A DNA stretch of 63,390 nucleotides, the filler included, from Reclinomonas americana ATCC 50394 (Eukaryota), in NCBI GenBank assembly GCA_048213135.1. It is 18 parts of 18 records of this genome, joined end to end, with 100 filler letters (N's around TTAATTAATTAA, not from the genome) between each part and the next. Parts side by side here need not be neighbours in the genome. Positions count along the whole stretch, not along the records: positions 60,116 to 61,300 come from AFZH01021509.1; 17 more parts are not named here. The stretch is one strand, 5' to 3'. Each line of letters starts with the position of its first letter. Within the stretch, counting starts at the first letter, position 1. The notes below the pieces were generated by a model, which ran no database searches, was not told the origin of the DNA, and worked only from the letters and a program-made list of their open reading frames with translations. The translations under genes and the position numbers were made by a program. Below are positions 1-63,390 of this stretch, in pieces.

Positions 1-148
1 CTTGTCGGTCGTCGTCTCTCTCTCTCCTCCTCTCTCTCTCTCTCTCCCTTCTCCCTTCCACCTTCTCTTTCCCCCCTTCTCCCCCTCCCCCCTCCCCCAC
101 TCCCCCTCCCCCTTCTCCCCTCTTCCCCCCCTTCACCCTTCCTCCGCA

Positions 149-1940
149 CCGTTGAGAGAACATACTCGAGCGTCAGACCGCACACGCCAACAAAGGCGAG
201 CGCCAGCATCTCGTACGCCTGGCCAAACACATCGTTGACGCGCCACAACTTGATCGCCACCCACACGCAGAAAATGACAAAGATCGCACTAGCCGTCGCC
301 GACACTGTGTCGTCGACGAGCGAATACTGGAGCGCAAGGCGGTGAGGCACACTGTGTGCACAGATATATACAGGGTACAGAGAGGCGCACCGTGGTGAAC
401 TCGTACTGATCGCCGTCCAGCAATCCCGCTGCGAAGGCTCAATGAAGTGAGTGACACTTCACCACACACACTTTCGTGTAGTCGACAACGCAACCCAAGT
501 TGGCCAGCAAGTACGCCACACATGTGCACGTGAAGAGGATAAAAAGTCGCCAGAAGCGCAGCCATGGTCTCAGCTGACGATATCGGGTGAGGTGAGGGTC
601 GGACGACTCCTTCCTATTCTCGAAGCAAACAACTGACCTTCGCCACATTCGCCACGCTGTCTGTCTTCGTTGACTTGAGCTCGTTGATGCGAACCATGAC
701 TTGGAAGCGCACCGCGCGCACCTGTGCATTTGGAGGGAGTGTGAGTGGGGGAGGGGAAGGACGGAGGTCGAAGGGAGGGGAAGGGGAGAGAAAAAATGGG
801 GAGAGAGACGGCACGGAGCGACAATCACTTGCGAGAACAAGACAGGGAGGAAGAAAGAGCGAGGAACAAGAGATTGAGACCACGAGCGAGACGGAGGGGA
901 GGAGTGAAAAGAACGCAACAAGCTGTACAGGAGAGCAAACGACAACAATGAAATGGGTCAGGGAGAACAAACAGCAGGCCTGCATCTGTCCACGAGAAAA
1001 GGGAGAAAGGGAGAAGACAGAGTGCGGAACAAGAGATTGAGACCACGAGCGAGACTGAGGGGAGGAGTGAAAATAACGGAACAAGCTGTACAGGAGAGCA
1101 AACGACAACAATGAAATGGGTCAGGGAGAGCAAACAGCAGGCCTGCATCTGTCCACGAGAAAAGGGAGAAAGGGAGAAGACAGAGTGCGGAACAAGAGAT
1201 TGAGACCACGAGCGAGACAGAGGGGAGGAGTGAAAAGAACGCAACAAGCTGTACAGGAGAGCAAACGACAACAATGAAATGGGTCAGGGAGAGCAAACAG
1301 CAGGCCTGCAGCTATCCACGACAAAGGGAGACAGGGAGAAGACAGAGTGCGGATCAAGAGATTGAGACCACAAGCGAGACAGCAAACACTGGAGGGGAAA
1401 GAACGCAACAAGCTATGTCAACAAGGAAAAAGAGAGCAAAAACATCAATGAAACGAGAGAAGAAGCCCAGGGAGAACACAGAACAGGAGGGCCTGCATCT
1501 ATCCACGAGAAATGGGAGACAGGGAGAAGACAGAGTGCGGATCAAGAGATTGAGACGACGAGCGAGACTGCAAACACTGGAGGGGAAAGAACGCAACAAG
1601 CTGTACAGGAGAGCAAACGACAACAATGAAATGGGTCAGGGAGAGCAAACAGCAGGCCTGCAGCTATCCACGACAAAGGGAGACAGGGAGAAGACAGACT
1701 GAGGAAGAGACAATGAAGCCCCTCTCATCCCTCCCTCCCTCCCTCCCTCCCTCCCTCCCTTCCCCCTTTCCCTCTCATCCCTCCCTTCCCCCTCATAACA
1801 AACCACCACAATCCCATAGAAAACACTCTGGAACGCATCGCCGAGGTAATCAAGTCGGCTGTCAGCCACGCGCGCCAGCACCGCCTTTTCACGCGGAATA
1901 AATAGCAAGTCAGACAACAATGCAACACCATCGTGACACA

Positions 1941-1941
<1 letters not shown>
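149..1941 (-). CDS. Multi-exon 7TM receptor-like membrane protein (7TM-RGS / class C-like TM region), partial
   Basis: Manually spliced exons give ...QSVFYGIVVVCYE / VRAVRFQVMVRINELK... / LRPWLRFWRLFILFTCTCVAYLLANLGC / ...SAIFVIFCVWVAIKLWRVNDVFGQAYEMLALAFVGVCG. These are successive TM helices, and KLWRVNDVFG.xE resembles the loop before TM6 in protist 7TM-RGS proteins. Both ends are truncated. Confidence 0.45.
860..1700. repeat. Intronic tandem repeat, unit about 163 bp, about 5 copies
   Basis: GA(A/T)CAAGAGATTGAGAC recurs at about 864, 1027, 1190, 1352 and 1540, and the intervening sequence is near-identical in most units. Confidence 0.9.
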
Positions 1942-2030
<89 letters not shown>

Positions 2031-2119
2031 GAAGAAGACGACGTCGTGTACGTAACGTAACGCTACGACTAACTTCTTCGTCGTCGTACGTACCGTACCT
2101 CGTCCCGTCGTTCCGGTAC

Positions 2120-2219
2120 NNNNNNNNNNNNNNNNNNNNNNNNNNNNNNNNNNNNNNNNNNNNTTAATTAATTAANNNNNNNNNNNNNNNNNNNNNNNNN
2201 NNNNNNNNNNNNNNNNNNN
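2120..2219. other. Artificial scaffold spacer (N-run, TTAATTAATTAA, N-run), the first of about 20 in the window
   Basis: The same six-frame stop linker sits between N runs at every gap. Confidence 0.97.
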
Positions 2220-2257
2220 CTCTACTCCCGTTCGTCGGTCGTCGTCGTCGACGTAGT

Positions 2258-2296
<39 letters not shown>

Positions 2297-2716
2297 AGAG
2301 AGAAGAGAGAGCAGAGCGAAGAGAGACAGACAAGAGAACGCTGTGTCTAAAGCCTGCAATCTTCAAGACTCTTCTTCTTGTCTCTCTCTCTCTTGCCCTC
2401 CCTATCTCCTCTCTCTCACACACACCTGAATCAGCGTATACCCCGCCACAGACATGTACGCGACAATCAGCAACAGCGGCCTCCTCACCCAAATATGCCT
2501 GCATGCACACAAACAAGTCAAACACACACACACTCTCACTCTCTCTCCTCACACACAACAACAAGAACGCAACGAGCGATGTCTCAACACCACCAGCGCC
2601 ACCGCCACCAACACACCGACACACACAAGCGCCACTTGCATGTAAAACACAATCTTGGGGCATCTATAGTCATACAACATCTTCTCTCTCTCCCTCCTCT
2701 TATCGCCAAGCACTCT

Positions 2717-5700
2717 TCACAAGTGTTTATTGATGGCGTCGTCGTCGTCGTCGATATCGACGTTGCCTTTGCGGCCAACACCACCGTTGCCAATGGAGCC
2801 ACTGGTCAGCGCCGCGAGCATCCCGCCCGCGGCCACCGACACCCCGCCGCCGCTCAGCATGCGCGTGTAGACCAGGTAGAGCACGATCAGCACCCACCCC
2901 GTGATGCCGAGGAAGATCCACAGGTCGGTGCCGGTGGTGGTGGTCGCTGCTGCTGCTGCTGCTGCGAGGCTGGTGGCCGAGGTGCGAGGGAGAGGTTGGT
3001 AGGCTGGTGGAGGTCGGCGACGACGGGCGGATTGGCGTTGTTGGCGGCGACGAGGGCGAGCAGGAGGAGGAGGAGAAGCGCTGCTGTTGTCGTCGTCTTC
3101 GTCTTCTGTGTTGCGTTGGCGGCGGCGGATTGGCTTCTTCGGTGGTGGTTTCGTCGTTGAGCGGCGTGTTGGAGGTGGTGGTGGTGGTTTTCGTGTTTGG
3201 TGTCGGCCGGGTGCGGGGCGACGAGCTGGCGGTGGTGGTGGTGGTGGTTCGTCGACCTCCTCCTCGTCGTCCTCATCCAACAAGTCGTTGTCATCGTTGT
3301 CATCGTCAACGTCTTCGTCGTCTGTTGGCGTGTCGAGATCCAGCGGCGATGTTGGTGGCGGTGGCGGCGGTGGCGGCGTCGGTTTCTTCGGCACCTTGTT
3401 ACGTGTTGGTGGCGGTGGTCTTGGTCGATCTCCATCCTCCTTGTTGTTCACCACTGGCTCCTCCTTGTCCTCCTCTTTCTTCACTGGAGGCGGCGGTGGT
3501 GGTGGCGGAGGAGGTGGTGGTGGCGGTGGTGGCGGCGGTGCAGGCTTGGTGGTTGCTGCAGGCTTCGGCTTGGTCGCCGTTGTTGGTTTTGGCTTTGTTG
3601 GCGGCTTTTGACGCGTCTTACTGGCTCCACTCACAGCCGCCTACTCCACGCATGAGTCACTCACTCGACACGGCATGTGTATGCAGACAACACTCACCGT
3701 CGGCGTCACCTGCGGCAACTCGGCCACCAGCCCTGACGGATGCTCGAACTGCACCACCAGCGTGCGAATGTCGGCCGGCTCAATGGTCAGCTCATAGTCG
3801 TTCGCGTCGTCGGTGGCGAGCAAGTGGCGCCGGGGACCCTTGCGCGCATTCTCCAGCGCCGATGCCGAAATGAATACGCCCTCCTCGTCTGCAAATGAGA
3901 AGAACCCACTCAGTTATTCGTGGTGCGACTTGCCAGCGATTGAGTAGTAACGCACCGGCATTTTGACTCTCGGCCGGAAAGAGGCGACCCGAGGCGGTGA
4001 TGGACGAGAATGTGACCTTTTCGTTGCTGGCCTCGAACAGCTGATCCGACGGCACCCATTCTTCGTCATCTACACACAGATTGAGTGACGAAGAACGAGT
4101 GCTTCTGTGCACGGAGAGCGACAAACCAAACGCCAAATTCAACGACGTGGACACCACCGACGTGATGGCCAACTGCGTGGGGAAGGCATCGCTCAATGCG
4201 CGAGTCTGTGATGCAATCCGAATCGTTGAGAAGCTTGACGAGCGACGATGATGCGATAGACAAGCGCAACCGTTGGTTTCGCCAACATGTTTTGCATGCG
4301 TAGAACGATCTCGCGAGAGAGACCGTCGCGCAACGAGAAACTGACCAGCAACGTGTCGTCAGGAATGCGCCCTGCATCTCCCACCACTTCTTGTGAGAAG
4401 AACGGAACCAGCGCACGACGGACATTCCACTCACGTTTCAGTGCGGAAAAGGCGACACGAGCAGTGGCCTTGCTGTCGTCGTGCGTCGCATCGCTCAGCG
4501 GAGCGACAAACTTGGCCAGCGGGAAATTCATGCGCCACCACGATTGCCGGTATGCCACCGGCCACTGCAACAGCAGCAACAACAGCGCATAAGGGGCAGG
4601 GTGCTTGACAGACACAACTCTTGCCAGTCACAAACCTGCAACGAGCTCTGCTCATCAATGCTGTCTGGCGGCACAAAGCCGATCAGCAGATTCAGCGATG
4701 CCGGTCGACCGTCGTTGTTTCCCTCGCCCATGCCTGCAACGCGACACAGGTCAGCACGAGCTCACCAGAATATGCACATGAGAAATAAATGCACCTCGGC
4801 CATCATCTGACGAGAGCCGGCGATGCAGCATGAGTTCCAGGCAATCGGCGCCGCACGTGGCAAATCCAGCGGCTCGCGAGGTCAGCATCTAATCGCCGGC
4901 TGGTGAGGCACGAACAAGAGTTACACCGGCAAAGTGTAAGAAGCAACGCACCGTCATGTGCACCGAGTTGGTGCGCAGCATCACGCCCATGACCGCGGGA
5001 CTGTAGGCCGCAGCTGCCGTGTTGCTCGAGGTCGAATCTCGTCGTCTCTCGCGCACTCCCATGCCATCCAGCAGCCACATGACATTCTGGTGATTGACGT
5101 CGGTGTGGAACCTGAACAGCGGCAGCAGCGCATGAGTTCCTTGAAGACAGGCGGATCACGGGACGATCGAGCAACTGACCTGGCAATGATTTCTTCGTCG
5201 GCCCCAATCGGTTCCATGTCAATTGACACTTGGATGCCGTGAGTCATTTCCCGGTCCAACGGCACCTGCTTACCGTTGCCACCTGCAGCAAGTATACAGT
5301 GAGATGAGGAGGAAGCGACGAGTGGCACAGGTCCCGCAATTGACGCACGTGTTTCTTGCGCGTCTTTGAAGAGGCGCACCGTCATGGTCAATTTGCGCGA
5401 CACCAACTGTACCGGAGTCAGGAATACCATCATTCGCTTCGATCCTTGTTTCTCTCACACACACACCTTCATCTCCTCCACCAGCGGACCGACCGTCTTC
5501 ACCAGTGCAAAGCCAGAGCGGAAGGCCTTGCCGGGTTCGGATTCGGGTCGGAAAATGTACGCGCCACTCCGTCGCGTCCGGTAGGTGAGAAACTGTGGCG
5601 GAAGCAGGTAAGTCAGTCATGGAGAAAGCAGTGGAAACAAGAGGTGCGCGACCGAACCTCTTGGTCAAACTTGTAGCGCGTGCCACTCGGCTTGTGTACG

Positions 5701-8700
5701 ACGGCAGCAACAAAATCACCGTGCGCGTCGGCGTGTCGGTGAAACAGCACTGTGACCATGAGGTGAGTTTCGTTCGTCATTCCTTTCATGTACGGTCGAC
5801 GTCACCTTGATATACATCATTCTCGATCGACAAGTCGGCCTCGGAGGCCGTGGACAGTGCATTGTACCGGACAGAGCCAGTGGCGGCACCGCGCCCACCT
5901 CCGCGCAGACCACCTGAGACGACACAAGACGGAGGTGAGAAGCATGTCAGATGATCCATCCACTCCATCAACACGTGCCTTGGCCAGTGTGGAACACAGT
6001 CGACGTGCTGGCTGACGACAGATCCTCTCCCGACGTGCAGCCAGCCGGACTCGTCCGCTTTGCACTCGCACCGGCACACAAAAAATACGTGGAGATGCCG
6101 ACGGCCGGCGTGCTGGTGGCCGAGGTGACCACTCGACGAACCGGTGCATCTTCACGAGGAACGGATGAGCCACATCAGCGACACTGCTACCCCTTCGCAG
6201 AACGCACCCGTCACTTGGACGCCCTCGTCAGACCACTCAATCATCGGCAGCTCCTGCGTTCGCAGACTCGTGCCCTTGTTGTCCAACACGCGCATGCAGC
6301 CAGCACCCTCCTTGCCTCCCGAGCGGGAGGACGCAGTGCAATCGATCCACAGTGGCGCGTTGGAGTGAGCACCAAGCGGATTCACGGCAACCACTCTGAC
6401 ATGCTCCATCTTGCTGTTCACGGCCAGCGTCGGGGCGGCCGCCAAGTTGTCCACCTCCTCCTGGTGCTTGTCCGAGAGCAGTTCGAGGGGTGCGTCGGCA
6501 ACGAGCACGTCCTGCACGACGAATCATTCAGATAGACGCGAAATTGAAAAAGGATACATAAACAGATTGTAACCTTTGGCAGCAAAAGTGTGCGCAAGAG
6601 GCGCACAGACGTGTCGCGCGCCAGCGACGAGGCGTTGTCTAACATGGTAAAATAGTCGTGCATAACCGGTCCCCTCGAGGTGCCTGTGATGCTGTCGTGG
6701 TGTTGCGTGGTGGCCAGCAGCTGCACGACACGGGTGAGTAATGAGGAAGCACGTGCTGTCAAGGAAGTGGACAAACCCATCGCGCCGATTGCACCGACGA
6801 GAATGAATCGGCCAAGCCTCGCTCGCCCTCCACCACATCGTAGCCAGTGGCCACCGTCACCGCCAGCACTGTGCGCGATGAAGAAGGGTAAGAACCTTAC
6901 CATAACGTGCGCACTCTTCAGCCCCTCGCGCAACATGTTTCGGCCACGCGCAGTTGTGCTTGCGTCTCTCGAATGCGCGACTTGAAAAACGGATGCGTCG
7001 TGTAGTACCCCTGCACGAGAATGAATGAGCAAATCGCGAAGATGTGCGAATCATGTTCTCGCTTTGCCGCACCGTCCAATACGAGTCCTCATTGTCGGCA
7101 TACGGCATGAATGTGCCGGTAAAGACGGGGAACTGCACGTCTGGCGTGCGCTGCAACGCCTCAAAGTAGTCCGACGGCGTGGCGTACTCAATGTGCACGT
7201 CGAACGAAGGATTGGCGTTGATGTGAGCTGCGAGTAGAGGTTGGCGACCGAAGGAGGGAGCGAAGGAAGAGAGCATACGTACCAATGAGCTTGTCCATGT
7301 TGCGGTACTGCAGCTCGGCGTTCTTGAATTTGAAGTCGTCGCCGAACGGGATGAAAACATTGCGGGAGCGGTATGAATTGGCCCGATTCTATGTACAGAA
7401 TGAGGTGGCGAAGGCAGGGAAGTAAGCACACTCCTCCGTCACCACACCTTGATGTGATCCACCAACTCTTGCGCACGATACTGCATGTTGTGGTCTTGCA
7501 CCTCGGGGCTGTGCTCCTCGAAATCGAATCCTCTGTACAGCGTCGGCGGCGGGATGAGTGCCTCTGCACACACAAATCCCCATCACCTCCGAGCACATAA
7601 CTTGGGTGACGCGTAATGCGTGTGCATCGTGTGCGTGAGAATGCCGGGCTTGCCAGAACCGTCGGGCTTCCAGATAAACTCGAGTGCCTTCGACTGCTTC
7701 ATGGCGTCCTTGATGTGATGATGCACGCGATTGATCACCAGCGCCTCCATGCCGCACCGCAGATGCAACGAGGCGCTCTCGGCACCGTGTCCGAACGGAT
7801 CGATTTGCCATCCGATTCGCGGGCGCACGCCGAGTTTTGATCGCAGGTACTCGCTGCCCTCGGTGTACTGAACAATCACAGAGGGAGAGGGAGAGATGAG
7901 AGGGAGAGGGATACAGGGGAAGGGGAAGGGGGAGCGAGGGAGAGGGGAGAGTGGGAAAGGGGAAGGGGAAGGGGGAGGGAGGGGGAGAGACAGAGACAGA
8001 AGGAGGGACAGCAAGGAACAGAGTGAGAGAGAGAGAGAGAGAGAAGAAAGAGAGGCATGGAGAGCGAGAAGAGCAAGAACGCCAGCAACAACAAGAGGAA
8101 AGTTAAATGGAGAGAGCAATGAGAAGAGTGAGGCACTTGCTGCACAGCGAGCACTCGCCTCTCCCTGCCAGGATGATCGAGAAAGGCGGAAGGAAACGAG
8201 AGAGATGAAGAGGGAAAGAGAGAGGGGGAGGAAGAGAGAGCAAGAGGAGAAGAGGACATGGAGAGAGGGATAAACAACACCAGTGAACAAGAGGAAGTGA
8301 TCATGAGGAGAAAAAAGAACGAGCGAGGCAAGGGTTCAATTCCTTCTTCCCTCTCCCTGCCTAGATGATCGAGAAAGGCGGAAGATAGCGAGAAAGAGGG
8401 AGAGGAGCAGAGGCAGACTGAGAGAGAGAGAGAGGGACACAAGAAAGAGAGAGGGGGGTGGGGACGCAGTGAGAGTGAAAAACAACAAGAGGAAAGATCT
8501 GGAGGAGAACCCTATGCGATGAGTGAGGCACGGGCTGAACAACAAGCATTCCTTTCCTTCTTCCCTCCCCCGGCATGAATGATCGAGAGCGGAAGACAAC
8601 GAGAAAACGAGGAAGGGATAGTGAGGGAAAGAAGAGTGGAGATAAAGCGCCAGCGACAACAGAGTAACAGATCAGGAGGAGAGAACAAAGAGAAGAGCGA

Positions 8701-9160
8701 GGCAAGCGCTCCTTTCCTTCTCGCCTCTCTCAGTATGGCTGATCGAGAGAGGCAGAGAGAGACAGAGATGCAAAACGCAACGACATCGACCAGTGCGCTG
8801 TAGTCCGGCAGCCCTTCGTCAGGCTGAATCCAGTGACCTGCAACGCGCGTCTCGCTCAGCCTCAATCACGCACAGAGAATGAAAGTGAAGCAAGACCTCC
8901 AACAAACTCCCAGCGTCCCTGCTGCACGAGCTCCTGCACAAACTGTCGATCCTCAATCGACGCCTCCTCGTACCATCGATGGAAGAACGAACTGCAGCGC
9001 ACATTAGACAGACACAAGGAGAGAGACAGAGAAAGAGAGACACGCAACGTTTCCGCCCAAGTAAACTTTCGCGCCGAGTTGCCTCGCAACGCCGCCAGCA
9101 CCGATCGGAAGATGTTAGAGACCTCAGAGCGGTAGTAATCCTCAAAGGTCTTTAACCAGC
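2717..9160 (-). CDS. GH38 class II alpha-mannosidase with C-terminal Pro-rich stalk and TM helix; multi-exon, 5' end in gap
   Basis: Motifs GWLKTFEDYY, KFTWAE, WEFVGG-GWIQPDE, RIGWQIDPFGH, FMPYADNEDSYWT, QHHDSITGTS and C-terminal TIEPADIRTLVV. An in-phase 57-nt intron (3697-3641) links this to ORF 2717-3640 (poly-Pro, acidic tract, TM LWIFLGITGWVLIVLYLVY). Confidence 0.93.
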
Positions 9161-9193
9161 CTGACGAAGAGAGAAAGGGAGTGAGAGATTGAA

Positions 9194-9225
<32 letters not shown>

Positions 9226-9606
9226 AAGAGAGGGAGAGTTAGAGTGAGTGAGGAGAGTTAGAGTGAGTGAGGGAAGGGAGAAAGAGAACGAAAGCGATTG
9301 AGGAGGAAGAAAAGGAAGACTGCCAGGCAGAGGAGATGTGCAGAGCGACACAAAGAGAGAAAGGCAAAGAGGGAAAGGGAGGGAGGGAGGGAGGAGTGAG
9401 GAAGAAAACGAAAGCAACGTGTGAGAAGAGAAGAGAGAGAGAGGGGACAGAAAGCAGATCGCAAAGCAGGTTAAAGATGCGCAGACAGACAGACAGAGAG
9501 GNNNNNNNNNNNNNNNNNNNNNNNNNNNNNNNNNNNNNNNNNNNNTTAATTAATTAANNNNNNNNNNNNNNNNNNNNNNNNNNNNNNNNNNNNNNNNNNN
9601 NAGAGT

Positions 9607-9704
<98 letters not shown>

Positions 9705-9730
9705 GGGTAGAGAGAGAGAGAGAGAGAGAG

Positions 9731-9790
9731 AGTTGAACTTGGTCATCAAGACAGCTGTTGCTTGTTTGTTGGTGAATGAATTTGTTGTTG
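9731..9790 (-). repeat. Dispersed repeat copy A (truncated by microsatellite)
   Basis: GTTGAACTTGGTCATCAAGACAGCTGTTGCTTGTTTGTTGGTGAA is the exact reverse complement of about 18675-18719. Confidence 0.85.
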
Positions 9791-10102
9791 TTGGGAGAGT
9801 GTGTGCTTGGGAGTGTGTATGTGTTTAAGTGTTTGAGATACAGCGAGGGAACGAAGAGACTCTCCACAGTTTGACATGCATCATGCAAGTGCTGTGGAGT
9901 TCTTATCACCGCATTTCTCTTCTCTCACAACCGCGCGTTTCGCCCTGCACGCCTCCTGCACTGCCGTTCATCTCTGCTGCTTTCTGTTTGTCCTATCTCG
10001 CGTGCTGCGCTCCACAGAGCCAGACATCTCCCCTTGGTTCCTTTTCCATGTTCATCCTTGCTCTTCTCTTAATCACCCCTTCCTCCTTCTTCCCTCTCAC
10101 AG

Positions 10103-11798
10103 GAGGCCCTGGTGGAGAAATGTGCCTTCCTCTGTGAAGAGGGCCACATGTCGGTGGTGTCACAAATCCTCCTGCACCACGTGCGCACGCGGCAGCCGCT
10201 CCCCGTGGACTGGCTCGGGATGGACCGCGCCGCGGGCAGGAGCTCACCTGTGCGCGAGTCTCCTCCGCCCACGTCGCCGCCCTCGCCGCCGCTGCCGCGC
10301 TCTCGCGCCGACGACGATGAACAAGAAGAAGAAGCAGTTGGCGACGAAGAAGAAGAAGATGTGGCGGTCGACGATGGCAAGGCCGCCGAGGACGAGCAGG
10401 TGGAGCAGCAACGGGATGAGGAGGCAATAGATGAGCCGCAGCGCGTGGTACCGCCACTGCTCAATGGCGACCGAGCGATAGCGCAGCCACTGGCGCGGCC
10501 ACCCAGTGGCTCTGGCGTCGGCGACATTGCCACGGAATCGGTGGTGAACATGCTGCGATCGCGACCGCTGTTGCCGCCACCGCCACACGTCTCATCGTAC
10601 GCGCCACCGGCCCTGGACGAAACCATGGACCTGAACGACGTTTCGATTCAGCATCGCATGCCACGACCGGCCCTCGGCAGCGACTGGTACATTCCGCGTG
10701 TCGGCGACCGTGTCAGTGTCACTCGCCAGTTGAGACTCGGCACGGTGCGTTTCGTGGGCGAGACCGCGTTTGCTGGCGGGTTGTGGGTCGGTGTGGAGCT
10801 GGACAAGCGAGGTGCGTTTGTGTCATGAAAGGGGGAGGAAGAGGAAGCAGAGGAACTCACAAAAAATGCTTGTTCGTGCAGAGGGTCGCAACGACGGCTG
10901 CATCGATGGTGTCAGTTATTTCCGCTGCAATGCTGGCCATGGCGTGTTTGTGCGCCCCGAGTCCGTCACTCCGCTGCCGTCTGCCACGTCGGTGAGTGGG
11001 AGGAGAAGGGAGAGAGAGAGAGAGAAGAGGAGAAGAGAAAGAGAGGAGGGGGGAGAGAGAGGAGGGAGAGTGAGATAGCCGAGGCAAGGAGGAGTGGAAG
11101 GAAGAGTAGAAGAGAAGTGAGAGATAAGTGTGAAAAAGTGTGCAACAGAGTGTGCGAGACGAGGAGAGAGAGAGAGAGAGAAAGAGAAAAAGAGGAGAGA
11201 CAGAGAGTGAGAGAGCCAAAGCAAGGAGGAGTGGAGGGAAAGAAGAAGAGTAGTGAGAGACAAGTGTGGATTGGTTGCAAAAAGAGATAGAAGGACAGAT
11301 GAGAGAGAAAGAAAGAACGAGTGCGAGAGATGCTTCTGTGTTGGAAAATAACTTCTCCACACAGCCGCTGCACAGCAACGACCGCCGATCATCGGCCTCC
11401 AGCGCTCGCCGCAAGTCATCCATTCGCCGTCCGTCCTCGTCATCCTCGTCGCTATCATCCTCAGCATCGTCGTTGGCATCGTCCGCCGCGCCAGCTGCTC
11501 CTCCGTTCGACCCCTTTGCCTCTCTGCGTCACGGCAGTGTGGCTTCTGCGGGAGGAGAGCAGGTGAAAGCGCCGAATCGCAGACAATCGGCGGCCTCGTC
11601 GTCCACCGACGCCAGCCAATCAGTGGCGCGTGGAGGAGGTTTGCCACCTACTCTTACGTGATCACTCTCTCCCTCATTGCTGATTTGTGATGACGCACGC
11701 AGAAACCACCGACACATGGATGCTCAAGTTTTGCGCCGAAGGCCAGTCGTTCTGTGACTGGTTGGTGGCCCAGTTGTCGACCGATTTGAAGGAGTCGC
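10103..11798 (+). CDS. CAP-Gly domain protein (microtubule-binding), partial
   Basis: VGDRVSV..GTVRFVGETAFAGGLWVGVELDK-[intron]-EGRNDGCIDGVSYFRCNAGHGVFVRP is a canonical CAP-Gly domain with a GKNDG-like motif. Confidence 0.9.
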
Positions 11799-12031
11799 NN
11801 NNNNNNNNNNNNNNNNNNNNNNNNNNNNNNNNNNNNNNNNNNTTAATTAATTAANNNNNNNNNNNNNNNNNNNNNNNNNNNNNNNNNNNNNNNNNNNNGG
11901 TCACTGCCACTCTCCCTATTCTTCATCCTCCCCTCCTCTTCTCTGTTCCTCCCTCTCCCCCTCTGTGATCCGTTTCGTTCGAAAAATGTTCATGCGTTGC
12001 ATAGCTGCGCTAGTGTGCTCACACTCCGCAC

Positions 12032-12969
12032 AGTGCTCGACCAGTACTGTCGTGTGGTGGCCAAGTATGCCGAAGCACAACTGCTGGCCATGGACAAGGA
12101 CTTGGCGGTGGAGATCTCGAGCAATCTGGTCGTACCGCGTTGCACGCTCACCATCAACGTCGATCGCAGCCCGGCTGCCGAGCTGGGTCCGCATGCGCAA
12201 ATGTATGGCATTGAGCCTGTGCCTGGCGAACCCGACTTGCTGGTGGTAGCGACGGTGCGTGTGTATAGTGTGCAATCGTGTGGAGTGAATCCTGCTTCTC
12301 ACTATTCAGTGCATGAGAGCAGATTCGCGGCGATCGACACACCCTGGACCAGTGGAAGCATGACCTGAGACAGCGCCACCTGGAGCAGCAGCGTGAGCAG
12401 GCTGCGCTGCGGCAGGCTGAATTGCAACGGCAGCGACAGAAGCAGATGGAGGAGGAACTGGCGCGGCAGGTGAGCGCGATCGTCTTGGCGGCATTTCTTT
12501 GACAATCAATCTCATGCATTCGTGTGTTCAGTCGGAGGAGTTGCGGAACTGGGAGGCTCGTGAGCGCGAACTGCAGTTGGAGCAGCAGCGGTTAGCTGAG
12601 GCGCAAGCAGAGGTGGAGCGCGCGCGCAGAATCAAAGAGGAATGGGAACGACAGCAGCAGCATCAGCAGCAGCAGCAGCACCCGCCATCGTCGCGATCAA
12701 GCATCATCACCACCGATTTGCCGCCCGTGTCGACGACGGAGAAGAGTCGTGAGCACAAGTCACCGTCGCCACAGCCTGCTGCAGAGGAGAGTCCTGCTTC
12801 ACCACCACAAGCAGCAGGTGCCCGATCACCACCGGCTCCACTGCAAGTGCCTCTCTCGTCGGCAGCGATCGAGGTGATTGAGGCGGAGCATGTGACGCCA
12901 ACCAGTCCGACAGCGTACGCGTGGCACGAGGAGGTCATCACCACCACCACGGTGATTGACGAGTACTGA
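12032..12969 (+). CDS. 3' exons of a coiled-coil protein, possibly the continuation of the CAP-Gly gene across the gap
   Basis: GT-AG bounded exons encode E/Q/R-rich coiled coil (EELRNWEARERELQLEQQRL...), ending at TGA 12969. Confidence 0.55.
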
Positions 12970-13057
12970 GTGGCGCCCCGGTCTCTGTTTTCTCCCTCCC
13001 TCATTCAATGAACTTTTTTCTGGGGGGTCGTTCATCGTTAGGTACATTAGCAGTTCG

Positions 13058-32628: not shown

Positions 32629-33379
32629 CTCTCACTCTCTCTCTCTCACACACACTCTCACACACAACACACAACGATTAATTAAACACACAGAAAAGAC
32701 TCTCTCTACACACACACGCCCGTCCGCCCAATCGCTGTGTAACAACAAGTGCGTGTGATGAACTTTTCTCCAACAACTCCACAAAACCGAGCAGCGGCTC
32801 GCACGAAAGAATAATTTCCATTGTCCTTGTTCGGAAACGTAACTCCTGTACACACTGTAGTCCATGCAGTTGGCGGAGGCGCGCACGATGTTGCTGATGA
32901 TGCTGTAGAATGCATCGATGCGAGCTGCGAATGTAGAGGAAAGAGCCAAATTGCAAAAGTCGATATATCGATATCGATGCGCACTGCAAAGATCGCGACA
33001 TCGACCCAGCACACTTGCGAGTTGAGTGTGCCTCTGACCGCTGCAAATTCGTACGATCTGCAGCGTGGCTTCGTCACTCGGAACAATTCTGGGAAATTGC
33101 CGATATATCACTTCCTTGAACATGATCGTGGGTGGGACAGTGATGCCATGGCAAGGAGAAACCTTGCAGGTGTGGGAGCGGCGTCGTCGATGCATACTCT
33201 CGAGGAAGGACTGCAATTCTTCGTAATCAGAAACGCATGTTCGGAAACTGCTTTTCGAGGACGAAATCGTGAATCCTGACTCCTGCTGAGGGCAAGGCCT
33301 CTCGTTCCTTGAAGAGCTTTTCGGTACTTCAACCCAGGTACCAGGATACGCGAATTTGAATGCTGCAGTAGGTTGCGGA

Positions 33380-33505
33380 CGTCGCAGTTCTCGACTTGTA
33401 CAAGGAACACACAAACACGAGGATCCTGCCGCTTGTAGAAGATTGGTGTGTGTGATGACGTTCTGGATGCGGTTGAACTTGGTCATCAGGACAGCTGTTG
33501 GTGAA
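33380..33505 (-). repeat. Dispersed repeat copy C (more diverged), within a 328-codon ORF
   Basis: Homologous to 18690-18826. Confidence 0.8.
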
Positions 33506-34046
33506 TGTTGTTGTTCTCTGTGTTGCAATTGTTGTTTCCCGAATTTTCGAATTCGTTCTCCGAATGCAGCACCGTCCACTCCTACCTCCCGGACCCCACC
33601 CTTCTTCCCCTTCTCCATCTTCTATTCCTATCTCTTGCCACTTCTACCACCCGCTTCACCCTTTCTACATATCACCGATTTCCACCACTCCACCCAGCCA
33701 ACCGATTGAGAGGAGTTTCGTCACACCTCACTTGTTCCGCGCGCGCCTCTTCCCCCCCGCCTCTCTCTCTGCGCGTGTGTGTTCCTGTTTCCCTCTCGGA
33801 GAGCAAGTGTTCCTGTGCGTGTGTGAGAGAGACAAAGAGAGCAGTCGTCTTCTCCCCCGGCAAGATTCGCCGCGCTAATCAAACACCAATACACTCGGGC
33901 GTTTTCGACGAGTTGCGTTTGCCACTTGACTTTTTCCTCCCACACACACACACACACTCTCTCTCTCCACACACTCCTTCCCATCTCTCTGCGTGCGCAC
34001 AAGTCACATGTCCGAATGCTAATCACGAGAGACGTTTTTATTTGCA

Positions 34047-36424
34047 GTGGAGTCGACAGCAACAGCCACCACAACAACAACAGCGAGTGGCACCGCGAGC
34101 CGCGCCTCACTGCTGCAATCGACGATTGTCGTGGTGGAGACATCGCGGACAGTGGACGCGCGGCGAGCGCGCAAAAAGTCATGGGAGCGTTATGATCGCA
34201 AGCTGCGCGACTTGGAGTTTTGGTTCTCCGCCGGTCCCACACGCACCGTCCCCAACGATCATGTGCGCATGCTGTTGGCGTCCCGTGCGCCTTCTGAAGT
34301 TGGGGGAGCGGCGGCGGCGGCGGCGGCTTCGGTGGTGAGGCCGGGGACGCCCGGGGCGGCGTCGATGGTGCCTTCGGTGGTGTCCTCGTCGTCGTCCTCG
34401 TCGTCGGTGAAGAGTGGGGGGAGGTTTGGGTCGCGGGCGCCGTCGGAGCTTGTCACGGCGAGATCGCAGAGGACGGGGTGAGTGGGGGAAGAGGGATAGA
34501 GGGGAAGGAGGGGGGAAGGGGGAAGGGGAGGGAGAGAGGGAAAAGAGAGAGGGAGGTGGGGGAGAGGAGGGAGAGAGAGGGAGGAGGGAGGAGGGAGAGG
34601 GAGAGGGAGAGGGAGAGGGAGAGGGAGAGGGAGAGGGAGAGGGAGAGGGAGAGGGAGAGAACAGACGTGATGAGGTGAAGAAGGAAGGAGAAATTTAAGA
34701 GAATGGAAGACGCGCGAGGAGATCAGGAGTCATGAAGTCATACGATGCGCGCTCTGAGCAAGCGGAAAGGGAGAAGCAAGAGGAGGAGGCAAAACGGAGG
34801 ATTCGAGTAGTAGAGGGCAGCAAGCAGATAGAAGCACTGACACATGCAGCGACGGGCGCTCCGATAGGCTAGAAGAGATGTGATGAGCGAGTGAGACGGA
34901 GTGGGAGTTTTCGCGATGAGCAAGANNNNNNNNNNNNNNNNNNNNNNNNNNNNNNNNNNNNNNNNNNNNTTAATTAATTAANNNNNNNNNNNNNNNNNNN
35001 NNNNNNNNNNNNNNNNNNNNNNNNNTTAGAGAGCAACACCCATGATGGACGCAGACAGAAGTACTGACCCCACGATTGCGTAAGTTAGGAAAGATATCAG
35101 GAGAAGGGAAGAGAGTTGAGATATGAGAGAGAGAAGGAGGGAGTAAGGGTTCAAGAAGAACAAGCCAAAGGCAGTATTCGCTGCGTTAAAGCTCGACAGA
35201 GAGAGAGTCGGCTGCAATTCCGAGAGTGCAGAAGGGATTCCTGGAGAAGACAATGAGGGGAGAGTGGAGTGAGAGATTGAGGTTCAAGAACAACAGGAGT
35301 GGACGTGTCGTGTAGACAGAAGACTGACACGCAACGAAGCCCGCTCCGAGAGGCAGGGAAGATTGTGAGAAGGAGAGTGGAGTGAAATGTTGTGGGAGAG
35401 AGGCTTCAAGAAGAACTGGAGTGGAAGTGTTGTACAGCAGACTGCTCTTGAGCATGCAGATGAAAGAAAAGAGAGTGATTGAGAAGAAGGAGAGAGGGGA
35501 GTGAGAGATTGTGGGGAGAGAATTTCAAAACAACTGGAGTGGAGGCTTCGTGTAGCAGAAGACTCATGCCTGCTCTTGACAAGACAGATGAAGGGAAATG
35601 AGAGTGATTGAGAACAAGGAGAGAGGGGAGTGAGAGACAGAGTGTGAGAGAGGATTCAAGAACAGCTGGAGTGGAGGTGTCGCACTGCACAATATCGACG
35701 CCTGCTCTTGAGCATGTAAACGAGAGTGATTGGGAAGAAGGAGAGAGTGCAGTGAGCCAGAGTGTGAGAGACGATTCAAGACCAGCTGGAGTGGAGGTGT
35801 CGTGCTGACAGAAGACTGATGCGCGCAACGATGAGGGCAGATTGTGAGAAGGGAGTGGAGTGAAAGGTTGTGGGAGAGAGGTTTCAAGAACAGCAGGAGT
35901 GGAGGTGTCGCACTGCACAAGATCGACGCCTGCTCTTGGGCATGCAAACGAGAGCCATTGAGAAGGAGAGAGAGGGGAGCGTGAGACAGAGCGTGAGAGA
36001 AGATTCAAGAACAACTGGAGTGGAGGTGCTGCTCTTGGCAAGACAGATGGAGGGAAAGAGAGTGAGAGTGAGAGACAGGGAGGGCAATTAGGAGTGGGAG
36101 TAACACGAACACGCGGCGCTGCCTGCCCCGAAATGAGAAGAAAGAAATGTGACAGACCACGTCCTCCTTCTCCAGCATACGACCTCCTTCTCCCACACAC
36201 TGACTGATTGCCGCTTTTGCAGAAAACTCACGGCACGCTCCAAGGGCGGGTCGACCACAGTGAGTGCGGCCAAGAATCGCGTGCAACAACTCGAGTCGCT
36301 GCTGGCGGAGGAGGAGCAGAGAAGAAAACATGCAGAGGAGGAGCTGAAGATGACGGAGAAGCAGCTGGATTTCTTGGAGACCCTCGTGGTCACGGTGCCG
36401 ACTTCAAAAGACAACAAGTCGTAG
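34047..36424 (+). CDS. Hypothetical protein with C-terminal coiled coil; exons on either side of a gap, linkage uncertain
   Basis: One exon ends at donor GTGAGT near 34478. A last exon after TTTTGCAG encodes KNRVQQLESLLAEEEQRRKHAEEELK...TAG 36424. Confidence 0.45.
35140..36060. repeat. Degenerate tandem repeat, unit about 110-130 bp, about 8 copies
   Basis: TTCAAGAACA.CTGGAGTGGAGGTGTCG recurs at about 35283, 35405, 35524, 35655, 35775, 35883 and 36005. Confidence 0.85.
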
Positions 36425-37140
36425 TAGCGAGCGCGGATGTGAGGAGGAAGCGTGTTTGTTTGTTGGCGTGTTTTTGTACTATTTTTTACGACGGCCCAGT
36501 TTGTGCTGGTGTGGTTTTGTGTGGCGGGTGTGTGTGTGTGTGTGTAGTGAAGGCCTCCTCCGCGTTGGTTCTTGAGGGGGGAAGTGGGAGAGAAGGAGTT
36601 GCGACAAAGCGACGTTCTAAGGAGAAGGAGCGAGAGGGAGCAAGAGTTTTGGAAGCGAACAACAAGCTCCAGCAGCTGTCTTGATCGCAGCTTCTTCTGC
36701 GTGCGTAAAGACTTGTCTCTTCTCCCACGGCGTCGCTTGAACGGCTCTTTCGTCTCCCAGGCAAACAACAATGAAGTGGCATTTGAAGTCCTCTGCGTCC
36801 TCCACAAACACACACGCATCGCACGATGGCAACGACCAAGGTACGGACTCTCCCTCTCCCCCTCCCTCTCCCTCTCCCTCTTCCCTCTTCCTCTCCCTCT
36901 CCCTCTCACCGTCCCTACCTCTTCCTCTTCCTCTCCCTCTCCCTCTCCCTCTCCCTCTCCCTTCCTCTCACCCTCACCCTCACCCTCTCCCTCTCCTCTC
37001 TTCTCCCTCTCCGCTTCCTGTCCTCTCCCTCTCTCCCTCTNNNNNNNNNNNNNNNNNNNNNNNNNNNNNNNNNNNNNNNNNNNNTTAATTAATTAANNNN
37101 NNNNNNNNNNNNNNNNNNNNNNNNNNNNNNNNNNNNNNNN

Positions 37141-37711
37141 GGCCGTCAAGGCGCGTCGGTGGTCCTGCGCGCCGCGGTCCCGTATCGTCATCTTGCGTCA
37201 TTGTCGTTTTTTTGGAGCCATCTTTCTTCTTCGTTGGTGGTCGTATAAGTGGTAAATGTCTCGATCGATGTATGCCGATGCGTTGCTGTTCGTAGCATTC
37301 TACCCGTGCTTCGTCGGCCTTCAGCATCGAGGTTCCGCGAAGCCAGCGTGGGCCGTGTGTCTCTGGGCAGTGTGCTTGCCACTTATCATCGTCATTGCGA
37401 TACTTGTTTTGCTGGCGTGGCCAGTGGTGGTGCGTGTGACTGCGAATGGGTTCGATAACTTTCAGCGTGGACTGATCGATCACACTCATGCAGCCGTGCT
37501 GTACTCTGATTGTTCGCAAACTGGATGGTGCCCGAAGGACTGTGCCAATCCGAACTGCACCCTTCCACCGAGTGGCAACGTCGACGCAGATGGTCTGTGC
37601 CAGGCCTGTCACGATGCGACACTACAAATGCAAGCGGCGCAAGTGCGGCGGCGGGAGGCAGCAGCGAACGCAGCTCAAGCCGACGCCGATCACTATCAGC
37701 AGCAGCAGTAG
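37141..37711 (+). CDS. Small membrane protein with A20-like C4 zinc finger, tandem paralog 1
   Basis: Hydrophobic segment (PAWAVCLWAVCLPLIIVIAILVLLAWPVV) followed by CANPNC-x13-CQAC. Confidence 0.65.
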
Positions 37712-37797
37712 GTGGCTGCATGAGGCCATCACGTGAAGTGATGAATCTCCGACCACGGAAGTTGCGTCACGTTCTGCACACGTACACTTGTAGAGCA

Positions 37798-38519
37798 ATG
37801 TCGCCAACAGAAGCGATGTGTGTGTGTATACGACAGAGTCATTGCGTGGTCGCGTGTGCACTGGCGACGGCACTGGTGGTCCTGCACGTCAGTCCGCCGA
37901 GTGGTATCGTCTTGCGTCGTTGTCGCCAGTGAGCCATCTTTCTCTGTGTCGTCGTACGAGTCGCTTTTCTAGTGTGCAGTGTGTGTGAAGCAGTGTCGCA
38001 GCGATGTATGGATCGATGTATGTCGATGTTTTGCTATACATGCTTGTCTATCCTTGTTTTATCGGCCCCCAAAGTCGAGGTGGGAAGCCCGCATGGGCCG
38101 TGTGTCTGTGGGCAGTGTGCCTGCCGTTCATCATCGTGATTGCGATACTCGGGTTTCTGGCGTGGCCAGTGGTGGTGCGTAAGTGTCAATTGATTGACAG
38201 ATGTTGGGTTCGAAAACATGATTCGCATGTGCAGGCATGCTGCATTGTGATAGTTCGCAAGCTGAAAGGGTCGGCGCTCTGTCGACCGCGTCGTCATGAT
38301 CAGCATCACACTCCGCGACCGGGATTCTGCACTTCTCCAGGCTGTGCACTCCCGATCGCAAACAGTGGTGACGCTCGCGATAGAGGATTGTGCCCGGTGT
38401 GTTTCGACGAGATGCAGCGAATGCAAGCGAAGCAGGCGCCGACGCAGGAGACAGCGGCAGAAGCAGCACCAACTGACACAGATCTCTATCAGCAGCAGCA
38501 GTCAGTGGCAGAAGTGTAA
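37798..38519 (+). CDS. Tandem paralog 2 (TM + C4 zinc finger)
   Basis: Clearly similar to paralog 1 at DNA and protein level; CTSPGC-x15-CPVC. Confidence 0.65.
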
Positions 38520-38619
38520 TGCTGTATGTTGCAATACAACTGCAGAGTGAATCCGTCCGTCCGCCTCCTTGCGCAGTCCGCAATCAGTGTGTGAGTGTGA
38601 GTGCGACTAGTGACACCTC

Positions 38620-39181
38620 AAGATGCTTTCCGGTGTGCTAGTCTTCGCCATCTTTCCGTTTATCGAGCTTCAGCGAGGCCAGCGAATGCCGAGATGGACC
38701 GTGGTCGTGTGGGTTCTGCTGCTGCCACTGATCATCGTCGTTGTGTTGCTGGCACTGCTGGTGTGGCCAGTAGTGGTGCGTTGTCGTGTAGCTATAGCGT
38801 GTGTGCGCCGTATCTGCGATGTGGTGGTCATGTGTGTGAGTGGTGTGTTCGAAAACTGCGATGATCATTGCATTACAGGCATGCTTCTCGTGTATCCACA
38901 ACAAAATGAAACAGGCGTCGCTGCGTCGGCAGCAGCAGAAGCCTGTCGAGCTGATGTGTGCCACCCCCGGCTGCACGAATGAGCGTCGAGGCCTGCCCGA
39001 CGGGCTTTGCTGGACGTGCTATTGCCTTGCACAACAGCAGGAGCGAGAGGCCGAAGAAGAGCGACAAAAGCTGCAGCAAGCGACACCGGCAACACAGGTG
39101 GAAGTGGCCGACGAGACGAGTGGAGCGCCAACGCTCCCAGACAGCTACAACACGCAGCAGCCAGCGGCACAACAGGTGTGA
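38620..39181 (+). CDS. Tandem paralog 3 (TM + A20-type zinc finger)
   Basis: PRWTVVVWVLLLPLIIVVVLLALLVWPVV, then after an intron CATPGC-x11-CWTC. Confidence 0.65.
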
Positions 39182-39289
39182 TCATTGATCATGAGGCGCG
39201 TTTAATCAAACGCTGACAGTGAAATCCATTGCGCACACATCTGTCCTCCGCGTCCACTCGTCTTGATTGTCGTGCCCAGAGATGTGCAG

Positions 39290-39772
39290 CTCGTCGAGAA
39301 GATGATGCGACTGTCGCAAGTGCTGCTTCTAGATCTCGCCATTTTCCCGTTCATCGAGATACAACGAGGCATGAAACTGCCGAGGTGGACCGTGCTCGTG
39401 TGGATCCTGCTGCTGCCTCTGATCATTGCCGCCGTGTTGGTGGTGTTACTGGTGTGGCCAGTAGTGGTGCGTATAGTACTAGTAGCGTGTATCTGTGTTG
39501 CGATCATGCACAATGGTGAAGTGTGTTCGAAATCATCGACTTATCGATCGCAACACAGATTGGCTGCTCGTGCACTTGACAGAATGAAGCAAGCATCGCT
39601 CCATCGGCAGCAGCACAAGTCCATCGAGCTGACGTGCACCGCCCCCGGCTGCACGAACGAGCGACGAGATGCGCCCGACGGGCTCTGCTGGACGTGCTAC
39701 AACCTGGCGCAGGCAGAGGAGGAGAAGCAGTCATCACAATCGGAAACTGCAGGTATGACAGGCAGATCATGA
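39290..39772 (+). CDS. Tandem paralog 4 (TM + A20-type zinc finger)
   Basis: PRWTVLVWILLLPLIIAAVLVVLLVWPVV and CTAPGC-x11-CWTC. Confidence 0.65.
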   Translation, partial: LVEKMMRLSQVLLLDLAIFPFIEIQRGMKLPRWTVLVWILLLPLIIAAVLVVLLVWPVVVRIVLVACICVAIMHNGEVCSKSSTYRSQHRLAARALDRMKQASLHRQQHKSIELTCTAPGCTNERRDAPDGLCWTCYNLAQAEEEKQSSQSETAGMTGRS

Positions 39773-39863
39773 ATGCTTCCTCATGTGTGACCCCACCACA
39801 CAGTGAAGCCCTCCCTTTCCCCACGCATGACACACGTGAATCATTTCATTTCGTTGTTGCATA

Positions 39864-42800
39864 TTAATTCAGCGACCCACGACACGTCTTGGCACCACAG
39901 AAGCACGGGATCTTCTCGTCCTCCAGCGGGAACTTGTAGTCGTAGGTGATCTCCTCACCCACACTGATATCGCGGTTGGCGTAAATGACGACCTTCTTCT
40001 CCGAGTTGACAGTGATGATCTTGGCGGTGCAGTTCGGCTCACAGGAGTGGTTGATGAAGCGCGCAAAGTTGCCCTTCTTGGTGGCATCGATAATGAGGTC
40101 GTCGGCCAAGCGGAACATGTAACTGCTGTCCATGCCCACTCGCTCGTAGCGCTTTTCGCGCAAGTCCGACACCTGTCGCCGCGCCACATGACTCTCCAGA
40201 ACTCAATTGTGCGCGCACACACACACTTGCTGGCGTACCTTTTGTCGGATAAGTTCTCCCACGTACTCGACGACATAATCGTTGACGGAGATGGGCTCCA
40301 GTGCGAACAGACCCCAAGCGTGAATGTCACTGCGCGCAAACTGCAAGCGCTTCTTTCGTGAACTCAGCGAGTGGAATTTGCTCAGGTCGCTGCGATGCAG
40401 TACAGATGAGCACACACATATTCCTGTCCCTCCCTCAGAGCACCACCACCGACATACCCGCCCGACACATCCAACGTCGCCTCCACATGTCGCGTCAAAA
40501 AGCGACGCGCAATGCGGTTCTGTCGGCCGCTCTTGAGATGTTCGGCGACCGCTGGCTCGTCCGGCATGGCCGCCTGTACCAGTGGATTCGCTTTGCGCCC
40601 GGCCTTGAACAGATTCTTGTGCTTCTGGATGTCGGCGTGTCGCCAGCCTTCGGTGCGCGCACTGCCTGTTTTGTTCATGGAAAGCAGGCGCCGCAACGTC
40701 AGGCGATCCTCGCGTGGCGCAAACACCACCTTGACTGGGTTCGCCTCGCCTGTGATGGGTGAGAGTTGTTGAGCAGCAGTGCGCTACGCAACATGGACAC
40801 GGCACAAAACTGACAGACCCATGGCCAGCAGTCGTCGTCGAGGATCGTCGGCGGACAATGCATCCTCGGGACGGGCTGCCTGCACTGGTGGTGCACTGCT
40901 GGGCAAAGTGACAGGCCGCGGCGGCTCGACCGGCTGGAACACTCCAAGTACACCGGGCATTTCAAAGTCGCCAATCTCCTCGTCGGATACATCGAAGCGT
41001 GGCTGCACGTGTGTGCGTGCGCACATCAGCAACAACACAATCGATATGAGGAGATCACCGGGCATACGCACCTCGAATTGACCATCGGCAGCCAACTTGC
41101 GTCGCTTGGCAGCCTCGGCAGCGTCGCGAGCCTCTGGCGACACAGCAGGCGGTGTTTCCTCCTTGGATCGTTTGCGCTGCAGGCGATTCTGCGTGCGGGC
41201 ATGTGTGTGTGAGAGCAAGAACCACTCTCAGTGACGGGGAGCACACCACCCACCGTCTGCTTGCTCTCTGCGTCGGTGGTGGTGGTGGGGATGCGTGCGC
41301 CTGACGAGTCGAAAGCCTCCATGTCGTCGGGTTGGCGCGCTTCTTCTATCGTACGTGCCTCGTGAGCGCACGTTTCCATCGCGGTGCACATTTTTTTCGT
41401 TTGTTCTCACCTGGGACAGCAGCACTGGCTGCAGCTTTGGCGGTGGCGGCAGCAGCGGCGGTTCCCGCAGGTGGTCTGTGCTTTTGGTCGCGATCATCGC
41501 CGGTAGCCGGCTCGGCTTCCTTGTTTGCCACATCCTGTTGACGGCATCAGTGATTCCATACACGTGCAGACACAGACACATGCAAATTAAACGCCCACAG
41601 ACCAGCGCAACGGGGCGAGCACGTGGCATGCGAATGGTCTTTTGCCAATCAGCCGCCGCCGCCGCCGCAGCCGCTGCTGCTGCCGCTGCGTCGTCGAAGC
41701 GGGCCGTCACTGTTGTCGAGGTCACTGCAGGGGAGGAGGCGCTGGCAGCAGCGGCCGCCGCCATGGCCGCGATGCGAGCACGAGCTGTTTCGGTGGCCTG
41801 CTGCGCAGATGCTCGTCTCTCACGCTGCAGTTGAAACACAACACGTCAGCTCGACGCGAACATACGCATGCATGCAACAGAGGCACGCAACTGCCGAGGC
41901 CACAACGGAATCCAGGTTCGACCACAGCTGCTTGAAGAGGTCACGCGACACATCCTGCACGCCCTTGTCGTGCAAATCCGTCCGCATGAGGCGCATGACT
42001 CGATCCTTGAACTCGGCACTGTCAACGGCCGGACTGTGAAAGGAGAGACACAGGTCAACATTATTGCCATGGTGGAGAGCAGCCGAACAGTTGCGCGACG
42101 CAACGCTGCTGGAGGGGGCGGAGGTGCTTCGATGACATACGGGACGTTCTCGTATTGCATTTCCAGCGATAGCTTGGCGATTCGACCATTGATGTGTACC
42201 ATCTGTCGCTCCGACGTGTATCGCTGCGCTGATTGAATCTTCTCCGGGTCCAGCAACTCCAGAAGCCACTCATCTTTTGTGCGCGTAACCTGCCAGCGCA
42301 CGGAGGAGACATTAGCAACAGGGGCAATCATATCACCTGGTCCTCACAAGCAACTGACCTTGAATGGCTGGAAGAAGGCAAAGTGTGCACGAATCTCCTT
42401 TTCGATCTGCGTGGAGGTGCTGAGCTTCGTCAACTTGAAGTAGTACTTGCGAACCACACGAGTGCCACTGTTTCGAGCACACGCAGTGTCAACATACAGC
42501 AACACGGGCGACAATTGATTGACTGCGACGCACGTTATCAATTGCGGTGGCTGTGGCGGCGGTGGTGGTGGTGGCGGTGGTGGCGGCGCGTGAACAATGC
42601 GAGGTTGTGGTGGAGCACGAGCGTGCGGATGCGGATGGTGCGGATGTTGCAGTGGCTGCGCTGGCTGAACTGTCACTGGCGGGTGAGCCATTGGCATCAC
42701 TCGGTGTGCGGCCTCAGCTGGTACTGCTGCCATCCCAGCAGTCATTGGTGGCGGTGGTGGTGGTGGCCCGAACCCCCCCTCAGCTCCCGCCATGTACATG

Positions 42801-45365
42801 GCCTGCGCCGGTGGCATATGAGGAGGTGCGTGGAAGTGCGGTGCAGAGATTGGCTCCATCGCGGCAACAGCCATTGGCGGTGGTGCTTGCGGAGGAGGAG
42901 GCACTGGTACGCCCATTTCGGCCATGGCGGCCATACGAGCGCGCATGTCCTGATGGTAATTCTCCATTCCAAGCCGAATATACTCGTCCGTGTCGAGAAA
43001 CAGTGAGGTGTACATGATGCCGGGAATGTGTAGCCGGTTGCAGTGTTCGCGGAAGAAGCACCGATTGTGCACAAAATCGAGGCACACCAACTACACGACG
43101 CACAAATCAGCACGGCAGTCAGTGGGCAGATAATCGTGAGCGACATCGTCAACGCACCGAGGTTCCACCCCTGGTGGGAAGAATGACGTTCCGTGGACCC
43201 CACATGATACGACCCGTACGCGGCTCCACCACACGAGCTATCGCCGGGTTGGTGGACGGATGCAGTTCCTCTTCCGTGGGTGGCGGTGGGAGGTACGGAT
43301 ACGGCGCCGCCATCATGGCCGGTGAGGGCTGATGTAGCTGTTCTGGTACCAAGTGCGGATGCGGGTGGGGGTGGGGGTGCGGGTGCGCATGCTGCACCGG
43401 GACGGCGTACTCGACCTGCTGCTGCACCGGTCTCTCTGGAGGCGCCGGTGCAGCCGGCGCAGACAACGGCACAGCCGACACGACTGTGGCCTCGCCGACA
43501 TTGTCAGGCGAGTCCAACTCCATGTCCGAGTGACGCTCCACCTCAGCATCATCGCGGTCATCGACTGCGTCCTCCGCAACGTCGCCCCCGGCCAGCATCT
43601 GCTCGCTCCTCTCCTTCTCCTCCTCTAGCGCCCTCCGATTGCGCTCCTCTTCCTCCTGCACTTGGCGCTCATGCTCGGCCTTTTCTGCAGCCAGTGCTAC
43701 AGCCAGAGGCGGGTACAATAGCCTGACGGGCGATGCAGCGTCCTCGGTCGGCGGCGGTCGTCGGTCGTACACATATTCGGAGTGTGGGAACTGCGTACGG
43801 ACAAGCAGCAGTATGTGAGCGAATGCGACACACAGTGGAGATCGAAAAAAACGAACGCAACTGCCGGGTGATAGCCGTCCACCATGTAGGGCACGACGCG
43901 TGTGAGGAGTGCCGGATTCGACGACCGCACCACCTTCCAGTCACCACCTCGGGTGCGCGGCGCAAAGTGCAGACGCTTGCCCTTGACAGCGGAGCAGGGG
44001 TTGACTTCGACTGTCGGCGGTGGCACGGTCTTCGAGGCACGCGTGCGCCGCACGAACACAGGTGCTCGAGGGACCGCCGATTGCGACGGTCCACTCTCTT
44101 GCGACATTGCGTGCTCCTCAGCGGTAAATTCTTGCGCCGCCGACAGCGCAGCTTCAACCGCCACCGGCGGTGGATGGTACTGCACGAGCGACTGTGTGGA
44201 GAGTGCGGAAGACGTCGAGAGCGGCATTCGCGGTGAGCTCTGCGGAGACGCGTCTTCCATCTCCACGTCATCCGAGTCCGGAATCGCCACCAGCAGTCGT
44301 GGAGCACCGACCGACAAAGGCGGTTGTGCTGCTGCTGTGGCTGGCGGAGGTGGTGGTGGCGGTGGTGGTGGTGGCGACGGGGTGGCAGCTCGGGCGACGT
44401 GCGACACACCCGCCTGCACCGGCGGCAGCTCGATCCACCCGGAAGGTCCAGATTCTGCAGGAGCGGCAGGCGGAGGCGGGGGAGGCGCATAAGCGACACG
44501 AGCGGGTGCGTGTGAGCTGACAGCGGCGATGGGGTGCGTGCGAGAGGTGGCAGTAGCAGTAGCGGGAACCGCAGACTGCAGCGGCGCGGCACGTCTGCAC
44601 GAAACGACAAACAACATCAGCAAGGCGACGACGGCAAAGACGGAAATTTGAAAAAATTGGCAGAAGCGCAGAATACCGTGGTGGCGAGGGTGTGGGCGAT
44701 CGACGTCGCCGCCGATCGCGCCCAGGCGACCGTGAACGCGACCGGGAGCGCGACCGCCGCCACGAGAAGCGACTGCGTCCCTCCTCACGCCGATCGGGCG
44801 AATAGTACGATCGCCGAGAGGCACCATGTCGCCGACCCCCGTCGTCTCCATCGTGCGACCGCCGCCACTCAAACCTCGCCGCCGCCGACGACGATCCCGA
44901 GAGCCGACGCCGACGCTCAGATTCATCTCGTGTCTCGCCCGCCTCACGGTCGCGCCGACGACAGTCATCGTCGACGCGCATGCGGCTCGACGATGACGCA
45001 CTTCTCGGCGACCGCGAACGTGAGCGCGACCGTCGCCCGTCGCGCGGGCGGTGCCGTCGTCTGCGTCGCTCCTCCGAACCCGACGAGATTGCGCCAGAGG
45101 AGGACGAAGAAGGCGAGGAAGACAAGGTCGGCGACCGCTGTCGCCGCCGTCGTCGCCGCGAGGATGACGACGAGGACGAGGAGGGTGAGAGAGAGCGCGA
45201 CTTGGTCGACGAGCGCCCGCCTCCATTCAGTCCCGTGTGAGATGCCGCAGGAGTGTGATTGTGATGATGATGATGATGCGGAGGTGACAAGGGTCGACCG
45301 AATGCAACTGTGGCGGTGCTTCCGACGGCGGCCGCAGAGGCACCGCCAACTGCTCCACTGCTCAT
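39864..45365 (-). CDS. SET1: SET1-type histone H3K4 methyltransferase (RS-rich N-terminus, N-SET, SET, post-SET)
   Basis: GSARTEG (N-SET/Win), [93 protein letters not shown]. Linkage of the N-terminal exons is inferred. Confidence 0.93.
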
Positions 45366-45539
45366 GCGGGGAGGGAACAGGTGCTGCGCGCAGGAGAGAG
45401 GGAGAGAGAGTGCGTGTGCGTGTGCGTGTGTGTGNNNNNNNNNNNNNNNNNNNNNNNNNNNNNNNNNNNNNNNNNNNNTTAATTAATTAANNNNNNNNNN
45501 NNNNNNNNNNNNNNNNNNNNNNNNNNNNNNNNNNAGATA

Positions 45540-47258
45540 TCAATAACAACGCACTCGTGGCTCTTCCAGCTTGAGGCAAAACGTCAGCAGCAGCGCGAAT
45601 ACCAGCGAACCCGACTTGACAATGGTGTAGGCGCTGATGGAGATGTACAGGAGCGACATGTTCGACAGCGAAAAGTCGGCGACTGTCGACACGGCCACCC
45701 AGAACACCTTGCCAAAGTACTCGCGCCACGACATGGACGACGCAAAGTCCTGTACCGCCCACCAGGGAGTGAGTATATCGGTCTATTAAGGAGAGAGAGA
45801 AAATAGGAAACACTCACCGTCTCCTCGCGAAGCGACATTTTGCTTCGTTTCCCACGGGGCGACAGGGAATCGAGCGGAATCTCTTCCTCAGGCACACGAT
45901 TCCTGCCGCCGGTACCACTGGCGGAGCCACTGGCACCATGCCGGCGGCCACCGTCCATGCTGTCGTCGTCAAAGTCGTCGTCATCGTCATCATCATCGTC
46001 ATCGTCGTCCAAGAATTTCGTGTCGTCGGCGTCTGCGTCGTGCACGCCGCGTGCGACAACGCTGTCACGATGGGTGGTGCGCGCAGATGTCGACGCGTTT
46101 CCCGTCGTGCCCGACGAAGCCGGCTGACCGTTCGATGTGGTGGTCGGCGGTCGCGAGCCAGTCACCGAGCCTCGACCCGACTCGGCATCCGACGGCATCA
46201 GCAGCAACTCGCCATCCGACTCGTCGGTCAACGACTGCGGCGCAATGAGCAGCGACGGGCGTCTGCGCATGCTGTCCAGATCGACCTTGTTGTCGAGCAC
46301 GCCGCTTGCCGACAGCGAGGCGGCCAGTGCCAGCGCACCTTCCTCCGTCGGGCTGCGGATCCGACTGCCGGTTCCACTGGTACCGCTGCTCACACTGCTG
46401 CCGCCAATTCCCGACGTGCCCACACTGCTGCCACGACCATCGTCAAACACCACACTGTCGAGCTCAATGTCACCACCGTCGTCATCATCGTCATCGTCGT
46501 CGTCGTACTCGGCATGCGGATCGTGCAGCAACGAGGCGCGTTCCTCGCCTCGCGTGCGTCGATGCCGACGCTTCTTCTGCTGCTGTTGCTGCTGCTGCTG
46601 CTGCGACTGCTGTTGCTGCTGTGGCTGCTGCTGCTCAGCCCCCTGCTTCTGCGGCGACGACGACTGCAGTTTGGCAGTGGGACTGGCATTGATGCTCACG
46701 CCCGCGTCACCCGTCGCCGCTCGCCGCCGCCCACAACTCAACAAACGTCGCCACCACGACACAGTCTCAGCCTCCTCCATCGCCGCCACCGCCAGCACAC
46801 CACGCGTGCTCCATCGCCTCGACGACGACAGCAGCTTTCTCTTTGCTCGCTGCAACTGCCACTGTCGCCGTCTCGCCCGCAGCTTTCGCCGCCGCCACGC
46901 ACGCTGCGCCGTGTGAAGCACCCACGAGAGAATCGCATTCGAGAGCATGTGGAAGAAGAGCACCGTCAACGGGAACCGAAATCCATATGCCGACAACAGG
47001 AATTTCTGTGCGTGCCAGAGAGGGAAAACGTGTGAGTGAGAGTGGAGCTGACACGACGCAGCAGCAGCAGTCATGCGCAACGTTGTATAGCGTAATGCCA
47101 ATCGACGAGCAAAAGTAAAAGAGCACGCAGCCAATGCTCACGAGCATCACTTTGCCGAGGCTCACTGGCGCTGTTTGTGATGCTGCTGCTTGTGATGATG
47201 ATGATGATAAGGAGGCGCCTCCGCCTAGTGTGCCATCGCTCTTTTCCCCTATCGGCAT
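45540..47258 (-). CDS. SLC35C2-like nucleotide-sugar/TPT-family transporter, 3' end in gap
   Basis: YFCSSIGITLYNKFLL..YGFRFPLTVLFFHM ... MSWREYFGKVFWVAVSTVADFSLSNMSLLYISISAYTIVKSGSLVFALLLTFCLKLE. Confidence 0.88.
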
Positions 47259-48674
47259 GGTCGCTCTCAGTGGGGGATGAAGAGTGAGCGTGCCTTCATT
47301 GTCCTTGATTGTCACAAGGCGACGTTTTTCGTTTCGGATTTTGTCGGTTGTTTTGTTTGCGTGTGTGTGTGGAGAGCGCGCGTGAGTGAAAAAGTACGCA
47401 AAAACAGCGTCGCACTGTGTGTGTCAATCAGAGTGTGCGCAAAAAAGCAAGGGAGAGACGTCACAGACCGTTGGACAAGTCCTGTGGATTAAACAAGGGG
47501 CTCTCATGGAAGGAGAGGTGCGTGCCCTCACGTGCTGCTGGCTTTTTTGTGTGTTGAAGTGCTCATGTAATGTGCGCGTGCTTTGTTTGTTTGTGTGTGT
47601 GCAGAAGTCTGGCCTGCAGGAGCTCAAGCGGTGAGAATGAGCACTCATATTCATCGTCGTTGGGATGTGGACAAGCATGTTTTTCCTCCACACCTCATGC
47701 ACTCTCATACGTGTGTGTGTGTGCATGCTCTTGTGCTATGCTCGTGCGTGTTGTGTGTGTTGTGTGCGAGAGAGAGCGTCATGGCACACATGGCACGCTG
47801 TTCGTTTTTTTCCAGTTGTTGTTGTTGTTGAACTGTCGCACAAAACACACACGCTCACACAGGCATTCTCTCCTCGTTCTCACACACACGACACACACTC
47901 CTGTCACACTTGTCTTTTTCTTGTTCACTTTTGTTTGTGTTGCTGACATCGCGCACGCACACACAGACTCTTCCCCGACTTCCATGAGCCCGTGATTGTG
48001 GAGGTGTTTGAGCGCAATGGCAACGATGTAGGACGCGCGCGGGCGGAGCTGTCGAGCATGCAAGAGGCGGACGCGGGAGAGGATTCGGACGATGAGCCCG
48101 AGCAGGTGAGCGTGTATGTGCTGACATGAACAACTGCTGTTGTGTTTTGTTCACTGTGTGATGCAGACGAACCAGCTGCAGGGTCCGCGCCCGGCCCAGC
48201 CGATGCCTAAGCAGCCGCAGGTGCCGCCTCCGAATCCCTCGCAGGATGCAGTGGAGGCGGAGCGCGAGGTCCGCGCCACTCGCATGGTGCGTTGACACTC
48301 TCCTTTTCTTCTTCCCGCTCGTGTGCCAGGTTGCTGAAAAAGGTGCACNNNNNNNNNNNNNNNNNNNNNNNNNNNNNNNNNNNNNNNNNNNNTTAATTAA
48401 TTAANNNNNNNNNNNNNNNNNNNNNNNNNNNNNNNNNNNNNNNNNNNNGCAAGAGAGAGAGTCGAGTGATTGAGTGAGTGAGTGAGGAAAAATGTATTGG
48501 CTGTTGTTTTGTGCTACAATTTGGCAGGGGCCGCAGGGGTCTTGTGCGGGGGCTTTTTATTGCTGACGTCACCCAGCAGAGACAACTCGATCGCACTTTA
48601 ATTTTCCGAAAGTTGCTCCTGTTTTTTGCTTTTAGCTGCTTTTGATTCGTAGTTTGTGGTGAGCAAAGAAAGGA

Positions 48675-49486
48675 ATGATGATGCTCGGACAGCTGGCCCA
48701 ACGCTTCTTCCACACCACGGAGCGCACCCTGACGCGCCACGCCCACGATCCCTTTGAGGACTTTAATCGGATGGCCCGCCAGCTCTTCCGCAACATGCCG
48801 TTCATCTGGGACGACGTGTTGCACCCGACCTCGCGCAAGCCGCTGATCGAGAGCGGCAGCAAGAAGGGCTCCGACAGCGCGCTGACTGCGCGCACTGGCG
48901 AGGATGCCATTCCGTCGTTCCTGCCGGCCGTGGACCTCACCGAGACCAAAGATGCGCTGCAAGTGGTGGCAGAGGTGCGAGATTCTACCGTCGGCGCACG
49001 TTGTGCGTGCTCTGTCTAACGATAGTCCTCCAAGCGCAGGTGCCTGGCGTCAAGCAAGAGGATCTCAAGGTGCAACTCGAGGGCGATGTGCTGAGCATCT
49101 CCGGTCAAATGTCGGAGGAGAAGAGCGATGACGACAAGGATAAGAAGTTTCGCGTCCAGATGCACTTGGAGGCTCCGGCTTGTGCTTGACTCACCTCCTT
49201 GTGTGTGCAGGTGGCATCGATGGGAGCGTCGGTACGGAAACTTTTACCGGTCGTTTGTGTTGCCCGAAAACAGTTGCGCACGACGTGTAGTTGGTGATTG
49301 ACACAATGCTGACCTCCTCCTTCGATTACAGCCAAGCGCGACAACATCTCGGCCGAGTACCAGAACGGCGTGCTGAAGGTCACCATCCCCAAGGCAGAGC
49401 CGACCGAGGCCAGCACGAAGACGCGAACCATTGACGTGCAGTCGAGCAACTCGGGCAAGAAGGCCATCCCCGCCGGCGGCGAGTAA
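48675..49486 (+). CDS. Small heat-shock protein (HSP20/alpha-crystallin domain), 4 exons
   Basis: PAVDLTETKDALQVVAE|VPGVKQEDLKVQLEGDVLSISG...WHRWERRYGNFYRSFVLPEN|TKRDNISAEYQNGVLKVTIPK; the splice phases are consistent. Confidence 0.95.
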
Positions 49487-49619
49487 TCGGTGGATCGCTC
49501 AGCTTGTGTACGACACCAATGTACAGAGAAAAACACACATGCAAACGTACGGTACTACGTGCGCTTTCAATGCAGGTCGCGCACAGAAACAAACAAACAC
49601 ACAAACAGGCAAACACCCT

Positions 49620-50725
49620 CTACTTGGACTTGCGACCTTCGGCGCCGGCAGCGACGGCAGCGGCTGGCGCGGCACCCGCAGCAGCGGCGCGGTTGCCACG
49701 AGCCACCTCCTGAGTCTCCTCAGCAGGGCCCTGCTTGCCGATGCGGCCCATAATGTTGCGCATGCCAAAGAACACCACCACCATGATCAGCATGCTCTGT
49801 ACATGTGAATGATTAGTCGACGGCATAACACACACACACACACACGTGTCGGCACCAGCGCGTACGCAACTCCGTACTTCTCGAAGAACGACTTCTCCGG
49901 CAGAATCTTGGTGCACGTCACAATGTAGCCGGTGCTGTGCGGGCCCGAGGCGGCAGCCGGGTGCACCGAGAACGTGAAGGCATTCTGCGAAATCACCAGC
50001 ACCTCGTAGAACGAATCGCCAATCTTGCCACGCGACGTCCACGCGCGATTCGGCAACTGCACCACTGCATGTGAGCGCGCACATAACAGAAAGAAGCAGC
50101 AGCAGCACGAGGACAACTCGCACCTCCTGGAACGAAAAGTTGACGAGATCAGTGAGTCCGAGCTCATCGCCATCATCGTCCTCATCATCGTGGCTGACCA
50201 CCGCCTCCTCCTCATTGTCATCATCATCATCACTGCTGGAGGTCGCCTTCTTCTTGCCAGCAGCAGCAGCAGCGAGCGAGGCACCCGAGGAGGCCTTGAC
50301 ACGCACACTGCCCGACACATCGGAATCGAACTCGACACGCACAAACGTGCGTGCCACCGCCAGCTCATTCGAGTCGTCGTCGAGCACCGAGAGGAACTCG
50401 TTGTAGACGCCGGAGAGAGCGCCGTCGGCGTCCTTGGTCAGCGTGACATTGCCGGCGACCACATCAATCTCCGTGCTCAAGTCGTCCGCAGAGTACCGCG
50501 AGATGTCGACCTTCCAGTCACTTGTGCACAACACACAAGTGTGAGGCGCAAGGGGCGAGCGCGCGCGCGTGCACAAGCAAAACATGTGTGACATTGTTAC
50601 CCTTGCAACGCGTCCTTGAACGGGAATGTTGATGATCCCTCAGCCGCATGCGAGACGCGCCCGCCAAACAGCGCCACCAGCACAGCACACGACACGAGCA
50701 GCGATACAAGGACAACCGCGCGCAT
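49620..50725 (-). CDS. Type I membrane protein (signal peptide, luminal domain, KSFFEKYG + TM, C-terminal RKSK), probably ER-resident
   Basis: Signal peptide MRAVVLVSLLVSCAVLVALFGG. The juxtamembrane EKSFFEKYG resembles the EMC10-type SFFxKY motif, and the C-terminus is basic. Confidence 0.6.
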
Positions 50726-51481
50726 GACAGACAACAAACACAAACACAATCCAATCATCCGACGGAAGATCTTCGCAATCATCAACATCACACACAATGG
50801 CACTCTCTCCTGCGCAAAAGCGCAAGATTTTTTTGTACTGTTTGCTGGCGGCCTCTGTTACGCACAACTCCTTCTCACACTCTCTCTCACACACACACTG
50901 CTTGATTGCTCACCAGTGTGGGGGTGCAGTTGGCCGGGTTGACACTGGGACTGGTGGCCGTGTATTATGCCACCAAGCTGCAGTACATTGGTGAGTCAGT
51001 GGCAACAGAGAGAGAGTGTGTGTGTGACTGACTCTCTTGCACACAGGCGCGCGGATTAGTCTTGTGTTGCAAGCGTGCATGCCGATGAGTTACCCGCTGC
51101 TGTGCATTCTCATTTACTGGAAGCCCGGGACGTGGTCGGTGTGTGTGAAAGAGGAGCTTTCTCTCTCACCTTCCACTACTCATTNNNNNNNNNNNNNNNN
51201 NNNNNNNNNNNNNNNNNNNNNNNNNNNNTTAATTAATTAANNNNNNNNNNNNNNNNNNNNNNNNNNNNNNNNNNNNNNNNNNNNAAACACACAGCCACCT
51301 GCTCACTCTTTGTTTACAGCGCCACTATCCGCTCCCAGTGGCGGTGGCGGCGGCTACGGCACAGTGGATCCTTACTCGTACACGTCGTCGGCCGACAAGC
51401 GCTGACCTAACCAAGCAACCATCGATCCGTCGACTGAGAGACAACTTGAGACTGCGAGCGAGCGAGAGAGAGTGAAAGAAC

Positions 51482-52464
51482 ATGTTGCTGTTGTCTGTGC
51501 GCACGGCGACTCGTCGCGTCCTGGGTGTACGCTGCCTGGCCTCTGCACAGCAGCTGTCTCCTCCTCCATCACCTCCTCCACAATCACCACCACCACCTCC
51601 AGCATCTCGCTGGTCGCGATTCACACGTGTGCTGCGACTCGACGAGGCTCCCAAGTCTGCAGTGGCGCTGGGCTTTGGCGGTCTCATCCCCTTTGCTGCC
51701 ACAGGCCTGGCTGTCACGGTGAGAGAGAAAAGAGAGAGTGAGTGTGCATCAAGATCACTGATGCGCTCGCGCGTGTAGGTGACCGCAGGCGCACCTCTGA
51801 TGGTCAACCTGCAAAGCACATACGCCGCGTGTATCTTGTCGTTCTTGGGCGCAGTGCATTGGGGTGTGCAACTAAGACCCTCGACAACAGCAGCGAGCTC
51901 TGCACCGCCTGTGTTGACTGTGGTGAGGAGAGCTTCTCTCTGTCCTCTCCGACTGTCTCTCTCTCTGCTGATCCTCTGCCTGCGAGAAGACGAGTGCCAA
52001 GCCGGCTGGTGGACACAAGATGATCCCCGGAGCCAACGCACTGAACCGCCTCAGTGAGCAGTACAACTCGGCGGCGTTTCACGAGAGCGACTTGTTCCAC
52101 TACGGTCTTACATACCTCCTTCCTTCCCTTTCCCTCTCACTCATTCTTCTTCCCCCCCTCTCGCGCAGCCTATGGTGTGGCGCCGTCACTGGTGGCCTGG
52201 ACAGCGTTGCAGTTGCCACTGGTGCCGCGACTGGCGCTGCTGATTGGTGGCTTCGCGGCGGCACTGGTGGTGGATCTCATGCAGACGCGAAAGTTCCCGC
52301 CGTGGTACCGCAACATGCGTGTGTTCCTCACCACGGGTGTCGTGCTGTCGCTCGGTGCGCCGCTCATGTTCTTCCTGTGGATCGAGAAACGCATGGATGC
52401 ATACGAGGTGTCGGGCTCCACCGCCGCTGGCGGCGAGTCACTGGTGCCCGCGGTCGACGAGTGA
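51482..52464 (+). CDS. TMEM69: TMEM69 / DUF3429 membrane protein with mitochondrial-type presequence
   Basis: LGFGGLIPF, YAACILSFLGAVHWG, YGVAPSLVAW, PPWYRNMRVFLT; Arg-rich N-terminus lacking acidic residues. Confidence 0.9.
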
Positions 52465-52688
52465 ACAGCGATGCACGCTCTCGGTGTCATTGGTTCACTC
52501 GCTGCTGCTGCACGAGGCGCGGAGGGGAGATAAAGGAAAAGAGTGGGCACCGAAAGCAACAATGACGTCGGGAGCGGCACATAAAAACAAGAAAAAAGCA
52601 ATGAAGGGAGAGACCAGCTAGACCAACAAAACAACACGAAGGAGAAGAACGACAGGACAACTGGGGAGAGAGTGTGTGTCGGCGCCAC

Positions 52689-52811
52689 TTATTCGTGCGA
52701 CATCAGGCGTACCAGCTCAAAGAGAGCGAGGTTGCCGTTGCCACGCAGGTCGAATCTGTGGAAGGCCTCCTGCACCACGGGGCGCGGGATGTCTGCCAGG
52801 CCGATTTCGCG
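52689..52811 (-). CDS. C-terminal EF-hand exon fragment
   Basis: Reverse strand reads REIGLADIPRPVVQEAFHRFDLRGNGNLALFELVRLMSHE*, with EF loop DxxGNGxLxxxE. Confidence 0.7.
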   Translation of the reverse strand, partial: REIGLADIPRPVVQEAFHRFDLRGNGNLALFELVRLMSHE

Positions 52812-52913
52812 GNNNNNNNNNNNNNNNNNNNNNNNNNNNNNNNNNNNNNNNNNNNNTTAATTAATTAANNNNNNNNNNNNNNNNNNNNNNNNNNNNNNNN
52901 NNNNNNNNNNNNG

Positions 52914-54420
52914 GTGGCTCATACGATCGGGACGGCGGCTCGTATGAACGGGACGGTGGCTCGTATGCGCGAGACTGGGGCGGCGGCGGAGGCGATGCTG
53001 TCCTCTCCCCACGCCCGCCACCTCCCTGCTGCAACTGTGCCTGGCCACGTTCACGAGCGCTACGACGCTGCGCATGTGTGGACGTGCGTGGTTAGCACAT
53101 CGAGATGCGACAGGCACACTCATTCGTGATCAGCACTCAACTGTTGGCGCGTCGCGTGACGGCGGCGACAGTGACGACGCGGTGGCTGCCGATGCCGACG
53201 AGGAGCCCTGTGGCGAGCTGCGGCCCCGTCGATAGTCGTGTGCGTCGTCGTCCTCCTCTCCCTCGGCGGCCAGCTCCGCAGCCGACACACCGTACTCTTG
53301 CATCTCGCGCAACAGCTTTTCCCTGGAACGATCGGCCAGCGTGCGTCGCAACTGCGGAATCTTCGGCGACTGCAGCAGGCGGTACACTTGCATGCGCTGA
53401 TCGTGTGTCGACGGCGTGTCGCGACCACTGTGGGAGAGAGAGAGAGCGTTTGAGGTGAGTGGCGACATGCGCACGACCCCCCCATCCCCTTACAAGAGAC
53501 ACTACGCAACTCCGTAATGGCACGGCAGTCGTGGTACGCGGCAACACGATTCAACACCTCCGTCGGGCTAATGTCGTAGATGAGACCGAGAATGACGGCG
53601 GCCGCCACTCCCGTGCGTCCGTGACCACCCCAGCACGACACGTAGATCTTGTGGCCGGAGAAGGCCATCTCCACCACTCTGCTCATGGTGTTGAGGAACT
53701 CGGCGTCGGGCGCCACGTCGTCGTCGTGAATCGGCAAGTGGATAAAGTCAAAGTCGGACTGCGACAAGCGACGCTCGTCCATGATGCTGAGGATGTCTTC
53801 CACGTACGGTGCGCGCATGGCTCCCTTGTTGATCGAGCGCGACTTGCCCGGTTGCAACACGGCTGCGCATATGCTCAGCAGCGGTTCCACACAGCGAGGA
53901 CGGAAGCAACACACACGTACCGGGGAAGCGCGAATCCTCGGGAACCTCCGACTGCAAGCACACAAACACGCCAATGCCCGTGTCGGCGACCAGCGCCACC
54001 AGATCGTCGCGCTTCTCGGCCGGGTAGCTGCCAACGAGAATGTGATTGCGCACAAGCCAGTTGGAGCGCTCGATCGGACCACGCATGTTCTCGTACGCGG
54101 GCGTGCCCTTGCGTGGCAACTCGGGCGGGAACTTGAGCCCGCGACGGAAGCGCGCACGCAAGTCGGCCATGTTACGCGGCGGGCGCGGTGGCGACGGTGG
54201 CGGCGACGGTTCGCGACGCGGCGCAGAGTCACGCGATTGCTGCGGCGGCGGCTGCACAAACTCGCGTGAACCCGACAACTCCTCATCGTCTGCGCACACA
54301 CACACATGTGAGACTCGGCGACCGGCGACGGCGAATGACAATAGTACACACCATAGGCAGACGAGGGCGGCGACGGCGCAAAGTGCGCACGCTTGCGAGC
54401 CGACAGCGGACGACCATCTT
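52914..54420 (-). CDS. Cys-based protein tyrosine/dual-specificity phosphatase, partial
   Basis: NWLVRNHILVGSYP, FIHLPIHDDDV (acid loop), catalytic YVSCWGGHGRTG (CX5R), and SPQT. Confidence 0.88.
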
Positions 54421-55897
54421 CGNNNNNNNNNNNNNNNNNNNNNNNNNNNNNNNNNNNNNNNNNNNNTTAATTAATTAANNNNNNNNNNNNNNNNNNNNNN
54501 NNNNNNNNNNNNNNNNNNNNNNTCACAAACACAATATGTTCACATCCTGCTTCTCATACACACACAAACACCAAGTGAGTGAAACACAAGACTCGCTCAC
54601 TGCACCCCACGACTTGCCCGTCAATCTTTCTTCGATACTTTGGTGAATGCACTTGCTGAATAACTTGTGCAACAGTGTGAGAACACACGAGAGACTCGCA
54701 CACTGCAACCGTCACTTGCCGCCAAATAAGGAGTGGGTTGATAGAGGACATGATGCTCTGTTGTGGTTGAGGTGGAACAAGCGCACATCACACAATCTCT
54801 ACTTTCCAACTCACTGCACGTGTTTTCCTTCGCGCTCGCAAAAAGGGTCCGTCAATATGCTCTGCTACTTTCCGGCAACACAACACACACACACACAATC
54901 TCTCCGTAGTGAGTTGGACACGCGACACGCAGGAGCAACCGGTGACTTGCCCGATCGATTGACACGCCGGCAATAAAGGCGGAAGGGAGGAAGAAAAAAC
55001 TCTAGGAGGAATCATGCGTGCAACACGGAAAACAAAACAGCTGGAGGGTGGGGGATGAACAAAACAAACACGAAGGAAAACAACAACCCATTTTCCATTA
55101 TCAGTTGCCGCCGACAACAACCTGCTGACGACAGAGAGACACACACATCTCAAACGGACACGCAGCAATCAAGCCCGGCAAAAAAGAACACGGAGATTCT
55201 CACTATTCCACTGCTCACTGCTCCTCGCTCCTTCTCCTCCTTGCTTCCGACACGTAGTGGCACGAGAACAATGTAGCCCCCAACTACAGGTTGTGGTGGA
55301 AATGGGCCACGGCCCAACACTGACGATGCAAGGTGACAGAAATAGACCCCGTGGCTGGATGCGATGCCAAGACCCCGGGTGCGCATCTCTCTCCCACACA
55401 ATCTCACTCCGCCTCTTGCTCCCTCCTCCTCCTCCTCCTTGCTGCCCGCCCGAGTCGCTTCACCGAATAGCACGGAGACCAAAGAAACCATGTCCCATCC
55501 ATCTTCTCCCACGGCCATCTCCTCCTCCTCCCTTCGTCCAAACCACCGTCACAACAGCATCACACGCGACGAGACGAAAAAAACACACGCTCTTGCTATG
55601 TCGATAACGCAAATCCTCGCTGCCGACAGGCGTAAACACAGAGTTGCCAACAGTCACCACCGAACTCGAAATCGACTCGCTCTCTCCATCTCAATCACAC
55701 ACACACAGCGCCTTCTGGAATCACCCACACATGTTTCTGCAGACACGGAAAGAAAAAGTCGCCAAACCCTCGCGCGCGAAAGTCGTCGAAAGAAAAAGCG
55801 CCAACCGACAAAACCGCAATCGGACACGCTCCAAATGGAATCGCATTCGACCGTTGAACCCGCCGCGCCAAATTTCTGTCAACCTCCTCCTCCTCCC

Positions 55898-58800
55898 ATG
55901 GCTGCGCCGATCTTGCCTCGACGCCCAGTGATTGCTGGCGACTACGGTGACTCGAGTGGTGGCGGTGGACATGGCGACGATGAGCTGTACGGTGGATTTC
56001 AGGACGAGGAGTATGGAGTTGCGTTGTCTCACTCTCCTCTCAACTCTTGCACACTCTCACACACTCACTCTTGCGGACGCCCTCAGTTTGATTCGTATGG
56101 TGGTGGCGACGAGTACGGTGCGTACACGGGCGTCGGCACGTCGTATGGTGGCGGCTACCCACCAGGGACAGCTGGTTTGTCGTCTCCCTTTCTCTCTCTC
56201 TCGTCCCTCTCCTCTCTTGTCTGTCTCACACTCGGTGTGTGTGTGTGTGTGTGCAGCTCGCATGGGCACCAGTGTTGGCTTCATGCCAGGCACAGCCATG
56301 TACGGTGGTGTGCCGGGCACTGCAGCGCAATTGTACGGCGGTGCTCCGGGTGGAGAGAGTGCACGCCCTGTGACGAGTGTGCGCGCTGCCGGGTACACGT
56401 CGGCAGGGCCAGCCACTGCCGGTGGTCGCCAGATCTTTGATCCCATGAAGAGTTGCGCTCGGTCTTTGCTCTTCCGTCCCCTTCTCTTTCCTGTCTGACG
56501 TCGCGTGTGAGCAGCCAAGGGACCTGCGCCACCGCTGCAGAAGAAGAGCGAGAACGGACCAGAGGACATGGCCATGGAGAAGGAGCGCGAGGTGCAGGAC
56601 TTGTTGGAGCAGAGTGTGCAGGCCAACACTGAGGTGTGTCACGAGCCCATTGATGTGGTGTTCTTGCTCTCGTCATGCTCAACAATGGAGCAGGGCAACT
56701 TCACTCTGGCGTTGGATCAGGCTCGCGAGTGCGGCAAGAAGGAGCGCCAGTTGGTGCGCTTCCGCGAGCAGAAGGAACTGGCGGAGCAAATCAATGTCGA
56801 GTTGACATACGCAGTCGCCTTCAATCTGGCACTGCAGTACGAGGCCAACAGCATGTTCACCGAGGCGCTCAACACGTACTCGTTGATCATCAAGAACCGG
56901 CAGTATCCACAGGCTGGTCGACTGCGCGTGAACATGGGCAATCTGTTCTTCAGACAGGTGTGTTGGTGCACGCGGGTAGGGGTCTTTTGTTTTTCAATGC
57001 GTCTCACTGCTTGCTTTCGTTGCAGCGAAACTACCCCATGGCCATCAAGATGTACCGCATGGCACTCGACCAGATCCCACAAACCTCACGCAATTTGCGC
57101 TTCCGCATCATGAAGAACATTGGCATTGCGTTCACCAAGACGGGCGACTACCAGCAGGCGCTGCAGTCGTTCCAGTCGGTGATGGAGGGTGCACCAGATC
57201 CACAAACAGGTGCCTCTCGTGTCCGGAGTGAGCGCAAGGCTCCTTGTCTCACCACTTGTTCGTCCACAGGCTTCAATCTGCTCTTGTGCTACCTCTGTTT
57301 GGACGATCCCGATCGGATGAAGCGTGGCTTCATGAAGCTCATCACATCCAAAGTCATGCAGTCGCACGCCGAGATTGTGGATCAGCCAGCCGAAGAGGAG
57401 CAGGAGGAGGAGAACATTGAGGACTACGAGGACGACTCGCTCAAGGACCTGATGAAGGAGCGGTACGTGCCTGTGCGAGTGAGACTCACGTGTCAACTGC
57501 ATGGTACAGCTAACTCACCATACACCACCGCAGCATCAAGGCCGCTCAAAAGTACATGCTGATGGGCGCCAAGCTTATTGCGCCAAAGGTGGAAGACAAC
57601 TGGGAGATTGGCTTCGACTTTGTCATTCAGCAATTCCGCGTGGCATCGTCCACCAACCCCATGATGGCCGACCTGGCCACGGAGATGGAGATGCACAAGG
57701 CGGTGACCTACCTCAACCACAAGGAACTGGAAAAGGTCGGTCTTGCTTGTTGCAGTCTGGTCTACATTGCCGCTCACCTTCTCGTTTGCAGGCCATCGAG
57801 TCGCTGAAGGCATTCGAGAAGAAGGACAAGAAGCTGAAGGCCCGCGCTGCTACCAACCTGTCGTACTTGTATCTGCTCGAGAATGACATGCCAAATGCCG
57901 AAAAGTGGGCCAGTTGCGTGCGACACTCGTGTGATACACCCTTCTCACACACTAAATGCAACCTCTCACGCAATACTGCACGGTAGATCTGGCGATTGAG
58001 GCCGATCGGTACAACGCCAAAGCCCTGGTCAACAAGGGCAACGTGCTGTTTGCGCAGCGCAAGTGGGTGGAGGCCAAGGAGTGCTACTCGGAGGCCGTAT
58101 CACTTGAGGCCGATCTTGTGGAGGCTGTGTACAACCTCGGCTTGTGCAACAAGCACCTGGAGCTGTTCAACAAGGCCCTGCACAATTTCAAACTCGTCTA
58201 CAAGCTCATGCCCAGTTCGCTCGACGTGCTCTGGCAAATGGGTGACATGTTGCGTACCACCGCCGCCACACTGCCGCACCCGCTATGCAGCCTGTTTTTT
58301 TTTTGTTTTTGCTGAGAGAGAGAAAAATGATGTCGCAGCTACGATGTCCTGCACACGAAGGAGATGGAGAATTTGTCGGCCGACGAGGTGGATCGTGAGA
58401 ATTTGGAGAGGAGTCTGGTGCGTATACAGAAGAATGCACAGATACAGGCAGGTGACACCACGTGCACGCTGCTCATTTCTGGCGCGCAGGAATACTTTGA
58501 CAAGCTGCATCACCGCGTACCCACTGATCCAGGCGTCCTGGCGCGCCTCGGTCAGCTGCACTGCAAGACCAACGACGAGGCTCAGGCATATCACTTTTTC
58601 GCCGAGGTACGTGACCCACACCTGCACGGCAGTGTGCCACACCACACGCACTCACACTCACTTCTCCGCCGACAGTCGTACCGCTACTTCCCCGTCAACA
58701 TGGACGTCATCTCGTGGCTGGGCGCCTACTACGTCAAGAACGATCTGTTTGAGAAGGCCATTCAGTTCTTTGATCGTGCGGCGCACATTGAGAGCGACAA

Positions 58801-59344
58801 GCCCGAGTGGCAGCTGCTGGTGGCCAGCTGCTACCGACGTATCGGCATGTACCAGCAGGCCAGGGATGTGTACGAGGAGATTCACGCCAAGCACCCAGAC
58901 AATATGGAGTGTTGCGTCCCTGCTCAGTCACAGTGCCGACCTGCGGCCTGCGAGTGCGCTCACGGTGATGTTGGCAGGCTTGAAGTACTTGTACCCGATC
59001 TGCCAGGACCTGGGGTTGCACAAGGAGGCACAGGAGTATCTGACCGCGTTGCATCGACTCGAGGAGCGGCAAAAGGATCCAGCGCGCTTCGCACCGCCAC
59101 CAAATGCCGACAACCCAAAGTCAGCGGCCGCCGCCAGAGGCGCCGACCCGAGCGAGGAGCCGGCACTGAACTCGCCGCGTCGTGCCAAGGAATTTGGCCA
59201 GCAGCCTGCCAGTTGCGCTCACTAATGCTATGTTCCTCTCTCTTGTTAACGTTGACTCACGGTTGTTTCGCAGCAATTGGTGGTGGCCGCGGTGGCGACG
59301 ACGATTGGGGCGACGATGGTCTCGACGATCTTTTGCCCACGTAA
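55898..59344 (+). CDS. IFT88: Intraflagellar transport protein 88 (TPR)
   Basis: DDELYGGF, ARPVTSVRAAGYTS, EALNTYSLIIKNRQYPQAGRLRVNMGN, AIKMYRMALDQIP, ALVNKGN, SYRYFPVNMDVISWLGAYY, WQLLVASCYRR, C-terminal DDLLPT*. The start codon could be at 55835. Confidence 0.97.
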
Positions 59345-59585
59345 TGAGAAGGGGGGTGCAGGGAGCCTTTTTCGATGGCAAAGGAGCACGACAAGAGAAT
59401 GAAGCGTTGAGTATGACGGCGTCCTATCAGTATCGTCCCACACACAAGCCGGCAAGTGAGAGTCCGACTCGAGAGTCCTCATTCGTTGCTCATGGATACA
59501 CCACCGCCACCCACGCCTGTGTCTGTGGACGCGCGTCGTGGTGCGTGCTCACAAAACATTCTGTTTCGCGCCTTATCTAACGAGA

Positions 59586-60015
59586 TGAGCTTGCTTGATG
59601 CGCATGTCAGCATTCTGGACGTGTGTGGGGCGAGGTGATGCAGAGCACGTGCGTGCGGCTGTGCTGAATCAGCCGGGATTGCTCAAAGCCGTGGACGAAA
59701 AGTTGCGTGTGTGGCGCGGCAAGCGTGATTCGATCGACTGTGTGTGCGAGTCTCTCTCTTACCTGGATGGCTGTCTGCACCCAGTGAGGAGAACGTTCTG
59801 TTCCCGTGCATTCGCTCAGGCCACGATGACATTGCGCGAGTTGCGTGCATTGCATGTGTGTCGGGGCTCCACGAGTTGTCTCTATATTCATCACGCTCGT
59901 GTGCAGTTTCTGGCCGACACACAACGCGGCGCCAGTGTGCACCAGCGCAACTCGGATGGCGAAACAGTGTTGCACGGTGTGCCTCTCATGTGGTCTCTGT
60001 TCTCCACGTCGTGCG
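59586..60015 (+). CDS. Ankyrin-repeat protein fragment with an apparent 1-nt frameshift near 59630
   Basis: Exons encode GDAEHVR..LLKAVDE / ENVLFPCIRSGHDDIAR / GASVHQRNSDGETVLH. The frame of ATG 59586 differs from the downstream frame at a GGGG run. Confidence 0.65.
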
Positions 60016-60115
60016 NNNNNNNNNNNNNNNNNNNNNNNNNNNNNNNNNNNNNNNNNNNNTTAATTAATTAANNNNNNNNNNNNNNNNNNNNNNNNNNNNN
60101 NNNNNNNNNNNNNNN

Positions 60116-60323
60116 TGTCGCATTTCACATGCATCGTGTTGCCACCATTCTCGGACTCGATGCAGTCGATGGCGGCTCGTCACACATTGCGAGTGTTCGA
60201 CGATGGCTCCTGCGAGGAGAGGACTCGCGTTCTCACCTCTGGTACGACCAACTCTTTGCTTCTCGGCGCGTTTGGTCGATTCGCAAATCGTCTGCGACAA
60301 GCGGTACGTTTTGTGCGTGCGTG

Positions 60324-60366
<43 letters not shown>

Positions 60367-61239
60367 GAATAGAGAGAGGGGAGAGAGAGAGAAGTTGTTG
60401 TGTTTGTGTTTGTGATTGTGATTGTGTTTGTATGATCACTCATTCTCTGCCACACTCTCGCACCTCAAACAGATTGACAAGATCAACGCGAAGCGCGCCC
60501 TGTTGGGCATCGCCCCCATCGTCATTGTGGAGTGCTCTGAGGCGCACACAACTCGCCTGTGCAGCTGTGGCGAGCCATTTTTCCCGGCCCCTGGCGGTGC
60601 CAAGAAGATGAAGTGCTTGAACACGGCCTGCCCGCTCTTCGATGTCGAAGTGGCCCGCGATGACTCCTCCACGAAGAACATCGCTTGTGTCGCCATTGAG
60701 CGTACATCGGAATCATCACCGCCCGCAGCAGCTGGGAGCGCCGCCATGGAGATTGATTCCTCGCTCCCTCGTCGTCCACTCCCCGTCTCCTTGCCTCTGC
60801 CGAGCGACGCCGATCGACCATTCCCCGACTTCGATTTCTTCTCGCCTCTGGCCATGGATCTGGAGCTGTCTCTGCTGGCCATGGGCGACGCCGATCGACA
60901 ACTGTCACCTGGGTGAGTTATTATCTGTCGAGCGATCTTGCGATGCTGAATAATTCGTTGCGTCTCACTCTTCGTGTGCGCAGTCAGCGGGATGATGCAG
61001 CAGCGAATCAGATGCTGGACGGCCCCATGAGTTCTCCCCCTCCACCGCCACCGCCACCAGCAGCACCAGCGCTAGCTGCAGCATCGGCACGTGCTCCGCC
61101 CCGAAATCGTCGCCAGGGTGGAACTAGCGCTGCAGCATCGGCACGTGCTAGCACTCCGCCCCGACAGGGTGGAAAGCACCCCCGATCTGCTCCGGTCGAA
61201 GGAGCACCGCCGCAAAAGCGGCCGCGGAAGAACAAGTGA
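60116..61239 (+). CDS. Fanzor2/TnpB-like RNA-guided endonuclease, C-terminal part with 2 introns; 5' end in gap
   Basis: Exons 60116-60303, 60473-60912 and 60984-61239 splice in phase to SHFTCIVLPPFSDSMQSMAAR...LTSGTTNSLLLGAFGRFANRLRQAIDKINAKRALLGIAPIVIVECSEAHTTRLCSCGE...KMKCLNTAC...VARDDSSTKNIAC. This matches the Fanzor2 pattern I.lP.F...M / F..rL / E.yTSk.C..CG / C..C / RD.N...NI. Confidence 0.8.
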
Positions 61240-61533
61240 CACACGAGGTGGATGTTGTTGCGGGTGTGATGGATGGCGACGTGATGCAGGCCTGCGCATG
61301 NNNNNNNNNNNNNNNNNNNNNNNNNNNNNNNNNNNNNNNNNNNNTTAATTAATTAANNNNNNNNNNNNNNNNNNNNNNNNNNNNNNNNNNNNNNNNNNNN
61401 TCTTCTTCTTCTTCTTCTTCTTCTTCTTCTTTTTCTTCTTCTTCGCCCTGTGCTGTTCTTCATGTCTCACTTGTCCTCATATCCCTTCCCTTCTTACCAC
61501 GGGCTGCTGATATCCTTCTTCTGCCGCCAACAG

Positions 61534-62709
61534 CGCGAGTACGCGGTAACAGAGCTGCGCAAGACTCGAGAGCAGTACCCGGATCTGGCACCGACGCTGT
61601 GGCACTCGTTCGGCGTCATGTCGGTGCTGCTGCAGGAGATTGTGTCGGTGTATGGCGCGCTGTCACCACCACTGTTGACGCCACACGTGTCGACGCGCGT
61701 GTGCAACGCGCTGGCGCTGCTGCAGTGTGTGGCCTCGCATCAGGAGACGCGTGGCCCGTTCCTGCAGGCCTACATTCCGCTGTACTTGTATCCGTTCCTC
61801 AACACGCCATTCCTCGACAACGCCGCCAAGGCGCGGCCATTCGAGTATCTGCGACTCACCAGCCTGGGTGTGATTGGTGCACTTGTGAAGGTGAAGGAAA
61901 GAGCACCACCACTGCTGGGGGAGTTTACACTGTCACTCATCCTCTTCCACCAGGCCGACGACCAAGACGTGATCAAGTTCCTGTTGTCCACCGAAATCAT
62001 TCCGCTGTGCCTGCGCATCATGGAGAATGGCGGCGACTTGTCAAAAACAGTGGCCACTTTTATTTTGCAAAAGGTGTGTGTTTCTCTCTTGCCGGAGAAG
62101 GGTCTCTTCTCGCCAACGTACTCTTTGACCACACAGGTGCTGATGGTGCCCGCTGGCCTCACGTACATTTGTGCCACACCCGAACGCTTCTACGCCGTCA
62201 ATTCGGTGCTGTCGGAGATGATCAACGAGGCGCCACAGCCGCGTCTGCTCAAGCACATTGTAAGGTGTTACTTCCGGTTGTCGGAGCACGACCGCGCCCG
62301 TGAGGCGTTGCGCCAGGTGTGTGCGAGTGTGTGCACACAGGTGCATGCTGTTTTTGGTATGTGGTCTCACTGCTTGTGTTGCAGGTGTTGCCCGACTCGC
62401 TGCGGTATCGCACTCTGCCTGGTCTGCAAGAGGACGCGTACATGGCACGCTGGCTCGATCAGCTGCTCGCCAATCTCGAACTGCAGCCACTGCAAGTGCC
62501 GCCTGGCGCACCGGTGCGTGCTGCTGCACTTCTCTCTTCCCTTCCTCCTCGCTCGCTCACATCAACCGTTCCCCATTCAGGGCGGTAATCCTTCACAACC
62601 AGGCGCCGCTGGTGGTGCTGGCGGAGCCGGCATGATGATGCGCATGCCAATGCACCAGATGCCACAGCAGCCACCACCACCACAGGGCGGCGGCTACATG
62701 ATGATGTAG
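61534..62709 (+). CDS. CNOT9: CCR4-NOT subunit 9 (Rcd1/Caf40), first exon in gap
   Basis: [92 protein letters not shown]. Confidence 0.97.
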
Positions 62710-62816
62710 CTCATCATGTAGCCCTCACCCCCCACTCAACCACCATACATCACAAATTTCTGTACCAACCTCCCCCTCTCTCTGCAACGAATGAAACGCG
62801 CTGTTGCATTGCAGTC

Positions 62817-63390
62817 TCAGTACATGTTGAATCGCCCCTCAAAGTATCTCGCCACACGCAGCAGCGGATTCCGCCTGCCCAACGCCAAGCAGATCTACAC
62901 GAGAAAGCACGTCAGTCATCATCGCATCCAGCACACACATGCACCTATCACCACGCAACTCCAGTGAAGACCAGCATGAGGATGAACGCAAGGAAGCCGC
63001 CACGCAGTCCACGCACGTAGCCCACAAAGAAGATGAACGCCCACGCAATGATAAAGTACGCCTGCGAGGAGAGAGTGAGCGACTCACACTCTCTGTGTGT
63101 GTGCATGAGAGAGAGAGAGAGAGACGCAACAATGAAAAACGGACTGCTCAAGTCGCGCTCGTGCAGTGAGTTCTGCCAAGAAGTGCTGCGAATCACGTCG
63201 CGTGCGTCGTTGCGGAAGACCACCTCGGATTCCAGTGGATTGTCGCTGACCACATGCAGACTCTCTGCAGGCACAAACTGTTTCGCAGAGAGAGAGAGAG
63301 AGAGTGAGTGAGGGAGAGAGAGAGAGAGGACAGTGCACACCGACACGTACCTTCTTGCGATCGGCACGGTTGCGTGCGTTTGACATGTGT
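62817..63390 (-). CDS. 3' exons of an unknown membrane protein
   Basis: Spliced exons read AYFIIAWAFIFFVGYVRGLRGGFLAFILMLVFTG|ICLALGRRNPLLRVARYFEGRFNMY*, two TM helices. Confidence 0.55.

Follow-up and report, generated by a model that had tools for sequence, protein, structure and literature searches.

Fanzors are eukaryotic homologues of TnpB in which the RuvC-II glutamate has shifted to a position just before the zinc ribbon. Yoon et al. (2023, PMC10711439) define a Fanzor by a DPG motif at RuvC-I together with a glutamate that precedes the first zinc-finger cysteine by six residues (the alternative glutamate, Ealt); in canonical TnpB, about 50 residues separate the glutamate from the zinc finger that follows it. 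The motif of Bao and Jurka (2013), in the form in which it is quoted, reads D-X(125,275)-[TS]-[TS]-X-X-[C4 zinc finger]-X(5,50)-RD. Fanzors with introns and nuclear localisation signals (NLS) have already been published.

We analysed a window, i.e., the whole 63,390-nucleotide stretch of Reclinomonas americana ATCC 50394 DNA (GCA_048213135.1), in which a candidate Fanzor-type gene lies on a contig of 1185 bases (AFZH01021509.1, positions 60116-61300) with a 100-base linker on either side (Table 1). According to the original prediction, two GT-AG introns join three frames into one protein. When the three ORFs were joined by script across these two introns, one open frame of 294 codons without internal stop was obtained, but only two reading frames are used, exons 1 and 3 sharing one. 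The five predicted motifs were all found in the spliced translation and in the predicted order, those of exon 2 being VECSEAHTTRLCSCG, KCLNTAC, and ARDDSSTKNI.

Table 1. Features of the candidate Fanzor-type gene and of its contig borders (positions in the window; P0002, exon 2 peptide).
Feature	Position	Strand	Details
Scaffold linker, 5' side	60016-60115	.	100 bases, N44-TTAATTAATTAA-N44; front part of the gene lost here or beyond
Exon 1	60118-60303	+	62 codons, open to contig start; 60116-60117 is a partial codon
I-V-L-P-P-F..M (IVLPPF..SM) beta-strand motif, RuvC-II position	60133-60162	+	exon 1
F-G-R-F-A-N-R-L motif	60271-60294	+	exon 1
Predicted intron 1	60304-60472	+	169 nt, GTACGT...AAACAG, phase 0, GC 0.46
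Exon 2	60473-60912	+	homologous core (residues 1-~75 of P0002), then Pro/Ala/Ser/Asp-rich tail
Ealt codon ("alternative" RuvC-II glutamate, E23 of P0002)	60539-60541	+	six residues ahead of first zinc-finger Cys; S-E-A-H-T-T strand
Zinc-ribbon (TNB) region	60560-60631	+	four Cys: C-S-C, 15 residues, C-L-N-T-A-C
RuvC-III motif R-D-D-S-S-T-K-N-I	60656-60682	+	columns of alignment A2
Putative intron 2	60913-60983	+	71 nt, GTGAGT...TCTCAC...GCGCAG, phase 2, GC 0.48
Putative exon 3	60984-61239	+	Pro/Ala-rich low-complexity tail; TGA at 61237-61239
Basic K-R-P-R-K-N-K cluster	61216-61236	+	end of exon 3 tail
Scaffold linker, 3' side	61301-61400	.	100 bases; stop codon just 61 bases away

We infer intron 1 from its GT-AG ends, the continuity of the frame, and the homology on either side. 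It contains a (GA)34 array (60327-60392) and a TTGTGT repeat of 5.7 units (60398-60431). The array had been likened to those of host introns, and it does lie in intron 1, but (GA)n arrays occur throughout the window, where 210 (GA)8 matches were counted irrespective of introns, as compared with none in shuffled sequences; the (GA)n microsatellite is a general trait of this genome. Each of 24 public sequencing runs contained only 0.04 of the sampled words, which we take to be those of the (GA)n array. Intron 2 is plausible and is not demanded by homology; if it were retained, a stop would occur at 60914-60916, within the donor site. Its 3' end (TCTCAC...AG) is of the same type as that of an intron of the neighbouring Rcd1 gene. 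The GC content of both introns is below that of the exons, and the GC3 of the core is 0.72, as compared with 0.77 in Rcd1. No family match was obtained for exon 3 in a Pfam search, and the basic cluster at its end is presumably NLS-like, judging from the consensus.

The peptide was then set against the published definitions. In E-A-H-T-T-R-L-C, the glutamate precedes the first cysteine of the zinc finger by exactly six residues, in line with the published definition and with the original prediction, and the canonical strand (I-V-L-P-P-F) is without glutamate. In exon 2, T-T-R-L-C corresponds to the [TS]-[TS]-X-X-Cys portion of the Bao and Jurka motif, and eight residues, within the X(5,50) spacer, lead to R62-D63; the C4 finger has its four cysteines in a CxC-x15-Cx4C arrangement, with both knuckles irregular, instead of CxxC...CxxC. 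The published Fanzor regular expression, ExxxxxxCxxCx(12,18)CxxCx(4,8)D, did not match the peptide: ExxxxxxC and the 15-residue spacer agree with it, whereas both knuckles (CxC and Cx4C) deviate, as does the distance of nine residues that leads to the catalytic D. A Cx4C second knuckle is also present in two viral proteins (L111 and L121), and four of the viral comparators described below are without all four cysteines.

In a 21-sequence alignment (A2), the columns of E23, R62, D63, and I70 show no variation and that of N69 shows hardly any, in agreement with the predicted retention of the putative catalytic Glu and Asp. The divergence of the motifs noted at the outset (CSCG, DDSS) was likewise confirmed by the irregular knuckles and by D-S-S-T standing where relatives have x-N-A-A after RD; three extra residues precede RD relative to the comparators. 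The contig starts about 85-95 residues past the position of D-P-G in the comparators. With regard to a eukaryotic genomic origin, the frame depends on GT-AG introns, GC3 and microsatellites resemble those of the host, and the neighbours (Rcd1 and TPR) are eukaryotic; for Rcd1, the highest identity was 66-67%, reached by sequences from many groups of eukaryotes. The highest scores among the comparators came from viral proteins of Fanzor2-like type that contain HTH_OrfB_IS605, which, over about 135 alignable residues, may point to Fanzor2 as a lead only.

For profile comparisons, we used 12 non-redundant viral TnpB homologues having both Fanzor hallmarks (DPG motif and Ealt); eight of them were tested against Pfam PF07282, and all eight scored above the cut-off. 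The HMM of these 12 proteins gave the spliced core 12.7 bits (P 4.8e-6 per sequence), the best decoy reaching 7.9 bits among 675 window ORFs and 2000 shuffles, query's own entries excluded and with shuffles that do not keep cysteine clustering. The match to a TnpB/Fanzor profile on which the prediction was staked was obtained over every decoy. With hhalign, the spliced peptide aligned with the viral alignment over 95 columns (probability 78.6%, P 1.7e-5, score 37.7), starting at residue 36 and spanning the exon 1/exon 2 junction. This score is about 11 sd over those of 300 shuffles (maximum 21.8, mean 12.3, sd 2.2), and the reversed sequence scored 11.9. A gradient was observed from the viral Fanzor2-like group (37.7) to bacterial and viral-contig Ealt TnpB (28.9, P 8e-4) and canonical-Glu TnpB (15.3, P 0.12), the comparators having been selected through TnpB motifs.

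When shorter blocks were examined, the HMM of the Ealt-zinc finger-RuvC-III block (exon 2) ranked first with 14.3 bits and that of the LP.F strand (exon 1) ranked second of about 4180 decoys with 4.6 bits, and the RF..RL block (exon 1) ranked 646. Exon 1 by itself gave a non-significant hhalign score (14.2) and, in ESM Atlas, 0.83 with no family. For exon 2 residues 1-80, PF07282 was present in 25 of the 30 nearest ESM Atlas clusters (score 0.93). A reciprocal phmmer search with the peptide as query covered 123 viral loci with 2044 ORFs, and 116 of these ORFs have the RuvC-III motif of TnpB; the ten best matches were all of this TnpB type, as were 14 of the best 20. The resemblance goes beyond chance. 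These comparisons support reading the first ~135 residues as TnpB/Fanzor, and the spliced peptide as a probable homologue of Fanzor-type TnpB-family nucleases over their C-terminal half, which comprises the RuvC-II region, the zinc-ribbon/TNB insert, and RuvC-III.

Searches with general libraries remained below threshold or empty. PF07282 (Cas12f1-like TNB, formerly OrfB_Zn_ribbon), the profile named in the original prediction, matched residues 16-70 on profile positions 17-60 with 12.2 bits (E 0.21), under the gathering cut-off of 26.3, and this part of the peptide gave a higher score with the unrelated PF00858 (ASC), namely, 15.3 bits (E 0.011). Nothing relevant was found in NCBIfam, PHROGs, or the PDB sequences, and a phmmer search of exon 2 against 1.84 billion representative proteins gave no match at E<=0.001. 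A word-indexed search of longer proteins returned none, IMG/VR yielded no relative confirmed by tblastn, and with a broad HMM of 70 mostly canonical-Glu TnpBs the peptide fell outside the top 15. Four short strings had no occurrence in the supplementary tables of PMC10711439, as far as these tables are represented by cells of up to 400 characters.

In parallel, the structure of the peptide was predicted. AlphaFold2 was uninformative with the single sequence (pLDDT 52) and reached a pLDDT of 80.7 with alignment A2. Foldseek placed only Cas12, TnpB-like, or Fanzor chains at ranks 1-14 for the latter model, but no PDB entry at E<=0.001; PDB 9b0l came seventh (49 aligned columns with 33% identity, E 0.89), and it was also the best PDB entry for the joint A2 profile (78.4 bits). 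Since A2 had been assembled from sequences selected as relatives of TnpB, the model based on it and the resulting Foldseek list are both circular. The comparison of predicted structures that had been envisaged thus gave the expected family at the top of the list from a model built on that same family, i.e., mere compatibility of the modelled peptide with the TnpB fold.

The borders of the contig limit what can be said about the rest of the locus. The front half of the gene is missing at the 5' border of the contig, as noted at the outset, but what had been called an assembly gap is a linker of fixed length, one of 17 such linkers across the 63-kb window, and its length gives neither the size of a gap nor, strictly, the placement of the contig. 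RuvC-I and the N-terminal lobe, predicted to lie in the gap, are indeed missing from the contig, and neither a D-P-G-like RuvC-I nor the lobe was found elsewhere in the window among 1196 ORFs of at least 30 aa. An upstream ORF (59589-60014) was considered as an N-terminal exon and was rejected, being without TnpB signal. On the 3' side, any guide-RNA region or element end would be cut off by the linker 61 bases past the stop, and an Rfam search of the contig gave no match at the gathering score and four sub-threshold matches (E 0.11-0.8). A recombinase or transposase, which had been proposed as a possible companion, was found in none of the 76 ORFs examined in the window, nor was an IS607 serine recombinase found nearby. 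The neighbours in the window, including Rcd1 and TPR, are ordinary eukaryotic genes, but the description of the gene as lying among housekeeping genes is valid only if the scaffold order is correct.

Taken together, the locus displays homology, colinearity, kept invariant residues, and a host-like base composition, and we consider it probable, with moderate confidence, that a nuclear Fanzor-type gene with introns is represented on this contig by its 3' part. A chance resemblance, in which an unrelated cysteine-containing or disordered host protein would have acquired short TnpB-like motifs, is improbable. The single-sequence database searches were all negative or sub-threshold, the single-sequence AlphaFold model was uninformative, and weak P-values have to be discounted, given that the feature was singled out by eye in a scan of very large size. 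However, two separate blocks on two exons stand in the right order and are linked by an in-frame GT-AG intron, the separation from shuffles in hhalign is large, the ten best natural viral ORFs of the reciprocal search are of TnpB type without exception, and the language-model neighbours belong to the same family; moreover, a gradient toward the Ealt/DPG subgroup would not be expected by chance. Contamination by a giant-virus or bacterial contig wrongly scaffolded into a eukaryotic assembly is hardly credible: the protein is readable only with two spliceosomal-type introns, the second of which ends as does an intron of Rcd1, the (GA)n array is like many others in the window, GC and GC3 resemble those of neighbouring host genes, and tblastn brought up no viral sequence that is closely related, even though the contig is small, is joined to its neighbours by linkers only, and has its nearest relatives found on viral contigs.

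It is also unlikely, though less so, that the contig represents a defunct copy of a transposon with a Fanzor gene, truncated at the 5' end or in decay, which would have ceased to encode an RNA-guided nuclease and whose frame would have been left open by chance or by a recent death. The open codons, the canonical splice sites, every invariant position of the family alignment, and a host-like GC3 have been retained, and, at 18-28% identity to the relatives, prolonged neutral evolution would presumably have disrupted the frame. The irregular zinc knuckles and the insertion ahead of RD could be taken as signs of decay, but Cx4C, and even loss of the four cysteines, is seen in viral relatives with open full-length frames that pass Pfam. 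The N-terminal half being nowhere in the window fits a truncated copy, as does a tiny contig with gaps on both sides, which is often observed with repeats; yet there are 17 gaps in these 63 kb anyway.

If the contig does carry part of a Fanzor-type gene, its visible part would comprise the old RuvC-II beta-strand, helices, the Ealt strand, a remodelled four-Cys zinc ribbon, the RuvC-III helix, and a disordered tail with a basic NLS-like end. The gene is probably still protein-coding and under selection, because 294 codons are open at only about 18-28% identity to the nearest relatives. By analogy with characterised Fanzors, the product would associate with a guide RNA transcribed from the locus itself and would cut complementary DNA at one RuvC site, formed by the D of the missing RuvC-I, E23, and D63. 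A narrower reading, that of a single-copy, host-maintained (domesticated) Fanzor descendant with a CxC/Cx4C ribbon and an NLS-bearing tail in a protist lineage without close sequenced relatives, is speculative and quite unlikely. If true, it would represent a deep branch of Fanzors not described so far, in which nuclease activity or RNA-guided DNA binding has been recruited for a host function.

The gene is a very divergent and incomplete probable Fanzor, the phenomenon itself being already known. Fanzors are eukaryotic RNA-guided nucleases, and divergent members extend the range of their known sequences (here with irregular zinc knuckles and an LP.F strand) and reveal how far introns, base composition, and basic tails can adapt such genes to the nucleus. 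Since this gene was missed by Pfam, NCBIfam, and the search of 1.84 billion proteins, catalogues relying on such methods probably undercount Fanzors in poorly sampled protists. The value of the fragment lies in the lead that it gives toward finishing the locus.

Among known systems, canonical TnpB (ISDra2, PDB 8exa/8h1j) and Cas12f belong to the same superfamily and have the same TNB/zinc-ribbon insert (PF07282) between RuvC-II and RuvC-III, but the hhalign comparison of canonical TnpB with the peptide was non-significant. Prokaryotic Ealt TnpBs with D-hydrophobic-G (L013-L074 and P0005-P0124; Burkholderiales-type InsQ/TnpB) share with it the Ealt position, the T-T that follows, a P-x-G loop between the knuckles, and RD...NI; they have G-N-V-N where the peptide has LP.F, are intron-less and about 350 aa long, and scored below the viral DPG group (8.9 bits with the HMM, in addition to the lower hhalign score). 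The entries of Naegleria lovaniensis (XP_044552160.1) and Phytophthora cactorum (KAG6952133.1), listed in the supplementary tables of Yoon et al. (2023, PMC10711439), come from eukaryotic hosts and present, by eye only, the same succession of I/V-L-L-P-S-F...M, R/K-F-K-Q-x-L, E-x-Y-T-[SP]-K-T-C, and RD...NI, while the peptide has longer spacers and irregular knuckles. The LP.F strand motif, attributed to Fanzors in the original prediction, is borne out by these two entries, and it is also present in 6 of the 12 viral comparators.

The viral Fanzor2-like group gave the highest profile score to the peptide. Fanzor2 (Acanthamoeba polyphaga mimivirus L79, PDB 9b0l) and the viral proteins L108-L123 have an element order in common with it, namely, the old RuvC-II strand, the RF..RL helix, Ealt in E-A-x-T-[ST]-[KR], the zinc ribbon, and RD...NI. 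The matches to 9b0l by profile and by Foldseek both lean on the chosen comparators. The peptide differs from the viral comparators by a low identity (18-28% only) and by insertions of 15, 10, and 3 residues, and from the viral Fanzor2-like proteins by a disordered C-terminal tail of about 160 residues and by its two putative introns.

The stretch is made up of 18 contigs. Between each and the next stands the same 100-base linker, 17 in all, a six-frame stop spacer (N44-TTAATTAATTAA-N44); gene order across the linkers is a matter of scaffolding alone. The Fanzor-like locus occupies a contig of 1185 bases (60116-61300) with a linker at either end. The front half of the protein had been placed in an assembly gap at 60016-60115; a linker does lie there, but it is a placeholder whose 100 bases do not give the true size of the gap. 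The three exons, joined by coordinates with a script, gave 294 codons without internal stops, in agreement with the original prediction that two introns join three ORFs into one protein, except that the reading frames involved number two and not three. Exon 2 carries, in this order, V-E-C-S-E-A-H-T-T-R-L-C-S-C-G, K-C-L-N-T-A-C, and A-R-D-D-S-S-T-K-N-I. When intron 2 was retained, the frame stopped at 60914-60916, and the homology to Fanzor-type proteins does not need its removal. A low-complexity tail of ~160 residues follows the homologous core. The GA microsatellite noticed in intron 1 is present, but such arrays are common across the window (210 (GA)8 matches on both strands versus 0 in 100 shuffles). 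The observation of the motifs, the putative introns, and their order was confirmed, with four small corrections.

Features of the Fanzor-like locus and of other regions of the stretch.
Feature	Position	Strand	Description
Linkers (examples)	2120-2219, 60016-60115, 61301-61400		100 bases each
Exon 1	60118-60303	+	62 residues, open from contig start; I-V-L-P-P-F..S-M and F-G-R-F-A-N-R-L
Intron 1 (putative)	60304-60472	+	GT/AG ends; (GA)34 array and TTGTGT repeat
Exon 2	60473-60912	+	no possible start of its own
Intron 2 (putative)	60913-60983	+	GT...AG
Exon 3 (putative)	60984-61239	+	Pro/Ala-rich tail, ends K-R-P-R-K-N-K and stop
Internal duplication, exon 3	61076-61160	+	imperfect, protein level; A-A-A-S-A-R-A...P-P-R..Q-G-G twice; unreported by TRF at score 30
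(GA)n arrays (examples)	1944-2025, 22646-22737, 24968-25049, 60327-60392		
(TCT)n run	61401-61445		start of next contig
Rcd1/CNOT9 gene	61402-62706	+	PF04078, 297 bits; short introns of ~63 nt
433-aa ORF	53123-54421	-	DSP-PTPase domains PF22784 (PTP-SAK) and PF22785 (polymorphic-toxin-system phosphatase), scores around cut-offs
142-codon ORF	59589-60014	+	open into upstream linker; no TnpB signal; sub-threshold PKS_DE, E 0.016

Standard searches were nearly silent. The zinc-ribbon family PF07282 (Cas12f1-like TNB, formerly OrfB_Zn_ribbon), the profile named in the original prediction, did appear, but at 12.2 bits (E 0.21), far below its cut-off of 26.3, and on that cysteine-containing region the unrelated family ASC came out a little ahead. 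Nothing relevant was found in NCBIfam, PHROGs, or PDB sequences, phmmer against 1.84 billion cluster representatives found no match at E ≤ 0.001 and did not return even the query protein, and both a word-indexed search of longer proteins and a search for relatives in IMG/VR were empty. No sequencing run contained more than 0.04 of the sampled words of the contig. The best database relatives of the Rcd1 protein are only 66-67% identical and scattered across many eukaryotic groups (oomycetes, algae, and fungi), as for an organism without close kin in the collection. R. americana and its close kin are apparently absent from the searched collections, which explains the silence.

We therefore built comparators from IMG/VR. 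TnpB loci retrieved by a RuvC-III pattern yielded 106 motif-bearing ORFs. A second set of 16 loci, partly from giant-virus bins, was retrieved with a Fanzor-type RuvC-I pattern from a published table (I-D-P-G-V-R-T-F) and provided 12 non-redundant C-terminal halves, each with a D-P-G motif and a glutamate directly ahead of the zinc finger; DPG and an "alternative" glutamate (Ealt) six residues before the zinc finger are described as the Fanzor hallmark by Yoon et al. 2023 (PMC10711439). All eight full-length proteins tested from this set passed the PF07282 cut-off, and five of the eight also matched HTH_OrfB_IS605 (E ≤ 0.01). Four of these viral homologues (L108, L109, L113, and L123) retain none of the four cysteines of the zinc ribbon yet score above the PF07282 cut-off. 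Three of them keep full-length open frames, and the frame of L109 is 273 aa. Part of this viral group can apparently do without the ribbon.

An HMM of the 12 viral sequences scored the spliced core at 12.7 bits (P 4.8e-6). The only other high scorers were exon-2 entries of the query itself; true decoys, drawn from 675 window ORFs and 2000 shuffles, reached 7.9 bits at most. With hhalign, the same alignment was matched over 95 columns (score 37.7, probability 78.6%, P 1.7e-5). The match begins at exon 1 residue 36, crosses into exon 2 at the splice junction, and closes with the RuvC-III helix; a permissive setting extended it back to the start S-H-F-T-C-I-V-L-P-P-F. Scores fell to 28.9 for bacterial-type Ealt TnpBs and 15.3 for canonical TnpBs, and a broad canonical TnpB HMM, in agreement, failed on the peptide. 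In ESM Atlas, 25 of the 30 clusters nearest to exon 2 residues 1-80 belonged to the PF07282 set (0.93); exon 1 alone gave nothing. In a 21-sequence alignment including the window protein (A2), the latter keeps all invariant columns, E23, R62, D63, and I70 (exon 2 numbering). AlphaFold2 on the single sequence was useless (pLDDT 52); with A2, it predicted the expected helix-ribbon-helix (pLDDT 80.7), whose best Foldseek matches were Cas12p, Cas12f, TranC, and mimivirus Fanzor2 chains, none at E ≤ 0.001. Since the rows of A2 were hand-picked, this agreement counts as compatibility only.

We consider it very probable that the fragment, which resides in a eukaryotic nuclear genome, derives from a Fanzor-type TnpB homologue. 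In a reciprocal phmmer search with the peptide against 2044 ORFs of 123 viral loci, only 116 with the TnpB motif, motif-bearing ORFs took all 10 top places and 14 of the top 20, with individually weak E-values (best 0.016). In hhalign, 300 shuffles averaged 12.3 (sd 2.2) and reached at most 21.8, and reversing the sequence gave 11.9. The RF..RL block was not significant (rank 646); against about 4180 decoys (1196 ORFs of at least 30 aa minus locus-overlapping ones, plus 3000 shuffles), the Ealt/zinc-ribbon/RuvC-III block of exon 2 ranked first (14.3 bits) and the LP.F strand of exon 1 second (4.6 bits). Chance is accordingly improbable.

Contamination appears highly improbable; at 0.72, core GC3 is close to the values of Rcd1 (0.77) and other long ORFs, and both introns have lower GC (0.46 and 0.48). 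The main rival, that the fragment is what remains of a dead or truncated transposon, is rather unlikely. Nothing similar to the N-terminal half or the D-P-G strand was detected in the 1196 window ORFs; the frame is open throughout. No Rfam family fitted the contig, which ends 61 bases past the stop. Pfam detected HSP20, DUF3429, a dual-specificity-phosphatase-like domain, TPR repeats, and Rcd1, and no recombinase or transposase, among 76 ORFs of at least 100 aa at 48450-63390. The fragment is most likely, in our moderately confident view, part of a still-coding gene, whose product would, by analogy, act as a RuvC nuclease guided by RNA.

That Fanzors have captured introns and acquired NLSs is already reported by Jiang et al. 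2023 (PMC10530073), and the fragment is an unusually divergent, incomplete gene of this known kind. Compared by eye, Fanzor entries of Naegleria lovaniensis and Phytophthora cactorum in the tables of Yoon et al. (PMC10711439) show the same succession (I/V-L-L-P-S-F....M, R/K-F-K-Q-x-L, E-x-Y-T-x-K-T-C, and RD...NI); the LP.F motif of the original prediction is thus real, though it need not be specific to Fanzor2. The window protein differs from the viral proteins by insertions of 15, 10, and 3 residues, and its zinc knuckles are CxC and Cx4C, the latter also present in viral L111 and L121; the four comparators named above lack all four cysteines. It does not fit the Fanzor regular expression of Yoon et al. 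2023, but agrees with each visible part of the motif of Bao & Jurka 2013 (PMC3627910) except for the cysteine spacing.
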